From Candidatus Uhrbacteria bacterium (GTDB lineage Bacteria; Patescibacteriota; Patescibacteriia; JACQRZ01): a DNA stretch of 52,567 bases. Below, piece by piece: positions 1 to 52,567 of this stretch. Position numbers and translations under genes: made by a program. The notes below the pieces were generated by a model that worked only from the letters and a program-made list of their open reading frames with translations, was not told the DNA's origin and ran no database searches. The DNA is taken from positions 1 through 52,567 of the forward strand of contig JACQSC010000006.1 of assembly GCA_016206155.1 (NCBI GenBank), given 5' to 3'. Numbering within the stretch: position 1 is the stretch's first letter; each line of letters begins with the position of its first letter.

Positions 1-183
1 GGCATCATGTCTTGGATCATCAGAAAAGCCAGTTTCAATTAAAGCGGCTGCCCTTCTTTTTTCCTCAGCTTGCTCCGAGGTTAATCTTCCTGAAGCCTCC
101 ATTTTAACGAGCTCGTCATTTAGAGCTTTTTGAAATATATCCTTTGGCTGTTCTTGTGGTACTGGTGGTTGTTCAAAATTCAT
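1..183 (-). CDS. Hypothetical protein, 5' part only (MNFEQPPVPQEQPKDIFQKAL...); probable gene of a second integron cassette
   Basis: ATG at 183-181 with an open frame to the window edge. It follows an AT-rich leader that starts at the R' box of the attC-like site. Confidence 0.7.
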   Translation of the reverse strand, partial: MNFEQPPVPQEQPKDIFQKALNDELVKMEASGRLTSEQAEEKRRAAALIETGFSDDPRHDA

Positions 184-282
184 AGTTTTGTGTGATTAAT
201 TGATTATTATTTTCAAGTTATTCCGACCCCGAAAATTGCCAAAAAATTAAAATATAAATTGAGAGAGATTTTTGACTATTTC

Positions 283-409
283 CGATAACGTTCCTGCGTA
301 TGCGATGTTTGCCAGTGGTATAATTGCACGAAGTGCTTACCACTGGCAAATATGGGTGGAGGCTTGCGGAGGTACGGAGCAAGCCGTAACCGCATACGCA
401 GTGTTAGCT
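283..409 (-). mobile_element. attC-like recombination site
   Basis: Minus strand reads AGCTAAC-ac-TGCGTATGCG...CGCATACGCA-ggaac-GTTATCG (R''/R' boxes plus a 10-bp perfect inner stem at 295-304/391-400). The interior is branched, with hairpins at 308-320/338-350 and 361-367/379-385. Confidence 0.8.
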
Positions 410-478
410 GATGTATTCCTTTTCTTTTCCGACGATAGTCGGTTGTTTTAAAAATTTTCAAATTTCTTTTTCCGTTTT
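403..478. repeat. Left ~76-bp terminal inverted repeat of the 6-kb cassette (partner 6367-6443)
   Basis: GTTAGCT-gatg-TATTCCTTTTCTTTT-[CCGACGATAGTCGG]-TTGTTTTAAAAATTTTCAAATTTCTTTTTC aligns with the reverse complement of 6367-6443. Confidence 0.9.
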
Positions 479-591
479 GGGTGGCGGGCAGAGGGGAATT
501 AAAGGGGTGAATGCCCGCCACCCAAAACACTTATTCCTGGTTTGGGGAAGGGGCAAGAGGGGCTGGGGGTGAATTGCCCCTTCCCCAAACA
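474..591. repeat. Two tandem 17-bp perfect hairpins with related G-rich loops
   Basis: Arms at 474-490/512-528 and 540-556/575-591. Loops are GAGGGGAATTAAAGGGGTGAA and GAGGGGGCTGGGGGTGAA. Confidence 0.9.
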
Positions 592-593
592 TT

Positions 594-1562
594 TTATTCT
601 ACATCTTTTATTGATTGGAGGTCGATTTCCTTATTTCCAACCACGAGATTCTTTTTTGCAACCCATGTGAATCCTTTTTCTGGTGTGATAACAGCTACAT
701 CAACAGGACCGCCTACGCCTGGCATGTCGCCTGGGTCAAGGAGAATGCCGTCAGAAAATCTTTGTATAGCATTTGTTGTTTCGATTGATAGAACGCTAAA
801 ATCAATGCCATCTTGAAGAGTCATTGTTCCCCATTGAATATTATACTCTAGGGCTCCGAGTTGTTGTTTGACTCCTTGTTCTGTGAATTTTTGCGTAGCT
901 TCTTGTAGCATTGGAAGATTTCCCATCCGTGGGTCGAAGCCTAGGACGATTCTAGTCAAAACATCAGTTTGACCAATCCAACTAGCCCCATACTCTTTCC
1001 CTTTTTGTGTACTGTTTCTTAGCATTTCAACATCTCCAGGTACTGATACTTTGAAGGCTTGATGCGAATCATCACTGTTAAATCCTGAGACTATGAATTG
1101 TAGCTGATCGACATGTGCCATTCGTTCTTCTTCAATACCTTTTGGATTTTTGAATTTGAATTTTACTGCACCTTTTTCTTGTTTAATTTCTATGTCCTTA
1201 CAGCCTTGTCTTTCTAAATCAGCTCGAATTTGATCTGGTAACTTTTTTAGACCCTCTTTGTAATTGTACTTTTCTTCAAAGAAGTCTTGGAGTTTTTTGC
1301 TGATCTCTTCGATTGAGAGTTTTCGGATGTCGGCATGTTTTTTGAACTCTTCGATGAATCGGCTTACGTTTTTGAGCACGCCATTTTCTGGTAGAAAGGC
1401 CAGACCGGCGACTACTACTCCAACTTTTTTTCCGAGTTGAAATACTTTTGTTGCCGAGTCCGAGCCAATACGACTCATTCCTTTCATGTTTCTATAAGAT
1501 TGACGGCTATCAGCGGCTAATACCATTCCTTCAGGGGTGGTTGTGTTAATACAGAGACTCAT
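594..1562 (-). CDS. Proteasome-beta/HslV-like N-terminal-nucleophile (Ntn) hydrolase with Ser1
   Basis: N-terminus (M)SLCINTTTPEGMVLAADSR, downstream TKVF and VAG motifs, and C-terminal GGPVDVAVIT, all typical of the proteasome-type Ntn fold. Confidence 0.7.
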   Translation of the reverse strand: MSLCINTTTPEGMVLAADSRQSYRNMKGMSRIGSDSATKVFQLGKKVGVVVAGLAFLPENGVLKNVSRFIEEFKKHADIRKLSIEEISKKLQDFFEEKYNYKEGLKKLPDQIRADLERQGCKDIEIKQEKGAVKFKFKNPKGIEEERMAHVDQLQFIVSGFNSDDSHQAFKVSVPGDVEMLRNSTQKGKEYGASWIGQTDVLTRIVLGFDPRMGNLPMLQEATQKFTEQGVKQQLGALEYNIQWGTMTLQDGIDFSVLSIETTNAIQRFSDGILLDPGDMPGVGGPVDVAVITPEKGFTWVAKKNLVVGNKEIDLQSIKDVE

Positions 1563-1563
1563 A

Positions 1564-2199
1564 TTATTTTGATAGGTTAGTGATAATATAAATGGTGAAT
1601 AATAACGTACATGTTGCGATTATTGCCTTGTACTCTGGACCCATAAAAAATACGGAAGAGCCGAGTAAAACGATCGCACTTATTGTTAGTTCAGATTGCT
1701 TGTTTGCGGGGATATTTTTTAGGAGATCCAGTATCGGCGTTTTTTGGTGTGTGTACTTTTCTAAGGCAAGATTGATATAGCTCTGGACGATGTTTTGAAG
1801 TGTGTTGCTATCGAACTGTGTTCCCTCGATTTTAATCCTTGATTCGGCGTTATCCACACTATGGATTGGAGGAGTTAAGTTATTTTGGGGGCTACTTTCG
1901 CCCGTGAAGGTAAGGTTATTTGCAAATGATGTTTTGCTCGTATCGCCGACGATGGTATACGTTTCGAGTGGCTGTAATCCCAACTCTTTCAAAGCTCTAT
2001 AAGTCGGGATAACAGAACTGGTTTTAGCGCCTATTTGCGCAAGGTAGCCTTTCTTTACTAGCGATTCAATAGCCCTGAGAACGGAATTGTTGGCCGCCAC
2101 TTTAATTCCCTCAACCATTTCTCCCAATGTCGGAATAATGCCATTCTTTGCGTGGTATTTATGGATGAAAATAATTAGGTTTTTCTGATTCTCAGTCAT
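1564..2199 (-). CDS. LexA-type winged-helix DNA-binding protein with C-terminal transmembrane helices and no S24 peptidase domain
   Basis: MTENQKNLIIFIHKYHAKNGIIPTLGEMVEGIKVAANNSVLRAIESLVKKGYL matches the LexA DBD pattern, and there are two hydrophobic C-terminal segments. ATG 2199 is preferred over GTG 2223, which overlaps the predicted -10 region. Confidence 0.7.
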   Translation of the reverse strand: MTENQKNLIIFIHKYHAKNGIIPTLGEMVEGIKVAANNSVLRAIESLVKKGYLAQIGAKTSSVIPTYRALKELGLQPLETYTIVGDTSKTSFANNLTFTGESSPQNNLTPPIHSVDNAESRIKIEGTQFDSNTLQNIVQSYINLALEKYTHQKTPILDLLKNIPANKQSELTISAIVLLGSSVFFMGPEYKAIIATCTLLFTIYIITNLSK

Positions 2200-2221
2200 A
2201 ATGTCTTTTAAATCTGCATTC

Positions 2222-2251
2222 ACAATACACCGTTACTTTAGTAACGGTCAA
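2222..2251 (-). promoter_or_regulatory. Putative promoter (TTGACC-N18-TATTGT) overlapped by palindromic operator ACCGTTAC-N4-GTAACGGT
   Basis: Perfect 8-bp inverted repeat at 2229-2236/2241-2248, directly upstream of the LexA-like gene. Confidence 0.6.
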
Positions 2252-2260
2252 GTATTTTCC

Positions 2261-2269
2261 TGTGGATAA
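2261..2269 (-). promoter_or_regulatory. Perfect DnaA-box consensus (TTATCCACA)
   Basis: TGTGGATAA on the + strand in the res/LexA-like spacer. A second perfect copy lies at 1850-1858. Confidence 0.35.
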
Positions 2270-2281
2270 CTGAAAAATGGC

Positions 2282-4555
2282 TTATAAAGGCGTCAAATCC
2301 TTCAAAACCTCCTCCACATTCCCATTGTGCACCAAAAAGAAATGGAGTTTGCCCTTGCCGAGTTTTACCCATTCGTCGGCAATTTCTACTTTGTATCCGG
2401 TGTCCTCGTTGCTGATTCGGTCTTCGCCTTTCCATTCAAGGGCAACGATGTTTCCTTTTTTGGTGAGCCCAACAAAATCCGGGTAAAACTTGCCCTTTTT
2501 CCAGCCTTGAATAAAGAAAGGGTCTTGTTTTTCACGATTGCGAACCCAAAACTCAACATTCGGCAAGCTATCAAGGTCTAGACGTTCAACAAAACTCAAC
2601 TCCTCTTTGTTCAGCTTGTCGATTTTCTCGTAGTAATTTTTGTTGAACTCTTGCGGTATCTGCTCTTTGAGCGTGATTGTTTCCGGGAAGCTCTCAAATG
2701 TTTTGGTTGTAATCTTCTTTTTGGCTACAAGCTCGACAAAACGCTTTTTAGCATAGGCTTCAAGTACGCTGTTTATGGCCTCATTGAGTCGGTCGAGGAA
2801 TAAATACCGATTAACGGAAAGCTCAGCCAAAGATTTTTGCTTGAGTTGATAATCAACGGCTTTATCAATGAATTTTACCTTGTTCGGTTTATCGAGCAGG
2901 GTGAAGCGGAGCTTTTTATCAAGCCACTGCACCAACTCTTGTTTTGAAAAATTTTTGTCTCGGTAGGTTAGATTGAGAATTTGCTGTTTGCCTTTGTGCC
3001 ATTTGTTATCGTCTTCAATATCAATAATCGCTCGGCCGTCATTGTCGTAGTGGATTTCAAAGTCAAATTCGGCGTTTTGTTTTGCCAGTTCAAAATCTTC
3101 GCCAATCAGTTCCTCAAAAGTCAGTTTTTCGTCTTCCAAGCTCATCATCGGCACTGCAAAATCCTTTTTCACAGCGCGGTTTACTTCTTTTGGGTCTTTT
3201 GCGGTGTCTCCGTTTGATGAAGCGCCGATTAAATCCAGTTTACTGTATCCGTTTCTTTCCAGTCCTGAAATGATGTTGCTTGCCGCTTCATTGAAGTTTT
3301 TGGCGGAAGCAAAAATGTAAGAGCGGTTTAATGCCTCGTTTTTCTTTCGCTTGGCATACGGCATGCGAATAATACGCCCGATGATCTGCTCGACAGCAAT
3401 TTTTGCCCCGACATTGGCAACGGAAATGAGAACATAGGCAAAGGAACAGTCCCAACCCTCGGCGAGCGCACTAACGGTTATAATGTAGCGGATTTTGCAT
3501 TTTTTGCTGAACAAGTCTACGCCCTCAAGGTCGTTTCGGTCGGATGTTTTGATCGCAATTTCTTCTTCGGAGATTTTGGCGGAAAGCAAATACGCTTTGA
3601 TCTGTTCAACCGTCACGTTGTTTTGCGTTTTGCTCTTTGGCTGGGCTTGAATTAAAGCAATTGGACGGATATATTCGCCTGTATTTTTCTTGCCCTCTTT
3701 TTCAAGGTCGGCTCGTTTTTCAAGCCCGCGAGCAACGGCGTTTTGCCATTGGGCGGAGCTTTCAAGCACAAGCGGAATTTTTACCATTTGTTCGTCTTTG
3801 AGTTCAGCAGGGGAAATGTCCACCAAAATATTACTGCCGGAGCGTGGCGTTGCCGTGTATTCAATTACGAAACTTGGATTTAGGCTGTTGAGAAAATCTA
3901 TTGAAAGCTCGGTTTTGGTTTTATGCCCCTCATCAATCACCACAAGCGGATTACTCATACGGACGACATTTGCGAGCGAGTTTATGATTGTGCCTTCCTC
4001 GTCTTTTTCCAGATCGTCTCGGTCATCAAGGTTTTCAAAGTGGCTCAAGAGTGCGCCGTTTTCCTGATAGACTTTGTATTTCTTTTGGAGTGTTTTTTCT
4101 TTGCGGAAAGCCTCCAAGCTGGAAATGATAATGCAAAGATTGTCCTGAACATCCTCTTTTCTGATTCGTAATGCTTCCTCGTTTGAAAAAATACGTACGC
4201 CTTTTTGAAAAGCCTCGTCCAAAATCTGCCTGTGCCAGTCGTTACGGTCTTTAAACTTCTTGAGCGTTTGGGTTTTGATTGCCTCGGACGGCACAAACCA
4301 CATCACAATACCTCTATCCATTTTGTGCTTGAGGAAAGAGCGCATGATTTCGTTGACGGAATGACAGCCGACAAGCGTTTTTCCTCCGCCAGTCGGAATT
4401 TTGACGCAAACGAAAGGCACATCACCGAAAAAGTCGCCGTGATATGGCCGGTCAGTTTCGCCCATGAACGCATATTTTGGCCCGACGGCCTCTATGCCTT
4501 TGAGATAAGCCTTGAGCTTGTCTAGCGCTGATTGTTGATATTTTTTGAGTTCCAT
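2282..4555 (-). CDS. res: Type III restriction enzyme Res subunit (SF2 helicase plus PD-(D/E)XK nuclease)
   Basis: Motifs PTGGGKT, DEGH, TATP, AEGWD, QIIGRIIR and C-terminal FYPDF...LEWKG. Lies directly downstream of mod. Confidence 0.88.
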   Translation of the reverse strand: MELKKYQQSALDKLKAYLKGIEAVGPKYAFMGETDRPYHGDFFGDVPFVCVKIPTGGGKTLVGCHSVNEIMRSFLKHKMDRGIVMWFVPSEAIKTQTLKKFKDRNDWHRQILDEAFQKGVRIFSNEEALRIRKEDVQDNLCIIISSLEAFRKEKTLQKKYKVYQENGALLSHFENLDDRDDLEKDEEGTIINSLANVVRMSNPLVVIDEGHKTKTELSIDFLNSLNPSFVIEYTATPRSGSNILVDISPAELKDEQMVKIPLVLESSAQWQNAVARGLEKRADLEKEGKKNTGEYIRPIALIQAQPKSKTQNNVTVEQIKAYLLSAKISEEEIAIKTSDRNDLEGVDLFSKKCKIRYIITVSALAEGWDCSFAYVLISVANVGAKIAVEQIIGRIIRMPYAKRKKNEALNRSYIFASAKNFNEAASNIISGLERNGYSKLDLIGASSNGDTAKDPKEVNRAVKKDFAVPMMSLEDEKLTFEELIGEDFELAKQNAEFDFEIHYDNDGRAIIDIEDDNKWHKGKQQILNLTYRDKNFSKQELVQWLDKKLRFTLLDKPNKVKFIDKAVDYQLKQKSLAELSVNRYLFLDRLNEAINSVLEAYAKKRFVELVAKKKITTKTFESFPETITLKEQIPQEFNKNYYEKIDKLNKEELSFVERLDLDSLPNVEFWVRNREKQDPFFIQGWKKGKFYPDFVGLTKKGNIVALEWKGEDRISNEDTGYKVEIADEWVKLGKGKLHFFLVHNGNVEEVLKDLTPL

Positions 4556-4557
4556 AA

Positions 4558-6201
4558 TTAGTAGACTTTAACTTCGTAAGGAATTTGCTTGAAGATGATG
4601 CTGTGTTTCGCAAGTGTTGCCTCATCAAGCAAACATTTGTCGGCGTAAATTACTTTTGTGCCGTCGGTTTTTCGTAGCTTTTTCAAAAAGGATTTACTCA
4701 ATACATTTTCGCCCTTTTCTTTGTAGATCAGATAATACTCGGTTTCCGCATATTCGCCGATATAATTTCCCGATACTTTGGCAGGGTCTATGTTGGTTTG
4801 CGTTTCAGTAAAGTAAATGTAGGTTGCAAACTGGTCAAAGTCGCAAGTGTCCTCGATTTGACCTTCTTCATCAAAAAGTGGCTTGCTGAGTTCGCAATAC
4901 TCGAAGCCGTCGTCATATTTATTTTTCTGTATCGCATTTTTGATTCGGGTTGCCGTTATATCCTTCGCAATGTGATCTTCCATTTCAATAAGAATAAATT
5001 TTCTGGTTCCGCCGTCTTCCTTGTTTAAATCTAAAACTGCGTGACCTGTACTTCCAGAGCCAGCAAAAGAGTCTAAAATTATTTCATCTTCACCGCTTGT
5101 AGCAACCTTCAGAAGATGTTTAAGAAATGCGATTGGCTTTTTACCACTTCTAAAGTCAACACCACCTTCGTGTCGGCAATTACCAAAACTGTCTGCGAAA
5201 TTTTCAAAATTGACTATTGGAGCAAAGCGTTCGTTATCATCAGGATTTTCTAAAACTCTACTTGGTACGCCTTGATAGTACTTTCCTTTCGTTGCCCCGT
5301 CTCTTTTTGGGCCGGTGAAGTATCTATAATCAAACTGATCGTTCCCAATGCCGTAGACTTTATAGAGTACCCCAAGCCCATCCGCTTTGTATCTCCCAGC
5401 TAAATGATCTCTAAAGAAACGGCCTGATGAATTTATATCAAGAACTTTTCCAGTTGCCCAAATTTCCTTCAAACCTTTTTCTGATGGTTCGCCTTTTACG
5501 ATTTTGTAATCGTCTTTTTGAAAAATGGCGACTTTTTTCCCGCCCAAGTTTACAAATTTTGGCTCATTTATTTCTTCAATTTTCCAAATGAATTTATCAA
5601 GGCTGTAATCAATTTTTTGTTTGATTAATGTGGCTTTTGGGCTTTTTCTGTAAACCAAAGCAGTTTCAATAATTATTTGAAAGTCCGAATCTTCTACAAG
5701 TGTTTTTCCTGGATAGCGAACTTGATAGTAAAAGGGATACAAAAAATTTTCTTCACCGAAAATTTCGTCACACAATAGTTTTAAGGTTGACGCTTCGTTG
5801 TCATCTATACTTATAAAAATAAGACCATCTTCTCTCAAAAGTTCCCGTAGTAACTTTAGACGAGGATACATCATGCAAAGCCACTTGTCGTGTCTGCATA
5901 AATCTTCAGATTCTCTGCCCACGACTTTTCCAAGCCATTTCCGAATTTTTGGTGAATTTACTTTGTCATTATAAACCCACTGTTCGCTTCCTGTATTGTA
6001 TGGCGGATCAATGTAAATACATTTAACTTTGCCTGTATAATATGGCATTAGTGCTTTTAGGGCTTGCAGATTGTCGCCGTGCAAAATGAGATTTTGAGAA
6101 TTACCTACGGAAGCGGACTTAACTTTTTTGAGTAATCGAAAAGGAACCTCTTTGTCGTGGTTTACTACTGCTTCTTTTCCAATCCAGTTTAGTGTAGGCA
6201 T
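4558..6201 (-). CDS. mod: Type III R-M DNA adenine methyltransferase (Mod)
   Basis: GDNL...YIDPPYNTG (motif IV) precedes [10 protein letters not shown] (motif I), the beta-class order. Confidence 0.92.
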
Positions 6202-6255
6202 AAGCGTTTATCGTTTTTATTTCTGTTGTATTATAGCGCGTTAGCACTTCATATT

Positions 6256-6365
6256 AAATAAGGTTTTCGGAGCGACCAGCGGGAGCGGAGAAAACATCCT
6301 TATATTCCCCTCATCAAATAAATCGTTTCCGCAGTGTAGCGGAGGAAACACCATATTTCCCCTTA
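6256..6365. repeat. Two tandem imperfect hairpins, each followed by TATWTTCCCCT-like sequence
   Basis: AATAAGGTTTTC...GAAAACATCCTTATATT-CCCCT and AAATAAATCGTTTCCGC...GCGGAGGAAACACCATATTT-CCCCT. Confidence 0.6.
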
Positions 6366-6366
6366 T

Positions 6367-6443
6367 AAAATAGAAAAAGAAATTTGAAAATTTTTTAAAA
6401 CAAATGGGCGAAGCCCAAAAAGAAAAGGAATATTTTAGCTAAC
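6367..6443. repeat. Right ~77-bp terminal inverted repeat of the cassette (partner 403-478)
   Basis: Reverse complement is GTTAGCT-aaaa-TATTCCTTTTCTTTT-[TGGGCTTCGCCCA]-TTTGTTTTAAAAAATTTTCAAATTTCTTTTTC. Confidence 0.9.
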
Positions 6444-6460
6444 TCGTATTTATACGAAAT
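6432..6460 (-). mobile_element. attI-like site, crossover G|TTAGCT at 6443/6442
   Basis: Minus strand ATTTCGTATAA-ATACGAG-TTAGCTAAAAT has the TAA-N7-TTA simple-site geometry of attI1. It lies ~100 bp upstream of the divergent integrase. Confidence 0.7.
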
Positions 6461-6483
6461 AAGTGATAAAATATGATGAATAT

Positions 6484-6512
6484 TTGTACATTATCTGAAC
6501 TTATTGTATAAT
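6484..6512 (+). promoter_or_regulatory. Sigma70-type promoter for the integrase
   Basis: TTGTAC-N17-TATAAT, 30 bp before ATG 6543. Confidence 0.65.
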
Positions 6513-6542
6513 CATACTATTCGACATTAGCATCAATATATC

Positions 6543-7370
6543 ATGGATGATGCCAGCATACAACAGGCGCTCCGGCAGACCGATGACCTTCTACGATTAC
6601 GGAATTACAGCCGCAGGACGCGAGATGCGTACCAGAATTGTTTACGCGCCTACCTTCGTCACAAAGACGCATCAGCGCAGGTATGTAGTCCCGAGAATGT
6701 GGGAGCTTTTTTGATGGCTCTTTATGATCGCGGGGCGGCTTCGCAGACGGTTACGCTTCATTTTCATGCTATCCGTTTCTACTATCGCGACGTACTTGGA
6801 CAGACGGTTCATATTCCATGGAAAACACCCAAACGCCCACAACGCTTGCCAGTTATTCTTTCGCGCGATGAAGTCGAACACCTTCTTAGTGTTGTTAAAA
6901 ATAAAAAACATTATCTCGTCCTTGCGCTTTCCTACGGCGCCGGTTTGCGCGTCAGTGAAGCGATTAGTCTTCATGTAGGTGATATTGATCTCGATGAACT
7001 TGTTGTCACCATTCGACAATCAAAGGGGAGGAAAGATCGTCGTACCGTGTTGCCCGAGAAATTAAAAAACGATCTGCGCTCGCTGATAGCCGGACGTGAG
7101 TCACATGAATATCTTTTTGAAAGCAATCGCGGTGGGAAATTACATGAACGCAGTGCGCAAAAACTGTTTGATGATTCCCTGAAATCCTCGGGCATCAAAA
7201 AAGATGCCTCATTCCACTCCCTCCGACATTCATTCGCGACACATTTGCTGGAAAATGGCGTGGACGTTCGCTACGTGCAGGAGCTCCTCGGTCATGCGAA
7301 TATCCGCACGACGCAAATCTATACTCATCTTACGAATCCAGCATTGAAAAATATCAAAAGCCCGCTATGA
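6543..7370 (+). CDS. Integron-integrase-like tyrosine recombinase, short form without the I2 insertion
   Basis: SAM-like N-terminus (LRNYSRRT...Y), LPVILS, YGAGLRVSE, KGRKDR, HSLRHSFATHLLE, LLGH...TTQIYTH and C-terminal SPL. All catalytic R-K-H-R-H-Y residues are present. Confidence 0.88.
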   Translation: MDDASIQQALRQTDDLLRLRNYSRRTRDAYQNCLRAYLRHKDASAQVCSPENVGAFLMALYDRGAASQTVTLHFHAIRFYYRDVLGQTVHIPWKTPKRPQRLPVILSRDEVEHLLSVVKNKKHYLVLALSYGAGLRVSEAISLHVGDIDLDELVVTIRQSKGRKDRRTVLPEKLKNDLRSLIAGRESHEYLFESNRGGKLHERSAQKLFDDSLKSSGIKKDASFHSLRHSFATHLLENGVDVRYVQELLGHANIRTTQIYTHLTNPALKNIKSPL

Positions 7371-8278
7371 CGCACCGCATCATCTTTATGGGAACTCCCG
7401 ATTATGCAGCTCAATATCTTGAGGGATTGATTTTTTCTGGCTACAAACCGATTGCCGTTATCACCCAGCCGGATAGGCCAGCGGGGCGCGCGCAAACCGT
7501 TGAGGCAACGCCCGTAAAACGCACTGCAGAGAGAAATAATATTCCCGTCCATCAGCCAGAGGATATTCGCGATCCTCAATGGACAAAAAAGATTCAAGAA
7601 CTCAAACCCGACCTTATTGTTGTCGTAGCCTTTGGTCAAATCATTCCCCAATCAATCCTGACTATCCCGTCAAAAGGGTGTATCAATGTTCATCCCTCGC
7701 TCCTTCCCCGCCATCGCGGCGCAACGCCGTGGCAGGAAACAATTTTGCAGGGCGATGCAACAACCGGTGTCACCATTATGCTTATGGATGAGAAAATGGA
7801 TCACGGCCCGATTCTGTCACAAGAAGGGGTCGACGTCGCTCCTGACGAGACGACGAAATCGCTTGAGGACAAAACAGCCGCTATTGGCATTCCCCTTCTC
7901 ATCGGCACGCTTACGCGGTGGTTTGCGGGAACTGTCACCCCTGCAGAGCAACATCACGACCAGGCGACATATACACGACTGCTAAAAAAGGAATCGGGAC
8001 GAATTGATTGGTCAAAATGTCCCGTTGAGATCGATCGTATGATCCGTGCGCTCAACCCTTGGCCGGGCGCCTGGACCGAGTGGCATGGCAAGCGCATAAA
8101 AATTCTAAAAGCCCATCTCGATGAGCAGAACGATTTGATCGTCGATGAACTACAGCCGGAGGGGAAAAAATCAATGGATGCCAAAACCTTCAGGAATGGA
8201 TACTGTCAAGGCGCTCAGAAAGAACAGCCACTATCATCACTATTCCAATCCCAAGCGGATGGTTCAAGTAAGGAGTAA
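7367..8278 (+). CDS. fmt: Methionyl-tRNA formyltransferase
   Basis: IIFMGTPDYA, INVHPSLLPRHRGATP, MDHGPI, IRALNPWPGA. ATGA overlap with the integrase stop. Confidence 0.95.
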   Translation: MTHRIIFMGTPDYAAQYLEGLIFSGYKPIAVITQPDRPAGRAQTVEATPVKRTAERNNIPVHQPEDIRDPQWTKKIQELKPDLIVVVAFGQIIPQSILTIPSKGCINVHPSLLPRHRGATPWQETILQGDATTGVTIMLMDEKMDHGPILSQEGVDVAPDETTKSLEDKTAAIGIPLLIGTLTRWFAGTVTPAEQHHDQATYTRLLKKESGRIDWSKCPVEIDRMIRALNPWPGAWTEWHGKRIKILKAHLDEQNDLIVDELQPEGKKSMDAKTFRNGYCQGAQKEQPLSSLFQSQADGSSKE

Positions 8279-10607
8279 AGAAATGAATGACACTTAATGC
8301 GCCCATGCCATAGAGCAAACCTCTCATCAGTGTCGCTTCATGCGCTCTCCCTTTTTGAAAAAGGGTGCGCATCGTATCGGCTCCACGTATGCAGATTGCG
8401 GCGAGAAGAAACAGATACGCAAGGAGTCCCAAGAGTCCGAGTTTTAACCAAAGGTCGAAATACCCCCATTCAAAGGCGTAGGTGGTGTACGTTCCGCTCT
8501 CGTTTTGCAGGAGTACGCGCGGATCGCGTGACGTATAGGTGAGTGTTTTGCCAAAGCCATGTCCTAACAAGGGGGCTTTCTTGATTTCATCAAGCATGAT
8601 CGGCAAGAGGTTCCAGCGGCTTGCGGCTGCGGCTTCGCTCTCTATATCCTCAACGCGCTCGGTGAGCAGATCAACGGAAAATACGCCATCCCGAGACGGA
8701 AATGGAATTACCGATATCGCGAAGAGCGTCAGCAGTGCGCAAAAGATCCCACCAGCTCCAATGCCAAAAAATCTCACGACTGCCTTGGGCTCATTTTTTA
8801 TGAGTCCGAATATCCCGGCGGAAAAAAGCACAACCATCACAAAGACACCGAGCCAAAAACTGCGCGAAAAGCTCAATATGAGGGAAGCGATAGAGCCAAC
8901 AAGAAGAACACCAAGCCACATATACCGCTTTGCGATATCTCGTATAGAGAAACGCGCAAACCATGCGATATATGAGATGAGAATAAAAAAAAGAAGAACA
9001 ACATACATTTGGCTCTGAAAAAAGATACGATAGAGCGAGTCCATTTGCGTTAATTCACCAACACCGGTGCTCCGAATCCAGCGGTAGACAACCGTTAGGA
9101 TATCATCGCCAAATCCACGATGCCCCATCATATAAAAGATGACTAACACCTTAATGAGGCTCGCGCTCAGAGCGGCGGCGCCAATGGTCAAAAATCGTAT
9201 TATCTGCTCTCTGTGCCGGAGTGCGTCATACAGCACGGGCAGAATGAGAAAAAAGAACCACGCATTTGCATCCGCGAAGATGTACCCTGCGCCATTTCCA
9301 TTGCGAATCGCCTGGACAATGCCAATAAAAACCGCCACGCAAAGAAGAGCATACCAGCCGCGCAGCGACGCATGGCGCAGTGTCACGAGTGACTCACGAC
9401 TGTCCTTGCGGGGAAGATTGTCAATCACATATAAAAGCCACCCCGCAAAAACTGCGCCAAAAAGCACCATGCGCGCAGAGAGCCTCATGTCCCCCGCCAT
9501 CATGGAAAAGAGGTATCCTTTCGACCCTATGATCAATTCTGCAAAAAGGATGGCAACACCGTATTCCGGACGACGGTACGTGATGAGGAGTGTCGCGGCC
9601 GCAATAAATCCCAGCGTTAACGAATCAATGGGTCCGTAAAAATAACCGCCGAGCGAAAAAAGCTCGACTGCGATGATCGCGCACAGTGATCCAATAAACA
9701 GCCGTTTCTGATGAGAAAGTACAGGGACCGGATAGAGCGCGCGCGCCTGCTTCCCTTGTCGGATCAGCGATACCGCAGCATCCATAATGGCGCATACCCC
9801 AACCACGCTGTTCATGACACCCGCAGCAAGCAATCCTGTTGCACCACAATGCTTTTTGAGATACCGCGCGCAGCTTGTAAAAAAAAGGCGCTGCTTTTCA
9901 AGGATCCCCTTTTGCGCAAAACTTTTTCCGCTGTGATGCACGACATGAGTACGGGAAAGATAGACGGTCTTGTATCCTGCGTCATACACTCTTTTACATA
10001 AATCGACCTCGTCAAACCATAAAAAGAAACGTTCATCAAACGTACCCACCGTCTCAAGCGCTGACCGGCGAATCAACAATGCCGCACCATCGGGCTGCTC
10101 AACCTGCTGCTCGTCACGAGTATAATCAAAGTCATCAGCATAATAATTGGCGAGGGGTCTTGGAGCGACCTTCCGTATTTTAAACAGCACGCCTAGCTGT
10201 GATAGTGGCGTTGGAAATCGCTGAATTGATTGTTGGATGCTTCCGTCTGCGTTCTGAATCTGTGGAGCGACGATGCCGACATCCGTGCGCATGTCAAGAT
10301 AGGCAGTCAGTACGCTAACGGTACTTTTCGTGATTTCTGAGTCAGGGTTAAGAAGAAACACATACTCACCCGTGCTATGCTCTATTCCCTGATTACAGGC
10401 TGCGGCAAATCCTCGATTCTCTTTGTTTGCAATGAGTTTGACCTGACCAAACTTTTCCGCTACCATTGCACTGCTTCCATCAACAGAAGCGTTATCGATC
10501 ACAATCACTTCGTGCGGCATGTCTGCGCTATGATCAAAAATTGATCGAAGACAGCGTTCGAGCAATTCCCTAACATTCCATGATACGATAACAAATGATA
10601 CCTTCAT
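8190..10607 (-). CDS. GT2 glycosyltransferase fused to an O-antigen ligase/polymerase (Wzy_C-like) membrane domain
   Basis: N-terminal VIVSWN, DNASVDGS, LLNPDS, FDERFFLW. C-terminal multi-TM region with SFSRSFW and PLLGHGFG. Confidence 0.85.
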   Translation of the reverse strand: MKVSFVIVSWNVRELLERCLRSIFDHSADMPHEVIVIDNASVDGSSAMVAEKFGQVKLIANKENRGFAAACNQGIEHSTGEYVFLLNPDSEITKSTVSVLTAYLDMRTDVGIVAPQIQNADGSIQQSIQRFPTPLSQLGVLFKIRKVAPRPLANYYADDFDYTRDEQQVEQPDGAALLIRRSALETVGTFDERFFLWFDEVDLCKRVYDAGYKTVYLSRTHVVHHSGKSFAQKGILEKQRLFFTSCARYLKKHCGATGLLAAGVMNSVVGVCAIMDAAVSLIRQGKQARALYPVPVLSHQKRLFIGSLCAIIAVELFSLGGYFYGPIDSLTLGFIAAATLLITYRRPEYGVAILFAELIIGSKGYLFSMMAGDMRLSARMVLFGAVFAGWLLYVIDNLPRKDSRESLVTLRHASLRGWYALLCVAVFIGIVQAIRNGNGAGYIFADANAWFFFLILPVLYDALRHREQIIRFLTIGAAALSASLIKVLVIFYMMGHRGFGDDILTVVYRWIRSTGVGELTQMDSLYRIFFQSQMYVVLLFFILISYIAWFARFSIRDIAKRYMWLGVLLVGSIASLILSFSRSFWLGVFVMVVLFSAGIFGLIKNEPKAVVRFFGIGAGGIFCALLTLFAISVIPFPSRDGVFSVDLLTERVEDIESEAAAASRWNLLPIMLDEIKKAPLLGHGFGKTLTYTSRDPRVLLQNESGTYTTYAFEWGYFDLWLKLGLLGLLAYLFLLAAICIRGADTMRTLFQKGRAHEATLMRGLLYGMGALSVIHFFTPYLNHPLGIGIVMIVAVLSERLDSIHS

Positions 10608-11264
10608 ATGGACTCAAGTATACAAAATTCCATCCTCCTAATCAACAAGCCGCCTGGGCCGACATCGCACGATATCGTGAATATGGTGCGAAAGAAAACC
10701 GGCGTCAAGCGCGTGGGACATGCCGGCACGCTTGACCCCTTTGCCGAGGGACTTCTTATTATCCTCGTCGGGCGAGACGCGACAAAACGGCAGGCCGAGT
10801 TTCTTGGCATGGACAAAACATACGAGGCGGCCATTCATCTTGGGGCAACAAGCACGACCGATGACAAAACAGGCGTGATACGCACGGTTTCAATGTATAA
10901 GCCGGTTTATACATTGAAACTTGAGGCGGCGCTCGCCTCTTTTGTCGGCACGTACGACCAGATGCCATCGTCGTTCAGCGCTAAAAAAATAAACGGCAAA
11001 AAAGCATACGAACTTGCGCGCAAAGGTATTCAGCCCGATCTCAAGCCAAAAAAAATAACGATCCATTCGATCGATATTCTTTCGTATCAGTGGCCGCTGT
11101 TGACGATTCGCTGTTCCGTCTCAAGCGGCACATATATCAGAGCGCTCGCTCGCGATATCGGTGAGAAGCTCGGCGTTGGCGCATATGTTGAGAAACTCAA
11201 AAGAACAGCGATCGGACCATACTCCATTGAACAGGCAACCGGTATTGATGAAACGAAGAATTAA
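10608..11264 (+). CDS. truB: tRNA pseudouridine(55) synthase, short form without PUA domain
   Basis: INKPPGPTSHD, VGHAGTLDPFAEG, SSGTYIRALARDIG. Confidence 0.95.
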   Translation: MDSSIQNSILLINKPPGPTSHDIVNMVRKKTGVKRVGHAGTLDPFAEGLLIILVGRDATKRQAEFLGMDKTYEAAIHLGATSTTDDKTGVIRTVSMYKPVYTLKLEAALASFVGTYDQMPSSFSAKKINGKKAYELARKGIQPDLKPKKITIHSIDILSYQWPLLTIRCSVSSGTYIRALARDIGEKLGVGAYVEKLKRTAIGPYSIEQATGIDETKN

Positions 11265-11330
11265 GAAGTACGAATTAAGAATAGGGGGGGAACTAAACTG
11301 TAATTCTTAATTCTTGATTCTTGATTCTTC
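11256..11330. repeat. Inverted pair of degenerate heptamer tracts (AAGAATT/AAGAATC) between convergent genes
   Basis: GAATTAAGAAGTACGAATTAAGAAT...TAATTCTTAATTCTTGATTCTTGATTCTT. Confidence 0.7.
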
Positions 11331-12041
11331 TTTAATGCCATGTTTCTCCTGGACAATTTTTTTCCACTTCTCATATCGCTCAATCTGACCGATATGAATG
11401 CCCAGCAGATGCCATGGAATACGGTACATAATTTTTGGAAGCCACTTACTTCTGCCAACACGCACCTCCCTGTCCAAATTCTCACCAAGAGCAAACAACA
11501 CTTCCGGGATATACCATCCCTTTTTGCCGGCAAGGGTCATAGTAAGCCACACATCCCAATCCTGGAATTTCTCAATTGACGGATCAAATTCCGGGTGATC
11601 TCTTTTTCGCACAAGCGATGCGGTATTGATATAGTTCATATTTTTTAGCCGCTCAAGATCAAATGGATAGCTCCTAAATAGCTTACCCTGCCATTCGAAC
11701 GATGAATAGACAAAAGAACATTCCGGGTGCTCTTCAAGGGTGCGAAGCATTTTTCCCAAGCAATTCTTTTTCAAAACAATATCTGCGTCACAGACAAAAA
11801 CATATTCCCCATGGCAAGCCGCTACACCCTCATTTCTGCTTATCTGATTATCGAGATTTTTTTCATGCTTGATATAGGTGACTCGATCAAGGTACGGCTT
11901 GATCACCTCGTCCGTGTTATCTGTTGATCCATCGTTAATATAAATAACTTCAATATCCTTATAGGTTTGAGAAAAAATGCCGTCCAGTGTTCGTGGCAAA
12001 ACTTTTCCTTCGTTTAAAGCGGGGATAATTATAGAGATCAT
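11307..12041 (-). CDS. Glycosyltransferase family 2
   Basis: ISIIIPALNE, INDGSTD, CDAD, FQDWD. Confidence 0.9.
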   Translation of the reverse strand: MISIIIPALNEGKVLPRTLDGIFSQTYKDIEVIYINDGSTDNTDEVIKPYLDRVTYIKHEKNLDNQISRNEGVAACHGEYVFVCDADIVLKKNCLGKMLRTLEEHPECSFVYSSFEWQGKLFRSYPFDLERLKNMNYINTASLVRKRDHPEFDPSIEKFQDWDVWLTMTLAGKKGWYIPEVLFALGENLDREVRVGRSKWLPKIMYRIPWHLLGIHIGQIERYEKWKKIVQEKHGIKEESRIKN

Positions 12042-12047
12042 GAAAGC

Positions 12048-12078
12048 AGGGGTTAGGGGTTAGGTTCTAGGGGTTAGG
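12048..12078. repeat. Heptamer tract (TTAGGGG-like)
   Basis: AGGGGTTAGGGGTTAGGTTCTAGGGGTTAGG. Confidence 0.8.
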
Positions 12079-12083
12079 CGGAA

Positions 12084-13208
12084 TTATAAGGAAAGAAGGT
12101 ATTGCAACTTTTCGGCTTGCTTTTTCCACGAGAACTCTTCGGCGACGCGCTTCCTACCCGCATCACCAAAACGCTGCGCCAATCCGGGATCGTGGAGAAT
12201 ACGCAGGATCGCGTGTTGAATAGCCACCACATCTTTTGGTTCAACGAGAAGGCCCGTCACACCATCGTGGATCGCTTCAGGAACGCCGCCAGTGCGCGAA
12301 CCAATCACTGGTTTGCCAAAGCTCTGCGCCTCGAGATACACGATTCCAAAACCCTCGACATCCCCGTCGATATCCACGGGTGTCATAATAAAAGCAAAAG
12401 ATGCCGCATACCATTGCGCGATCGCCCCATCACTCAAGGGCCCCGCGAAATGCACTGATTGTGTTAGGTGTAATTCTTCAACGAGTCCTTCAAGGGTCAC
12501 CCGATATGGACCATCACCAATAATGCAATAGAGAACGTCTGGCCTCTCGGCCAGTATGCCGGGTAATGCCCGCAGTATATACTCGTGGCCCTTCCGCGGC
12601 ACAAGGCGACCTACTGTTATGATGATGCGCTTTTGACGAAATTCATCAGGAACTGCCGCGCTGTTTCCCCCCGCCTCTAACAATGCCGGCACAATGACAG
12701 GAGAGGGATAGATCGATTCAATATGAGACGCGGGAACCCCATATGACTCTGCCACACGCCCTGTTGCGGCACAGTTAACAATAACCCGTTCGGCGCGCTT
12801 GAATATTTTTTTGCAGAGCGTGTACTTCCGCTTATTTTTCTTTGGCAGATGAAGATCCATACCATGCGCAGAAACAATGAAGGGTATGTGCAATAATCGA
12901 GCTACACCCATCGTGGCCGTTCCTACCGGAAGCACTTGCGCGGCAACAATACGTTCGATGCGATATCGACGACACGCCACAGCGATATATAAAAACATGG
13001 GGAGCCAATGCGGATACAGCCAAGAGACAAGCATGCGCCGCCTGATAATTGGATAGCGCGCGCTTCGCTCAGGCATGCCTTTCGGCAAGGAGGGCGCAAG
13101 GACAACAAAAAAGTCAGGCGGCAGCAAATCACCGAGGCGCTCCCAGTATCGGGAGACTCCGCCGAGTGCGGGATAATAATCAAGCGTAACCAATAGTGTT
13201 CTTTTCAT
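12084..13208 (-). CDS. Glycosyltransferase family 4 (PimB-like)
   Basis: YYPALGG, VGRLVPRKG, EGFGIVYLEA. Start set at MKRTLL. Confidence 0.9.
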   Translation of the reverse strand: MKRTLLVTLDYYPALGGVSRYWERLGDLLPPDFFVVLAPSLPKGMPERSARYPIIRRRMLVSWLYPHWLPMFLYIAVACRRYRIERIVAAQVLPVGTATMGVARLLHIPFIVSAHGMDLHLPKKNKRKYTLCKKIFKRAERVIVNCAATGRVAESYGVPASHIESIYPSPVIVPALLEAGGNSAAVPDEFRQKRIIITVGRLVPRKGHEYILRALPGILAERPDVLYCIIGDGPYRVTLEGLVEELHLTQSVHFAGPLSDGAIAQWYAASFAFIMTPVDIDGDVEGFGIVYLEAQSFGKPVIGSRTGGVPEAIHDGVTGLLVEPKDVVAIQHAILRILHDPGLAQRFGDAGRKRVAEEFSWKKQAEKLQYLLSL

Positions 13209-13209
13209 A

Positions 13210-14658
13210 TCATGACGATCGTTTAAAGAAAGCAGCACGGATCTCCCTCAATTCATGGCCAGTAAGTGTCCGGGTGATAAGAATGCACCCTGCATAGACA
13301 CACGCTCCAACGAAAATCAAAACGCCGAGTGGAGCGCCGCGAAATTCAAGAAGCCCGAGAATAATGGCCATAACGGATGCAGAAAACAAAATCTTTGCCA
13401 CGCGTCCCATAAGAGGTCTGAGCGAAACCGAAAACACCTTTCGCGAAAACCACGCCGAAAGGCATACAAGCGCAATCATCGCAACAACTGATGCAAGCGC
13501 AGAGCCCACCGCTCCGTAGCGATGGATAAAAATAATATTGAACACGATATTAACGAGTGCAACAATTCCCATGACGAAGGTGCCTGTTTTTTGTCGGTTG
13601 GTTGCGGCAAGCAGCGAACCAAAGGGATATGAGAGGTATCCAAAGAGCAAGCTCGCGCCAAGCAATTGAAGTACGGGAATCGTAGGAAGATAATCTGCTC
13701 CATAGAACAGCATAACGATGGATGATGCCGTCATCGTGATGCCAAAACCAATAGGAGCTGATATCAGCAAAAGAAAAAATAGCGCTTTGGAAACAAGATG
13801 CTCAAGCTTATGTGGTGCAGAGGTGCAATAGGAGCTCAGGGCGGGATACAGGCTTGCGGAAAGAGCGGCAGGAATAATGTTAAGGGCCAAAATGAGCTTA
13901 TTACCTGCCGAATACCACCCCACTGCCTGTTCACCAGAAAATTTCGCGAGAAGGATAACGTCGGCAAAGGTATAGATGCGCGAAAAAATCGCCGCGCCGG
14001 CGAAGGGGAGCGAGATAACGGCAAGAAATCGTAGCGTTTTCCAGTTCGGCGCCATCAAAAGCGGAATGCGCGCGCGAAAAAAAACGGTAAAGAGCGCAAA
14101 GGCCAGGTTGACGCAACTGCCGAACAATACGGCATACACAAGTGCAATGACAGGATACCCCATCACGAGAGCAATTGATCCGACAACAACCATCGCCAGA
14201 ACGGCAGCGACTGATCCGATTGATTCATACAGAAGGTTGCGAAATCCTCGCAGCAAAAACCAACATGAATTTGTCATGACATCGATCACCGATGCAACTC
14301 CCGCAACGACAATCATACTGACGAGTTCTTGTGAGTACCCAAACACCACCGCGGAGCCAACAATCAGCCCATACACAACGACTCCAAGCGCAATGCGCGC
14401 CAAGAACATTTGCCCCAAAAAATCCTTTGCCCGCGCGACATCGCGCGCCGTTTCCCGTGTCAGCGCCGATGCAAGCCCCATGTCAATGAGTACGCCAAAC
14501 AACGTCGCAAACGCAAGAGCGGCGCTGTATCTTCCTTGCTCCTCCGGACCGAACACACGCGCGACAATGATAAAATACGCAAGAGTCAATAGCTTTTGCA
14601 TGACGCTTGATGAAAGCGAAAAAAACGAATTTTTTGTCACTGTTTGTGCCGAAATCAT
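13210..14658 (-). CDS. Wzx-type polysaccharide flippase
   Basis: Multi-TM MOP-family pattern: KNSFFS, GRYSAAL, DMGL, VGWYSA. Confidence 0.85.
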   Translation of the reverse strand: MISAQTVTKNSFFSLSSSVMQKLLTLAYFIIVARVFGPEEQGRYSAALAFATLFGVLIDMGLASALTRETARDVARAKDFLGQMFLARIALGVVVYGLIVGSAVVFGYSQELVSMIVVAGVASVIDVMTNSCWFLLRGFRNLLYESIGSVAAVLAMVVVGSIALVMGYPVIALVYAVLFGSCVNLAFALFTVFFRARIPLLMAPNWKTLRFLAVISLPFAGAAIFSRIYTFADVILLAKFSGEQAVGWYSAGNKLILALNIIPAALSASLYPALSSYCTSAPHKLEHLVSKALFFLLLISAPIGFGITMTASSIVMLFYGADYLPTIPVLQLLGASLLFGYLSYPFGSLLAATNRQKTGTFVMGIVALVNIVFNIIFIHRYGAVGSALASVVAMIALVCLSAWFSRKVFSVSLRPLMGRVAKILFSASVMAIILGLLEFRGAPLGVLIFVGACVYAGCILITRTLTGHELREIRAAFFKRSS

Positions 14659-14664
14659 TGCTTC

Positions 14665-14714
14665 ACTATACTCCTGAAAGCTTTTCTTGACAAACCTTGA
14701 CTCTTCTCTATACT
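14665..14714. promoter_or_regulatory. Divergent overlapping promoters: minus TTGTCA-N17-TATAGT (leaderless flippase) and plus TTGACA-N16-TATACT
   Basis: The minus-strand -10 at 14670-14665 is 6 nt from ATG 14658. The plus-strand -35 is at 14687-14692 and -10 at 14709-14714. Confidence 0.6.
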
Positions 14715-14720
14715 TATAGT

Positions 14721-14845
14721 GTGCTGAACATCGCCGATGACCTTCTAATTCTGGCGAAGTTCAGCCAACATCACGAGGGATTATGCTTACGCATAATCCC
14801 TCCCCCCAACAATTAAAACACCCCTTGAAATGGGGTGTTTATTTT
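14721..14845 (+). ncRNA. Candidate small structured RNA, family not recognised
   Basis: Upstream promoter, hairpin GCTGAAC/TCGCC...GGCGA/GTTCAGC (14723-14764), perfect 12-bp hairpin 14775-14802, then a terminator. No plausible ORF. Confidence 0.4.
14815..14845. terminator. Bidirectional intrinsic terminator downstream of rpsI
   Basis: AAACACCCC-ttgaaat-GGGGTGTTT with A/T-rich flanks on both sides. Confidence 0.75.
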
Positions 14846-15298
14846 CTAACGCTTTGAGAACTGAGGTGCGCGGCGTGCGCGCTTGAGCCCTGGTTTCTTG
14901 CGCTCCTTCACGCGCGGATCGCGTGTCAGAAGCCCTTCGCCGCGTAGTGTTTTCTTTAATTCCGGATCCATCGCGATAAGTGTGCGGGAAATACCATGTC
15001 TGACAGCCTCTGCCTGCCCACGAAAACCGCCGCCTTCGACTTTGACAGAAACATCGCGTTTCAAGCGCATGTCAACAAGTGTAAGCGGTGTCTGAATAAG
15101 TTGCTGCTCAATGCTCTGCGGGAAATATACATCGAAATTCTTACCATTAATCGTTATCACCCCCGTTCCCTCCATGAGCCGCACGCGCGCAACCGCTTGC
15201 TTGCGGCGTCCAACCGCGCGCCAAAATGAATGCTCGGTCGCTGTGCCTTTTTTCTTTTTTGTATGTTCTTCCATAATAATATTCTGTTTTCTAGTCAT
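14846..15298 (-). CDS. rpsI: 30S ribosomal protein S9
   Basis: GRRKQAVARV, GGGFRGQAEA, ERKKPGLKRARRAPQFSKR. Confidence 0.98.
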   Translation of the reverse strand: MTRKQNIIMEEHTKKKKGTATEHSFWRAVGRRKQAVARVRLMEGTGVITINGKNFDVYFPQSIEQQLIQTPLTLVDMRLKRDVSVKVEGGGFRGQAEAVRHGISRTLIAMDPELKKTLRGEGLLTRDPRVKERKKPGLKRARRAPQFSKR

Positions 15299-15659
15299 TG
15301 GAGATATGAAGCCGTTTTATCATTTCCTTTCGCAGCCTATTATCGGGAAGCATCTGGTACACGGCGTGATGAACCACCCACGCAGGATTTTCTCCAAATG
15401 ACGTGGAAAGTTTCTTTGTCCGCAAACCCCCCGGATATCCGGTGTGGTGATGATACACTTTTTGACCCATTTTCTGCCCTGTAAGCTTTACCTTCCCCGC
15501 GTTGCGTACAATAACGATATCGCCCCCATCAATATGAGGCTGAAAGGTTGCCTTGTGCTTTCCGCGCAGGATGGTTGCGATTCGCGTTGCGAGCCGCCCA
15601 AGAACCTTTCCCTCCGCATCGATCTCATGTGTTGCACGTATTTGTTTAATCCTTTGCAT
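15291..15659 (-). CDS. rplM: 50S ribosomal protein L13
   Basis: IDAEGKVLGRLA, LRGKHK, HHTGYPGG, MLPDNRL. Confidence 0.98.
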   Translation of the reverse strand: MQRIKQIRATHEIDAEGKVLGRLATRIATILRGKHKATFQPHIDGGDIVIVRNAGKVKLTGQKMGQKVYHHHTGYPGGLRTKKLSTSFGENPAWVVHHAVYQMLPDNRLRKEMIKRLHISND

Positions 15660-15694
15660 AGTTGTGCCTTATGACATTCAGCTTTGAGTACAGT

Positions 15695-16048
15695 TCAATT
15701 TATAAATTCAATCACCGCCATCTGCGCTCCATCCCCTTGCCGTGGCGCTTTTTTTATAATACGGGTATACCCCCCCGGACGCGTAGTGTAACGCGGAGAA
15801 AGCTCTTCAAGCACTTTATTTACAGCATTCTCCGTTGGCAGAACCTTCAAGAGCGCGCGGCGCGTAGCAAGCGTATGGTCTCTTCCCTTCGTAATGAGCC
15901 GCTCAGCAAGAGGACGGAGAGCTTTTGCCTTTGCCTCCGTTGTTGTGATCCGCTCATGCATAATGAGCTGAAAGACAAGATTCTTCATCAGCGCCTTTCT
16001 TGCGCTTGCGTTGCGATCCAGTGTTACTTTTTTGTTTCGATGTCTCAT
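15695..16048 (-). CDS. rplQ: 50S ribosomal protein L17
   Basis: MRHR, ITTTEAKAK, RPGGYTRI, RQGDGA. Confidence 0.98.
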   Translation of the reverse strand: MRHRNKKVTLDRNASARKALMKNLVFQLIMHERITTTEAKAKALRPLAERLITKGRDHTLATRRALLKVLPTENAVNKVLEELSPRYTTRPGGYTRIIKKAPRQGDGAQMAVIEFIN

Positions 16049-16052
16049 AGAT

Positions 16053-16075
16053 TAGTTCGTAGTTCGTAGTTCGTG
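16053..16075. repeat. Heptamer tract (TAGTTCG)3
   Basis: Directly upstream of the rplQ start. Confidence 0.8.
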
Positions 16076-16091
16076 GTTTCTGCGAACTCTG

Positions 16092-16937
16092 CTACGTTCC
16101 TTTTTTCGGTCTTCCCTTCTTCTTTGGTTTTTCTGTTTCTGACTCATTTTCTTGTGATGTGTCATCCTCGCCTGTGAGTACAGCCGCCAACTCATCATCA
16201 GACGCCATATCATTATCGGCGCGGGCCTTCCCCTCCTGAAGCGACTGTGCGCCACCACGCATCATAAAGGTAAAATGATCTCGCAAGATGCTGCTTGCCT
16301 CTTCGACCGCTTCCTTTGCGCTTATACTCCCATCGGTTTCAATAGTCAGAACGATTTTGTGAAAGTTTGTCATGTGTCCGACGCGCACATTTTCAACACG
16401 AACTCCCACATTGCGCATTGGGGTAAAAAGCGCGTCAATGGCAATCGTGCCAAGCTCAAGCTTTTCCTTCTCGCGCGCTTCAGTTGGGAAATACGATCGT
16501 CCGCGCTTAACGAAAATCTCCATATCCACTTGCGCGTTCTTGTTGGTCATGGTGCAGAGAACCGTGTCGGGATTCGCAACCTCAACATCGGGATGTGCCT
16601 CAATGTCCGCGCCCGTAACAACACGCTCTCCCTTCGCACGCAAAAACAGCTTTACGGTCTCATCAGTATGAATGCGAAAGCGAAGGCGTTTCAGGTTGAG
16701 AATAATATCAACAACATCCTCCGTAACGTAGGGAATGGTAGAAAATTCATGGGTAACACCCTTGATCTTAACGGCAATTGCCGCGCCGCCGGACAATGAC
16801 GACATCAATACACGCCGAAGCGCGGTACCAATAGTCGTTCCATAGCCGGGAAACAACGGCTCAATCGTAACGATTGTTTCGTTGGGCCCCGCCCCGGACG
16901 CATATTCGATCTTTGTCGGAAGATGGATTTGTTCCAT
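16092..16937 (-). CDS. rpoA: RNA polymerase alpha subunit without a recognisable alpha-CTD
   Basis: EPLFPGYGTTIGTALRRVL, HEFSTI, IAIDALFTP, RVG. The C-terminus is an acidic/Lys-rich tail. Confidence 0.97.
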   Translation of the reverse strand: MEQIHLPTKIEYASGAGPNETIVTIEPLFPGYGTTIGTALRRVLMSSLSGGAAIAVKIKGVTHEFSTIPYVTEDVVDIILNLKRLRFRIHTDETVKLFLRAKGERVVTGADIEAHPDVEVANPDTVLCTMTNKNAQVDMEIFVKRGRSYFPTEAREKEKLELGTIAIDALFTPMRNVGVRVENVRVGHMTNFHKIVLTIETDGSISAKEAVEEASSILRDHFTFMMRGGAQSLQEGKARADNDMASDDELAAVLTGEDDTSQENESETEKPKKKGRPKKGT

Positions 16938-16942
16938 AGATA

Positions 16943-17008
16943 TTAGGGGTTAGGGGTTAGGGGTTAGGGGTTAGTAATACTATTCCCTATTACCTAATCC
17001 CTATAATC
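16943..17008. repeat. (TTAGGGG)4 tract followed by a degenerate complementary tract
   Basis: Perfect x4 at 16943-16970; TATTCCCTATTACCTAATCCCTA at 16981-17003. Confidence 0.85.
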
Positions 17009-17014
17009 TTAGCG

Positions 17015-17647
17015 TTAACGTGAGTAAAATTCGACGATATATTTAATGTCGTAGACTGGCGCCGCATCCTCCGGCGTCGGAAGGCTGACAATCTTCCCTT
17101 CAAGCTTCTTAATATCGGAATGGAGCCAGGACGGCGCTTGATACTTCTCCATAACCTTTGGAAGGTTTTGAAAATAAGAACTCTTTTTTTTCTGCTCCCG
17201 TACGGCAACGATGCTACCGATGCGAACCTGAAACGAAGGAATCGTCACCACGCCACCATCAACGGTGATATGACCGTGGCTGACAAGCTCTCGCGCAGTT
17301 TTTCGCGAATGCACAAGCCCGAGCCGATAGACGACATTGTCAAGGCGCGATTCGAGAAGCTGCTGCATGATAACGCTCGTGTCACCGGTTTTCTTTGTCG
17401 CGGTGTCAAAATACCGACGGAACTGGCTCTCGGACATTCCGTAATACATCTTCGCTTTCTGCTTTTCGCGCAACTGGATTCCATATGGGGTCAGACGCGG
17501 TTTAGACTTTTTTACGCCCTGAACACCGGGAGGATAATTGCGCTTAACAATAGCGCACTTTGTGGTAAAACAACGCTCACCCTTGAGATAGAGCTTTACT
17601 CCAGCTCTCCGACATACGCGACATTGTGCGTTTCGATCTCGTGCCAT
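17015..17647 (-). CDS. rpsD: 30S ribosomal protein S4
   Basis: CRVCRR, QLREKQK, LESRLDNVVYR, IVEFYSR. Confidence 0.98.
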   Translation of the reverse strand: MARDRNAQCRVCRRAGVKLYLKGERCFTTKCAIVKRNYPPGVQGVKKSKPRLTPYGIQLREKQKAKMYYGMSESQFRRYFDTATKKTGDTSVIMQQLLESRLDNVVYRLGLVHSRKTARELVSHGHITVDGGVVTIPSFQVRIGSIVAVREQKKKSSYFQNLPKVMEKYQAPSWLHSDIKKLEGKIVSLPTPEDAAPVYDIKYIVEFYSR

Positions 17648-17658
17648 ACAAAAAATAA

Positions 17659-18144
17659 TTACACGCGCCGAACTTTCTTGGGTCTGCAGCCGTTATGGGG
17701 GATGGGCGTCACATCTTTGAGCGCGCTTACAGCAAGGCCGGTCGTATGAAGAGCGCGCAGAGCCCCCTCTCTGCCCGATCCGATTCCTCTCACGTATACC
17801 GCAACTTCTTCAAGGCCATAACGCTTGGCTTTCTCAAACGCATCTCTCACAATCAATGATGCGGCGTAGGGGGTTGACTTTTTGGGGCCCTTAAAGCCAA
17901 GGCGGCCAGCTGAACTCTGTGCCAATACATTTCCATGCGCGTCAGTAAAGGTAATGATCGTATTGTTATAGGTTGCTTGAATATGGACGCATCCGTTTGA
18001 AACATGCCGCAACACTTTTTTCTTTCCGCGTTTTTTTACAATTGCCTTTCCTTCTCCCGCAACAACCGGATGCGCCTGTTCGCCTGATTGCTCCGCAGAG
18101 AGTTCTGCAAACGCGTCTATTTTTTCTTCGTTTTGTTCGCTCAT
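17659..18144 (-). CDS. rpsK: 30S ribosomal protein S11 with an acidic N-terminal extension
   Basis: [32 protein letters not shown]. Confidence 0.98.
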
Positions 18145-18150
18145 ATGATA

Positions 18151-18168
18151 CTAAACCCTAAACCCTGA
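18151..18168. repeat. Short (TAAACCC) heptamer tract
   Basis: CTAAACCCTAAACCCTGA between rpsM and rpsK. Confidence 0.7.
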
Positions 18169-18171
18169 TTA

Positions 18172-18561
18172 TTATGTCTTTGTTAGTTTGCGCTTCCCGG
18201 ACATCATCGTCTTTCTCACGTTTCCGCGAACGGTTCGTGAATTTGTTTTTGTGCGCTGTCCATGAAGAGGAAGCCTACGAATATGGCGTGTGCCACGATA
18301 GGAGCCGATCTCTTTCAGATGCTTGATATTCCCCATTACCTCCCGACGCAAGTCACCCTCTACTTTATATGTCTTCTCAATAATATCCCGAATGCGATGC
18401 TGTTCGTTCTCGGATAGATCCTTTGTTTTCTTTGCGGGATCAACGGAGGCTTGTTTGAGCACCAAGCGAGCGGCAGCGCCGCCCAACCCGTAGACGAGAG
18501 GGAGCGCATAAACGATCTGCTTGTTTTGAGGGAGTAAAACTCCCGTGATGCGAAACGCCAT
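18172..18561 (-). CDS. rpsM: 30S ribosomal protein S13
   Basis: VEGDLRRE, SYRGTRH, LPLHGQRTKTNSRT. Confidence 0.98.
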   Translation of the reverse strand: MAFRITGVLLPQNKQIVYALPLVYGLGGAAARLVLKQASVDPAKKTKDLSENEQHRIRDIIEKTYKVEGDLRREVMGNIKHLKEIGSYRGTRHIRRLPLHGQRTKTNSRTVRGNVRKTMMSGKRKLTKT

Positions 18562-18565
18562 AAAT

Positions 18566-18633
18566 AGGGTTTAGGGTTTAGGGTTTAGGGTTTAGGTTCT
18601 TTCTCAACCCTGTACCCTCTACCCTCTACCCTG
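18566..18633. repeat. (AGGGTTT)4 tract plus an inverted degenerate (TACCCTC) tract
   Basis: Tracts at 18566-18596 and 18606-18633, filling the rpmJ-rpsM spacer. Confidence 0.85.
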
Positions 18634-18636
18634 CGT

Positions 18637-18750
18637 TCATCCTTGTCGTTGCTTATGTTTTGGATTTTCACAAATTACAACCACACGCCCCTTTCGGCGT
18701 GTTGTTCGGCACTTGAGACATATTTTTTTTACTGACGCACGAACTTTCAT
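18637..18750 (-). CDS. rpmJ: 50S ribosomal protein L36 (absent from the ORF track)
   Basis: Manual translation gives [37 protein letters not shown]. Confidence 0.97.
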
Positions 18751-18752
18751 AA

Positions 18753-18983
18753 TTAATACCTATAGACTACTCTTCCTTTCGTCAGATCATACGGCGTCAT
18801 CTCGACTTTCACGCGATCTCCGGGAATAATGCGAATGCGATTGATGCGCATTTTCCCAGAAAGATGCCCGAGAATCTCATGTCCCGTATCCAGCATGATC
18901 CGAAATGTCGCTGCAGGAAGAAGCTCTCTTACAGCTCCGTCGACTTCAAGTACGTCCCGTTCGGGACGCGTGGTGTCTCCCAT
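18753..18983 (-). CDS. infA: Translation initiation factor IF-1
   Basis: [33 protein letters not shown]. Confidence 0.97.
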
Positions 18984-19092
18984 ATTGTATTAAAAATAAC
19001 CTGCCGAGAGGTACTCGGAAGATTATATTAAAGCTTTTATAGGTTAGCACAAGGGTTAAAATAATGCAAGGAGAATGGGTGTGAACAGCTTT

Positions 19093-22050
19093 CTAGGCCA
19101 ACTGCGACTCTTTTCCTGGTGCAAATTGGCGAAAAAGAAACGGGTCTGTGAGTTTTGACGGATCAATCCTATTACCGTGTCGATTCCGAACGCGTTTCAA
19201 ACTCCCCGGATAGAGCCGTTCAAAATTTTGCGATATGCGTACGCACGAAAGACCGCTAAACCACAACAACCATGGAACAGGGGTTCTCAATACGCTTAAG
19301 GAAATAAAATTGCTATTTTCAATGTTGGCACCGGAGAAAACAGCATCAATAAATCCCTCCTTATACAAATTTTTTAGATATGCGTAGCGGTAAAGATGAT
19401 GATTGCTTAAATCGGCAGAAAAAGCCATTCCTGGAGTGGGCTGGCGCACCTCAATAATGCGCGCCGGAATCTCCGGTATTCCCGCAAACTTTGCTGCGGC
19501 AATGGTGTCCGCCCCCATCATTGCGAAATAAATTTTCCCACCGGGACCTGAAATGCGCCACAACTGAACACGCTCCCTGCCAGTGGCGGGATCGAAAAAA
19601 AGCTCCTTGCATGTCTCGGGAGAGGGGTTGGCAATCACGGGCTCGGCAAGCTTACGAATAAGCTCACTGTTTTTCCCGAGCCAAGATGCGCGCTCTTCTG
19701 CGGGAAGGTAGGAGCCAATAATTGCATCCGTTGGGACGGTGCGCATCCCGTATTGTATTGTCTCACCCCGCTTGTCATGTTCAATCGCCGTAATATCCAT
19801 ACTCCCGTCCGGCATCTTTCCGGGGGTAATAAATGCCATCCCAAGAACATCCTGCAAGCGTTCGGCGGGGTTCTCGAGATGAGGAATGCCAGTCTCCTTC
19901 TCACGCGCATATCCGCTCGCGATGCGCTCGAGCTCCTGATTAAAGCGCGCTTGATCTTCTTCGGTCATCTCCTCAATATTAGGAAAGGTGCGCTCTCCGC
20001 TTATCTTCATAATGCGCAGGCCTCTCTGAACGATCTCCCTTTTTTCGTCACTCTTTGCGCCGACCAGGGCGCGCGTACTCACAACCCTCTCGCACACCTC
20101 AAGAAAACGCTGAAGCGCAACAAGGTCGTGCTCTCTTCGCTTGCCGCTCTCTCGCCAACTCTTTAAACGTTCTTCAAAACGGCGCGCATCAACTGCACCA
20201 ATTTCTCCTTCTTCGATATGAGCAACGCCGAACCGATTCAGAATATAGGCGCGAACCTCCTCGGGGCTCTTGGTTTGAAAAAGATTTTTCACAAATACCA
20301 TCTCCCTATCGTGCAGGGCCTCCTCCAAACGTTCAAAGGCGCGAGAAAGAACTTCGAAAAATTTTACCTGCTCGATTGCTTGAGAGCCGGCAATTTGAAG
20401 CACCGCTTTGTCAAAAAAACCCTTCACAGACTTGTGCTGCGTAAATGCATCGTTTAAATCCTTGTAATACCGAAGGAGCTCGTCGAATGATTCGAGCGGA
20501 ACATCCTTTGAGTTTGCAATCTTAATGACGAGTTGCGGCAATGGCAGTGACTCCTGCGCAAGGCTCGCGCGCGTTTCTTCATTTGGAATAATTGCCAATA
20601 CATCGTTTGCTAAGCGGGGCTCAAGCTCTGGACGGGGAATAAAAGCCAAAAGCTCGTCCAACGACGGCGCAAGCCTGTTGCGCGCAGAATCTGGTAATCG
20701 TATGCCGTCAACGATAACTCGTGGCTTCAATACAGGTTCTTCGATTTCCTCAGCTTCTGCGGGCATCTCGCCGGGAAGCCTAACACCCAAAAACCCCGAC
20801 AGCGCACCGCGTTCAAGATCGCCCAGCTGCGCCGCACTTGCGCCTGATGGTTGCGACTGCCCAATTCCCAATACTCTGGCTGCCGTAGCGCGCTGAACAA
20901 TTTCTTGAACTGCCAACCGATAGGCATTCATAATCTTTCGAATCTCTTGATCATCCTCAAGCGTGCGCGCTCGCGCTGATGGAGCTGTCACCACTGGAGC
21001 GTCGATATCTCGTCTCCGCACCTCCTCACTTGCTTCCTTTTTCTTTCGTTTCCGAATAAGCCGCTCAACTCTCAGCGTTGTCTCGAGCCTATGGCGCTTC
21101 AGCCCCTCTATCTCTCGGTCAATCGTCTCAATATATGACTGCGCAGGTTCTTTTTTTCCTTTGCGGTCAAGCATGGTTCCGGCTAGCGTCACAAAACCGC
21201 TCAAGAGAGCCGCCATCGTCTCGGATGTCCAAGGCGATCCGCGAAGATAGTGTTGTGCGCCAAGCAGCACGCCCGTTGCAAAAAATGTTCCAATAACATC
21301 AGCATGTTCCTGATGATGACCGACAATGCCAACATGATATTCTTTAAGACTTTTGGCCAGATCAGTAAGACCCTTCGGGCCCGATTCGCCCTCAATCGTT
21401 TCCTGTTGGCCATCGATTAATGCGTCAAGATAAATAATGCATTTTTGAAGATAATTTTCCCGTGCCTCGTCCTGTGATTGCTCCGGAATAATTCCTGCGC
21501 TTTTTGCAGTCACGTACGCACGGCGAAATTCGCGAAACTCTTGCTGTCGCGTGCGGGTGGCATCAGACAATTCTCGGATTTTCTCCTGTACCGATATCTC
21601 ACTCATTGGCTCCTTTGACGCGGCCCCGGATCGCCTTTTTCGTTGTTTTCCGATTCTTGCCTCAACCGTTCCCCGAGATTCGGGCCATACGCGATCAATA
21701 AAAGTCATTGCGCCGCGCATGAACATGTGCGCTCCCTGGTATGCAACAATAGATCCAATATGGGGCTCGAATCTCCGAAGAAGCATTCCGCCAGGTACCG
21801 CGAACATACCAAGAAGCACCTGCGCTGCAGCAAACCCACCTTCGTATTTTTGTTTTTCACGAAATTGAAAGGATGCCGTTTGCAGCGCCTCAAGGCGCTG
21901 TTGTTCCTTGTAGATATTCTCAAGATGCTGCGTAATTCGATGTTTCCTCCGCGTCAGCAGTTCTTGGCTCCGCTCCTTTTCATCATCTTGATCGTGCGGC
22001 TCCTCGATTTGCTGATCAGGGTTAAACAAAGCGCGTATGCGTTCGATCAT
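19093..22050 (-). CDS. Large hypothetical protein with hydrophobic hairpins, coiled regions and a degenerate ParB/Srx-like C-terminal segment
   Basis: 985-aa ORF with ATGA overlap to the upstream gene. C-terminal YFAMMGADTIAAAKFAGIPEIPARIIEV resembles ParB-like Y.v.DGhHR.aAa...G...ipa. Confidence 0.7.
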   Translation of the reverse strand: MIERIRALFNPDQQIEEPHDQDDEKERSQELLTRRKHRITQHLENIYKEQQRLEALQTASFQFREKQKYEGGFAAAQVLLGMFAVPGGMLLRRFEPHIGSIVAYQGAHMFMRGAMTFIDRVWPESRGTVEARIGKQRKRRSGAASKEPMSEISVQEKIRELSDATRTRQQEFREFRRAYVTAKSAGIIPEQSQDEARENYLQKCIIYLDALIDGQQETIEGESGPKGLTDLAKSLKEYHVGIVGHHQEHADVIGTFFATGVLLGAQHYLRGSPWTSETMAALLSGFVTLAGTMLDRKGKKEPAQSYIETIDREIEGLKRHRLETTLRVERLIRKRKKKEASEEVRRRDIDAPVVTAPSARARTLEDDQEIRKIMNAYRLAVQEIVQRATAARVLGIGQSQPSGASAAQLGDLERGALSGFLGVRLPGEMPAEAEEIEEPVLKPRVIVDGIRLPDSARNRLAPSLDELLAFIPRPELEPRLANDVLAIIPNEETRASLAQESLPLPQLVIKIANSKDVPLESFDELLRYYKDLNDAFTQHKSVKGFFDKAVLQIAGSQAIEQVKFFEVLSRAFERLEEALHDREMVFVKNLFQTKSPEEVRAYILNRFGVAHIEEGEIGAVDARRFEERLKSWRESGKRREHDLVALQRFLEVCERVVSTRALVGAKSDEKREIVQRGLRIMKISGERTFPNIEEMTEEDQARFNQELERIASGYAREKETGIPHLENPAERLQDVLGMAFITPGKMPDGSMDITAIEHDKRGETIQYGMRTVPTDAIIGSYLPAEERASWLGKNSELIRKLAEPVIANPSPETCKELFFDPATGRERVQLWRISGPGGKIYFAMMGADTIAAAKFAGIPEIPARIIEVRQPTPGMAFSADLSNHHLYRYAYLKNLYKEGFIDAVFSGANIENSNFISLSVLRTPVPWLLWFSGLSCVRISQNFERLYPGSLKRVRNRHGNRIDPSKLTDPFLFRQFAPGKESQLA

Positions 22051-22397
22051 AGAAACAGAGAGGAGTCCCCCGTTATGAGCGCGTCCATCTCATATTTCAA
22101 GAAGAGCGCCTCTTCGCACATAAGCTCGGGAAATGACATCATGCCATGTTTTGTAAGCACAGCGGTTGTCGCATCACTGTCCTCCTTGTCTATCGCGTCC
22201 TTGAGGGCGCGCATGGAATCTTCAGGCAAAACATCGATAATGCGGGCAACAACACGCTGGTAGATAATCTGCAGCATCTTCTGCAGCATCTGCGCCTTTT
22301 GCTCCTCGGGCAGTTGGGAAAGCCCCAAAATGTCAAATATGTTTTTCTTGATAACGTCGTCAGTTGTTGCGGTAGCTGTTTTTGCCTTAGAAACCAT
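22047..22397 (-). CDS. Small acidic helical CPR-type protein (DUF5663-like), paralog of 47214-47540
   Basis: NIFDILGLSQLPEEQKAQML...RIIDVL...EE pattern. The upstream TG-G-TATACT box supports the start at MVSKAK. Confidence 0.7.
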   Translation of the reverse strand: MVSKAKTATATTDDVIKKNIFDILGLSQLPEEQKAQMLQKMLQIIYQRVVARIIDVLPEDSMRALKDAIDKEDSDATTAVLTKHGMMSFPELMCEEALFLKYEMDALITGDSSLFL

Positions 22398-22476
22398 ATA
22401 AAAAGGTAAATTCAAAACGTCCTCCTCAAGCCGGGAGGTATAATATAAGTATACCACTTTTTGGGGCGCCTGTCCA

Positions 22477-24228
22477 CTACCCTACGACTGCGCGGATGCG
22501 GCGTACGCCGGCTGAGCACGCCTCCTCTTTTGCGATTGCGAAGTGTCCAATTTCTCCTGTATGCGTCACATGAGGGCCTCCGCAGAATTCTTTTGAGAAT
22601 GCGCTATCAAGAGAGCTGCCAGCAAAATACACATTCACCTTTTCCGGATACTTCTCTTTGAAATAATAGAGTGCGCCGGTATTTTTTGCATCCTCAATAG
22701 GCAGTTCGACGAATTGCATCGGCAGATCCTTTTTGATTATTTCGTTAACACGGTTTTCAACGGCTTTTCGTTCATCATCGGTTAGCTTACGATGAAAAGA
22801 AAAGTCAAAGCGAGTGCGCTCGACGGTGATGTCAGAGCCTGCTTGGGCAACTTCCGGACCCAACACCTCGCGAAGCGCTTGCTGTAGGAGATGGGTCGCG
22901 GTGTGCAGACGTGTGACAATTTTTAATTCATCTTCATTAGTTGCTTTCAATTCTCCGGTGTCTAAGAGAAGACCGTGTCCACCGAATTTTTTTAGAACAC
23001 CGGCACGCGAAATCTCCTGATGTTTTTGAAACTCCAGCTCAAAACCTGCACGCGAGAGCGCAGACGCACGCTCCACGCCCATCTCTTTTATAATTTCATA
23101 GGGAAGCCCGTAACTTTCATACAACTTGAACGCGGTTGATGCATCTATCGTCGCACATTTTTGCAACTCTTTGAGCCCGTTTTTTACTGTTTTCAAAAAT
23201 TTCTGCTTTTCTTTGTCCCATTCGTCAAAAATCGTATCAATATGAAGTTCAGGATATGGTGCGTGATACTTGCCAATAATAACGGGGATCAAATCCCTCA
23301 CCAAATTTATGCGCTGTTCTCCTGCGGTATGTTCAATAACGATAATCCTCCGCATCAGACGTCGCAGAATATATCCCCTTTCTTTGTTGGATGGGCGTAC
23401 GCCATCGGCGATCAAAAAACACAGGGCGCGCGCATGATCCGCAACAATTCGCTTTGAGCGATGGTCCATTGTGTCGGACAACATTGCAATGCTATCCGAA
23501 AAAAGATCCGTTTCGTGGATCGTATGCTTTCCTTGTACGATCATCGCGAGGCGTTCCAATCCCATGCCGGTATCGATGCCAGGTGTTTCTAGGGGTATGA
23601 GTGTCGCAGCGCCACTGGTGAGATCCTCCCTCGATCCGCTACAGAAAAATTGATTGAACACAATGTTCCACACCTCGATATCCTGTCCATTTGCGTTTCG
23701 GCAATAAATCTCCGTTGTCGGTCCGCAAGGTCCCTCATGCCCTGTCGGTCCCCAAAATAAATCCTCCATTCCTTCTTCACGAATATCGGTAATACCCAAA
23801 CCCTGCCACATTGCGCGCGACTCCTCATCTTTTGGCACCGTATCGGATCCTTCGTAAATCGTAACATAGGAAATCGGCAGACCCATGACCTTGGTAATGA
23901 ACTCGTGCGCCCATGCTATTGATTCTTTCTTGAAATAACCGCCAAAAGAAAAATTGCCTAGCATTTCAAAAAATGTGAGGTGCGATTCATCACCGACTTC
24001 ATCAATATCAGAAGTTCTAAACGACTTCTGGCATGACGTTGTTGACAGCGAACCAAAATCTTTCATGGCGTCCACCTCACCGGTGTAATATTTTTTGAAC
24101 TGCTGCATACCGGCAGTCGTCAACAGTACAGATGGGTCATCGGGAAGCAATGACGACGAGGGTACTACCGCGTGCCCTCGTTCTCTGAAAAATTCCAAAA
24201 ACTTTTTTCTGATCTCAGATGAGGTCAT
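22477..24228 (-). CDS. alaS: Alanyl-tRNA synthetase lacking the C-Ala domain
   Basis: LLTTAGMQQFK, HLTFFEMLGNFSFG, DTGMGLERL, HTATHLL, EFCGGPHV, AGVRRI. Confidence 0.96.
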   Translation of the reverse strand: MTSSEIRKKFLEFFRERGHAVVPSSSLLPDDPSVLLTTAGMQQFKKYYTGEVDAMKDFGSLSTTSCQKSFRTSDIDEVGDESHLTFFEMLGNFSFGGYFKKESIAWAHEFITKVMGLPISYVTIYEGSDTVPKDEESRAMWQGLGITDIREEGMEDLFWGPTGHEGPCGPTTEIYCRNANGQDIEVWNIVFNQFFCSGSREDLTSGAATLIPLETPGIDTGMGLERLAMIVQGKHTIHETDLFSDSIAMLSDTMDHRSKRIVADHARALCFLIADGVRPSNKERGYILRRLMRRIIVIEHTAGEQRINLVRDLIPVIIGKYHAPYPELHIDTIFDEWDKEKQKFLKTVKNGLKELQKCATIDASTAFKLYESYGLPYEIIKEMGVERASALSRAGFELEFQKHQEISRAGVLKKFGGHGLLLDTGELKATNEDELKIVTRLHTATHLLQQALREVLGPEVAQAGSDITVERTRFDFSFHRKLTDDERKAVENRVNEIIKKDLPMQFVELPIEDAKNTGALYYFKEKYPEKVNVYFAGSSLDSAFSKEFCGGPHVTHTGEIGHFAIAKEEACSAGVRRIRAVVG

Positions 24229-24451
24229 AGTATATTGATAAATTCTTCAACCGAAACACCTGCCTGACGAATAATGCCATAGAGCAATCCGCGTTTAATA
24301 TCACCGCTGTGATGAGGAACAATGTCACGCGCCCCGTAAGCGGATGACGAAGAATAACGCGGCTTCCTGTTTGTCTACGAATAACAAAACCGAGCTTTTC
24401 AAGCGCTCGGATACAGGCTTCCGGTTTTGTCTGCGGCAATCGGTCTGACAC
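24225..24451 (-). pseudogene. hicA: HicA toxin pseudogene (frameshift plus GSH>GSR)
   Basis: ALEKLGFVIRRQTGSRVIL in one frame; IVPHHSGDIKRGLLYGIIRQAGVSVEEFINIL* continues in a shifted frame after ~24322. Confidence 0.8.
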
Positions 24452-24456
24452 ACGTA

Positions 24457-24711
24457 TTATGCCTCCCGCTCAAATGATCTATCGACGCTTACCTGTGCGG
24501 TAACATACTCATTCTCCTCGGGAATAACATCTCCGTCTTCGGTAAGCACGGCAAGATATCCTTTAATAGCATCGCCGATATTTGTTCGTGTTTCTTCAAA
24601 TGTCTCCCCCTGGCTCATACAGCCGGGCAACGCGGGAACAGAGGCGACGTATCCCCCCTCCTCTGCGGGCTGAAAGTATACAGTATAGGTAAGCACGGTA
24701 TCACTTTTCAT
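24457..24711 (-). CDS. hicB: HicB-family antitoxin, short form
   Basis: EEGGYVASVPALPGCMSQGETFEE. Upstream TTGACA-N17-AATACT promoter-like sequence. Confidence 0.88.
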   Translation of the reverse strand: MKSDTVLTYTVYFQPAEEGGYVASVPALPGCMSQGETFEETRTNIGDAIKGYLAVLTEDGDVIPEENEYVTAQVSVDRSFEREA

Positions 24712-24905
24712 ATAGCTTGAGTATTGCACGACGGCGCTTGGGTGTCAAGATTTCCGTCACTCTGAAAAAGTGTCACAAATCGCTTGCGCTCCTCAAGGAT
24801 GCGATGACTCATCCGCTCTTTAATATGACAAAGCGGACACTCTTCCATCTCAAGCAATGCCCCCACCGCAACGTGTGGTTGTGATAATACTCTTCTCAAA
24901 TTCAT
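24708..24905 (-). CDS. Small hypothetical protein (CxxC)
   Basis: ATG ~20 nt after the upstream stop and ATGA-type overlap with hicB. No recognisable family. Confidence 0.3.
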   Translation of the reverse strand: MNLRRVLSQPHVAVGALLEMEECPLCHIKERMSHRILEERKRFVTLFQSDGNLDTQAPSCNTQAI

Positions 24906-24926
24906 ATCATTAAATAGACATACCTA

Positions 24927-27125
24927 TCACACAATCGGGGCATCGAAGTCTTCTTCCTCCGCAGCAGTGGCAGCGACCTCTTTGCCGTCATCGCCTTTCT
25001 TGCTTTCGTAGAGCTGTTCGAATTCCTCCAGGACGGCATTTATCGGCGTTGCGTACTTGCTACGGCTGCAGTTAATGAGGCGCTCGTACTCCTCAGGAGT
25101 CTTACGTGGCGTGTCCACACGTACGGTTCGGGCTGAAAACGCAGGGGGGGTGGATCCGCCGATGGACATCTTCACATACAGCGCGCGCACATCAAGATTC
25201 ATGATATCATGCCCGGAAAATCGCGGGGCAAACTCCTGTGCCAAATACGCCGCGTCATCAGCGCCCATGCGGAACGTAATCATGGAGCCGACGTTTCCAA
25301 ACACTGTCTCTCGAGCGCTTGCTGAAAGCTGTCCCAAAAATTGATGCGAAACCGTAAGGCTAATACGATATTTCCGCGCTTCGGACAAAATATCATCGAA
25401 TGTTTTGGTTGAAAAATTCTGAAACTCGTCAACGTACAGATAAAAATCAGCGCGCTCAGACTCCTCCATAAAGGCGCGCTTCATACCCTGTTGCTGAATC
25501 TTGGTAATAATGAGAGAGCCGAGCAGCGCGGAGTTCTCATCCCCCAGCTTTCCTTTGGAAAGTTCGATCAAAAGAATCCTGCTTTTGTTCATGATGTCGT
25601 CAAGATCAACCTTGTTTTTCGCCTGCGCGACGATATTTCGCACCATCTCATTTGCCAAAAATTGTCCCAACTTGTTGACGAGCGGCACGATGGCCTCATT
25701 GTCAAATTTTTCCGACCAGCTCGAGAATTCGTTTGCCCAGAACTTCTTCACCACCTGATCCTGAATGTGTTCAATAATCATTTGACGATATGGCCTGTCA
25801 GTAAGCATCTTTTGCACACTCATAAGCGTTGCCTGTTTGAAGTCAAGCAAAGCAAGAATGGTAAATCGAAACACGTGCTCAATCTTCGGAGACCAGTCCC
25901 CGCCGAAAAACTTCTTGAAAATTTCAATCAAACTATAGGTGACTTGTTGCTTGAATTCCCGACCGACATTCTCCAGCGGATTAAACGCAATGGGGAAATC
26001 AAGATCAGAGGGATTAAAGTAGACGAGGTCGTCATAGCGCTCCTTTGGAATCCAGTGCAGAGCGGCTTGAATAAGGTCGCCGTGCGGATCGATCACGCAG
26101 ACACCCTTTCCGTGGACAATGTCGTCGGCGATGAGTTTTTCAAGCAACTTGCTCTTCCCCGATCCGGACTTCCCAACCGAATAGAGATGCCTGCGACGAT
26201 CTTCTCGCATCAGGCCAAATTCAACTTCCTTCCCGCGGAAGTTCGTTACGCCGAATACGGATATTTGATCGGACGGCACCGTTGCAAGACTTGGCAATGA
26301 CAACGGCGGTTCGGCTTTCCGAGAAAAAAGCCAATCAACACCCCTGACCTTCGCGGCTGGATCGGGAGAGTGGTAGAACGACGCAACCTCATCTGTTGTC
26401 AGGACCATTGACCGCTCGGGCACATGATTGAAGACGTTGCCAATAAACGTGCGGAGATCTTTTGCCGGACACACTTCGATATGATTTCGCTCAGTGGCAA
26501 ACGGCGTAAAGATATTTTCAAAATAATCGAATGTCGATTTCGCGTCTTTCGTGCCTTCGGGGAAAAAGGATACGATGCGAATGGCGGTCTTAAACTTCGG
26601 ATGCACTTCAGCTATTTCCTCCTTTTCGGAAAACCCGTAGACGCCGCCGCCCGACTCACTTTCAAACGACTCGTCAACCGGATCGAGCATGACTTGATAG
26701 AGCAACCCGTCAGAGGAAGGAATATCCGCGATGAGATTATAAAACGGCATGAGCGGATCGGAGGTCATTTTGCTTGCGGTCCGCAAAGAAAAACTTTTGC
26801 TTCCGGCAAGGTCAAGATAGAACCCGAGCGCGGATTGCGGCAATTTTTCGATGTCGTCGTACTGCGGAATTTCGGCAAGCTCAACATCGGGAAACTCCGC
26901 GAAAAAAAGCGAGGTCAGCGAGGAAACAATTTGTTTTTCCGTTACGATGTAGAAGCGAATGATGTTTTGCAGGACAAATACCTCAAACGACAGCGCTCGT
27001 TTCTTGCGCAGCAGGAGCTGAAAAATATTATAAAACAAGCGCTCATATTTTTTTATGCGCTCCGATGGTTTTGTTATGTCATCTTCGTATGAAAAACGAA
27101 GGCGGAGAATTGTCGGCTCTTTCAT
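24927..27125 (-). CDS. VirB4/TraG/HerA-like P-loop ATPase with CPR-type N-terminal domain
   Basis: RRRHLYSVGKSGSGKS, IDPHGDL, LYVDEFQNF, LSEARKY, FGNVG. Confidence 0.88.
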   Translation of the reverse strand: MKEPTILRLRFSYEDDITKPSERIKKYERLFYNIFQLLLRKKRALSFEVFVLQNIIRFYIVTEKQIVSSLTSLFFAEFPDVELAEIPQYDDIEKLPQSALGFYLDLAGSKSFSLRTASKMTSDPLMPFYNLIADIPSSDGLLYQVMLDPVDESFESESGGGVYGFSEKEEIAEVHPKFKTAIRIVSFFPEGTKDAKSTFDYFENIFTPFATERNHIEVCPAKDLRTFIGNVFNHVPERSMVLTTDEVASFYHSPDPAAKVRGVDWLFSRKAEPPLSLPSLATVPSDQISVFGVTNFRGKEVEFGLMREDRRRHLYSVGKSGSGKSKLLEKLIADDIVHGKGVCVIDPHGDLIQAALHWIPKERYDDLVYFNPSDLDFPIAFNPLENVGREFKQQVTYSLIEIFKKFFGGDWSPKIEHVFRFTILALLDFKQATLMSVQKMLTDRPYRQMIIEHIQDQVVKKFWANEFSSWSEKFDNEAIVPLVNKLGQFLANEMVRNIVAQAKNKVDLDDIMNKSRILLIELSKGKLGDENSALLGSLIITKIQQQGMKRAFMEESERADFYLYVDEFQNFSTKTFDDILSEARKYRISLTVSHQFLGQLSASARETVFGNVGSMITFRMGADDAAYLAQEFAPRFSGHDIMNLDVRALYVKMSIGGSTPPAFSARTVRVDTPRKTPEEYERLINCSRSKYATPINAVLEEFEQLYESKKGDDGKEVAATAAEEEDFDAPIV

Positions 27126-27131
27126 GAAAAC

Positions 27132-27160
27132 AGGGCCTAGGGGTTAGGGTATAGGGGTTA
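27132..27160. repeat. Degenerate TAGGGGT/TAGGGTA heptamer tract
   Basis: AGGGCCTAGGGGTTAGGGTATAGGGGTTAG upstream of the ATPase start. Confidence 0.7.
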
Positions 27161-27194
27161 GTATAAAGTAAAAACCCTTTTCTGTGAAGCACGC

Positions 27195-28841
27195 TTACTC
27201 ATAGAAACACGCGTCGCACAACAGTGTACGCCGTGTTGTCGAAGGCCGGATATATGAGTACATCTGCTTACTGCACTGCGCGCATTCCGCTTCATGGGGT
27301 ACCGGATACATCGACGGGTAATACCGTTCGAATATCGTACGCCAGTGCAGGCGCGGCAAGGGTGCGCGAAAGCGGCGATACAGCGCAAGCTCCTGCTTTG
27401 TTATCTTGTAGGGTCGTCCTGTTTCCACACAAGCCCAGATGGCTGCAAGAAGATCGCCGGAATCATCACCACATACATCGGGAAGCCCTAATGAAGATAC
27501 CGCGCCAGGTGCTTCTGATATACCAACGTCCGGATTGCTCCGCAAGCCCAAGCGCGCGGCGACTGCAGCATACTCGTCAAACGAAGAGGTAAGCACCGCT
27601 GCAGCATTGGTATCCTCATATGCAAAGGGGGCGTATTTCAGGGGAAAATATTTCCCCCACTCGCCGGTTTCCCTCATGCGCGTAACAATGCGCGCCTTTT
27701 GTATGGCGTACTCATCCTGTTCGTAGGGCTTGTTAAGAATGCAAAACGAGGCATTCTTCAATCCAAAACAGCCAAAACAGTCATGCGATTGAAACATGTG
27801 TTGCGAGTAGAGAATGTCGTAGCAGTGTTCGGCGATCATGGTGAATGCGACGCGCTGTGAGGAAAGAAATCCGACCGTCATGATCCCCTGCTCAGACCCT
27901 TCGGCAGAGGCGTCGCACGTCTCGGTCACGTTGTTGCCATAGGCGTTTACGCACTGCTCTGCATTGGACAAATTAGAGCATCGAATGCACGATCGGCAAT
28001 TTGTTAAAAAAGTTCCGGTTGAATCTTCGCAGTTGATGTTACGCTCCGCTTGAATGGGTTGCGTTAAAAGAAAATCCTGCCAGGCGTCCCATTCGTGTTG
28101 AAATACTGAGTACGAGGAAAGGTCGATCATCGCCATACGACGTTCGTACTCCACTTTCGTATACTGGATATTCTGAATGCAGTACTGCTTGTGCTTGAGA
28201 TTCACGCACTGGTAACAGTTGGAACAATCAATGCAGTTGGAGAGAAAGCGAGAATCACTGCAATGACTGCATAGCTCGGCGTATTGGAGATTAAAACACA
28301 TCGTGCAATTCGCGCATTGATAAAGCAGCTCCGACTCACGGCAGTTAAACGCATACATACACTCACGGCATTTGCGCGCGCGAAAAGAATACAGCACGTT
28401 TTCGCAGTGAAAGCAGATGAAGCAAAGATAGCAATTCTTTGACCAGAACACATGATTTGCATATTCCACGTTCTCACAGTTGAGAATGGTCACGTTCGGT
28501 CGAGGAACCTCTGCCACCATTTCAAAATACTGTTCAAAAAATGGCCGCGAAAAATCAAACGCTCTGCCGTACTCGCGCGCATCAAACTCATTGCTCATCC
28601 AGTATCCGTGCTCGACAATCTTCGGAAATTCCTTTGGGTCATAGCAGGAAAGAATCTTTTTGCCCGTTCGACAGTCCTCAGTCCAATACAGCGACCAATT
28701 ATTCCCGTGCGCAAAACGCATGACAAAGCGCAGTATCGGATGCATATCTGACACCGGCAAATCAAAACGGCCATAAAGCTCTCGCTCAGTATCGGTGATC
28801 TCAAATGGCAATCCTGAAATTGGACAAATATGACGCGGCAT
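27195..28841 (-). CDS. Cysteine-rich repeat protein, paralog 1
   Basis: CPISG...FDFSRPFFEQ...periodic CxxC/NCY repeats...GEWGKYFP...CVETGRPYKITKQEL. Confidence 0.85.
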   Translation of the reverse strand: MPRHICPISGLPFEITDTERELYGRFDLPVSDMHPILRFVMRFAHGNNWSLYWTEDCRTGKKILSCYDPKEFPKIVEHGYWMSNEFDAREYGRAFDFSRPFFEQYFEMVAEVPRPNVTILNCENVEYANHVFWSKNCYLCFICFHCENVLYSFRARKCRECMYAFNCRESELLYQCANCTMCFNLQYAELCSHCSDSRFLSNCIDCSNCYQCVNLKHKQYCIQNIQYTKVEYERRMAMIDLSSYSVFQHEWDAWQDFLLTQPIQAERNINCEDSTGTFLTNCRSCIRCSNLSNAEQCVNAYGNNVTETCDASAEGSEQGIMTVGFLSSQRVAFTMIAEHCYDILYSQHMFQSHDCFGCFGLKNASFCILNKPYEQDEYAIQKARIVTRMRETGEWGKYFPLKYAPFAYEDTNAAAVLTSSFDEYAAVAARLGLRSNPDVGISEAPGAVSSLGLPDVCGDDSGDLLAAIWACVETGRPYKITKQELALYRRFRAPLPRLHWRTIFERYYPSMYPVPHEAECAQCSKQMYSYIRPSTTRRTLLCDACFYE

Positions 28842-28844
28842 AGC

Positions 28845-30425
28845 TTATAACAACCCCTTCGACACACCCTCTTTTTCAACAGTACGTCCATACATGTACT
28901 CTCCCGGGTATAGGCGTGTCAAGCGTATCTCGGGGTGCAGGCGTGGTAGTGGAATGGCGTATTTTTTATAAAAATCAAACTCCTGCTTTATCAGCTTGAA
29001 TGGTCTGCCTGACTGTTCGCAGACAAGCAGCTTACCCTTAACGTCCCCCCATGCAATATCCTTAATATGATCTCTTGGTTGGTATACCTGTTCTGTGTCG
29101 TATGTCGGTTCAATTTTTTCTTTCCATCCAAATCCTTGACTCAATGCCTCTTCCTTGGATAGGGGCATATTGAGCTGTGCCAGTGTTTCGTTATACCCCC
29201 AGGGGCACAAGGCTATTGGAAAAAACTTACCATACTCACCGCGCTTGTGCATGGCGGCAATCAGCTCACCCTTTAATGTTTCATACTCCTCTTTGGTGTA
29301 CTGATTGTTGAAGATACAGTATTGTTTTTTCTTTAACCCATAACACGCAAAACAATCAGTGCAATTATTAACCATCCAACAGCTATATTCCAGGTTTGTG
29401 CCCGTTACAATATCAACGCAATAACGGATATTGTATGAGTTAAACCCCGTGGTGGTTGATAGATAGGTAAGCTGCGAGCCAAGCCCATAGGTGCAGTTGT
29501 CCAGACTATCTTTTGCTTGGAGCAATGCATAGCTGTTTATGCAATTCTCACTATCGATAATCGCAAATGAACCTTCGACGTCATGGCTGTTCCGTATAAA
29601 ATTACCGCTCACTCGCTCATTTTTTGAGCCGATCATCTTGTTTTTGTTTTCCTTTTGTACCATTTGCCTATACTCCGCCTTCAATGCTCCTACAACCGCA
29701 TGGCTTCCCCAATCAATGGCATTCATGCGTCTTTCGTATTCTTCCTTGCTTACGCTTTCATTTCTGAACACATATGACTGCGCGCTCAGAGTATCACTCA
29801 TGAAACAGTTCGAGCATCCCGAACAGTCATACAGAAACATGCTGTTATTGCACCCTGTTGCGGCGAAGGAATACCATACCTTATAGCAATTCAGCACAAA
29901 TACACCCTCAAAACACAGCTCACTGCTGTTAAGGAAAACGCATGCGATACAATCGCGCGATGCATCAGCGGTGAGTACATAGGAACAATTCTCGAGCGTT
30001 GCCACATCAAAGCACATGTAACAATTTTTCAGCGAACTACAGCAATTATTATATTCACTATTCTCAAGCGGCAGGGCTACACATAACCCAAGATGAGGCG
30101 TCTGATACCACAGTTCTTGTATTTGTTCAAAGAATGGCCGATCAAGCGACCAATGATAGGATTTCGCTTCCCACGTATCAGAGTACCAGCAATCACGGCA
30201 ATACACAGGAAACGAAGCGTCCTTGTCATAGAGTGACAGCTTCTCCTTCTTGCAAAGATCACATACGCGGTAGTAGAGCGACATCACATTGCGATATGTC
30301 ATCAACTCCTTCATGCGTTCGTACGGATGGACAACAGGAAGGGGTACGCCTAATTTTTTTCGCAATTCTTGCTCACGTTCCGATATTTCAAATTGCTTAT
30401 TCGACTGTTTGCACGTCTTAATCAT
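28845..30425 (-). CDS. Cysteine-rich repeat protein, paralog 2
   Basis: Same architecture (RPFFEQ, GEYGKFFP, CEQSGRPFKLIKQE). Start set at MIKTCKQS. Confidence 0.85.
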   Translation of the reverse strand: MIKTCKQSNKQFEISEREQELRKKLGVPLPVVHPYERMKELMTYRNVMSLYYRVCDLCKKEKLSLYDKDASFPVYCRDCWYSDTWEAKSYHWSLDRPFFEQIQELWYQTPHLGLCVALPLENSEYNNCCSSLKNCYMCFDVATLENCSYVLTADASRDCIACVFLNSSELCFEGVFVLNCYKVWYSFAATGCNNSMFLYDCSGCSNCFMSDTLSAQSYVFRNESVSKEEYERRMNAIDWGSHAVVGALKAEYRQMVQKENKNKMIGSKNERVSGNFIRNSHDVEGSFAIIDSENCINSYALLQAKDSLDNCTYGLGSQLTYLSTTTGFNSYNIRYCVDIVTGTNLEYSCWMVNNCTDCFACYGLKKKQYCIFNNQYTKEEYETLKGELIAAMHKRGEYGKFFPIALCPWGYNETLAQLNMPLSKEEALSQGFGWKEKIEPTYDTEQVYQPRDHIKDIAWGDVKGKLLVCEQSGRPFKLIKQEFDFYKKYAIPLPRLHPEIRLTRLYPGEYMYGRTVEKEGVSKGLL

Positions 30426-30432
30426 ATAACGA

Positions 30433-30717
30433 TTATCGAAACATTCGGAGCAACCGATCGTAAAAGTTCTCGCGTGGACCGACAAGATGAATCATGATCA
30501 ATTTTTGATCCCGATCAACACTATACGCAACACGATAGTGGACGTTTTCAAACTTAAAATGAAATGAATACAAAAAAGAGAGGGCTCCGTGAAGCCTCTC
30601 CCCTGCAAACGGATCTTCAATGAGAATCTCTGTTTCTTCGAGAAGTGCGTGCTGTGCTTGAACCGAAAGACGTTTTAGCGTCTTCTTTGCAGATGACGTT
30701 ATAACACGTCGAAACAT
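30433..30717 (-). CDS. RelE/ParE-family toxin
   Basis: AKKTLKRL...DPFAGERLHGAL...YRVAY...VGPRENFY. Confidence 0.85.
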   Translation of the reverse strand: MFRRVITSSAKKTLKRLSVQAQHALLEETEILIEDPFAGERLHGALSFLYSFHFKFENVHYRVAYSVDRDQKLIMIHLVGPRENFYDRLLRMFR

Positions 30718-30726
30718 AAGAGAGTG

Positions 30727-30930
30727 TTAGCTGTTCTTTATCGCATCTTCAAGCGATTCAAATTTACCGTTGCGTTCATCGTCTCTGCTCTGCTCAATAA
30801 TGTTCATTGACTGGTGATCAAGCATCAGGGCAAGAGATTCGAGCTCCGACGGAGAGAGGTGTTGACGGACAGCGGTAATTGTTGTGACCGCTTGTCGCGC
30901 TTGTTCAAATTGTGATGAATACTGATTCAT
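30727..30930 (-). CDS. Putative antitoxin of the adjacent RelE/ParE toxin
   Basis: Small acidic ORF (IEQSRDDERNGKFESLEDA) upstream of the toxin, with TTGACA-N16-TATCAT and a GAGGTAGG RBS-like sequence. Confidence 0.7.
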   Translation of the reverse strand: MNQYSSQFEQARQAVTTITAVRQHLSPSELESLALMLDHQSMNIIEQSRDDERNGKFESLEDAIKNS

Positions 30931-30981
30931 AGTCCTACCTCAAATGATAAACCAATTTTACACTCTGTCAATTACATGCAA

Positions 30982-32640
30982 TCACCCTGTCTCCATTTGG
31001 AAACAGCGGTCGCAGAGTATGCGGCGAGTTGTTTTGTTGGGGGGAAGATAGGAATACATATCTCCACCGCATTGTGCGCAGATCGCCGTATTGGGCAGTG
31101 GCTGAAGAAGCGGATACCATTCTTCAAATGTTGTTCGCCATGCTTTTCGCGGAACAGGAACACGAAGCCGCCGATATAATTCAAGTTCTTTTTTTGTTAT
31201 TCTATACTGCCTGCCTGTCTTTTCGCACAAAAAAATCTTTGAGCACCACTCATCAAAAAATTCATCAAGGGCGTCAGGGATCTGATCGGCGGAAATCGCG
31301 CCAGCGGGAACCGCAAAATCACTGCCTGCTTTCGCGTCCATTCGAAGCCCCGTACGCATGGCGATATCTTCGGAGCGGTCAAACAACAATGACATGGCAA
31401 TATCGGCGGTTGTTTCCCGATAGGGAAACGGACTATAGCGCGACGGGAAAAACTGCCCCCATTCACCCGTTGTTTTCATGTGTTCAATAATTTTTCCTTT
31501 GAGCAGCTTATATTCTTCCTTGCCATACTGTTTATTGAAAATGCAATACTGCTCTTTCTTCAATCCATAACATCCAAAGCAGTCATGTGATTGAACAACG
31601 TATTGAGAATACAGAATATCATATGAATGCTCAATCATAAAACAGTATGCACAGTTTTTTGAATTCATATATCCGATATTCATAACACCATATTCCGACC
31701 CCATCTCACCATTTGAATCGCAGTTCTCCGCCTGCTTACCTCCCCAACAGGAGAAACAATTCTCCGCACCGCTCAAACAAAAACAAAAAACACATGATGT
31801 GCAATTGGTGAGTAGCACACCCGAGGAATCCTCGCAATTGATAGCGCGTTCTGCTTGCATGGATTGCGTGCCAAGAAACGCCTGCCATTTCTCTTGTTCC
31901 TTCTGGAAGGTTGCGTATGAAGATATATCGATACCTGCCATGAGCCGCTCATATTCTTCTTTTGTATACTGTTTATTCGCAATACAATATTGTTTGTGCT
32001 TGAGATTGGCGCACTGATAGCAGTCGGAACAATCGGTGCAATTGGACAAAAATTGCGAATTCGTGCAGTGTGTTGAAAATTCGGAAAATTTGACATTATA
32101 GCACTCGCGACACAATATGCAGGAAAAACACAACTCGCATTTTTGTGATGTATGCACATACGCGCAGTCACGATTTTCGCTTCCGCGCAGACAGTAATAA
32201 CAATTCTCACAGGCAAAGGTATTGAATGTGAGGTAGCAATCGCGGCAATTCATCACGTTGTTGCAATAATCAACGTTCTCACTTTTGTAAATCAAAAGAT
32301 TGGCCTTCGGAATAGTACGAACCATCTCAACGTATTGATCAAAAAAGGACCGCGAAAAATCGAACAGCCGACCGTATTCTTTTGCGTCAAATTCATCGCT
32401 CCACCAATACGAATGATCATAGATTGTCGGATGTTCTGCAGGATCATAACAAGAAAGAATGTCTTTTCCCGTTCGGGGATCTTTGGTCCAGTATAGCGAC
32501 CACGCGTTTACATATGCCGTCTTCACGATATACCGCGCAAGCGGATGAATATCCGGCACCGGCAAGCCGAAACGCTCATAGTGACGCTTTTCCAGTTCGT
32601 GGTGTTCAAATGATAATCCCGTGATGGGACAGATGGGCAT
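30982..32640 (-). CDS. Cysteine-rich repeat protein, paralog 3
   Basis: Closest to paralog 1 (CPITG, WSLYWT, ILSCYDP, GEWGQFFP). The track's MRG prefix derives from the MITE. Confidence 0.85.
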   Translation of the reverse strand: MPICPITGLSFEHHELEKRHYERFGLPVPDIHPLARYIVKTAYVNAWSLYWTKDPRTGKDILSCYDPAEHPTIYDHSYWWSDEFDAKEYGRLFDFSRSFFDQYVEMVRTIPKANLLIYKSENVDYCNNVMNCRDCYLTFNTFACENCYYCLRGSENRDCAYVHTSQKCELCFSCILCRECYNVKFSEFSTHCTNSQFLSNCTDCSDCYQCANLKHKQYCIANKQYTKEEYERLMAGIDISSYATFQKEQEKWQAFLGTQSMQAERAINCEDSSGVLLTNCTSCVFCFCLSGAENCFSCWGGKQAENCDSNGEMGSEYGVMNIGYMNSKNCAYCFMIEHSYDILYSQYVVQSHDCFGCYGLKKEQYCIFNKQYGKEEYKLLKGKIIEHMKTTGEWGQFFPSRYSPFPYRETTADIAMSLLFDRSEDIAMRTGLRMDAKAGSDFAVPAGAISADQIPDALDEFFDEWCSKIFLCEKTGRQYRITKKELELYRRLRVPVPRKAWRTTFEEWYPLLQPLPNTAICAQCGGDMYSYLPPNKTTRRILCDRCFQMETG

Positions 32641-32641
32641 A

Positions 32642-32775
32642 CCCCGCACTTAACTCCGATCATCCTTATGCTGCGACACGGCAGCAGAGGAAATCGAAGT
32701 AATGATGAATGAAATAGGTGTAGTGTATATCATATGGCGGATGACTGAAAGCAGCAATCGGAGTTAAGTGCTGGG
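32642..32775. mobile_element. 134-bp MITE-like element, copy 1
   Basis: TIRs CCCCGCACTTAACTCCGAT...ATCGGAGTTAAGTGCTGGG. Highly similar to 37463-37596. Confidence 0.85.
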
Positions 32776-32780
32776 CATAC

Positions 32781-33938
32781 CTATTCTTCAATAATGCCGC
32801 TCCCTAAGCACTCGCGGCCTTTATAGAATACCACGAACTGCCCGGGGGTGACAGCGCGCTGAGGGGAGTCAAACGTAACTCGTAATCCGTAACTCGTAAC
32901 TCGTAATTTTGTTACTACACATCTCTGTAGTGGTTGGCGGTAGCGAGTACGCGCGGTGCAGACAAATGGAAATTTCGGCGGCTGTCCGGAAATCCAATTC
33001 ACGTGCGTGCAGGTAAGTTCTTTTTGATAGAGAACCGAGGATGGCTTCTGGCGATCAACATACACGATATTTTTTTTCATATCCTTGCCAACAACATAGT
33101 ACGGCTCTCCTCCGCCAGAAAATCCGATACCATGCCGCTGGCCAATGGTAAAAAAAGCCGCGCCGTCATGGGTGCCAACCCGCTCTCCGTTCGTCGTCAT
33201 CAGCGGACCCCTTTTCGTCTTGATTGCGGTTTTTAAAAACTCTTTCATGGAAAGCTTGCCAATAAAGCAAACGCCCTGACTGTCTTTGCGGTTCCAGTTT
33301 GGCAAACCGAACGCCTTTGCTTTCACGCGCACCTCTGATTTTAGGAGAGTGCCAATCGGAAACAAGCAGTGTTTGAGTTGTTCCTGTGTCAATGTTGCAA
33401 GAAAATATGTTTGATCCTTAGAGCTATCGCGTGCAGCGTTTAGCGTATACCCTGAACCCTGAACCCTATACCCTAACCTTGCATAGTGTCCGGTGGCAAT
33501 AAAATCAGCGCCTTCTCTCAAAGCGCGCTTTAAAAATAACCCAAATTTGATGACGCTGTTGCACATCATGTCCGGATTTGGCGTACGACCGGCTTTATAT
33601 TCGCGAATCATGTACCGCACAACCGAACGTTCGTATTCTTTTCTAAAGTCCCACTCTTCAAAAGGAATATCCAACGCCGCGGCAACTGCCAATGCGCTTT
33701 GACGATCTCCCTCTTGGGTGCATTCAATGACAGAAAATGGTGTCAGTTCGGAAAATGGTGTCAGGTCTGATTTTCGAGTAACGAAAATCAGACCTGACAC
33801 CATTTTACCAAGATCATATTCGCGCAAAAAAACACCGCGCACATCATGTCCTTTTGCCTTGAGCAGTGCGGCGGCAACGGCGGAGTCAACACCGCCGGAT
33901 ATGGCGACAGCGACAACTTTTTTTCCAAGGCTTCTCAT
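32781..33938 (-). CDS. mnmA: tRNA 2-thiouridylase
   Basis: AISGGVDS, TPNPDMMCN, ATGHYA, KDQTYFL, DSQGVCF, TIGQRHG, AVTPGQ. Confidence 0.97.
   Translation of the reverse strand: MRSLGKKVVAVAISGGVDSAVAAALLKAKGHDVRGVFLREYDLGKMVSGLIFVTRKSDLTPFSELTPFSVIECTQEGDRQSALAVAAALDIPFEEWDFRKEYERSVVRYMIREYKAGRTPNPDMMCNSVIKFGLFLKRALREGADFIATGHYARLGYRVQGSGYTLNAARDSSKDQTYFLATLTQEQLKHCLFPIGTLLKSEVRVKAKAFGLPNWNRKDSQGVCFIGKLSMKEFLKTAIKTKRGPLMTTNGERVGTHDGAAFFTIGQRHGIGFSGGGEPYYVVGKDMKKNIVYVDRQKPSSVLYQKELTCTHVNWISGQPPKFPFVCTARTRYRQPLQRCVVTKLRVTSYGLRVTFDSPQRAVTPGQFVVFYKGRECLGSGIIEE
33733..33806. repeat. Palindromic element inserted in frame in mnmA
   Basis: 25-bp perfect arms at 33752-33776/33782-33806 plus a duplicated arm end at 33733-33746. 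Encodes KMVSGLIFVTRKSDLTPFSELTPFS. Confidence 0.9.
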
Positions 33939-33962
33939 TGCTTGCTCTTACCCCCGCGGCGC

Positions 33963-35297
33963 TTATTGATAGAAAGGAATGTACGGCTTAACTTCCTTGC
34001 TTGGTGAAGGAGTGATCTGTTTTTTTTGTTCAGATTGCTGTGCTTTTGGCTGAGTGCCGACGATACGATACATCGCCCCGCTCTTCGCATCACGCCATAC
34101 TTCGCGAGAAAACAACACCTTGAGCTGCAACGGATGCGTAATGCGAATCCATTGTTTTGGAATATGCGCGGGACGAGATTCCTTGTTTTGTGAGGATTCC
34201 TTGTTTTTGGAAGATTCCTTGTTTTTGTCTTTTTCCTTACTTTTGTCAGTCGCATTGTTTTCTGGAACCTCCTTACCCGATACTAGTGGATTTGGAATTC
34301 CGGCGTGGCGATAGAGTCGTCCGCTTTTCTCATCCTTCCAAACCTGAAATACCGAAAGCCCTGCAAGCTGGGATGGGTGCGTCAGCAACACAGAGTCGGT
34401 TGGCGCCGTACGAAATATACGATACAGTCTGTCGCTTTTCTCATCCTTCCAAATATCGCCCTTCGGGATGCCGACCAGTTGAGAAGGGTGGGTAATCAAA
34501 ACACTGTTGAGCGGGCGCGAATCCGCAAGGGACGCTTGAGTGGTTTGGGCTTGTTTTTGGGCTGCAGGGTTTGACGTTTGAAATGTTCCATACAAAAAAG
34601 CTCGATTGCCCAGTCGATCTTGTGTCGTGAGCCGATACCCGTACACACTGCCGGGAGTTATAGAGAGAAGTGTGAAATGAGCGCGCTCTGCCCGAGTGGG
34701 CGTTGATTCTTTTTCTTCAAATAGAAATGGCGAACCCTTCACGTACACCCCGTATTCAATGCGCGAGAACGCTTGTTCATCGGTGATTATGTCAATGACG
34801 CTAACGCCCTCTTTGTGGTCAAGAACAAATGTTTGAACGTGCGGCGCAGTAAAATCAGGCGGCGTTGGGGCAAGAGGCGATTTTGCAAAACCACCGCTCG
34901 GAAGCGTCGTGAAGGTTAGAGGCCGTGAGAACGCTTCGTTTGAACTCTCCGGATAGGCGCTGCGGATGCGAAAATGGTAAGTGCGAAATTCCGAAAGGCC
35001 GGTAAGTTCAACATGATGCGTCTGAGATGCGTCGGACGATGAATCCTCGACTGGCGCACGCAATCCATATGCAGGTGTCTCTCCGTACTCAAGATAGGAT
35101 AGTGCCGGCTTTTCCGTTTCCCAGTCAATCCGCACTGCGGTCGATGCTGGCGCAATAGAAACATTTGTTATCGACGGAAACGTACTATCACTGCCTTTTT
35201 TTTCAGCGACCACATCAAATGAAACCTCCTGGGCCCACAAAGAGCCGGCAGAAAGGCCTATAATAGCAACAAAAAGGAGTGTCGTGAATCGTCTCAT
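33963..35297 (-). CDS. Secreted protein with FnIII-like domains and three C-terminal ITHPSQL...WKDEKSGRLYR repeats
   Basis: Signal peptide ending SLWA-Q, IDWETEKPA..LEYGET..YG...HHVELTGL...YHFRI, and a thrice-repeated motif. Confidence 0.75.
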   Translation of the reverse strand: MRRFTTLLFVAIIGLSAGSLWAQEVSFDVVAEKKGSDSTFPSITNVSIAPASTAVRIDWETEKPALSYLEYGETPAYGLRAPVEDSSSDASQTHHVELTGLSEFRTYHFRIRSAYPESSNEAFSRPLTFTTLPSGGFAKSPLAPTPPDFTAPHVQTFVLDHKEGVSVIDIITDEQAFSRIEYGVYVKGSPFLFEEKESTPTRAERAHFTLLSITPGSVYGYRLTTQDRLGNRAFLYGTFQTSNPAAQKQAQTTQASLADSRPLNSVLITHPSQLVGIPKGDIWKDEKSDRLYRIFRTAPTDSVLLTHPSQLAGLSVFQVWKDEKSGRLYRHAGIPNPLVSGKEVPENNATDKSKEKDKNKESSKNKESSQNKESRPAHIPKQWIRITHPLQLKVLFSREVWRDAKSGAMYRIVGTQPKAQQSEQKKQITPSPSKEVKPYIPFYQ

Positions 35298-35339
35298 ATC
35301 CCCCTTGTTTTACTCCACTTTTCTCATTATTGCAAGACC

Positions 35340-35888
35340 CTATACCCGGTGGCACTTCCGGCAACGCGCCTGATATTCATCGTCACCGACCTGAATGCGC
35401 TGGGTGTTGTACGGCGCAGGCTTCCCGTCGATAAGCCGTTGCGTGAGCGTCGCCCGTTCGCCACACTGTGTGCAGACCGCATCAAGCTTGAGAGCGCTGT
35501 CTGCAATTGCGAGCACACGCGCCATGTGCTCGAACGGCTCGCGGCGAAAATCCATATCAAGCCCTGCGATAATCACTTGCTTGCCCGCATCGCGCAAATC
35601 TTCAATGACGGTTATAAACGATTGAACAAAAAAATGCGCCTCGTCAATGCCAATGACATCATAGGCTTCTCCCTTCTCCCGCATTTCCATCGGTGTGAGT
35701 ACGGGATAGGCCGCATACGCGGTTCCGCTTCTGCTGACGAGCTCATTGCGGCGATTCCAGCGCTTGTCAATCGCCGGCTTGAAGACAATAAGTGATTTCT
35801 TCGTGTACGATAACCGCTTGAGCCGCCGAATCAGCTCCTCGCTCTTTCCGGAAAACATACAGCCGACAATAACCTCTATAGTACCCAT
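35340..35888 (-). CDS. tdk: Thymidine kinase
   Basis: GCMFSGKSEELIRR, IDEAHFF, AGLDMDF, Zn-binding C..C and CRKC. Confidence 0.96.
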   Translation of the reverse strand: MGTIEVIVGCMFSGKSEELIRRLKRLSYTKKSLIVFKPAIDKRWNRRNELVSRSGTAYAAYPVLTPMEMREKGEAYDVIGIDEAHFFVQSFITVIEDLRDAGKQVIIAGLDMDFRREPFEHMARVLAIADSALKLDAVCTQCGERATLTQRLIDGKPAPYNTQRIQVGDDEYQARCRKCHRV

Positions 35889-35889
35889 A

Positions 35890-37461
35890 CTACCGCTGTT
35901 CAAGATCCTCCTTTTTCTCCTTCATGAATGAAAACCACTCTTCGGTAATATCGACAAATGCCTGAAACGGCAGTTCGATAAGCATATCAAAGAGAAAAAT
36001 GAGCACGTTTATGCGCGCAATCTTAAATGACAACCACTGCCCCAGGCGCATAATAGGATCGAAGAATTGGCTGATAAAAAGCCACAGGAATCGTTCGCGT
36101 CGCCTGACGATAACAAGGTCGTTGATCATCTTTCGCAGAGTAATTCCAAAAAACATGACCAGCGAAAGGAAAAAGAACAGAATAATGCCGCTCACGATAT
36201 TAAAATCAAACTTCATGAGCAGCCACGCAAACAAACCGATTGAGATCGCCGAGAGTACGCCGTAGAGCATATTAAATACGATCGACAATCCCATACCCCT
36301 CTTTCTGAATGAAATCTTCTCAGGGATGAATATCGTCTGCTTCGTGTCCGGATACACGATTTCGCGCACCGCCTGCGCAATCGCCAGGGTATTATCCTTT
36401 CCCGGCATGCGCACAGTGAAGGAAATAAGCGCTAAGATAACCGGCGGTATGACGACGTTGAGAATGAGCGGCTGCATCTTTACATGCTTTACTGAAAAAA
36501 GATCATACGGAATCTCAACGGAAAATCCCAAGACCATCTTGGTAAGAAAAATGTACACGAACGCGCGAACGGTTCGTCCGATAAGGCGGCCACGCTGCAG
36601 CGCATACATCTTTTCGCACACCTTAGAAACATGCTCATCGAGCGCCGATGCGTCATCAAGCGCGCTCTTCCCAAAACGCCTTACAATCGTATGCAGGACA
36701 ATGAATGAAACGCGGAAACGTCTGAACGTCCGCTGCAATTTTCCGTTAAGCGGGTATGAAATTGCCGCGTCGACGGCCTTATGCGCATCGGCACACTCGC
36801 GAGCGCGCGCTAAGATACCTTGGGGCGACTCGGAAAGCAAAGCTCCAAAGCTCTGCTTGAGGAGGAAGAACTGGAGGCGATGAATATTCGGCCGAAAAAG
36901 AATGCGATAGCAGGCAATAAGCAGCTGTCCCTTCTTGACGCGCGGATCTGTCGAGGGCGACGACTTCTCCAGTGAAGGCATGAGCACATCCGCCATCACG
37001 CGCGCAAGCGCCTCCTCGGCTGTCATCGGCGAGAGAATCTCGTCAATCGCGCATGACGCCATGTGCAGCACCCAGTCCTGATGCTTGTTGTCCAAAAGCC
37101 GCTCCCGCTTCAATCCTGTCAGAATGGCGAAATAAAAAGTGAGAATACGTTCAACATCCTTGATGATTGTTTGCGGCAGAGTATTGTTCGCGACATAGCG
37201 CGAGCGGACAAGCTCCCGAACCAAGGGACCGGCAATTGCGCCCGCATCCTGTCCGAACATCGATCGCCGACCAAGAATCCGCCGGATCGCCATCTGGCGC
37301 AGCAAATGGTCGTCAGCGTACTCCATCACGTTGCGAATCTTTTCGTAATAAAATGAGAGGACCGAAACCGCATCGCTCACCACTACGGTTGCCTCTCCCT
37401 CTTTGGCTTTCGGTTCACCGCTCTTCTGTAGAAGATACTCTTCAATTCGATTATGAAGCAT
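35890..37461 (-). CDS. Conserved CPR-type hypothetical membrane protein
   Basis: YEKIRNVMEY.DDHLLR..AIRRIL.R, YIFLTK and C-terminal TMs ending EEWFSFMKEKKE. Confidence 0.8.
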   Translation of the reverse strand: MLHNRIEEYLLQKSGEPKAKEGEATVVVSDAVSVLSFYYEKIRNVMEYADDHLLRQMAIRRILGRRSMFGQDAGAIAGPLVRELVRSRYVANNTLPQTIIKDVERILTFYFAILTGLKRERLLDNKHQDWVLHMASCAIDEILSPMTAEEALARVMADVLMPSLEKSSPSTDPRVKKGQLLIACYRILFRPNIHRLQFFLLKQSFGALLSESPQGILARARECADAHKAVDAAISYPLNGKLQRTFRRFRVSFIVLHTIVRRFGKSALDDASALDEHVSKVCEKMYALQRGRLIGRTVRAFVYIFLTKMVLGFSVEIPYDLFSVKHVKMQPLILNVVIPPVILALISFTVRMPGKDNTLAIAQAVREIVYPDTKQTIFIPEKISFRKRGMGLSIVFNMLYGVLSAISIGLFAWLLMKFDFNIVSGIILFFFLSLVMFFGITLRKMINDLVIVRRRERFLWLFISQFFDPIMRLGQWLSFKIARINVLIFLFDMLIELPFQAFVDITEEWFSFMKEKKEDLEQR

Positions 37462-37462
37462 A

Positions 37463-37596
37463 CCCCGCACTTAACTCCGATCATCCTCATGCTGCGACAC
37501 GGCAGCAGGGGAAATCGAAGTGATGATGAATGAAATCGGCATAGTGTATATCATAGGACGGATGATTAATAGCAGCAATCGGAGTTAAGTGCGGGG
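37463..37596. mobile_element. 134-bp MITE-like element, copy 2
   Basis: Perfect 20-bp inverted repeat at 37462-37481/37578-37597. Supplies the stop codon of the upstream ATPase. Confidence 0.88.
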
Positions 37597-39051
37597 TTCT
37601 TTCTTTCCTCCCGGTATAAATGATAGCCCTCCAAGCGATATCGGTTCTGGAACTGCCTCTGGCTCTGTGCGTGTCTCTTTTCTTTTTTCATTCGCCGGAC
37701 CTCGTCGAACCATGCCAGGAACCATGCGAGACGGTCCTTTTTCCCGAGGCCCCTCCACTTCGGTTGAGGCTGACCACCGCGCCACTTTATCTTCGACGAC
37801 GCTTCTGACGCGCGCATAGCGCTCTCGCGAAACTCGGATGACCTTGTCGTATGAATCGGTTTTCTGCTCGGAAATCGGTGGAAGGCCAATGGCAGAAAAC
37901 GGTTCGGACACAATACCGTCAACAAGCAATTTGAGGTACATCTGATACTTGGGAAGATTCACAATGTCATCGATGACAAACCGCGGGGAAAACTCCTTTT
38001 CAAGATATTCGGCATCCGCCGCGCCGACGCGAAACGCAATGAGCGTACCGACGTTGCCAAAAACAGCCGGACGAACCGTGTCCGCGTCGAGCTGCTCAAT
38101 ATATTGGTGTGCCATAATCAATCCCAGATGGTACTTGCGCGCCTCAGACAAAATATTGGCAAAACTTTCAGTCGCGAAGTTCTGAAACTCGTCAACATAA
38201 AGAAAAAAATCTTTGCGTTCCGGCTCGGGAATTTCTACACGCTCCATCGCTGAGAGCTGGATTTTCGTAATAAACAATCCGCCCAATAATCGCGTGTTGT
38301 CCTCCCCGATGCGCCCCTTCGAAAGGTTGAGCACAAGGATCTTTCCTTCATCCATAATCTCGCGCACTTTGATTGTCGAGGTTACTTGGCCGACAATATT
38401 GCGGATAATGAACGTTGAGAGAAACTGTCCGACTTTATTCTGAATCGGCGCGATAGCCTCTTGAGCAAAGCGAGCCTCATACCGCGCGAACTCCGTAACC
38501 CAAAATGCCTTGACAACCGGATCTTTTATCTTTGCAACGACCTTCTGGCGGTACGTTTTGTCAGAAAGCATGCGATTAATGCCAAGCATCGTGCTTCCGG
38601 GATAATCAAGCAACGCCAAAATCGTGTTATTGAGAATGTACTCCATGCGAGCGCTCCACACGTCGGGCCAGATTTTTTTAAACACGCCCATGAGACCTGA
38701 CGAAATAAGGTGATTGTAGCGCTCCCCCGGTGTTTCCAGAATATTAAACGCGACCGGATAGTCAAGATCTGCGGGATTGATATACACGACGTCGTTGACG
38801 CGGGAAGGAGGAATAAAATTGAGAATCTTTTCCGCGAGATCACCGTGAGGATCCACAACACCTACCCCGTAGCCGCGCTGAATATCGTCAATAATCATAT
38901 TTTCCAAAAGCGTTGACTTACCCATACCGGTCTTTCCAATCATATACATATGCCGCAATCGGTCGTCACGCTTTATGCCAAATCGCCGTCGCTGGCTGCG
39001 AAAGTTTGTCTGGGCAAAAACGGTAATCTCATTTCTTTTATCATCTGTCAT
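37585..39051 (-). CDS. VirB4/TraG/HerA-like ATPase (stand-alone ATPase domain)
   Basis: RHMYMIGKTGMGKS, VDPHGDL, LYVDEFQNF, LSEARKY. Start set at MTDDKRNE because the track's longer N-terminus overlaps the upstream gene. Confidence 0.88.
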   Translation of the reverse strand: MTDDKRNEITVFAQTNFRSQRRRFGIKRDDRLRHMYMIGKTGMGKSTLLENMIIDDIQRGYGVGVVDPHGDLAEKILNFIPPSRVNDVVYINPADLDYPVAFNILETPGERYNHLISSGLMGVFKKIWPDVWSARMEYILNNTILALLDYPGSTMLGINRMLSDKTYRQKVVAKIKDPVVKAFWVTEFARYEARFAQEAIAPIQNKVGQFLSTFIIRNIVGQVTSTIKVREIMDEGKILVLNLSKGRIGEDNTRLLGGLFITKIQLSAMERVEIPEPERKDFFLYVDEFQNFATESFANILSEARKYHLGLIMAHQYIEQLDADTVRPAVFGNVGTLIAFRVGAADAEYLEKEFSPRFVIDDIVNLPKYQMYLKLLVDGIVSEPFSAIGLPPISEQKTDSYDKVIRVSRERYARVRSVVEDKVARWSASTEVEGPREKGPSRMVPGMVRRGPANEKRKETRTEPEAVPEPISLGGLSFIPGGKKEPRT

Positions 39052-39103
39052 ATTAGAATGATGAAATAATATATCATGAGCTGATGTCTGAAAGGTGTGC
39101 GGG

Positions 39104-40504
39104 CTATGCAAATGGTAAATTTTCAGGGATGTCGTCTTTTGGTTTTGGCGCTGGCGCAGGAGGCGCATAGTCATAATCAGCCATTGGCAGTCCCGACGGT
39201 GGCTCACCGCGCTTGACCTCTGCCTTGCGCAAGAGCGGCGCGCTGATGTCAAGCGATGGAAAATGCCAAAGCGTTGCAAGCTCCTCAACGCTCAACACGG
39301 CCGGCTTGTCGCCGCGTTTCACTGAGCGCCTGCGATATGCCCTCATCAGGATATTTTTGCGACGATTTAACCGATACTGGACAAAGTAATAATACGCGCG
39401 CACAAAGGTGCGCCTCCCAAGACCGAACGTATTCATATCATGGGCGTTAAACTGGCGGAACACGCCCATAATCCCTTGCACGGCGCGCTTGCGATTTTTT
39501 GACGCTATTTCCTTTCGCGCAATATAGAGTATGCGAATCTTTGACTTGTATCCCAGCTTGCTTGCCTTATTTGCGATACCATTCAAGAGCTCTCCAGGTC
39601 CATACGCCAATATGTTACTCCTGACCGCCAATGGATCATCGTCCTTATGTGCTGTTTCGCGGCCTTCCGGGGCTTTGCCGGCAACCGCAGAATGCACAAT
39701 ATACATAACCGCGTCGCCAAGTGCGTGAAGAAGCGCAAGAAGTGGGTTAGGTTCATCTTTCTTCCCGCCCCGAAGGCCGATCATTTTGTCAATCTCTTTG
39801 CGGCACGGATCTTGCCAGTCCTGTTCTATGGGAAGGATCGGATACTGTACCCAAAGCTCTTCTCCCGGCTGTATCGTTCCCATAAACTCAAACAGCTGAG
39901 AAAGCGGATCTTTAAACGTTCCGCTCAGCTTGTCTTCAAACAAAGGGTAGGTCTTGATGGGCCAGCACTGGCTTTTTTTCAGCACCAGCTCGGTCCCCCA
40001 TGCATCCCACTCATCGCTTGGATACTTGTTTGGATACTTTAGCGTATAGTCTTGTGCCTCATGAACCTCCGCATCCGGATACTGGGCAAAAATCGCCGCC
40101 TCGAAGATGTCCCGTTGGCGGACAGGAATATAGATATAAAATTGGATAAAACCGCCGTGGCTTGCGATTTCGCACGCGAACCATTCTTGCTTCCTGCCTT
40201 CCACATAGTTCTCCCACATATTAATGGACACGTGGAGCCCCATAAGTGACGAGAAGAAGTTCTCGGTTGCTTTTGCTGTCTGCTCGCTGCGCTTGGGAAC
40301 GTTGACTGCCAAGAGCATGAATTTAAATTTATCATGCTCGTACTGCTCGTGAATTTCAAAAATCCACAATTCCCAGAGCCCGAGTAAAAGGGTAAGAAGA
40401 ATAAGAAACCAACCGCCGTGAACGATTAAGTACCCCATGGCGGCAAAGGGGTTGTCAAAGGTGGGAAGTGAGAGGAAAAAGGCTAGCGGCGGTGGGAGAT
40501 CCAT
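39104..40504 (-). CDS. Membrane-anchored partner of the VirB4-like ATPase, homologous to the N-terminal domain of 24927-27125
   Basis: N-terminal TM, then ACEI...FYI...FAQYPDAEV, DPL and ELATLWHFP. Confidence 0.8.
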   Translation of the reverse strand: MDLPPPLAFFLSLPTFDNPFAAMGYLIVHGGWFLILLTLLLGLWELWIFEIHEQYEHDKFKFMLLAVNVPKRSEQTAKATENFFSSLMGLHVSINMWENYVEGRKQEWFACEIASHGGFIQFYIYIPVRQRDIFEAAIFAQYPDAEVHEAQDYTLKYPNKYPSDEWDAWGTELVLKKSQCWPIKTYPLFEDKLSGTFKDPLSQLFEFMGTIQPGEELWVQYPILPIEQDWQDPCRKEIDKMIGLRGGKKDEPNPLLALLHALGDAVMYIVHSAVAGKAPEGRETAHKDDDPLAVRSNILAYGPGELLNGIANKASKLGYKSKIRILYIARKEIASKNRKRAVQGIMGVFRQFNAHDMNTFGLGRRTFVRAYYYFVQYRLNRRKNILMRAYRRRSVKRGDKPAVLSVEELATLWHFPSLDISAPLLRKAEVKRGEPPSGLPMADYDYAPPAPAPKPKDDIPENLPFA

Positions 40505-40511
40505 GAGGGCA

Positions 40512-40692
40512 GGGTTTAGGGTACAGGGTTTAGGGTTTATGGTTTAGGGTTTAGACGCGAAAACCAAAGAAGGATCTTTGGATCCTTATTTAGTATTATA
40601 GCATAGATTTCTCATTCATTCAATACAAAAAAGGCTCGTTAAACGAGTCCTAAACCCTAAACCCTAAACCCTAAACCCTAAACCCTGTACCC
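40512..40692. repeat. Inverted pair of TTTAGGG / TAAACCC heptamer tracts
   Basis: G-rich tract at 40512-40554; (TAAACCC)5 at 40651-40685 followed by TGTACCC. Confidence 0.88.
40627..40650 (-). terminator. Putative intrinsic terminator after secF
   Basis: Minus strand GGACTCGTTTAACGAGCC-TTTTTT. Confidence 0.5.
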
Positions 40693-41585
40693 TATGCCCT
40701 TTTCTTAAAATTGTGCCAAATAACCAATAGCGGTGAGGCGATAAAAATTGACGAGTAGGTTCCAATACCTATGCCAAAGATAAGCGCAAGGGCAAAATAC
40801 CGAAGCGACTCGCCCCCGAAGAAAAAGATTGCAAACAGAACCAAAAGAACAGTCAATGAGGTATTGATTGAACGGACAATTGTCTGATTGATAGACATAT
40901 TCACAATCTCCTCAAAATTTCCCCGATGCTTCGTAAGATTTTCGCGGATGCGGTCGAAGACCACAATCGTGTCATGAACCGAAAACCCAATGACGGTAAG
41001 AATGGCGGGGATAAATGAACTGGTAATTTCAACACCGCCGAATTTTCCGAGGAGTGCAAATACGCCCAATACGAACGGCACATCGTGGAATAACGTAACA
41101 AGGGCAACAACACCGTATTTCCATGACACGACAGGGAAAGAAACCTTTCGAAACACAATACTGATATAAAGGCAAATAAGCAAAAGCGCGATCAAAAGGG
41201 CCCATAATGATTTTGTGCGTAACTCCTCGCCAATCACCGGACCAATAGACTCAAATGCCCTCTCGGAAAGATTCGCATCGCCTTTTTTCAATTCTGCAAG
41301 AATCTTCTGATGGGTGTCTTCATCAACGTCGCGAAATCGTGCAATCATCCCCTTCTCGCCCGCAGGCTTGATCTCTGCATCGCGAATGTCGAGCGCCTCA
41401 AAATGCTTGGAAAGCGTCGCGGTGTCCGGCCGTACTTGTGAATATTCAACCTCAAGGAGGCTTCCACCTGTATACTCGATGCCGAATTTAAGACCGAATG
41501 AGATAAGGCTTACTATCGCGACAAGCGTGTAGGCGGCGGCGATCGAAAGGAAAAGCATTCTCTTTTTAATGATAGGAAGGGTCAT
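40692..41585 (-). CDS. secF: Protein translocase subunit SecF
   Basis: GIEYTGGS, IGPVIGEEL, LFHD, GFSVHDTIVVFDRIREN, GTYSSIFIASP. Confidence 0.96.
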   Translation of the reverse strand: MTLPIIKKRMLFLSIAAAYTLVAIVSLISFGLKFGIEYTGGSLLEVEYSQVRPDTATLSKHFEALDIRDAEIKPAGEKGMIARFRDVDEDTHQKILAELKKGDANLSERAFESIGPVIGEELRTKSLWALLIALLLICLYISIVFRKVSFPVVSWKYGVVALVTLFHDVPFVLGVFALLGKFGGVEITSSFIPAILTVIGFSVHDTIVVFDRIRENLTKHRGNFEEIVNMSINQTIVRSINTSLTVLLVLFAIFFFGGESLRYFALALIFGIGIGTYSSIFIASPLLVIWHNFKKRA

Positions 41586-41590
41586 GCTAC

Positions 41591-41687
41591 TAGAATCAAG
41601 AATTAAGAATTACGAATTACGAATTACGAATGGAGCCGCATGGATTCAATCCTGCTTGATTCATAATTCTTGATTCATAATTCATCA
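41591..41687. repeat. Inverted pair of heptamer tracts (AAGAATT/ACGAATT and ATTCATA/ATTCTTG) in the secD-secF spacer
   Basis: Tracts at 41591-41630 and 41657-41687. Confidence 0.75.
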
Positions 41688-41716
41688 GTGCTGTCAGAAC
41701 AAACATACAGAAACGA

Positions 41717-43795
41717 TTACTCCTTCCGAGTACAGAAAAGCCATCTATTCCTCGCGATCCTCCATCCCGCTACGACTTTCAAAAACAGGCGCGAAACAGC
41801 GATTGCGGAGAACATACTGACAAGAATACCAATCGCGAGCGTCAGCGCAAATCCTTTGATAAGACTTGCGGAAAACCAAAACAGAATTACGCAGGTGATC
41901 AGTGAAGATACATTACTGTCTCGAATGGACGTCCATGCCCGCTTGAATCCTTGCGTTACTGACGAATCAAGGCCTTTGCGATCGCGAAGCTCCTCTTTCA
42001 TGCGTTCAAAAATAAGAATGTTCGCATCAACCGCCATACCGACAGACAGAATAAATCCGGCAATTCCCGCCAAGCTGAGCGTAACGGGCCATAGTTTAAA
42101 AATCGCCAAGACAATCGCAGTGTAAACAACAAGCGCGCACACCGCCAAAAGGCCGGGTAGGCGATAAAACAGGATCATAAAAATCACAACAAGAAGAAAG
42201 CCAAACAGCCCCGCCATGAGGCTTTTTTCAAGGGACTCCTGTCCTAGTGAGGGGCCAATCGTCTGCTGGGAGAGCAGCTTGATTGGCACGGGAAGCGCGC
42301 CGGTGTTTAATCGCTGCGCAAGAAGCTTTGCCTCCTTCAAGCTAAAGTCGCCGGTTATGACAGCGTTTCCACCTTCAATCGCCTGCTGAACCGTTGGAAT
42401 GCTAATGGGTTGGCTGTCGAGAAACACCGCGATCGGCTTCCCTATATTTGCGCGAGTAATATCGGCAAACAACTTTTTTCCCTCGCCATTAAATTCCAGA
42501 GCAACCTGCGGCACGCCAGTCGGATTATTAAAATCAACACTTGCGCGCGTCAGTTGTTTTCCGGTGAGTCCCGTGTCCTTCCATGGCTCTTGTGGCGGCA
42601 CGATGTCTTCTTTTTTCTTTGTCCCAAAGAAGAGACGCGCAACGCGATATTCACCAAGGGGCCGCTCGTCGCGCTTCCAGATAATGTGGTAGCCGAATTC
42701 GCTTTCAACAACATCGGATATTGAATTTTTCCCTATCTTGAACGCGGTTTCTTCAAAAATCGGAACCATCCTTCCTTTTCCAAACCAGCCAAGTTCGCCT
42801 CCGCCGGTATCAGCGCCCGGCTCCGTTGAGTGTTTCTTTGCGAGATCGATAAAATTCTCGGGCGTTGCCTGCTTCTTCACGTCATCAATTGCCTTGCGCG
42901 CATCTTCTTTTGATGTTTCCTTTTCACAGCTGGTTGCGCCCTTATAGCAAACAAGGATGTGGTTTGCCATCACCTCTCTGTCTTCGCGCTGCTCAAGCAG
43001 TTTCACTACCGAATATCCGTCGGCATACTCAAGCACATCGTTTTTTACCTCGCCGGGTTTCAACCCTTCTGTTGCGGTCAAAAGATAACTTTGCGGTGAA
43101 TTCTTGCTGATCCATCCAACCTCCCCGCCTTTTTCCTTGCTTGTTGGTTCCTCAGAAAGATCTTTTGCGAGCTTGCCAAAATCCGCATTCTTTTCCGTTG
43201 CTTTCTTTAGCGCATCTTCAGCCTTCTTTCGCGCGCCGGCGTTATACGCATCAAGCTCTTTTTTTTGCTCGGGACTCAATTCCTGGGACTTTGGAGTAAG
43301 GTCTTGCTCCTTAAACTCAAGAAGCGGCGTGTCGCCGATCATTTTTATAGCTTGTGAAACGTCGCTAATACCGGCAAGCTCAACAATAATACGATAGGCA
43401 TCTCCGACCTTCACGGTCTGGACCAGAGGCTCGGCTACACCGAACAAGTCGACGCGCCGCTCGATGACATCGCGCACGCCGTCAATGGCTGATTTTTTCT
43501 GATCAAAAGTTACGCGTGAAAGATCTGCCTCATAGACAAGGTGCGTCCCGCCACGCAGGTCAAGACCGAGACGAAAAGCAGGATTGAGCGAGGAAGGAAA
43601 AGCAACAGCAGGCAGATTAACCGATTGTAGCCCCGGAACGCGATTAAGTTTACTGTTCAGTGATGAAAGATTTGCGTTATAGCCCTCAGTCGCGGAGTAC
43701 ATGGCTGATACAAGAAAAAGAACCGCAATAAAAAAAAGCATCCAGCGAAGTTTTCCGCGGCCTTTTGGAGCAAAAAATCGTTTGAGTCGTTTCAT
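41717..43795 (-). CDS. secD: SecD with two inserted parvulin-type PPIase domains
   Basis: SecD motifs LGLDLRGG, GVAEP, GALPVP, GMAVDANILIFER. Inserted FGKLAKDLSEEP..KGGEVGW and HILV...LAKKHSTEPG...GGELGWF..GRMV..FE..AF...SEFGYHII. Confidence 0.93.
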   Translation of the reverse strand: MKRLKRFFAPKGRGKLRWMLFFIAVLFLVSAMYSATEGYNANLSSLNSKLNRVPGLQSVNLPAVAFPSSLNPAFRLGLDLRGGTHLVYEADLSRVTFDQKKSAIDGVRDVIERRVDLFGVAEPLVQTVKVGDAYRIIVELAGISDVSQAIKMIGDTPLLEFKEQDLTPKSQELSPEQKKELDAYNAGARKKAEDALKKATEKNADFGKLAKDLSEEPTSKEKGGEVGWISKNSPQSYLLTATEGLKPGEVKNDVLEYADGYSVVKLLEQREDREVMANHILVCYKGATSCEKETSKEDARKAIDDVKKQATPENFIDLAKKHSTEPGADTGGGELGWFGKGRMVPIFEETAFKIGKNSISDVVESEFGYHIIWKRDERPLGEYRVARLFFGTKKKEDIVPPQEPWKDTGLTGKQLTRASVDFNNPTGVPQVALEFNGEGKKLFADITRANIGKPIAVFLDSQPISIPTVQQAIEGGNAVITGDFSLKEAKLLAQRLNTGALPVPIKLLSQQTIGPSLGQESLEKSLMAGLFGFLLVVIFMILFYRLPGLLAVCALVVYTAIVLAIFKLWPVTLSLAGIAGFILSVGMAVDANILIFERMKEELRDRKGLDSSVTQGFKRAWTSIRDSNVSSLITCVILFWFSASLIKGFALTLAIGILVSMFSAIAVSRLFLKVVAGWRIARNRWLFCTRKE

Positions 43796-43929
43796 AGATG
43801 GAAACAATCCACAGGTATGGTGCTAGTGTACAGAAAAACAAATTTTTTGCAACTATGTGCAAAAAGAGGCGACGACCCTGCAAAACGCGAGAACCGACGT
43901 CTGTGAACATGTCAAGCGCCTGTCGGTAT

Positions 43930-46900
43930 CTAAAGATTCTTCTTGAGGATGATGTCCATGATACGCATATCCTGTTCTGCGCTTGATGGCTTCAGGCTGT
44001 CTAAATACTCCTTAAGCGCCATCACGTCGCCATGGCTGAACTTTGAGTCAAGCTGAAGCAGCTTTGCGAGGTTGGGAGTGGAAACGGATTTGATATGTCC
44101 GTCAACTGTTTCACTAAGGTCTTTCATGGTCATGCCCCCCTCGCGGAAAAGGTCAAGCTTCAGGAGATCTGGGTTGATCTTCCCCTCCTTCCCTAATGTT
44201 TTGGCTATCTGCTCAAACGCCTCATGTTTCTGATCGATAGTCATTGACGCGAGGTCAAGCTTTGCCGGCTTCGCTGCTTCAGCACCTGCAGAACCGCTTG
44301 CCGTCTCCGCAACGGGCGCAGGTGCGACAGATGCACTTGCGGGTGCAACTTCGGCAACAGAAGGAGTTGGTACTGGAGTAGAACCGGTAGCTGATTCCAC
44401 TGCCGGTGACCCAGTTGCCACCTCACCGAGCGGAACAGATGCCGTAGCCGGAGCTCCCGCTGGGGGAACACTTATCGACTCGCTTCCCAGCGCTGTTACA
44501 GGCGCACGTGGAACAGGCCGCTCTTCCCAAGAAAGCCACCCATTCCATTCCTCTGCTGGAATGTTGCCTGCGACCCGATCCACGGTTACATGCTTGGCGC
44601 GATACGCTTTGTCAAAAAGTTCATTGAGGTGTTCGGGGTCATAGAAAAGTACCGCACGACGTCCGTTCGTAACGCCTAACGCCCCTTCTTTCACAAGATC
44701 CTTAAACACTTGATAAATTGTTCCTTTATCTGAAGGGCGGAGATCGCTAATTCCCTCGTACTGTTTGAGATATTCTATCTCACCGATGCAAAGTTTGCTT
44801 AAAAGGCTCAACATGGCGTTGGTATCAGATACCCCTTCCGGAATAGGCCGTGAAAGGGCAATACCCTTTACCGATGATTGTGCATTGATAGATTGCTCAT
44901 TGATAATCCCTTGTGTTGCAAGTTTGTCCAAAAACTCTTGTGCCGCGGGATCAATAAGGGGCCTGCCCTGCTCATGGCTAAACGCAAGCGCCTGATCACT
45001 AAACCGTAGTGATGCTGTTGTAATATTCTGCATTTCCGGAAGCGTCGCTCCTTCCACTATAGGTATACCGACTTTCGCTGCTGCTGCTTGTGCTGCTGCA
45101 TTCTCTACCGGTGCAGCGCCTGCCCCAACTCGTGCTCGTGGTGTCTCTGCCGCTGCTCCTCCGCGTGCTGTCGGCGGTGCTGTTTCCGCTGCGCCTTTTG
45201 GTTCTTCTGCTTCAAACCCAAACCACCGATTCCAGCGATCAGGAGAAATTTTTGCCGCGTAATCGTCTGCGGTTGCTACTGCCCAGTCGTGCGCTTCAGT
45301 GGAATAAGCATAATCTTTCGCAAGTTCCCGTGGATCGTATTCAAGTGTTACCGTCCCCGTTGCCTTGTCAAAAGAAAGAAATCCATCCTTGCGCAGATTA
45401 TACATCATATTCAAAAGCGCGCCCTTCTCGTCTACTGACAGCACATTTAATCCATCTTTTGCAAGAGCATCATGTACCGTCCCTGTCATCACCTTACCCA
45501 AAAACTGCATGAGAATATGATCCTCTGCTGAATCTTCTTTCGAAAGCCCCTCACCTACTTTTGATGTAAGATACATTGTGTCATCCTCTTTTTCATAATG
45601 CAGCCCCTCCTTCTCGAATAATTTCATGACGTCTTCGATGCTCGTTTGATCGGCATCTGCCGTAGCTGCTCCAAAAAACGTATCTGCTTGATCTGCAATA
45701 GTCATTTGCTTCAAGGATTCAATGGTTACTTCCTCCATTGGGGGAATATCTGCAGCCGCACCCGCAGGCGGTTCGGCTGCAGGAGGAGCTGCCGGCTCTG
45801 CAGCTGCTGCACCCTCTTCCGCTGCTGGTTCTCCTGCTGGAGGAGCTGCCGGCACGACGGCTTGCGCCTCTGCCGCACCCGCAGGCGGAGAGAAATCAAA
45901 GAACTTTATCAATGAACCGAAAGACTCTTGAATGGTCTTGCCGGCCTCTTTTGCCAATTGCGCCATTTGTTGCGGATGAATGTCTCCAAGGCGTCTTAGA
46001 TGCGCAATGCCCGGAAGCACCACCGCCGCTGTCGTGAGAAGCGCAACGGTGGTAACGCCTTTAATCTTCTTTTCCTTCTGCGCCTTTGCGATATCGCTGC
46101 CCAGTTCTTTTATCGTGCTGTCCAAAAACTTCATGCACTGCTCTGCTTTCTGTTCGGCTTCACCTCCAGTTTCTGCCTCCTCAAATTGGCACACGCCTTC
46201 CGAGGTCTGCACGCTGTATGCCTTGAGCAAAGCCTGATAGCGCGGATCCTGCAAGAGCTCTGTCTTGCCATACAGCGTAACGGCTGAGGAGGCATCAACA
46301 AAACGCTTTTTTATCTCTTCTGGTGGAAGTTGCTCAATACTCTCGGGTGTCAATTGTTCAAAAAGTTTGAATCGCTGCAACAATGGTTTGTCTTTATCAT
46401 AGCTGGGCTGCAGTTTCATCAGCGGAAGCTCTTCGCGTGCCCATTGCAATACATCCCGACTGGCAACACCAACGCCAAGCCCCCTCATGGCAGCAAGTCC
46501 GGCAACTGCCCCAAGGCCTACATCAAGCGCCTTTGCCGCAACGCCGAACGCGCCAAACCCAACGCCAACAAGACCAAGAGCGATCGCGGTGCGGGGCGTC
46601 ATCATCTTTCCGACAAAACGCAAGGTTCCCGCAAGTCGCGGGTCCATGTCTTTTGGAAGCGTGAGGTGCAATTTTTCACCCAAGATCTTCTGTGCGCTCC
46701 ATTCCGAGTTCCATGTATTGAGCGTTTTCCACGCTTTAACAATTGGGTTCTGTTCCTGCCCTCCTGTTTTCTCATGGGCCTTGCTCATCTGGAGAACCTC
46801 ATCCTCTATCAGCATCTCGCGCGCATTGGCATCGCTCATGATAAGTTCACTTGCCGTTTCCGTATATGCCTTATCTGCCGCATCGTACTGATCTTTAAAC

Positions 46901-47193
46901 GATTCATATTCTTGCGTTATTCTTTCCCGCGCAGAACCATCGCGATCAAAAAATTGCCGCAGACCTCCCAGAACTCCTGAAAAACGCCTTTGTTCTTCGA
47001 GGTTCTTTTCCATCGCTTGTTGCGCTGCAATTCTCCGCGCACTCAATTCTTGCGTTCGCTTTCGCAGCTCTTCAATGGACTGTTGGGATGCGTCCACCTC
47101 GGGAACATGCTTTTCCACCTCTCGGGGACTATCGGGAGAAAACGTTATTGATGTAACCGTTGGTTCGGTTGATCGTGTTGTTGTTTTCGGCAT
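43930..47193 (-). CDS. Large hypothetical protein with coiled coil, Gly-rich hydrophobic segment, Ala/Pro linkers and an internally duplicated domain
   Basis: 1087-aa ORF. The motif DKG...Y...KDG/EGAL...YDP..L...W..W occurs twice. Confidence 0.75.
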   Translation of the reverse strand: MPKTTTRSTEPTVTSITFSPDSPREVEKHVPEVDASQQSIEELRKRTQELSARRIAAQQAMEKNLEEQRRFSGVLGGLRQFFDRDGSARERITQEYESFKDQYDAADKAYTETASELIMSDANAREMLIEDEVLQMSKAHEKTGGQEQNPIVKAWKTLNTWNSEWSAQKILGEKLHLTLPKDMDPRLAGTLRFVGKMMTPRTAIALGLVGVGFGAFGVAAKALDVGLGAVAGLAAMRGLGVGVASRDVLQWAREELPLMKLQPSYDKDKPLLQRFKLFEQLTPESIEQLPPEEIKKRFVDASSAVTLYGKTELLQDPRYQALLKAYSVQTSEGVCQFEEAETGGEAEQKAEQCMKFLDSTIKELGSDIAKAQKEKKIKGVTTVALLTTAAVVLPGIAHLRRLGDIHPQQMAQLAKEAGKTIQESFGSLIKFFDFSPPAGAAEAQAVVPAAPPAGEPAAEEGAAAAEPAAPPAAEPPAGAAADIPPMEEVTIESLKQMTIADQADTFFGAATADADQTSIEDVMKLFEKEGLHYEKEDDTMYLTSKVGEGLSKEDSAEDHILMQFLGKVMTGTVHDALAKDGLNVLSVDEKGALLNMMYNLRKDGFLSFDKATGTVTLEYDPRELAKDYAYSTEAHDWAVATADDYAAKISPDRWNRWFGFEAEEPKGAAETAPPTARGGAAAETPRARVGAGAAPVENAAAQAAAAKVGIPIVEGATLPEMQNITTASLRFSDQALAFSHEQGRPLIDPAAQEFLDKLATQGIINEQSINAQSSVKGIALSRPIPEGVSDTNAMLSLLSKLCIGEIEYLKQYEGISDLRPSDKGTIYQVFKDLVKEGALGVTNGRRAVLFYDPEHLNELFDKAYRAKHVTVDRVAGNIPAEEWNGWLSWEERPVPRAPVTALGSESISVPPAGAPATASVPLGEVATGSPAVESATGSTPVPTPSVAEVAPASASVAPAPVAETASGSAGAEAAKPAKLDLASMTIDQKHEAFEQIAKTLGKEGKINPDLLKLDLFREGGMTMKDLSETVDGHIKSVSTPNLAKLLQLDSKFSHGDVMALKEYLDSLKPSSAEQDMRIMDIILKKNL

Positions 47194-47213
47194 ATTGAAG
47201 ACCTCTAATCGGC

Positions 47214-47540
47214 CTAAATAGTAACACCGCCAACCTGGGCAAAAAGCATCCGCTTGGCGCTGACAACCTCCTCCTCATAAAGCTTTGCAAGGTTGGGAAT
47301 GTTCGTTTTTATAAAATCAATGGCTTCGGCTGATTCTTCGCCCTTTTCCGTGACAATTTCTTGAAATTTTTGCAAATTATCTGCGCTCAAAAGTTTTAAA
47401 ATTCTCAGTTGAACAGCTTTCTGAACCATGGTTGCGACTTTTTGCAACAGCTGCGCTTTCTTGTCATCAGAAAGTCCCTGAAGGTTAAGGGCGGTAATAA
47501 TGTTGGCCTCAAGTACCTGGGTATCAGTTAATGTAGGCAT
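47214..47540 (-). CDS. Small helical CPR-type protein (DUF5663-like), paralog of 22047-22397
   Basis: NIITALNLQGLSDDKKAQLL...RILKLL...IPN...EEE. Upstream TG-C-TATAAT box. Confidence 0.7.
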   Translation of the reverse strand: MPTLTDTQVLEANIITALNLQGLSDDKKAQLLQKVATMVQKAVQLRILKLLSADNLQKFQEIVTEKGEESAEAIDFIKTNIPNLAKLYEEEVVSAKRMLFAQVGGVTI

Positions 47541-47686
47541 ATTACGATCTATATTTTAAGACTCATAGAATCATTATAGCACGAAATCGCGCGTGTCACA
47601 AGGGGTTGGAATGTCCAATTTCATCCCCTTCCAATGTTACCTTATATGTGGTATAATACTTTATATAATAATAGAGATCAAAACCT

Positions 47687-49084
47687 ATGCGAAGAACCGA
47701 ACATATGGCACCTCGCCATGAACAGGAAGACGCGCCAGAGGCAAGACAAGCCACTCCTCAGGAATTAAAGGAGCGCGGGTGGACAGAAAGTGTTCTAAAA
47801 GAAGCTGCAAAACTTCTTGAGTCTGTTGCGAATCGAGGGTGGTTTTCACTGAACATTCCTCGCGCCGCAAGCGATCAACAGGGACAATTAAAGGTTGATT
47901 TGGACGATACCGTTCCGGCAATCGTTGCGTTGCCAAAAAAGGAGCAGTCACGCCTCAAGGAGATAGCCGCTGTTGTTGCGGCTGGAGGAATTACCATCGC
48001 TGCGGCAGGAGGGGTACTCTCTGCGGGAGGGGCTGGTGCGGAAGAATATCGCGAAATCACAACCGAAGCAGGAACGCATACCTATAATTCAGGAGAAAAT
48101 GTTGTGAGCTATAAAGTCACAGTCAATGGAAAGAGCGCGGACATTAAGCCGGCACCAGGATTCTCAAAGGTCATCACAACCGAGGGAACGGGCGATGCAG
48201 CGCGGAAGGTATACGTCTATCGCGCTCTTGAGCCAGTGCCAAGACCATTTACTATTGACGTACCCGCCGGTCAGAGCGCTGAGGTTATCATTGAAACCGA
48301 AACGCAAAAAACAAACGCAATAAATATTACTGGTGGAAAGGGAGAGCTTCAGGTTCATACTACCGAAGGAACTCCGATCCCTGAAAATCTTAACGGCGTA
48401 CTGGCGCTTGAAACTAGTCTTATTTCCACAAAGACAACAAAGGGGGCTGATGCAAGAGAATACAGTATGCCTCTCACCCTTCAACTCCTAGCAAACCGTC
48501 CCGACAAAACAACAGGGGCTGCGCTTGGTTTGTCAGTTGGCGCAGCTATAACTGACAACAAGATGGGAAAGCTAAGTGCTCAGGTGGGCCAGGCGCGATC
48601 AATCATGCAGGGCTTCAAGGTCCTTCCCGGACAAGAGACTGTCTTTTTGCTTTCATGGGATAAGCCGACTGGCACCTTTGGCGCTCATGACCCGTTGAGA
48701 ACAAACGCCTATTTCCTTTCTGCGTATGGAGCAAGCGGGAAAGCAGAGGGCGGATTTACGGCCGATCTTCGGGTGACCGACATACCAAAAAGCACTGCCG
48801 ATACAGAGGTGTTTCTTGGTCTTGGCTTTTCTGCCCGCGGAATGACTCAAACCGGATCAGAGCATCGTATTTTAGACTTCCCGAGAGTAGTGGTTCAATT
48901 TCCTGAATCTCAAGGCGCGCATATGGCATTGGTTGGAGCGCTGGAATCGGATATTGATACTGGTGCGACCGCAGGTCGTGTGGGACTGGAAATACGACCA
49001 TCCATAGCCGGACAAAAAAAGCCATCACGCGCACAAGAAGCGCCGGGCCTGAAACCGAATCCAACAAAACAAACAAAAGAATAA
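47687..49084 (+). CDS. Hypothetical protein with an internal hydrophobic segment and a beta-rich C-terminal region
   Basis: 465-aa ORF with TG-G-TATAAT upstream at ~47649-47657. Confidence 0.7.
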   Translation: MRRTEHMAPRHEQEDAPEARQATPQELKERGWTESVLKEAAKLLESVANRGWFSLNIPRAASDQQGQLKVDLDDTVPAIVALPKKEQSRLKEIAAVVAAGGITIAAAGGVLSAGGAGAEEYREITTEAGTHTYNSGENVVSYKVTVNGKSADIKPAPGFSKVITTEGTGDAARKVYVYRALEPVPRPFTIDVPAGQSAEVIIETETQKTNAINITGGKGELQVHTTEGTPIPENLNGVLALETSLISTKTTKGADAREYSMPLTLQLLANRPDKTTGAALGLSVGAAITDNKMGKLSAQVGQARSIMQGFKVLPGQETVFLLSWDKPTGTFGAHDPLRTNAYFLSAYGASGKAEGGFTADLRVTDIPKSTADTEVFLGLGFSARGMTQTGSEHRILDFPRVVVQFPESQGAHMALVGALESDIDTGATAGRVGLEIRPSIAGQKKPSRAQEAPGLKPNPTKQTKE

Positions 49085-49109
49085 TAATCACCGAATTTCT
49101 CAAACCCCA

Positions 49110-49170
49110 TTCACCTGACGCGCAGTCCGCCCTCGCGATCGCGCCGAAGCTTCGCGAAGGCGGACGGAGC
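49110..49170. repeat. REP-like GC-rich palindromic element, copy A
   Basis: TTCACCTGACGCGCAGTCCGCC...GGCGGACGG, related to 49703-49763. Confidence 0.8.
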
Positions 49171-49180
49171 GATAATGTAC

Positions 49181-49426
49181 CTATTTCGGATGCGCGCAAA
49201 TATCGAGAAGAATATAGGTGTCGTTCTCAATCAAAAAATAGAACCGATAATCCCGATCTACACGCGCCTGCCATACATCTTTTCCTTCATTGTATTTCTT
49301 TGCCCGCAAGGATGGATGGCGCAGATCATTGAGAAGATAGCCAACTTGCTTGTAGAACTTATTCTTGATCGTTTTACCGCACCGCTTCAGCGCTCGCTTG
49401 AACTCTGGTGAATACACTACATTCAT
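49181..49426 (-). CDS. RelE/ParE-like toxin
   Basis: YSPEFKRAL...HPSLRAKK...WQARVDRDYRFYF...HPK. Confidence 0.82.
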   Translation of the reverse strand: MNVVYSPEFKRALKRCGKTIKNKFYKQVGYLLNDLRHPSLRAKKYNEGKDVWQARVDRDYRFYFLIENDTYILLDICAHPK

Positions 49427-49650
49427 TGCTCCAGAGATTTTTTAAGTTCCACAACCGATCGAAACGGACCTTTTGTTTTCCCCTTGCGGTAACTCCGAAT
49501 AGCGCCCTCAAGTCGCCGATCAAGTTCCTCGTAAAAATTTTTGTATTTTTTATGGACGCGCAGAAGATCCTCATACTCCTCTTGTGGAATGAGGATAAGA
49601 TTTCCCATCTGAGCCAACTTTTTCGGAATGGTTAATGTAGCAGTTTCCAT
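49423..49650 (-). CDS. Putative antitoxin
   Basis: LILIPQEEYE...AIRSYRKGKTKGPFRSVVEL with ATGA coupling to the toxin. TATAGT lies 7 nt before ATG 49650. Confidence 0.72.
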   Translation of the reverse strand: METATLTIPKKLAQMGNLILIPQEEYEDLLRVHKKYKNFYEELDRRLEGAIRSYRKGKTKGPFRSVVELKKSLEQ

Positions 49651-49686
49651 ATCTTCCACTATAGCGTAGCGAAAATGACGCCCATG

Positions 49687-50196
49687 TCAATAGGATTTGA
49701 GCTTCACCTGTCGCGCCGTCCGCCTTCGCGAAGCTTCTGCGCGATCGCGACGGCGGACGGCGCTCACAAGCCAGGAGCTGGATTGGACCTTACCGCCGTT
49801 GCCGACGTTCCAGACCATTTTGATGCCGAGCTTTTTGCAAAGAGCAACTTCCGGCGTATTTGTGGTCATCCGATCGCCGCCATTTACAAAGATACCTGGC
49901 TTCAGCTTTTTCAGGGCTTCACACACGCTCATGTCGGTCGTGCCTTTTTTGTGATTGGTAATAATAACGCGATCGACACCTTTGATATTTTCAATAATCT
50001 CTTTGCGCTGCTCCTGCGGCATGAAGACATAGCCCTTTTTCATGCGGAGCCAATTGTCATTGTTAATAATGACAACAAGCTCGTCGCCCAGCGCGCGCGC
50101 TTCGGCAATCATGCGCACATGACCGATGTGAATTGGGTCAAATCCCCCGCTGATTGCAGCCACGATTTTTTTATTTTTCGATAACGCCTTTTTCAT
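49687..50196 (-). CDS. HIGH-motif cytidylyl/adenylyltransferase (RibL/TagD-like)
   Basis: SGGFDPIHIGH, NNDNWL, NGGDR, KVQSSS. The C-terminal tail is encoded by the palindromic repeat. Confidence 0.88.
   Translation of the reverse strand: MKKALSKNKKIVAAISGGFDPIHIGHVRMIAEARALGDELVVIINNDNWLRMKKGYVFMPQEQRKEIIENIKGVDRVIITNHKKGTTDMSVCEALKKLKPGIFVNGGDRMTTNTPEVALCKKLGIKMVWNVGNGGKVQSSSWLVSAVRRRDRAEASRRRTARQVKLKSY
49703..49763. repeat. REP-like GC-rich palindromic element, copy B
   Basis: 49716-49758 is the reverse complement of 49125-49167 with 2 mismatches. Confidence 0.8.
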
Positions 50197-50267
50197 AGAT
50201 TGACCAATGGGTTACAAGTAGTAGGATAAGTATAGCATCCTTTGAAGCAAGGTGAAAGGAGGAGTCA

Positions 50268-50516
50268 ATGCTCAAGGCATTGACAAGGCGCCTTATGAAA
50301 AGGGTAGTATATAGTGTGGACGTTGAGGTCGAGCTCGACTTCGATGTCCAGAGACGTCGGATCCAAGTCGTCCCCCATGTGATTGAGGCATACTCCAAGG
50401 AGGATGCGTGCGAGCGGGCTCTCATCATAGAGAAATCCCGCTTCCACGAGCCGCGGCTCGTCGGCGAACCGCGAGTCATTACGGTTCGCAAAGTCGAGTT
50501 TCGGAAAGGATGGTGA
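50268..50516 (+). CDS. Small hypothetical protein
   Basis: Strong AAGGAGGAG Shine-Dalgarno just upstream of the ATG; fills an intergenic gap. Confidence 0.55.
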   Translation: MLKALTRRLMKRVVYSVDVEVELDFDVQRRRIQVVPHVIEAYSKEDACERALIIEKSRFHEPRLVGEPRVITVRKVEFRKGW

Positions 50517-50626
50517 GGATTGCCACTTTTTTGTTCCGCTCTGCTGGTCGGTCCTTCATGGATCCGTCCGGCAGAGCGTTTGTTTTTCCGGTACATGATC
50601 ATTGCACAAATGTGAGGATCGTCACA

Positions 50627-51163
50627 TTAGTGCAATATGGAACGCAGGGCATTCCGTTGCCGCGCGTATGTATCGGTACCTTTGATAACAATGGTTGGCT
50701 CGCTGGACGTCGGTTCTTGAATCTCTTTTTTTACCCGAAGAAAATCTTTGAGAGGTATTGGCGGATGATAATCCTGGCACACTTTTCGCGTACACCGCTT
50801 GCGCGTTCCCAAACGCTTTCGCGCCACTGATTCGGGTGTCTGAAATCGTAACAAAAAAAACGCGGCGTTGTGTCTCTTTGCCATCTCCATCATTCGCTCG
50901 CGATATTCGCGCAGTTTCGGGTTCGCGTCGTAGATAACGCTGATGCCATTTTTGAGCGCTTCTTCCGTAATTGCATCCATGACCGCAAATACGAGGTCAT
51001 GCTCGTGTTGATTTCGCTCCGGTTTTTTGAACATGCTTTTTCGAATCCGATCGCTGTTGAGATGCAAGACATGAAATTCTTTAGAAAATTTGCGCGAAAA
51101 AAACGTCTTCCCGGATCCGGGATATCCCAATGTTGCAAAAAGGATGGGTCTGTCCGTATTCAT
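50627..51163 (-). CDS. AAA_33-type P-loop kinase
   Basis: GYPGSGKT, SDRIRK, VIYDAN. Confidence 0.85.
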   Translation of the reverse strand: MNTDRPILFATLGYPGSGKTFFSRKFSKEFHVLHLNSDRIRKSMFKKPERNQHEHDLVFAVMDAITEEALKNGISVIYDANPKLREYRERMMEMAKRHNAAFFLLRFQTPESVARKRLGTRKRCTRKVCQDYHPPIPLKDFLRVKKEIQEPTSSEPTIVIKGTDTYARQRNALRSILH

Positions 51164-51164
51164 A

Positions 51165-51917
51165 CTACTCTAAAATTGCATGATACACTTTTTCGAACAC
51201 GCGGGCAAATTCTTTTGGATGATCAGAAAGGTACGGTAAGATGCTATGGTCAGAACCATGAACGATAGTGAGCTCCTTATGCCGTGCCTGCCCCGCGGAT
51301 GCAAGAAGGCGGTCTATGAGCTCACAGGGAACCACATCATCGTTCCGGGCGCCAACAATAAGTAACGACCCATGAAAACGAGAGAGGATATCAAAACTTT
51401 CCGAGTCCTCCCAACTTTGCGGCTGGCGAATAATACGGGTAAAATCCTCATTAAAGTGTGCTGTAAAAGCCGCCCGCGCGTACACGCCCGGAACAAAGAG
51501 AATAAGCGCGCTTGTCGGATATTTTTCCGAAAGGCGAATCGCGGTATCCGCACCCATACTTGCGCCAATGATCGCAAGCGGCGCCTGATGGGTCGTTGTG
51601 TCAATCACGGCGCACGCCTGACCAAGCCGTGCCTTTAGTGAGAAGAAAATGGGGTCAGGCACAAATTCGCTGGGCGAAATTGAGCCAGACCCCATTTTCA
51701 AACTGCTCGTGCTCATATCCCCGCCCGTCTGCCCTGCGCCAATAAAATCAAAAGCAAATGATGCGATTCCGATCTTGGCGAGATGATGGCGGAGCATATC
51801 AAAACGCGCAGATCCATCATCTGATGCACCGTGGATACATACGACCCGCGGATCCACAACTCCCATGGTTGTCCCGCGTAGGATTGTGCCGTGGTACGGT
51901 ACTTCGATATGTCTCAT
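51165..51917 (-). CDS. Alpha/beta hydrolase
   Basis: IHGA, FDFIGAG, GASMG, NDDVVP, GSDH catalytic triad motifs. Start set at MRHIE (ATGA overlap). Confidence 0.88.
   Translation of the reverse strand: MRHIEVPYHGTILRGTTMGVVDPRVVCIHGASDDGSARFDMLRHHLAKIGIASFAFDFIGAGQTGGDMSTSSLKMGSGSISPSEFVPDPIFFSLKARLGQACAVIDTTTHQAPLAIIGASMGADTAIRLSEKYPTSALILFVPGVYARAAFTAHFNEDFTRIIRQPQSWEDSESFDILSRFHGSLLIVGARNDDVVPCELIDRLLASAGQARHKELTIVHGSDHSILPYLSDHPKEFARVFEKVYHAILE
51645..51699. repeat. Palindromic element inserted in frame in the hydrolase
   Basis: GAAAATGGGGTC-A-GGC-A-CAA-A-TTCGC tgg GCGAA-A-TTG-A-GCC-A-GACCCCATTTTC. Encodes KMGSGSISPSEFVPDPIF. Confidence 0.85.
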
Positions 51918-52501
51918 ACTTTTTTTGATCGTGGACGATCGGTACAAAATATTCGCAACAAACCTGCATCTGAACTGTCAAAGCGCGCAAGCCGAATAGT
52001 AAAACGTCCATGAGATACCACGCGTCCATCCTGCGCCTCAACCGCAATTGCGGTACAGCGATGTGTTCCATCAAGAATCGCGATGCAATCAGGAAAGTGG
52101 AATCCGATAATTGTCGTGTCGTCAACGCATCCAATCAGTGACTTTACCTTGTCGTTTGTCCGAACGTCGATACGCTTGTCCCCATCATACGATCGATCCC
52201 CTGTTTCTGGAGGAATTGCAATATCGCTAAACAATGCGATATCCTTTTCTGCCGGACGATACTTTTTCCATCCATTCCATCCGCCGATTGAATAGTGCGG
52301 GATCTCTGTATGCGGATGCTCAATCTCGTATTCAAACCATTCGCGACCCTCAAGACGAAGATCGCCGATCATCATCTGCCGCCAAGCATCCCACGATTCC
52401 CAACCAAAGCCAGAATACACCGGCCGCCAGAGCTCTTCTTCTGCCCGCCGCCATCCATCAAATACTCCGTTCCACGATAGTTGTTTGCCGCGTTCGTTCA
52501 T
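51914..52501 (-). CDS. Trp-rich hypothetical protein with a ParB/Srx-like ILDGTHR motif
   Basis: ILDGTHRCTA motif and a GAGGGA RBS-like sequence before ATG 52501. Confidence 0.6.
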   Translation of the reverse strand: MNERGKQLSWNGVFDGWRRAEEELWRPVYSGFGWESWDAWRQMMIGDLRLEGREWFEYEIEHPHTEIPHYSIGGWNGWKKYRPAEKDIALFSDIAIPPETGDRSYDGDKRIDVRTNDKVKSLIGCVDDTTIIGFHFPDCIAILDGTHRCTAIAVEAQDGRVVSHGRFTIRLARFDSSDAGLLRIFCTDRPRSKKV

Positions 52502-52567
52502 TATTCCCTCTCTATTACTCAATTTAATTCAAAAATCATTCCGTGCGCCTTTTTCACCGTTTTTCAA

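Follow-up and report, generated by a model that had tools for sequence, protein, structure and literature searches.

The window, the whole stretch of DNA that was analysed, comprises 52,567 nucleotides of the 913,686-bp (914 kb) genome of Candidatus Uhrbacteria (Patescibacteria/CPR), a tiny groundwater bacterium; the window starts at a contig end. A tyrosine recombinase of 275 residues is encoded at 6543-7370 on the plus strand, behind a candidate promoter recognised by consensus match only (6485-6512, plus strand; TGTACA-16-TATAAT, 10/12). The stop codon of this gene (7368-7370) overlaps the ATG at 7367 of fmt, the chromosomal flank (7367-8278, plus strand; Pfam Formyl_trans_N, 6.7e-45), in the ATGA coupling that an earlier note on this DNA had reported. 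On the other side of the gene, features of the minus strand follow one another: an attI-like site, a first cassette, the attC-like site that closes it, and the beginning of a second cassette.

Cassette 1 (289-6442) is unusually large at 6.15 kb. It carries a type III restriction-modification system and two further genes, all on the minus strand, along with promoter-like and terminator-like signals of its own. The DNA methyltransferase Mod (4558-6201; Pfam N6_N4_Mtase, 4.8e-31) is followed by the helicase-nuclease Res subunit (2282-4555; Pfam ResIII, 1.3e-14). The third gene (1564-2223) encodes 219 residues with a LexA-type winged-helix N-terminus (Pfam LexA_DNA_bind, 3.2e-06) and, as read from the translation, a hydrophobic C-terminus. 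The fourth (594-1562) encodes 322 residues, and its N-terminus weakly resembles proteasome/Ntn-hydrolase proteins (Pfam Proteasome, E 0.0013, below cutoff). A promoter-like site, again a consensus match only, precedes mod inside the cassette (6230-6257, minus strand; TTAATA-16-TATAAT, 10/12). Past the last gene, two perfect 17-bp hairpins at 474-590 on the minus strand (474-490/512-528 and 540-556/574-590) are terminator-like and may act as terminators.

Cassette 2 opens on the minus strand with TTATCG GAAAT. Its 5' leader spans 184-288, and the N-terminal part of an ORF (1-183, minus strand, from the ORF list) then runs off the contig end; a Pfam search with this part gave no match. The expected end of cassette 2 could be found nowhere in the assembly and lies in an assembly gap.

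The recombinase retains the catalytic residues R136, H225-x-x-R228, H251 and Y260 and matches Pfam Phage_integrase (3.3e-44). The hallmarks of IntI that the earlier note had listed are all present: a SAM-like N-terminal domain (PF13495, 2.7e-11), LPVILS at residue 102, SPL at the terminus, and only eight residues separating YLF from HER (YLF-ESNRGGKL-HER). Its claim that the I2 insertion is missing is likewise borne out. The best solved relative, VchIntIA/IntI4 (2a3v, 3.2e-42), aligns in two pieces (query 10-198 with chain 6-199, query 199-275 with chain 241-317), and thus about 41 IntI4 residues have no counterpart in the window recombinase. In a multiple alignment, IntI1 and four planctomycete IntIs carry about 30 plus about 12 extra residues that are missing from all 7 CPR proteins and from the Xer proteins. 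The integron integrase profile TIGR02249 gives 224 bits, below its cutoff of 265, which agrees with the note's expectation that IntI-specific profiles would overlook the protein.

Other NCBIfam profiles score 212 bits for archaeal XerA (NF040815, cutoff 220) and 181 for XerD/XerC, and solved XerA structures match at 6.5e-40 and 1.2e-38. XerA, a chromosome-dimer resolvase acting at dif, is also of similar length. A protein of Xer length without I2, with a XerA score near its IntI score (212 versus 224 bits), could alternatively be a Xer-like enzyme working on duplex dif-like sites, at which IMEX-like elements or pdif modules have piled up and no folded single strand takes part. In a tree of 50 proteins, which left out archaeal XerA and other small recombinase groups, 19 CPR and 12 IntI rows split from 19 Xer rows with support of 100/100; the Xer rows include E. 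coli XerC, XerD and the source genome's own second recombinase. This second, separate gene is XerD/C-like (227.6 and 222.9 bits, versus 92.7 for IntI). The motifs YSxRT, RLPV(I/V)L, KGxKDR and C-terminal SPL are common to the CPR recombinases and IntI and are not those of Xer. In a search of a plasmid collection, the specifically named rows were IntI1 and IntI2, and two generically named recombinases scored above them.

A 'Cand' subgroup of simple tyrosine recombinases from candidate phyla has been described as Xer-related (Smyshlyaev et al. 2021, PMC8138268), which speaks for the Xer-like alternative. That paper groups 'Cand' among class-specific recombinases that possibly compensate Xer function, and its relevant passages mention neither sites nor arrays. 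'Cand' is probably the same protein family as the recombinase of the window.

The attI-like site ATTTCGTATAAATACGAG|TTAGCT occupies 6460-6437 on the minus strand. The crossover would fall in GTT 6443-6441, and the G at 6443 is 100 bp ahead of the recombinase ATG, the distance originally proposed. Homology with the two closest relatives, L003 and L004 (recombinases 91% and 85% identical), spans from the gene to ...TACGAGTT and then ends. The break falls at the GTT of attI, and the variation at this site that the earlier note had suggested looking for in related genomes is therefore found. Of 20 loci, 13 have a motif TTCG.ATA.A.ACGAG|TT that precedes the recombinase match by 101-168 bp. The attI-like site resembles the L'-R' half of attC (TTCGCATAGAAACGA|GTTA versus ATCGCATAnnCnnGAAC|GTTA), so that duplex recombination between direct repeats is conceivable, a further point for the Xer-like alternative.

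The attC-like site closing cassette 1 lies at 283-409 on the minus strand (covariance model 90 bits, E 5e-16). Read along that strand, it consists of R'' AGCTAAC (409-403; plus-strand GTTAGCT 403-409), an 11-bp stem arm L'' (401-391), a first inner hairpin (385-379/367-361), the conserved CCCATATT (356-349), a second inner hairpin (350-338/320-308), stem arm L' (304-294), GAAC, and R' GTTATCG (289-283; plus-strand CGATAAC 283-289). The site folds far better than shuffled sequences (z -6.2 and -6.4 for the two strands; 0 of 200 shuffles as good). What the earlier note had taken for an L box (294-304/391-401) is instead a covarying 11-bp stem between the R box and an inner conserved element, TATGCG.GTT / AAC.AT.CGCATA. 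The note was right that the attC grammar differs from the classical one, but its statement that there is no obvious extrahelical base was too strong: next to the R box there is a conserved internal loop with 1 nt on one side and 4 nt on the other (A and GAAC), and a G.T position and the unpaired CCCATATT between the two inner hairpins are conserved as well.

The same architecture is common to 17 sites from 10 sequence sources. The stem shows compensatory changes at 10 of its 11 pairs, with 96% of cells paired, although the pairing of these seed sites is partly by construction because they were found by a palindrome scan. A GAAAT motif follows R' and is present, position by position, in 71-92% of 132 sites.

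A covariance model gave 35 matches in 1.22 Mb, all of them in CPR recombinase loci or on the source genome's array contig. No matches were obtained over 61 loci of other recombinases, and nothing significant in 14 canonical planctomycete IntI loci, an IntI1 locus and one other plasmid locus. The 132 matches in 30 loci lie on a single strand within each locus. In all 21 loci listed (20 genomes) with sites and recombinase within about 10 kb of each other, the sites were upstream of the recombinase gene and ran on the other strand. The longest arrays have at least 21 sites.

In a class-level sample, 59 of 151 genomes had the recombinase and 77 of 150 had sites, and in a phylum-level sample 38 of 301 had the recombinase; all are metagenome bins, and the counts are not independent because the bins are related to each other. 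Cross-tabulation of the class listings gives 52 genomes with both, 7 with the recombinase only and 25 with sites only. In the 25 among the 77 site-bearing genomes, no recombinase reached the threshold of E 1e-50; of five that were inspected, one carries a recombinase gene that is split, and the other four carry only Xer-like genes.

Palindromes that follow genes, fold stably and recur within a genome might be ordinary intergenic repeats or terminators of the REP type, without a role in mobility and with the recombinase as an unrelated neighbour. This is the least probable explanation and can hardly be entertained. All 8 covariance model matches in the source genome fall inside one array, position and strand are tied to the recombinase throughout the loci listed, gene-less 'empty' units exist, the sites interrupt def-fmt, and they obey an offset rule.

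This rule is visible in the window itself. R'' complements GTTAGCT on the attI side at 7 of 7 positions and its present neighbour GTTATCG at only 4 of 7, just as the earlier note had observed, and the offset proves to be family-wide. Of 103 pairs of neighbouring sites, 45 have an R'' 4-mer that fully complements the R' of the site before it, where the cassette itself begins, versus about 8 by chance (random pairing, 2000 shuffles: mean 7.6, maximum 22). Full complementarity between R'' and the R' of the same site occurs in 9 of 131. Beyond the R box, at least 14 of 20 nt are complementary in 35 of 102 cassettes, single-gene and empty ones included, compared with 2 of 132 pairings within one site and no more than 6 in random pairings. 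Both tests, of the offset and of the extended stem, are independent of the palindrome scan. An example is provided by a cassette that is 87% identical in two genomes: its R' triplets differ (AAT, TCA), and in each genome the cassette's R'', roughly 1 kb away, carries the matching triplet (ATT, TGA).

Cassette 1 is an extreme case of this complementarity, with a 76-bp inverted repeat (repeat search; blastn 78% over 77 nt), with a 3'-end arm at 403-478 and a 5'-end arm at 6367-6443 that includes a terminator-like hairpin (6417-6405). Inverted repeats beside a tyrosine recombinase gene could also mark 403-6443 as an invertible segment or as a non-autonomous transposon with 76-bp terminal inverted repeats, the palindrome being incidental. 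A weak contig joint of 429 to 6418 in two runs would fit, its shorter side being only 26 letters. This alternative is nevertheless very improbable. The repeat starts exactly at R'' and R', complementarity between start and end in R-box register is general to cassettes, and these ends recur around another restriction-modification system on contig C1, in array orientation. No inverted form of 403-6443 is found among the listed contig joints.

At its start, contig C1 carries at least 7 more such sites, arrayed in matching orientation up to def-priA, where the array ends; further sites beyond the left edge, which the earlier note had asked for, thus exist. Contigs C3 and C1 would be linked through the gap, where the assembly has no join. 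The array, with its parts in the window and on contig C1, separates def from fmt. These two genes are on different contigs in 2 of 2 integron-bearing genomes tested, whereas they are 27-86 bp apart, as an empty site, in 3 of 3 tested genomes where neither recombinase nor sites were found. Across arrays, the median cassette measures 916 bp, and the cargo includes restriction-modification systems, HicAB and Nudix genes. Among the 92 cassettes with an ORF, 90 have a co-directional longest one. The restriction-modification cassette of contig C1 is an exception to the offset rule (2/4).

Community contigs from groundwater follow the start of cassette 1 to 6443/6444 and then continue into at least two other sequences, one of which reads like an attC 3' half; they also diverge at 285. 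None of the data show a recombination event directly: the joints listed for four groundwater runs include no circle junction between 6442 and 289 and no empty attI, the two forms that the earlier note had suggested looking for. These runs consist of short contigs that drop rare forms and whose listed joints leave out 128 loose ends.

Taken together, these features can be described by a model in which gene cassettes would be inserted one after another at attI, each ending in an attC-like site and reading away from the recombinase. A cassette would be excised as a circle, in which R'' and R' with about 20 bases on each side may pair into one long imperfect hairpin; arm 403-478 would form the outer stem once cassette 1 is circular. 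Because the complementarity reaches about 20 nt past the R box, the crossover would lie inside this long hairpin. This recombinase would then join one folded strand to attI at G|TT, in the manner of classical integrons. In those, the strand is chosen by extrahelical bases held by helix I2. Here the choice might come from conserved mispairs: AA opposite CA next to the R box, the loop of 1 nt against 4 nt, and the G.T position.

A Xer-like enzyme acting on duplex sites would leave much of this without reason. Recombination at the R' half does not explain why the other half of the palindrome is strictly kept, why its stem pairs change in compensation, why R'' tracks the R' of the cassette start over about 1 kb, or why the outer 20 nt are complementary. 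The patchy distribution of the recombinase and the separate XerD/C-like gene argue against a housekeeping role. This alternative is therefore unlikely, and the window very probably contains the end nearest the integrase of an integron-like platform that is chromosomal and sedentary, with a recombinase that groups with IntI and lacks I2, an attI site and serial cassettes. This upholds the interpretation given in the earlier note.

The platform resembles classical integrons, especially sedentary chromosomal ones, in many respects. The integrase gene is divergent from an oriented array with attI just upstream, imperfect palindromes are bounded by ...TAAC and GTTA... with the likely crossover in G|TT, and R'' corresponds to the R' with which its cassette begins. 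The cassettes, of about 0.9 kb, mostly hold a single gene and are co-directional, with toxin-antitoxin and restriction-modification genes among their cargo; integrase-less arrays also occur, and the recombinase groups with IntI rather than XerC/D. Unlike classical integrases, the enzyme lacks the I2/additional domain and falls below the TIGR02249 cutoff. In classical attC sites an unpaired spacer separates the R box from the inner element; an 11-bp covarying stem takes its place here. The inner motifs (TATGCG.GTT, CCCATATT, ACATC/GAAAT) and the three-way-junction fold also differ, as does the pairing about 20 nt, and up to 76 nt, past the R box, which would place the crossover inside the hairpin and not at its base.

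Two other systems are similar in part. In CTX phage, folded single-stranded DNA undergoes Xer recombination at dif; there and in IMEX, as here, a recombinase of Xer size that lacks I2 appears to act on a hairpin mimicking a duplex site, and elements accumulate beside one chromosomal site. However, CTX and IMEX use the housekeeping Xer pair, whereas the recombinase here is dedicated, patchily distributed and beside its array, and the units are small promoter-poor cassettes in arrays, not phages. The pdif modules of Acinetobacter plasmids are likewise small gene modules bounded by recombinase sites, with toxin-antitoxin and resistance genes between inverted sites. They depend on host XerC/D and duplex sites of alternating orientation, in contrast to the ordered arrays beside a dedicated recombinase gene described here.

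The system is judged to be a widespread integron variant and a new one; no earlier description of such a variant was found in the searchable literature. In the passages that deal with it, the literature treats the I2 insertion as defining and as necessary for integron recombination. Integron-like gene capture would thus take place here without the recombinase domain held to be necessary for it, and relatives of the system are present in many related genomes.

The window opens contig C3 of a genome of 913,686 bp in 10 contigs, and it carries an integron-like platform in which a base-pairing rule ties together both ends of each cassette. When coordinates were rechecked, the two sites named in an earlier note, an attC-like palindrome at 283-409 and an attI-like site at 6437-6460 on the minus strand, were both present. 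A tyrosine recombinase of 275 amino acids lies at 6543-7370 on the plus strand, and its stop codon overlaps the start of fmt (7367-8278, plus strand) in an ATGA.

Between the two sites lies cassette 1 (289-6442). Its four co-directional genes (594-6201, minus strand) encode a Mod methyltransferase, a type III Res protein, a LexA-HTH protein with a hydrophobic tail and a weakly proteasome-like protein. None of the four proteins has a match in the loci of 19 relatives. Consensus matches on the minus strand place a promoter-like site at 6257-6230 and a terminator-like hairpin at 6417-6405, at the very start of the cassette; these two elements may make expression of cassette 1 independent of the platform. 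The end of the window's second cassette was not found anywhere in the assembly.

The proteins encoded at 594-2223 (minus strand), one weakly proteasome/Ntn-hydrolase-like and the other of the LexA-HTH hydrophobic-tail type, share the cassette with a type III restriction-modification system. The pair could be an accessory or a separate defence module.

The attC-like sites have a common design. In an alignment, 17 sites from 10 sequence sources fit one plan: ACATC, the outer box R'' (nnnTAAC), A, an 11-bp stem (nnGnnTATGCG), GTT, a hairpin, CCCATATT, a second hairpin, AAC AT, the other stem strand (CGCATAnnCnn), GAAC, the outer box R' (GTTAnnn) and GAAAT. Across these sites, compensatory changes occur in 10 of the 11 stem pairs and 96% of cells are paired, where shuffles reach 76% and slid partners 19-48%; this covariation test is partly circular, since the seed sites were picked by a palindrome scan. 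Both strands of the window site fold into a three-way junction (z -6.2 and -6.4), and in each of the three sites folded, the strand complementary to the cassette genes has a slight advantage in stability.

In a classical attC fold, the central spacer is unpaired, the L box carries extrahelical bases and the R box sits at the base of the hairpin. The sites from the candidate phyla radiation (CPR, Patescibacteria) differ: an 11-bp paired stem takes the place of the spacer, the fold is a three-way junction, and pairing runs on past the R box into an outer stem. The idea that these sites follow a grammar of their own thus holds.

A covariance model of the site was searched against 1.22 Mb of sequence. 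There were 35 matches at E<=1, all of them in CPR recombinase loci or the window genome's own array contig. The same model gave no match in 61 loci of other recombinases and no significant match in 16 loci with canonical IntI genes or plasmid relatives. All eight of its matches in the genome that contains the window are within the array. Locus L104, a duplicate of locus L006, was not part of the site search. At gathering thresholds, no Rfam family matches the window or positions 1-20000 of contig C1.

Further palindromes of the form TAAC...GTTA had been predicted beyond the left edge of the window, and an array of the same sites is indeed found at the start of contig C1 of the same genome. A genome-wide scan for TAAC-stem...stem-GTTA palindromes placed sites only there and at C3:283-409, besides three unrelated palindromes. 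By palindrome scan and site model, the C1 sites are at 7-143, 1401-1595, 4421-4520, 4545-4679, 5184-5401 (weak), 5417-5551, 6089-6203 and 7352-7486; the forward direction of the array on C1 corresponds to the backward direction on C3. Every plausible gene on C1 points along the array. The cargo includes an N6/N4 methyltransferase with neighbouring unknown ORFs, a DUF805 protein, a Nudix hydrolase, and HicA with a partner, and two units are "empty", consisting of a site only. One restriction-modification cassette on C1 has ends homologous to those of cassette 1 and different cargo.

A 135-nt repeat class within this array (C1, also handled as locus L083, at 7-143, 4545-4679, 5417-5551 and 7352-7486) has two nested candidate R'' boxes. 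The outer box pairs perfectly with the start of its own unit, as in empty cassettes, and the site model aligns the inner one.

The array on C1 ends at def-priA. In all three tested genomes where neither recombinase nor sites were found, def and fmt are separated by 27-86 bp; in two integron-bearing genomes of one family, the window's and another, the two genes are on separate contigs. Since def and fmt are adjacent where the system is missing and the array ends at def, the whole platform lies between def and fmt, and C3 and C1 would be physically linked through the array.

Other contig ends of this genome have features of their own. The 3' ends of C1 and C10 and the 5' end of C2 carry runs of GGGGTTA/GGGTTTA-like heptamers that form an inverted repeat around AGTAATACTAAC, and the 3' end of C10 overlaps the 5' end of C2 just upstream of an apparent ribosomal protein gene. 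These repeats look like telomeres, though the genome is bacterial. On contig C7 (4,235 bp), about 100 bases near the start are repeated near the end, and the reverse complement of its start is found at the 3' end of C8; C7 may be a small circular element or an assembly-breaking repeat.

The two ends of a cassette can be compared using 132 model matches in 30 loci, with one strand per locus, a comparison that does not depend on how the seed sites were found. In 45 of 103 neighbour pairs, the four variable bases of R'' perfectly complement R' of the preceding site, and the mean is 2.96 of 4 bases. R'' and R' of one and the same site are perfectly complementary in 9 of 131 cases (mean 1.98), and random pairing gives a mean of 1.96 (sd 0.10), with 7.6 perfect pairs on average and at most 22 in 2000 shuffles. 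The offset between R'' and R', which the earlier note had taken as the mark of an integrated cassette, is thus a general rule among these sites.

Complementarity extends beyond the boxes. In 35 of 102 cassettes, the 20 nucleotides that follow R' at the cassette start and the 20 that come before R'' of that cassette are complementary at 14 or more of 20 positions; the same is true of 2 of 132 own-site pairs, and the random maximum is 6. This outer stem has a conserved mispair, GAAAT opposite ACATC. Its longest case is a 76-bp inverted repeat in the window (403-478 and 6367-6443). These repeats could also delimit an invertible segment or a transposon, a reading that was rejected in view of the generality of end-to-end complementarity among cassettes. 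The palindromes themselves could be chance features or terminators; this was rejected on the strength of model matches confined to arrays, folding relative to shuffles and the offset rule.

An example of the rule can be found in a cassette that two genomes have in common at 87% identity (loci L103:5313-6259 and L107:1539-2486). It starts with GTTAAAT in one and GTTATCA in the other, and the corresponding R'' boxes, at a distance of about 1 kb, are ATTTAAC and TGATAAC, a compensatory change of the triplet. The homology begins just after the R' box, and the upstream sites differ between the two genomes.

Cassette units have a median length of 916 bp (quartiles 671-1301, range 117-7074), and among the 92 cassettes with an ORF, 90 have a co-directional longest ORF. 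The attC of the window is nearly identical to a site in another genome (locus L018:770-910) whose recombinase is only about 52% identical and whose cargo differs. Near-identical sites beside such distant recombinases point to distant lineages having exchanged sites or cassettes. A further site of the window's type is found at L118:8973-9113.

The attI-like site adjoins the recombinase gene. Variation here among related genomes had been expected, and homology among the window and two relatives (loci L003 and L004) does stop at ...TACGAGTT. In 13 of 20 loci, the motif TTCG.ATA.A.ACGAG|TT precedes the recombinase match by 101-168 bp; of the seven loci without it, two have too short an upstream sequence. 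The attI crossover is probably located in G|TT.

Among NCBIfam models, the recombinase is best matched by TIGR02249 (integron integrase), at 224.2 bits in two stretches and below the cutoff of 265, as had been suspected for an IntI-specific profile. The next scores are those of XerA (212 bits, cutoff 220) and XerD/XerC (181). Canonical planctomycete IntIs score 330-497 bits against TIGR02249. These were taken from Planctomycetota genomes because a homologue search with IntI1 returned only its close relatives (at least 74% identity); of 14 Planctomycetota IntI loci, 11 had a usable open frame and three (L088, L098 and L099) had none.

The best relative of known structure is VchIntIA/IntI4, and the alignment skips about 41 IntI4 residues. 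Together with a multiple alignment, this shows that the IntI-specific additional domain, the insertion near patch III that contains helix I2, is absent from the window's recombinase. In an alignment of 16 sequences, about 30 and about 12 extra amino acids are present in all five IntIs (IntI1 and four planctomycete proteins) and in none of the seven CPR proteins, nor in XerC/D, which bears out the description of the protein as an IntI-like recombinase without the I2 insertion. YSxRT, RLPV(I/V)L, KGxKDR and a C-terminal SPL are common to the CPR proteins and IntI, and not to Xer. By motif position and alignment, R136, H225, R228, H251 and Y260 form the complete R..H-x-x-R..H..Y set of catalytic residues of tyrosine recombinases.

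A maximum-likelihood tree of 50 proteins separates 19 CPR and 12 IntI rows from 19 Xer rows with support of 100/100. E. coli XerC/D and a second recombinase of the window's genome are among the Xer rows; the tree was built without archaeal XerA and other small groups, and locus L021 was omitted as its match is in two pieces. IntI forms a clade (100/100). Because monophyly of the CPR group is weak (77/41), IntI may be sister to that group or nested in it. Some homologues carry the NCBI name "site-specific tyrosine recombinase/integron integrase", which means that the likeness of the protein to integron integrases has already been picked up by automated annotation.

The second recombinase, on contig C9, scores 227.6 and 222.9 bits against XerD/XerC and only 92.7 against IntI. 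Its presence bears on another explanation of the platform, in which the window's recombinase is a housekeeping Xer that resolves dimers at a dif site, the supposed attI. Such a gene would be near-universal and single-copy. Of 151 genomes sampled evenly from the class, 59, or about 39%, have the recombinase (E<=1e-50), and in a phylum-wide sample it is found in 38 of 301, 34 of them in other classes. A housekeeping role was rejected on account of this patchy distribution and the second, more Xer-like gene in the same genome.

Sites (E<=1e-3) are found in 77 of 150 genomes of the class sample. Among the matches listed, counted by hand, 52 genomes have both recombinase and sites, seven the recombinase only, 25 sites only and about 66 neither. 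At least 21 loci in 20 genomes, on the same hand count of listed matches, have both within about 10 kb, and the sites in these 21 loci invariably lie upstream of the recombinase, on the other strand. All of the genomes are metagenome bins and mutually related, so these counts are not independent.

Five of the genomes with sites only were inspected. One has a split recombinase and four have only Xer-like genes. In the split case (locus L108, contig C18 of genome G067, 122103-123912), the array-adjacent gene is broken into two parts separated by about 1 kb, with one TAG, and it appears to be a disrupted integrase. One of the other four genomes (G027), nearly complete in three contigs, has 21 site matches on one strand over about 45 kb (loci L109-L111, contig C1 of that genome, about 228-271 kb); its single recombinase match is a Xer-like gene about 120 kb from the array, which is thus a large array without a cognate integrase. 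The split and site-only cases resemble degraded integrons and integrase-less arrays. Many contigs of relatives stop 40-340 bp upstream of the recombinase gene, as would be expected if variable or repeated arrays break assemblies.

Four loci (L004, L014, L013 and L009) have a CPR-type recombinase and fmt on contigs binned as Gammaproteobacteria, Caldisericia or Gracilibacteria. They are probably mis-binned Patescibacteria contigs.

The locus is present in four groundwater runs of one study, as short assembled contigs only, so that coverage holes carry no weight. Contigs follow the cassette start to 6443/6444, beyond which they lead into at least two different sequences, including one that resembles the 3' half of an attC. 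Another point of divergence between contigs is at 285. The summed depth is highest over 285-568 and 6249-6532, which fits reuse of the cassette ends in other contexts, possibly in other organisms. Neither an excision-circle joint nor an empty-site joint is among the joints listed for these contigs in the four runs. A weak joint from 429 to 6418, with 26 letters on its shorter side, was given no evidential weight.

A mechanism can be proposed from these observations. A cassette would pass through a circular form, in which one strand would fold by pairing R'' with R', with the inner 11-bp stem and the outer stem lengthening the helix. The recombinase would then exchange the one folded strand with attI at G|TT. 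In classical integrons, the strand is chosen by extrahelical bases and helix I2. Here, candidates for this role are conserved irregularities that differ between the strands: where one strand has AA opposite CA, the other has TT opposite TG; a G.T pair on one corresponds to C.A on the other; and the A/GAAC loop is not the same on both.

The standard integron detection tool keys on the IntI additional domain. This domain is described as a defining feature of IntI that is necessary for integron recombination (Ghaly et al. 2022; Smyshlyaev et al. 2021, PMC8138268, both in the text available). The available text of the latter study includes a "Cand" subgroup, the Xer-related recombinases of candidate phyla, which it places with class-specific recombinases that may compensate for Xer; sites and arrays go unmentioned there. 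The family described here may be part of that subgroup. The accessible parts of the IntegronFinder 2.0 paper do not mention Patescibacteria, and in the full-text literature covered, a partial selection, there is no description of integrons, attC arrays or cassette recombinases in Patescibacteria/CPR.

Judged from its sequence, the system would be integron-like in its working, yet it falls outside IntI on two criteria, the additional domain and the TIGR02249 cutoff, and its sites have a different architecture. A broader proposal can be given about an even chance: that Patescibacteria own a widespread integron class, with I2-less integrases that are a sister group or ancestral grade of all classical IntI; that capture of a folded single strand needs no I2 and predates it; and that a long hairpin with conserved mispairs provides the information on strand and register, with the crossover in mid-hairpin. 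If true, the class would allow the transition from Xer to IntI to be studied in living organisms, and the smallest bacterial genomes would turn out to contain a large cassette metagenome with defence systems among its genes; searches that rely on the IntI-specific domain would probably fail to report it as complete integrons.

Here, a full integron architecture is paired with a recombinase without the supposedly necessary domain, which offers a natural experiment on the origin of IntI from Xer-like enzymes and on the real need for I2. If the system works as proposed, integrons reach into the CPR and surveys keyed to the IntI domain probably under-count them, and the site would be a new structure-specific type, with the crossover inside a long hairpin. 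Bacteria with genomes of about 1 Mb would then keep a dedicated gene-capture platform for restriction-modification systems, toxin-antitoxin pairs and unknown genes, which bears on how these symbionts handle phages and trade genes.

Follow-up and report, generated by a model that had tools for sequence, protein, structure and literature searches.

Sedentary chromosomal integrons, such as the superintegron of Vibrio cholerae (Darracq et al. 2024), have a tyrosine-recombinase gene that diverges from a run of co-oriented cassettes, each of which ends in an imperfect AAC...GTT palindrome with the crossover at G|TT, and defence genes are part of their cargo. The array described here, which also holds a HicA toxin cassette and empty cassettes, is alike in these respects and differs from them in a recombinase without the IntI-specific domain, in recombination sites that form three-way junctions with a 3-nt/1-nt bulge, in cassette ends that lengthen the palindrome by ~75 nt, and in cassettes with promoters of their own. 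In those parts of the preprint of Darracq et al. (10.1101/2024.07.02.601686) on which we draw, the defence cassettes of integrons are one- or two-gene and shortened, mostly type II and IV restriction-modification (R-M) systems; cassettes are described as small and streamlined since long ones recombine poorly, and bulky systems as absent from integrons. Set against the cassettes covered there, the one described here has 6.15 kb, four genes and a full-size type III R-M system.

The locus lies on contig JACQSC010000006.1 (GCA_016206155.1) of Candidatus Uhrbacteria bacterium, a tiny member of the candidate phyla radiation (CPR) from groundwater, of which positions 1-52,567 were analysed; this whole stretch of 52,567 nucleotides is referred to as the window. 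We consider it likely, with some confidence, that positions 6442 to 289 on its minus strand make up a single gene cassette of 6,154 nt, the first in an integron-like CPR array, which would be mobile as one composite unit. The span runs from the G|TT crossover on the attI side (G6443|T6442) to the folded attC-like site (409..283), whose R' crossover places the end of the cassette at 289, one position off the 290 given in an earlier note on this DNA. The cargo comprises four co-oriented genes, all on the minus strand in the list of open reading frames (mod, res and the genes of a LexA-type and a 322-aa protein; Table 1), and the complete type III R-M system that the earlier note had seen among them is borne out by the reading frames and by Pfam and PADLOC assignments. 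The spacers are as short as it had described, namely 2, 58 and 1 nt, the middle one, from res to the LexA-type gene, measuring 82 nt if the latter starts at ATG 2199; the block is also more AT-rich than the backbone, as had been noticed, with a GC content of 41.2% against 48.4% for the genome, within the lowest 1.9% of 1,712 equal-size windows. The proposed lack of a hidden internal attC held in a structural scan of window positions 1-6600 on both strands, which matched only at 283-409 (AAC...GTT with a stem of 9 bp or more next to it, at most 260 nt long; shuffled sequences give 2.6 matches) and which missed two array sites with R' = ATT, so that badly decayed sites may escape it. The array continues on contig C1 (1-8400), its order past position 1 being unassembled because the window starts at a contig end.

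Table 1. Positions of features in and around the first cassette (window coordinates).
Feature	Position	Strand	Remarks
Start of next cassette	1..288	minus	begins TTATCGGAAATAG...; ORF 183..1 runs off the contig
attC-like site	283-409	minus	R box, asymmetric bulge, L box, three-way junction; R' GTTATCG 289-283
Trailer arm	403..478	minus	inverted-repeat arm ending in R'' AGCTAAC (409-403); from self-complementarity matrix
REP-like hairpins	474-528 and 540-590		two perfect 17-bp hairpins behind the last gene
Proteasome-beta-like hydrolase (probable)	1562..594	minus	322 aa
LexA-type winged-helix protein	2199..1564 (ORF from 2223)	minus	211 aa from ATG 2199, membrane-anchored
Internal promoter/putative operator	2200..2281	minus	TTGACC (2251-2246)-18-TATTGT (2227-2222), 9/12 matches in promoter scan
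res, type III restriction subunit	4555..2282	minus	757 aa; Pfam ResIII, PADLOC REase_III E 1.6e-84
mod, type III DNA methyltransferase	6201..4558	minus	547 aa; Pfam N6_N4_Mtase, PADLOC MTase_III E 6.7e-138
Inner leader	6202..6366	minus	two ~60-nt hairpin units, then promoter TTAATA-16-TATAAT (6257-6230)
Leader arm (5' end)	6367..6443	minus	G|TTAGCT crossover and inverted repeat of 403-478
attI-like platform sequence	6444..6542	minus	between crossover and integrase start
IntI/Xer-like tyrosine recombinase, short	6543..7370	plus	275 aa, divergent from the array

The recombinase next to the array belongs to the tyrosine recombinases (Pfam Phage_integrase, E 3.3e-44), and among solved structures it comes closest to the integron integrase IntI4 (PDB 2a3v), with which it shares the conserved core segments GLRvsE, HsLRHsFATH and qiYTH. 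The alignment pairs residues 10-198 with 6-199 and residues 199-275 with 241-317 of IntI4, so that it skips chain residues 200-240, about 41 residues, in which falls the additional domain peculiar to IntI (about 35-40 residues, placed between patches II and III), one of the marks of an integron in the sense of IntegronFinder (IntI + attC). The earlier term "integron" can thus be kept for the attI- and attC-like sites and the recombinase core, while the platform has to be called a non-canonical one, because its integrase lacks the IntI domain; since that domain is what reads attC in classical IntI, action of the enzyme on the attC-like sites is something we infer only. An alternative is that the protein is the cell's housekeeping Xer-type chromosome-dimer resolvase, in which case the arrays would depend on Xer, much as the pdif modules on Acinetobacter plasmids do, and would not be related to integrons. 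The protein is indeed Xer-sized, scores 212 bits with the XerA model and 224 bits, in two stretches, with the integron-integrase model TIGR02249 (cut-off 265), in both cases below the cut-off, occurs in about one copy per genome (homologues at E<=1e-50 in 157 of the 401 genomes of the class), and its gene overlaps fmt; the kinship with IntI4 speaks for the other side, as do the sites, which are folded palindromes of 95-205 nt with covarying stems and not 28-bp duplex dif sites, and of which, in 20 loci from other genomes, nearly all lie to the divergent side of the integrase gene (36, against three on the other side and one inside that gene), making the Xer reading an unlikely one.

The insertion point is marked by comparison with two related genomes, G255 and G326, whose integrases are 91% and 85% identical to the one described here. 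The attI-like sequence is kept in them (85% and 74%, respectively) up to ...AAC| at 6443/6444, past which the three genomes diverge and carry different first cassettes, which suits an attI that adjoins the integrase gene and takes up cassettes at G|TT. The sites of this genome that pass the strict structural search cluster at the starts of contigs C1 and C3.

The attC-like site at the far end, 96% identical to that of another array locus, L013, folds at -35.3 kcal/mol (z -7.1), and the family to which it belongs shows the imperfect palindrome, the R''/R' boxes (AAC/GTT), the L''/L' boxes and the conserved structure of attC, with pairing in 90.8% of cells, as against 77.5% for shuffles, and compensatory changes in 15 of 34 pairs (0 of 500 shuffles as high for either measure; slid controls pair 36-44%). 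Beyond the site itself, the cassette ends form inverted repeats of ~75 nt that prolong its palindrome. In 10 of 11 cassettes tested, the 5' end is clearly reverse-complementary to the sequence before the cassette's own R'', the ends of one cassette scoring 24-49 with each other and at most 17 with those of other cassettes unless the end sequences are shared; the cassette of L014 is weak at 16. The leader arm recurs in L053, L013, contig C1 and L178. Judged by the leader motif, such a set of cassette ends, here termed a "chassis", is present in at least 120 stretches from other genomes. The REP-like region 474..590 (-42.3 kcal/mol, z -8.4) has counterparts behind the cargo in L013, L014, L018 and C1 and, shortened, in genome G187. 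Both arms were found 1.36-5.84 kb apart around multi-gene cargos in nine of 80 loci fetched. Genes for R-M or for other kinds of defence are frequent among the cargos on these ends in many CPR genomes; HpaII and HaeIII R-M pairs, type IIG enzymes and an AAA_21/RloB pair are examples. By record names, DPANN genomes are also among the carriers of the chassis.

The inverted repeats 403-478 and 6367-6443, and their occurrence around varied cargos in many taxa, would also suit a transposon-like, MITE-like carrier that inserts into GTTAGCT-type targets without the neighbouring recombinase. The block, however, holds no transposase and is flanked by no target duplication, every other cassette of these arrays has its own, different self-complementary ends, and wherever both ends could be read the trailer arm is continued by an attC core, always from one family, and the leader arm by the crossover G|TT. 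This arrangement fits the circular permutation of integron cassettes and would not be expected for an element with terminal inverted repeats; such a carrier is therefore very improbable.

As in the type III systems EcoP15I and EcoP1I, mod precedes res. By its sequence, Mod is predicted to be a beta-class N6/N4 methyltransferase of type III, in which motif IV (DPPY, 65-68) and motif I (FxGxG, here FAGSG) are invariant and the central region around residues 153-375, where the variable target-recognition region is expected, is unalignable among five homologues. Res likewise combines predicted SF2 helicase motifs (PTGGGKT, DEGH) with a C-terminal PD-(D/E)xK nuclease (P692-D693...E707-x-K709), all invariant in five homologues; it has no sequence-level match among solved structures, and it is short compared with the PADLOC profiles of about 870-990 positions. 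What further distinguishes this system from described type III R-M is its location in a cassette that it shares with a LexA-like/proteasome-like pair. Type III enzymes are also characterised by an asymmetric site, by hemimethylation and by cleavage that requires two inversely oriented sites. The hairpin units of the inner leader read GGGG..ATA.GG-TGTTT(T/C)CTCCGC...GAAAAC in an alignment of seven leaders. The -10 box TATAAT (minus, 6235-6230), pointed out earlier as the cassette's own, is present and has TTAATA 16 nt upstream (10/12 matches); promoter-like matches as a class are not commoner than in shuffles (12 against 13.3), and it is because GCTAAC/GGCGCTATAATAC is conserved in four type III loci that this promoter carries weight. 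Integron cassettes are held to be mostly promoterless and to depend on a platform promoter, Pc, for expression, whereas conserved TATAAT promoters of their own are found here and also in the cassettes of L014 and L018.

The third gene encodes the LexA-like TM protein of the earlier note, a designation that stands, with LexA_DNA_bind at 27.3 bits (cut-off 23.7) and a hydrophobic C-terminal segment at residues 191-210; the start at ATG 2199 is where all LexA-type homologues begin in an alignment of 11. It has no match to the S24 peptidase of LexA repressors, its C-terminus being the hydrophobic anchor. Between the hexamers of the promoter in front of the gene lies a perfect palindrome, CCGTTACTAAAGTAACGG (2247-2230), a putative operator. 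A small helix-turn-helix protein that is encoded with R-M genes and has a palindromic putative operator in its own promoter recalls R-M controller (C) proteins and LexA-type repressors, from which this one differs in being membrane-anchored, in lacking the S24 self-cleavage domain and in having a separate protease-like partner. It is also found next to five kinds of R-M system, on one flank or the other, and control of mod-res by it is only putative.

That partner, the 322-aa protein, was called an Ntn hydrolase in the earlier note, an identity that can be kept only as probable, not as proven, because it derives from weak proteasome-beta matches (TIGR03634) and from the nearest Atlas clusters, which carry PF00227; the AlphaFold model (pLDDT 44.5) is too poor for use. 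M1, S2, D18 and K39 are the same in all 15 homologues aligned. In the portion of the work of Fuchs, Alva and Lupas (2021, PMC8665760) drawn on here, PMI-type proteasome homologues are stand-alone proteins of bacteria and archaea with a proteasome-beta-like core and large insertions and without a partner ATPase; the 322-aa protein is like them in these respects and is probably a candidate member of that type, with Ser2 as the nucleophile. It differs from the PMI-type proteins of that account in being preceded by a membrane-anchored LexA-type protein, which is the case in all CPR-type loci with enough upstream sequence (12/12), while archaeal-type relatives (53-57% identity) stand alone in the 10 inspected of 24 such loci. 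Elsewhere, the LexA-like/hydrolase pair is seen in the company of five or more different R-M systems; it travels with such systems and probably controls them or backs them up.

The presence of two promoters and two evolutionary layers in the block raises the question whether two or more cassettes have fused, the attC between res and the LexA-type gene having decayed past recognition, as the two array sites missed by the scanner might suggest. The spacer in question (58-82 nt) is, however, occupied by the promoter and the 18-nt palindrome, and in L013 it follows directly after the leader, without an attC; a related repeat is present in L014. In L013 the counterpart of window 2277-593 comes straight after the same leader (window 6443-6251), and the trailer and attC that close the locus are again the same; G187 shares only window 6274-2301. 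The junctions thus delimited (window about 6251-6274 and 2277-2301) show no AAC/GTT boxes or stems, and fusion is accordingly a highly unlikely origin. As read from these alignments, the cassette is a composite, with a promoter-bearing mod-res module inside an older LexA-like/hydrolase cassette. The module would have entered by a route without att sites, after which the composite cassette would have moved as one piece.

The four-gene block, sought elsewhere with the same termini, was found with its ends at att crossovers at array position 1 here, 2 in L053 and 3 in L018, with Res 92-94% identical. In L053, a metagenome contig, it begins G|TTAGCTGAAATATTCC directly after an attC; in L018 it lies between two attC-like sites (4473-10438), next to an integrase that is 52% identical. 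The res, LexA-like and hydrolase genes also occur together in L020, and the four-gene content is not fixed, since L178 has the leader and mod-res (Res 96.7% identical) without the pair. Homologues with boundaries unrelated to att sites, which would have spoken against a cassette, do exist for the mod-res module, outside arrays in G187 with a 28-nt direct repeat and in G046 on a serine-recombinase island, and not for the cassette. The three array positions and the other multi-gene cargos lend support to the earlier proposal that such arrays may shuffle whole multi-gene defence operons.

It could also be argued that the block entered as a cassette and is now a fixed island held by an addictive R-M system, given the stabilising effect of R-M systems on the loci that carry them. 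Poor recombination of long cassettes is reported in the passages of 10.1101/2024.07.02.601686 used here, and the contigs of public runs, the only form in which these were searched, gave no usable joint: the single one across the block (429 to 6418, with 26 letters on the short side) probably comes from a repeat. Against such immobility speak the three positions, each in a different array, where the ends are intact and an intact integrase is close by (for L053, the view covers no more than the first ~47 nt of that gene), and, weakly, contigs of the same study in which different sequence sets in exactly at 6444 and at 285 and which may belong to other organisms; we therefore regard a fixed remnant as improbable.

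In the model that results for a mobile cassette, the 275-aa recombinase would cut between G and TT, at the R' box of the folded attC-like site and at attI, and therefore whole cassettes would leave as circles and re-enter at attI. Within the circle, the first ~75 nt would pair with the ~75 nt before the R'' box, giving an attC hairpin of about 270 nt, and this lengthening may make it easier for a large cassette to present its site. The cargo would act as two self-contained transcription units, the mod-res operon with its own promoter, predicted to cut unmethylated foreign DNA, and a presumably self-repressed pair of a membrane-anchored LexA-type DNA-binding protein and a proteasome-like hydrolase. 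A broader reading, which we offer tentatively and would not ourselves favour over its negation, is that the ~75-nt ends and the one family of attC cores form a dedicated "heavy-load chassis", whose prolonged hairpin in the excised circle would enable a recombinase without the IntI domain to move multi-kb defence operons, each of them self-expressed, across the divide between CPR bacteria and DPANN archaea, with the LexA-like/proteasome-like pair as a portable controller or guard of the co-resident R-M system.

A full-size type III R-M system and a second two-gene unit thus share one 6.15-kb cassette, seen at three positions in as many arrays, and the recombinase of the platform is without the domain held to be required if attC is to be recognised. 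If the mechanism holds, the size limit of integron-type capture would be wider than thought, the lengthened palindrome would offer a testable structural reason for the large capacity, and ultra-small, phage-exposed organisms would have a route for exchanging whole defence operons; should the chassis reading be true, integron-type capture would serve to exchange complete R-M and other defence operons across domains. The uncharacterised proteasome-like family, for its part, gains a repeatable genomic partner and context.

The genome to which the window belongs amounts to 0.91 Mb in 10 contigs, with the window at the start of contig C3, and ORF calling shows that 6201..594 on the minus strand is filled by four ORFs (table). 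In a five-way alignment the motifs PTGGGKT, DEGH and PD693...E707xK709 of Res and DPPY and FAGSG of Mod are kept; the central part of Mod (approximately residues 153-375) is unalignable in any pair of the five sequences, as would be expected for swapped target-recognition domains. Since the motifs of both proteins are kept and both match type III models in PADLOC, the R-M system is complete by sequence, as the earlier note had proposed. A sequence search of Res against solved structures gave no match. The block is also more AT-rich than the backbone, again in line with that note, its GC content of 41.2%, against 48.4% for the genome, placing it among the lowest 1.9% of windows. At an end of contig C5 of the same genome there is another region of low GC (0.375-0.39).

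The most likely start of the LexA-type gene is the ATG at 2199, the point at which every homologue begins, giving a product of 211 aa that has a hydrophobic anchor at the C-terminal end and lacks an S24 peptidase domain. The 322-aa hydrolase gave only weak matches, mostly irrelevant, in a sequence search against solved structures, and its AlphaFold model, built on a 15-row alignment, has a mean pLDDT of 44.5. Its Ser2, Asp18 and Lys39 are invariant in 15 of 15 sequences and are probably the residues that it uses; we take them to be the equivalents of Thr1, Asp17 and Lys33 of proteasome beta subunits. The predicted complex of residues 1-165 of the LexA-type protein with the hydrolase scored 0.00, which is no answer and speaks neither for nor against binding.

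Positions and content of the cassette, of related cassettes and of accompanying elements
Feature	Location	Strand	Content
mod		minus	547 aa; Pfam N6_N4_Mtase; PADLOC MTase_III, E 6.7e-138
res		minus	757 aa; Pfam ResIII; PADLOC REase_III, E 1.6e-84
LexA-type gene		minus	LexA-type DNA-binding domain, score over Pfam cut-off
322-aa hydrolase gene		minus	weak proteasome-beta matches only; closest ESM Atlas clusters carry PF00227
Leader arm	window 6367-6443		
Trailer arm	window 403-478		
~60-nt hairpin unit, two copies	window 6260-6366		upstream of cassette promoters
Two 3' hairpins	window 474-528 and 540-590		perfect 17-bp stems
Four-gene cassette, L018	array position 3		integrase 52% identical, two small cassettes, then the cassette
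Four-gene cassette, L053	array position 2		integrase gene start, attI, one small cassette, then the cassette
Related genes, L020	short contig, array position not visible		res, LexA-like and hydrolase genes
Methyltransferase cassette	contig C1 1590-4517		methyltransferase and ORFs of no assigned family
Further C1 cassettes	contig C1		two 'empty'; DUF805; NUDIX
DUF7387-HicA cassette	contig C1 (locus L001) 6757-7330		DUF7387-HicA pair
Cassette of a related array	L016 2558-5606		Peptidase_S24 (LexA/UmuD-type) and 784-aa fused type I-like methyltransferase-specificity protein
Palindrome	contig C8 63981-64130		150 nt, perfect-ended
Heptad site	contig C5 43848-43935		tandem TCGTAAC heptads
Second low-GC region	contig C5 ~115000-125370		
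28-nt direct repeat	L008 6532-6560 and 11687-11715		flanks mod-res-DUF5677 insertion outside any array

The boundaries of the cassette were fixed by comparison. The minus strand, read downward from 6443, runs ...GAG|TTAGCTAAAATATTCC..., and the sequence from the integrase start to the ...AAC at 6443/6444 is common to the window and two related genomes (G255 and G326), the integrases of which are 91% and 85% identical to that of the window; all three genomes differ beyond this point, which places the junction with attI at G6443|T6442. The fold of 283-409 at the opposite end (-35.3 kcal/mol, z -7.1) consists of an ATAAC/GTTAG stem, a 3-nt/1-nt bulge, a stem of 11 bp and a junction with two hairpins. 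Ten sites of this family, taken from seven sources, were aligned: pairing holds in 90.8% of the cells, compared with 77.5% for shuffles (none of 500 as high) and 36-44% with slid partners, and 15 of the 34 pairs show compensatory changes, seven of them in the L-box stem with its 10 pairs. Against Rfam (E<=1), window 1-7000 had only two matches, both at chance level, and ARAGORN found no tRNA in the same stretch, so that the structure corresponds to no known RNA gene.

A structural scan for AAC...GTT with an adjacent 9-bp stem, perfect or with one mismatch, in sites of up to 260 nt, returned the 283-409 site alone in window 1-6600, where shuffles give 2.6 matches; for sites of this kind the suggested absence of an attC inside the block holds, with the caveat that the scan missed two array sites with R' = ATT. 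The stem scan allows offsets, and a simple palindrome scan misses the site because of its asymmetric bulge. Genome-wide, the strict scan returned five sites at the start of contig C1, that of the window and five scattered others. Taken together, the cassette is 6442..289, 6,154 nt in length; its anatomy, the comparative junctions, the covariation of the site and the association with the short recombinase are all shown.

The earlier note had advised looking for the same block at other array positions, and a metagenome scan with the hydrolase as query (41 loci) indeed recovered it at positions 2 and 3 of two arrays, which shows that the cassette recurs. In L018, G|TTAAGT... (4473) precedes the mod, res (92.6%), LexA-like and hydrolase genes, and an attC-like site that ends at 10438 follows them; in L053 the cassette opens with G|TTAGCTGAAATATTCC and its leader is 82% identical to that of the window.

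The ends of the cassette are complementary to each other, with the leader arm being an inverted repeat of the trailer arm. In the excised circle, the two arms would lie on either side of the attC core and give it a longer stem, and this extended palindrome may aid folding. To our knowledge, the complementarity of classical attC sites ends at the R boxes. When the first 90 nt were compared with the 90 nt before the own R'' in 11 cassettes from five sources, the complementarity of own ends scored 24-49 in 10 of them, the remaining one (L014) being weak at 16; against other cassettes the score was at most 17, except among cassettes sharing a common chassis, i.e. such ends together with the attC-core family. 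The sequence of the arms varies between cassettes, and L018 carries the same four genes with different, again self-complementary arms. That the arms differ in sequence yet stay self-complementary indicates that the pairing, not the sequence, is kept.

With respect to the platform, the reading as an integron stands in part: the array, the attI junction and the attC-like sites are present, but the alignment of the recombinase with IntI4 (PDB 2a3v) falls into two pieces and skips chain residues 200-240, the place of the IntI-specific domain, and its TIGR02249 score is under the cut-off. The platform is therefore not a classical integron. At E<=1e-50, 157 of the 401 genomes of the class have a homologue of the recombinase, frequently at the end of a contig, and 20 loci chosen from longer contigs have 36 attC-like sites on the divergent side of the gene, three on the other side and one inside it. 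The short recombinase probably catalyses the exchange of cassettes. Its gene shares 4 nt (window 7367-7370) with the beginning of fmt, the gene of methionyl-tRNA formyltransferase, so that it may be co-transcribed with a housekeeping gene. In contigs from four runs of a single study, excision was not directly seen; a contig joint 429 -> 6418 was treated as a repeat artefact, its short side having 26 letters. Loose contig ends, at 6444 and at 285, are compatible with other neighbours at the crossovers but may be from other organisms. In the literature on integrons in CPR/Patescibacteria, supplements aside, no description of such arrays was found, and PMC13323075, considered as such an account, was rejected as dealing with another subject.

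Contig C1 1-8400 is a continuation type of the window's array; four of its sites, of 127 nt each, are nearly identical, and several others differ. Its methyltransferase cassette has a leader of approximately 120 nt that is 85% identical to that of the window cassette, and the same trailer; its reading as a type II R-M cassette was rejected, as the methyltransferase alone was identified and the downstream ORFs are without family. The DUF7387-HicA genes are flanked on one side by an R''/L'' half (GCCTAAC ACCGAATATC) and on the other, ~550 nt away, by the L'/R' half that matches it (GATATTCGGATAC GTTATG); a single, very long attC-like site seems to hold both genes in its variable loop. Elsewhere in the genome, the arms of the C8 and C5 sites (TAACTCGTAA...) resemble the window attI core TAACTCGTAT, and both may be secondary recombinase sites. 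The ~60-nt unit (GGGG..ATA.GG TGTTT(T/C)CTCCGC ... CGGAAAAC) forms a hairpin, is found in one or two copies in the leaders of L013, L014, L018, L053, L001 and L008, and is sometimes accompanied by a further hairpin, GGCTGTCTGGC..GCCAGCC; the unit may serve as insulator, terminator or binding site. The two hairpins 3' of the last gene (GTTTTGGG.../GTTTGGGG...) recur as the same element behind the cargo of related cassettes.

Among 14 loci with a CPR-type hydrolase (at least 64% identical), the LexA-type gene is directly upstream of the hydrolase in all 12 with enough upstream sequence, and where the flank is long enough (10 loci) R-M genes adjoin the pair in eight: three loci have type III genes, and five have TdeIII, MvaI/BcnI and two further sets led by a methyltransferase (L016 and L017 looking like one sequence); no R-M genes stand beside the pair in L019 and L021. 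The pair probably regulates or guards R-M. Relatives at 53-57% identity (L023-L048, metagenome contigs) have archaeal-looking, housekeeping-type neighbours (hisF-like and malic-enzyme-like), with no LexA-type or R-M genes beside them in the 10 loci inspected out of 24. That the CPR copy is always paired with a LexA-type gene and the archaeal-looking relatives stand alone hints at transfer between domains. Of the 401 genomes of the class, 2 have the hydrolase and 6 have Res, so that the cargo is patchy.

The two halves of the cassette are also found apart, and its origin is composite. In L013 the window leader (6443-6251) is joined straight to the equivalent of 2277-593 (spacer, LexA-like and hydrolase genes), followed by an unassigned ORF and a type II-class methyltransferase, and at its end the locus has the trailer and attC of the window (96% identical). 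Conversely, G187 (locus L008) has only window 6274-2301 in common (leader end, mod, res; Res 87% identical), placed together with a DUF5677 gene between a radical-SAM gene and rfbC, with no integrase within ~6 kb. This block is flanked by the 28-nt direct repeat GAGTTTTGGGAGGGGAAAGGGTAAAAT, the left copy of which lies in the first codons of the radical-SAM (RlmN-like) gene, with GCAGTTAGCT following the right copy. In G046, mod-res (Res 70% identical) is on a serine-recombinase island, and L178 combines the leader, mod-res (Res 96.7% identical) and an attI-like remnant with a different downstream gene. It follows from the comparison of these four that the mod-res module carries its own promoter; the -10 box noted earlier is borne out by the promoter block GCTAACGCGCTATAATAC, kept in the window, L053 and L018 and with one change in G187. 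The module entered a LexA-like/hydrolase cassette by a route other than the att sites. Ahead of the LexA-type gene, the spacer of 58-82 nt contains the hexamers TTGACC-18-TATTGT and, between them, the perfect palindrome CCGTTACTAAAGTAACGG; it is probably a self-repressed promoter with the palindrome as putative operator.

In their preprint, Darracq et al. (10.1101/2024.07.02.601686) describe integron defence systems as having few components and short genes, with types II and IV dominating among the R-M systems, CRISPR-Cas and BREX absent and long cassettes recombining poorly. Set against the defence cassettes covered there, a self-expressed type III cassette of 6.15 kb and four genes is an outlier. 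The leader motif GTTTTAAAAA(N)TTTTCAAATTTCTTTT occurs in at least 120 stretches of species-representative genomes, the record titles among the matches listed naming many CPR lineages, Woesearchaeota, Altarchaeum and others (some titles look unreliable). Of the 80 loci examined, nine have both arms, at a distance of 1.36-5.84 kb, and share the GTTAGCT...AGCTAAC ends and the attC-core family. A short integrase is found in 16 of the 80, in six of which the motif lies 140-320 nt from the gene start in the orientation of the window. Cargo was annotated in eight of the nine two-arm loci: a type IIG-like enzyme; a 1,248-aa fused R-M enzyme with DUF6119; AAA_13 with HpaII and a C5 methyltransferase; HaeIII with a C5 methyltransferase and ThsB-TIR; AAA_21 with RloB; two peptidases; a MacB-type ABC transporter; and an MFS transporter. 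These data suggest that the large defence cassette is no isolated outlier in its lineage, with the chassis being a widespread carrier of large cargo.

Follow-up and report, generated by a model that had tools for sequence, protein, structure and literature searches.

Long inverted repeats at the two ends of an integron-like gene cassette from a Candidatus Uhrbacteria genome would flank its attC site once the cassette is circularised

The window analysed here is a whole stretch of 52,567 nucleotides from a Candidatus Uhrbacteria bacterium (GCA_016206155.1 JACQSC010000006.1:1-52567), in which a gene cassette of 6,154 bp (289-6442, - strand), bounded by long inverted arms, stands first in an integron-like array. 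Its cargo (594-6201, - strand) consists of type III-like restriction-modification genes, encoding an N6/N4 DNA methyltransferase (4558-6201) and a ResIII helicase-type restriction subunit (2282-4555), and of two ORFs, for a LexA-like winged-helix protein (1564-2223) and a protein of unknown family (594-1562), all on the - strand. About 30 bp upstream of the methyltransferase start lies a promoter-like site (TTAATA, 16-nt spacer, TATAAT; 6230-6257, - strand), assigned by consensus match only, at 10 of 12 positions. The cassette frame also contains untranslated modules. In the 3' module, two hairpins with 17-bp stems of 100% complementarity (474-490/512-528 and 540-556/574-590) carry loops sharing the conserved motif AGAGGGG..GGGGTGAAT; this module recurs at 3'-class ends of other loci, and its stems covary. 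On the 5' side, a top-strand AGGGGAA..GG(A/T)G motif stands before each of two hairpins, at 6263-6295 and 6325-6349 (- strand), and the region 6263-6349 is homologous to positions 1660-1717 of a second contig of the same genome (C1) and to 5'-class ends at other loci. The start of the next cassette (GTTATCGGAAATAGTC...; 1-288, - strand) belongs to a different arm family, and its ORF (183-1) continues past the contig end.

The integrase of the window is encoded on the + strand and the cassettes on the - strand. An attI-like spacer (6444-6542), with the palindrome TCGTATTTATACGA right at the crossover, separates the first cassette from the gene of an IntI-like tyrosine recombinase of 275 aa (6543-7370, + strand), and junctions resembling ..CGCATA-AAA-nGA|GTTAGCT precede 5' arms beside recombinase genes at other loci. 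As in an integron array, the cassettes thus share one orientation and adjoin an insertion site and a recombinase gene that points the other way; the C1 array likewise lies entirely on the + strand. The recombinase scores 224.2 bits against TIGR02249, in two stretches and below the cut-off of 265. In the alignment to VchIntIA (2a3v), query residues 10-198 correspond to chain residues 6-199 and query residues 199-275 to chain residues 241-317; residues 200-240 of VchIntIA have no counterpart, and the IntI-specific additional domain around patch III is missing from this protein. This domain has been described as a defining characteristic of IntI, necessary for integron-mediated recombination (PMC9668308), and as essential for integron function (PMC8138268). 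Among the matches listed, orthologues of the recombinase were found in 21 of 120 loci; 18 of the 21 align in a single piece, from query position 20 or earlier through 274-275, and at 11 of these 21 loci the gene starts within about 320 bp of a 5' arm and points away from it, so that the array layout of the window recurs there.

The attC site of the cassette (282-409, - strand) runs on the top (-) strand from R'' AGCTAAC (complement of 403-409) to R' GTTATCGG (complement of 282-289), with the AAC..GTT pair at 287-405 and complementary inner arms, and the crossover G|TT probably falls between 289 and 288. Since the + strand is antisense to 4/4 cassette ORFs, it is by integron convention the bottom strand, as the earlier note had held. 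On this strand the core of about 121 nt has a predicted fold of -35.5 kcal/mol in which 3 nt bulge out beside the R box, and the R and L boxes pair in bottom-strand folds of attC sites. The GCAC-GAA-GTGC hairpin that had been reported from the attC interior was located at 327-337, where it caps one branch of the attC. A scan for attC-type sites with AAC..GTT returned the window site (287-405) together with C1 11-139, 4549-4675, 5421-5547 and 7356-7482; two more C1 sites (~1400-1597 and ~4425-4520) were read by eye. The window attC is homologous to that of the C1 cassette and has no match in Rfam.

The earlier note had described inverted repeats at the cassette ends with a different small hairpin at the same site in each arm, a description that is borne out. 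When the inverted repeats in positions 1-8000 of the window are ranked, the longest pair joins 446-478 with 6367-6399 (33 nt, 91% complementary) and the second joins 403-428 with 6418-6443 (26 nt, 88%), against 22-28 nt at 70-86% for the next-best long-range pairs. The 3' arm (403-478, + strand, reading inward on the bottom strand) comprises block A with the R box (403-428), the mini-hairpin CCGAC-GATA-GTCGG (429-442) and block B (443-478). Correspondingly, the 5' arm (6367-6443, - strand, reading inward on the top strand) comprises block A with the R box (6418-6443), a mini-hairpin (6405-6417) that reads TGGGC-TTC-GCCCA on the - strand and TGGGC-GAA-GCCCA on the + strand, and block B (6367-6403). 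The R-box heptamer opens both arms, as GTTAGCT at 403-409 and AGCTAAC at 6437-6443. The first 76-130 nt of the cassette thus form the inverted complement of the 76-130 nt ahead of its attC. The repeats are not due to chance, since both ends recur in C1 around different cargo; the two 76-base repeats match each other as the ends of one mobile gene cassette, and they would flank its attC once the cassette is circularised.

In C1, the same arms bound a second cassette, within an array in which everything lies on the + strand: C1:1589-1717 matches the window end at 85% over 124 nt (E 3e-34) and C1:4300-4476 at 77% over 183 nt (E 1.7e-33). In both the window and C1, neighbouring cassettes begin with other sequences, and two cassettes of the same array, with another attC type, lack terminal repeats of this kind, so that the arms are not obligatory. 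The 28/29-nt arm core was found in at least 120 public contigs, mostly from Patescibacteria, and the arm design is common to many cassettes of tiny groundwater bacteria; of 401 genomes drawn from the whole phylum, 8 contain the core pattern and 0 the reversed pattern used as control, and a search of 2.9 million viral contigs with the arms gave 0 matches. Contigs of four groundwater runs place this arm or this attC among other neighbours, the similarity breaking off at the R boxes (6443/6444 and 285), and no circle junction or empty site was seen among the assembled contigs. The differing starts of neighbouring cassettes and these other contexts support the view that the arms belong to the cassette and travel with it, without regard to array position. 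The copies elsewhere comprise 67 3'-class arms (GATGTA) and 64 5'-class arms (GAAATA). Convergent arm pairs unite one arm of each class in 31 of 44 instances, the longest ORF runs from the 5' arm to the 3' arm in 30 of the 31 complete cassettes, giving a fixed polarity, and the cargo of the other cassettes is rich in restriction-modification and defence genes, all frequencies being biased in a set collected around one arm family.

Beyond this family, terminal repeats, counted where the end complementarity score reached at least 20 beyond a 13-nt signature, were present in 48 of 70 signature-delimited cassettes and represent 18 unrelated arm families. The remaining 22 have no extended repeat; the signature occurs 23 times in the genome against 13 times in a shuffled genome, so some of these 22 are chance matches. 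In a swap test, the own 3' arm outscored every partner from another family for 47 of 48 5' arms, with medians of 34.5 for the own partner and 19.5 for the best cross-family partner and a cross-family mean of 12.7; at the level of families, the two ends covary. The layout of block A, divergent insert and block B likewise recurs with unrelated sequences. In alignments of the main family (fam1), the C1:137-1407 cassette, L023, L134, L147 and L048, the insert begins about 24-28 nt from the crossover; in several families it forms a hairpin, and in the L138 and L075 families the repeat is continuous and has none.

Within fam1, the arms are near-invariant, and single changes, for instance TTTTCAAA to TTTTAAAA in one arm only, are uncompensated in the partner, which points to a sequence-specific constraint beyond pairing. 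The signature is kept in fam1 as GAAATA (5') versus GATGTA (3'), the window 5' arm reading AAAATA, while in the other families its presence follows by construction from the search pattern. At positions 10-11 it leaves two neighbouring bases mismatched in a conserved way: the bottom strand has T.T and G.T there, the top strand A.A and A.C. Isolated mismatches in fam1 (4 bottom-type, 5 top-type, 14 transversions) reveal no wobble bias; in other families they number only 6 vs 0, and a cruder mismatch count is flat (63 vs 57; 51 vs 51). For 36 of 49 cassettes, the calculated stability of the arm duplex is higher on the bottom strand.

The mini-hairpins are conserved in structure and divergent in sequence, as had been proposed. 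There are 26 distinct inserts in the 5' arms and 31 in the 3' arms, folding with at least 4 bp in 61/64 and 62/67 arms, respectively, and their stems covary: at least four types of stem achieve pairing with different bases (CCGAC/GTCGG, GTTTTCT/AGAAAAC, GTCCCGCC/GGCGGGAC and TGGGC/GCCCA). The claim that both arms carry G..A loops on the bottom strand was upheld in 57 of 64 5' arms and 37 of 67 3' arms, and the mirror form TATC was found in 1 of 67 3' arms; because the G..A loops lie on the same strand in both arms, the symmetry of the inverted repeat is broken in a strand-consistent manner. Both d(GCGAAGC) and d(cGNNAg) are exceptionally stable DNA mini-hairpins. The former occurs in the window at 6408-6414 (+ strand), and c-GATA-g or related G-N-N-A loops account for the bottom-strand loops of the 57 5' arms. 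About one-third of the 3' arms deviate, with other loops (AGCA in 15/67) or T.A closing pairs.

When the two ends were joined in silico, the predicted fold agreed with the geometry anticipated in the earlier note: on both strands, the attC stem continues as one stem through the R box for about 26 bp to a four-way junction, formed by the two mini-hairpins about 27 nt outside the crossover, and then for about 30 bp more. The 335-nt joined fold is calculated at -94.6 kcal/mol for the bottom strand and -87.4 kcal/mol for the top strand. Modelled R-box pairing in the single-stranded circle is 0.987 when the 5' arm is native and 0.982 when it is shuffled, and the top strand gives 0.93; in the model, pairing of the R box does not need the arms, which would count against a simple stabilising role. 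The suggestion that the extension helps very long cassettes in particular found no support, as arms occur on cassettes of 295 to 5,673 bp. The median length is 2,209 bp for cassettes that have arms and 2,014 bp for those that lack them (Mann-Whitney p 0.32), and the link of arms to cassette length is weak (Spearman 0.28, p 0.017).

Among known systems, integron cassettes with their attC sites (59-base elements) share with this locus an imperfect palindrome, R''/L''-L'/R' boxes, AAC..GTT triplets and cassettes of one orientation that adjoin an attI-like site and a divergently encoded tyrosine recombinase. As in integrons, the cassette start complements its own R'' box, so that only excision into a circle makes the site complete, and a bottom-strand function of this attC is suggested. 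In known integron cassettes, however, the complementarity between the start and R'' is a 7-bp box, whereas here it extends over 76-130 nt and includes a four-way junction. The folded site would span 270-335 nt, compared with the 57-141 bp given for known attC sites in a passage of PMC5371416. Further differences are the conserved T.T/G.T mismatch and the recombinase without the IntI-specific domain. The forked-hairpin attP of the CTX phage, which belongs to a single-stranded genome and is recombined by XerCD at dif, is similar in that inverted stretches of one strand pair into a substrate for an Xer-type tyrosine recombinase in the single-stranded form only; it differs in being part of a phage genome, with no array, attC-like L/R boxes or paired mini-hairpins. 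The pdif sites of Acinetobacter plasmids are duplexes of 28 bp with an 11-6-11 layout. They enclose gene modules between oppositely oriented sites for Xer-family recombinases, whereas the present cassettes have a folded attC, long arms and an IntI-like enzyme.

We infer, with roughly even confidence, that each repeat is one half of an extension of the attC palindrome, an extension that the cassette itself carries and that comes together in the excised circle alone. On the chromosome the arms stand 6 kb apart, each beside unrelated neighbours; excision as a circle would join them around the reconstituted attC and turn a site of about 120 nt into an imperfect hairpin of 270-335 nt, or into a cruciform in a double-stranded circle. 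The working form would be the bottom strand of that circle in its folded state, or else an extruded cruciform. Beyond stabilising R-box pairing, the long duplex and its junction may offer a recognition or architectural platform to the recombinase, and the reader of such a platform would be an enzyme lacking the domain with which canonical IntI recognises bases that stand out of the helix.

The same ends could instead act as expression insulators, although this appears unlikely. Inward-facing hairpins followed by T-runs would serve as terminators that keep transcription from entering, on either side, a restriction-modification or defence cassette that regulates itself, and the rest would be shared untranslated sequence with symmetry as a by-product. 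A consensus scan, informative about consensus only, does find both mini-hairpins terminator-like, with a G+C-rich hairpin and a T-run pointing inward (429-442 then TTGTTTT on the + strand; 6417-6405 then TTTGTTTT on the - strand); the promoter-like site lies downstream of the 5' arm, and restriction-modification and defence genes are frequent in the cargo. However, insulation accounts for about 25 nt of a 76-130-nt repeat and leaves the mirrored block A, the R box, block B and the own-end complementarity of 18 unrelated arm families unexplained. The L138 and L075 repeats have no hairpin, and the conserved loop letters agree on one physical strand, a feature for which a terminator has no need. 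In arrays whose genes all run the same way, moreover, there is little transcription for a terminator facing antisense at the 3' end to stop.

Comparably improbable is a role as double-stranded binding sites, in which the arms would be bound as duplex by the recombinase, as accessory sites, or by a host architectural protein, the symmetry reflecting two copies of one binding platform as in transposon terminal repeats or phage attP arm sites. The near-invariance of fam1 arms in many genomes whose neighbouring stems have diverged through compensatory changes, the uncompensated single-arm changes, phased A/T tracts that suggest bent DNA on direct sequence reading, and a signature beside the crossover common to all families (by construction outside fam1) speak for this reading. 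Against it, one array with one IntI-like recombinase holds unrelated arm sequences, which makes a binder specific to sequence family by family unlikely. The loops also lack mirror symmetry, and the 3' arm is never a lone duplex site, since it always abuts its attC, with a conserved attC motif at most 45 nt away in 47 of 67 copies.

Quite improbable, in turn, is that the repeats are a neutral relic of cassette origin or of the recent spread of one frame, with no present function. The 22 of 70 cassettes without repeats, the independence of modelled R-box pairing from the arms and a patchy distribution that fits recent horizontal spread are compatible with a relic; but mini-hairpins and large hairpins next to the arms changed by compensation while the arms stayed complementary, the trait was kept independently in 18 families, and the insert starts about 24-28 nt from the crossover in several families. 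There is little more than a slim chance that the arms, standing in the 5' and 3' untranslated ends of a putative operon-sized transcript, pair in the cassette mRNA as an RNA panhandle, a processing stem or protective duplex that would release or stabilise a cassette-specific transcript. The top strand is predicted to form the same long stem with high R-box pairing, but the signature there gives A.A plus A.C rather than T.T plus G.T, the sense-RNA loops read UAUC and the G..A forms lie on the other strand, and the pairing takes in the R box and ends at the crossover, a landmark of DNA recombination; the region was found in no RNA run. An independent transposon or MITE whose terminal inverted repeats came to lie in an integron by chance would explain why a mobile unit present in many genomes has inverted repeats at its ends and a cargo that varies, but is extremely improbable given the absence of target-site duplications (the 5-nt outer flanks of 31 cassettes differ), the asymmetric flanks (the same attC type on the 3' side in 47/67 copies, 57 distinct 12-mers among 64 on the 5' side), a repeat start exactly at the site-specific crossover, two ends of consistently different class and fixed polarity, and the lack of a transposase in the window cargo, the C1 cargo or the 25 most frequent of 59 families (57 other cargo ORFs). 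The earlier note would have counted against its reading other cassettes of the array without repeats, together with no effect of repeat deletion, or else target-site duplications; two cassettes without repeats were found and target-site duplications were not.

These elements may, as a tentative and on balance doubtful possibility, represent a distinct integron lineage, widespread in Patescibacteria and also present in MAGs labelled DPANN or other archaea, in which a recombinase without the IntI-specific domain would read an enlarged cassette-encoded site. This site would consist of a 13-nt R arm with a fixed T.T/G.T strand mark, about 13 bp of duplex, a four-way junction built from two stable mini-hairpins and a second duplex. 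As such a site would exist only in the excised circle, the circle would be, if this is true, a dedicated structured recombination intermediate.

The window covers the initial 52.6 kb of contig C3 in a 914-kb genome of 10 contigs, and its cassette spans 289–6442 (6,154 bp) when the crossover is taken at G|TT. The inverted repeats that the earlier note had described at the cassette ends were recovered: 446–478 is 91% complementary to 6367–6399 over 33 nt and 403–428 is 88% complementary to 6418–6443 over 26 nt, both blocks topping the ranking by length among inverted repeats of window positions 1–8000. Either arm (5' arm, 6367–6443; 3' arm, 403–478) is opened by the heptamer GTTAGCT/AGCTAAC and holds its own hairpin at the same position between the blocks, CCGAC-GATA-GTCGG (429–442) or TGGGC-GAA-GCCCA (6405–6417). 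The third loop reported earlier, GCAC-GAA-GTGC (327–337), caps a branch of the palindrome 282–409, where attC anatomy is present. At the gathering threshold, zero Rfam families were matched in the window. All four ORFs between the repeats lie on the − strand, and the + strand is therefore the bottom strand in integron terms. These ORFs encode a methyltransferase (4558–6201), a ResIII helicase-type subunit (2282–4555), a LexA-like winged-helix protein (1564–2223) and, last, a 322-aa product without assigned family (594–1562); the latter matched no Pfam family, and weak NCBIfam hits against proteasome subunits (E 7e-4 and 7e-3) hint at a possible Ntn-hydrolase-like fold.

Joining the two ends in silico produced a single stem comprising attC, the R box, 26 bp, a four-way junction with two mini-hairpins and a further ~30 bp, so that the extended attC geometry proposed earlier stands. 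This 335-nt fold reached −94.6 kcal/mol on the bottom strand versus −87.4 kcal/mol on the top strand. Conservation of mini-hairpin structure despite divergent sequence was found to hold widely, stems of 4 bp or more forming in 61 of the 64 5' arms and in 62 of the 67 3' arms, built from 26 and 31 distinct inserts, respectively; on homologous ends, the proposed covariation check returned at least four stem types, paired through different letters. The loop form described earlier for the three hairpins of the window, GNA or GNNA on the + strand, recurs in both arms: bottom-strand loops are G-N-N-A in 57 of 64 5' arms (GATA in 49), and the 67 3' arms have GATA 30 times, GAA 5, GGTA 2 and AGCA 15, with the mirror TATC once. 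The mini-hairpin loops break mirror symmetry. In addition, an invariant difference between the arms, GAAATA versus GATGTA, places T·T and G·T mismatches on the bottom strand and A·A and A·C on the top strand, the window 5' arm itself reading AAAATA, not GAAATA. In 36 of 49 cassettes, the bottom-strand arm duplex is the more stable one, with a mean gain of 1.05 kcal/mol. Wobble-bias tests, being flat or too small, did not name the working strand: bias was absent from the main arm family (fam1, which includes the window arms; 4 bottom-type and 5 top-type changes, 14 transversions) and weak outside it (6 versus 0), and G·T pairs in mini-hairpin stems, counted on distinct inserts, numbered 2 on the bottom and 1 on the top strand for 5' arms and 2 and 3, respectively, for 3' arms.

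The observation was also found to extend beyond one sequence family. In the same genome, contig C1 begins with a + strand array in which a scan placed attC sites at 11–139, 4549–4675, 5421–5547 and 7356–7482, and two more (~1400–1597 and ~4425–4520) were spotted by eye. The C1 cassette at ~1590–4520, carrying another methyltransferase and four small ORFs, repeats the window 5' end (C1:1589–1717, 85% over 124 nt) and the window 3' end plus attC (C1:4300–4476, 77% over 183 nt), with mini-hairpins that differ once more (TTGGGC-TATC-GCCCAA and GTTTTCT-GATA-AGAAAAC). Furthermore, the cassette at C1:137–1407 (locus L017), which encodes a 381-aa ORF matching no Pfam family, has terminal repeats that are unrelated in sequence and identical in layout (block, mini-hairpin, block). 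Its arms read TTATCGGA(AA|TG)TAATTAAAAGTTT, continue with a hairpin (TTCCGCC-TTC-GGCGGA in one, TTTTGCC-GATTA-GGCAAAA in the other) and a 33-nt block, and score 46 for complementarity against 12 ± 2 for shuffles. The earlier note had named array cassettes lacking such repeats as evidence against its reading if deleting the repeats also had no effect; as to the first half of that condition, the array was divided: terminal repeats are absent from the C1 cassettes 4674–5423 and 5546–7358, which have another attC type, and present in C1:137–1407. Two side observations concern this genome. Between two attC sites of the same locus lies a cargo-less mini-cassette of 33 bp (C1:4518–4551), in which a 12-bp inverted repeat, TTATTCAAAATC/GATTTTGAATAA, surrounds a short loop, these arms falling inside a score-13 alignment. 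A lone 22-nt match to the R-box signature, GTGTTAGCCGATGTATTCCTT, occurs on contig C9 (143059–143080; L018 2059–2080), just past a gene stop codon and distant from the arrays, and may represent either a relic or a secondary site.

Loci were collected by the fam1 core, a 28/29-nt arm stretch, and cassettes of at least 260 bp were delimited by a signature (start GTT[AG]NNNGAAAT[AG], end [CT]ACATCNNN[CT]AAC). This yielded 70 cassettes with a signature that also matches by chance (23 matches in the genome versus 13 in a shuffled genome); 48 of them, representing 18 arm families, showed an end complementarity score of at least 20 beyond the signature. The cassette's own 3' arm beat every 3' arm from another family in 47 cases out of 48 (median 34.5, versus 19.5 for the best cross-family partner and 12.7 for the cross-family mean). 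Alignments revealed a recurring plan of block A, a divergent insert (in several families folding as a hairpin in each arm) and block B, the insert beginning by alignment reading ~24–28 nt from the crossover in fam1, in the C1:137–1407 cassette and in families L023, L134, L147 and L048; an unbroken repeat of ~50 nt is seen instead in L138 and L075. Beside the crossover, all arm families have a 13-nt signature (window 403–415 and 6431–6443), which reads GTTnnnnGAAATA where cassettes start and TACATCnnnnAAC ahead of attC and which, outside fam1, follows from the pattern used to delimit cassettes. An AGAGGGG-(A/T-rich)-GG(GG)TG motif, found in the window at 491–511, 557–573, 6296–6324 and 6350–6366, is likewise common to all arm families, no other element of the cassette frame being shared as widely; it sits in large-hairpin loops at the 3' end and immediately ahead of a hairpin at the 5' end. 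In L122 (~648–722) and L134 (~3335–3409), an extra insertion lies inside the 5'-arm mini-hairpin loop, e.g. GGGCTAT[CCCTCCAGAGGCGGGCAG]GCGCCCAA, making the loop look like a site of insertion.

The core matched at least 120 stretches in a collection of species-representative genomes, and among the matches listed most titles name Patescibacteria, spread over many classes. A few metagenome-assembled genomes (MAGs) are labelled Woesearchaeota, Altarchaeum, Methanoregula, Methanosarcinales, Omnitrophota or Gammaproteobacteria, labels that may be wrong for short binned contigs. Exact core matches occur in L020, L034, L078 and L098, from MAGs labelled Woesearchaeota, Altarchaeum, Methanosarcinales and Methanoregula, and L034 additionally carries a recombinase orthologue (42% identity); these archaeal-labelled arms reflect either cross-domain spread or mis-binned contigs. 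In an even sampling of the phylum, the core was present in 8 of 401 genomes and the reversed pattern in 0, and a search of viral contigs with the arm core gave 0 matches.

Arm copies sort into two classes. Members of the 5' class come after an upstream attC or an attI-like junction and read GTTAGCT-GAAATATTCCTTTTCTTTT, hairpin, core, AT-rich stretch containing AGGGGAA..GGTG, and a further hairpin. Those of the 3' class, in the inward direction, come after the conserved attC and read GTTAGCT-GATGTATTCCTTTTCTTTT, hairpin, core, and a large hairpin whose loop is AGAGGGG..GGGGTGAAT. Among 44 convergent arm pairs, 31 combine a 5' and a 3' arm, 12 include an unclassified arm and one consists of two 3' arms. 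The 31 complete cassettes measure 673–5,967 bp, and in 30 of them the longest ORF runs from the 5' to the 3' arm; in the exception, L057 (1846–4972), long ORFs of 496, 317 and 139 aa are antisense to arm polarity. Restriction-modification and defence functions are frequent among the 57 cargo ORFs (N6_Mtase 4, C5 methylase 3, Eco57I 3; HpaII, GmrSD, AAA_13 and AAA_21 2 each; HaeIII, TdeIII and RloB 1 each), alongside polyprenyl synthetase, subtilase, transporters and HisG.

Divergent from the window cassette lies a tyrosine recombinase gene (6543–7370, 275 aa), whose stop overlaps the start of fmt (7367–8278), a housekeeping neighbourhood; a distinct XerC/D-like gene is present on C9. The top family for the recombinase is the integron integrase TIGR02249, with a match split into two stretches that scores 224 bits, below the cut-off of 265. 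Residues 200–240 of VchIntIA (2a3v), the IntI-specific insertion of ~41 residues, have no match in it. This additional domain has been described as a defining IntI characteristic necessary for integron-mediated recombination (PMC9668308), and elsewhere as essential for integron function, yet incompletely conserved in an integron-like subgroup; the same study recognizes a 'Cand' group of Xer-related recombinases of candidate phyla (PMC8138268). Cassettes of other genomes are also flanked by insertion-less orthologues. Orthologues were found at 21 of the 120 loci listed (20 at 33–56% identity, plus a 93-residue fragment at 74%); 18 align in one piece from query position 20 or earlier through 274–275. 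At 11 of the loci listed, the recombinase gene starts within ~320 bp of the 5' arm and is divergent, as in the window.

The arms would thus constitute a cassette-encoded extension of the recombination site, because the ends are kept complementary in many unrelated families and meet solely once the cassette is excised as a circle, on either side of the restored attC. A role as a recognition or architectural platform is suggested by the mismatch being fixed, by a four-way junction whose distance hardly varies across several families and by the lack of an IntI domain. The fam1 arms are nearly invariant, and changes in one arm are uncompensated in its partner; therefore sequence, besides pairing, seems constrained. 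On physical grounds, lengthening the palindrome would also make it easier for a supercoiled circle to extrude a cruciform. A platform or cruciform role fits better than bare stabilization of the R box, whose pairing probability in a partition-function model was 0.987 with native arms and 0.982 with a shuffled 5' arm, falling to 0.38 in the array context with the neighbour's non-matching R' box. The suggested aid to very long cassettes fared poorly: the correlation with length was weak (Spearman 0.28, p 0.017), median length was 2,209 bp with arms versus 2,014 bp without them (p 0.32), and arms are found even on a 295-bp cassette. Membership of an independent transposon was rejected, since no target duplication occurs at the outer flanks of the 31 cassettes, similarity begins at the crossover, no transposase was found (window cargo, C1 cargo and the 25 most frequent families of other cargoes), and the flanks are asymmetric, with the same attC type outside 47 of 67 3' arms and 57 distinct 12-mers outside 64 5' arms, 31 of which are preceded by AAC. 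An inversion switch between inverted R boxes is contradicted by the fixed orientation of the longest ORF relative to arm classes in 30 of 31 cassettes. A single-strand promoter rebuilt by arm pairing was discarded, the sole −10-like element lying outside the repeat and missing from the 3' arm, as was the idea that the 5' module encodes a leader peptide (the window has a 37-codon frame there), since many copies lack an ATG and stem changes are compensatory and non-synonymous. Both mini-hairpins passed a terminator scan and face inward.

A look through sequencing runs for the region listed none from RNA. Excision products were sought in Logan contigs of four groundwater DNA sequencing runs (X1–X4), where neither the circle junction (6442 joined to 289) nor the empty site (288 joined to 6443) was found. 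A joint of 429 to 6418 occurred in a single contig from X2 and another from X4, the shorter side spanning just 26 letters; it was put down to an artefact (repeat or fold-back) or to a different organism. Elsewhere in the contigs of the four runs, the same arm or attC stands among different neighbours, the breaks falling at 6443/6444 and 285. For three of these runs (X2–X4), the summed contig depth of the arms (attC plus 3' arm, 255–508) is 5–7 times that of neighbouring cargo, consistent with a community in which the frame has many copies.

Integron recombination is a textbook case of a structure-specific single-stranded DNA site, with known rules that include a 7-bp R box and extrahelical bases. 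Known attC sites measure 57–141 bp (PMC5371416). In the open-access literature searched, no description was found of cassette-terminal repeats, attC four-way junctions or candidate-phyla integrons. Altogether, the present system keeps the cassette logic and breaks two integron rules, through a site made approximately threefold longer by cassette-end sequences and an enzyme without the IntI domain. Tools that demand this domain may miss such arrays or class them as integrase-less. A natural system of this kind makes testable the shape of the excised circle, as well as strand and partner choice without an IntI domain. Its cassette frame moves restriction-modification and defence genes among very different ultra-small bacteria.
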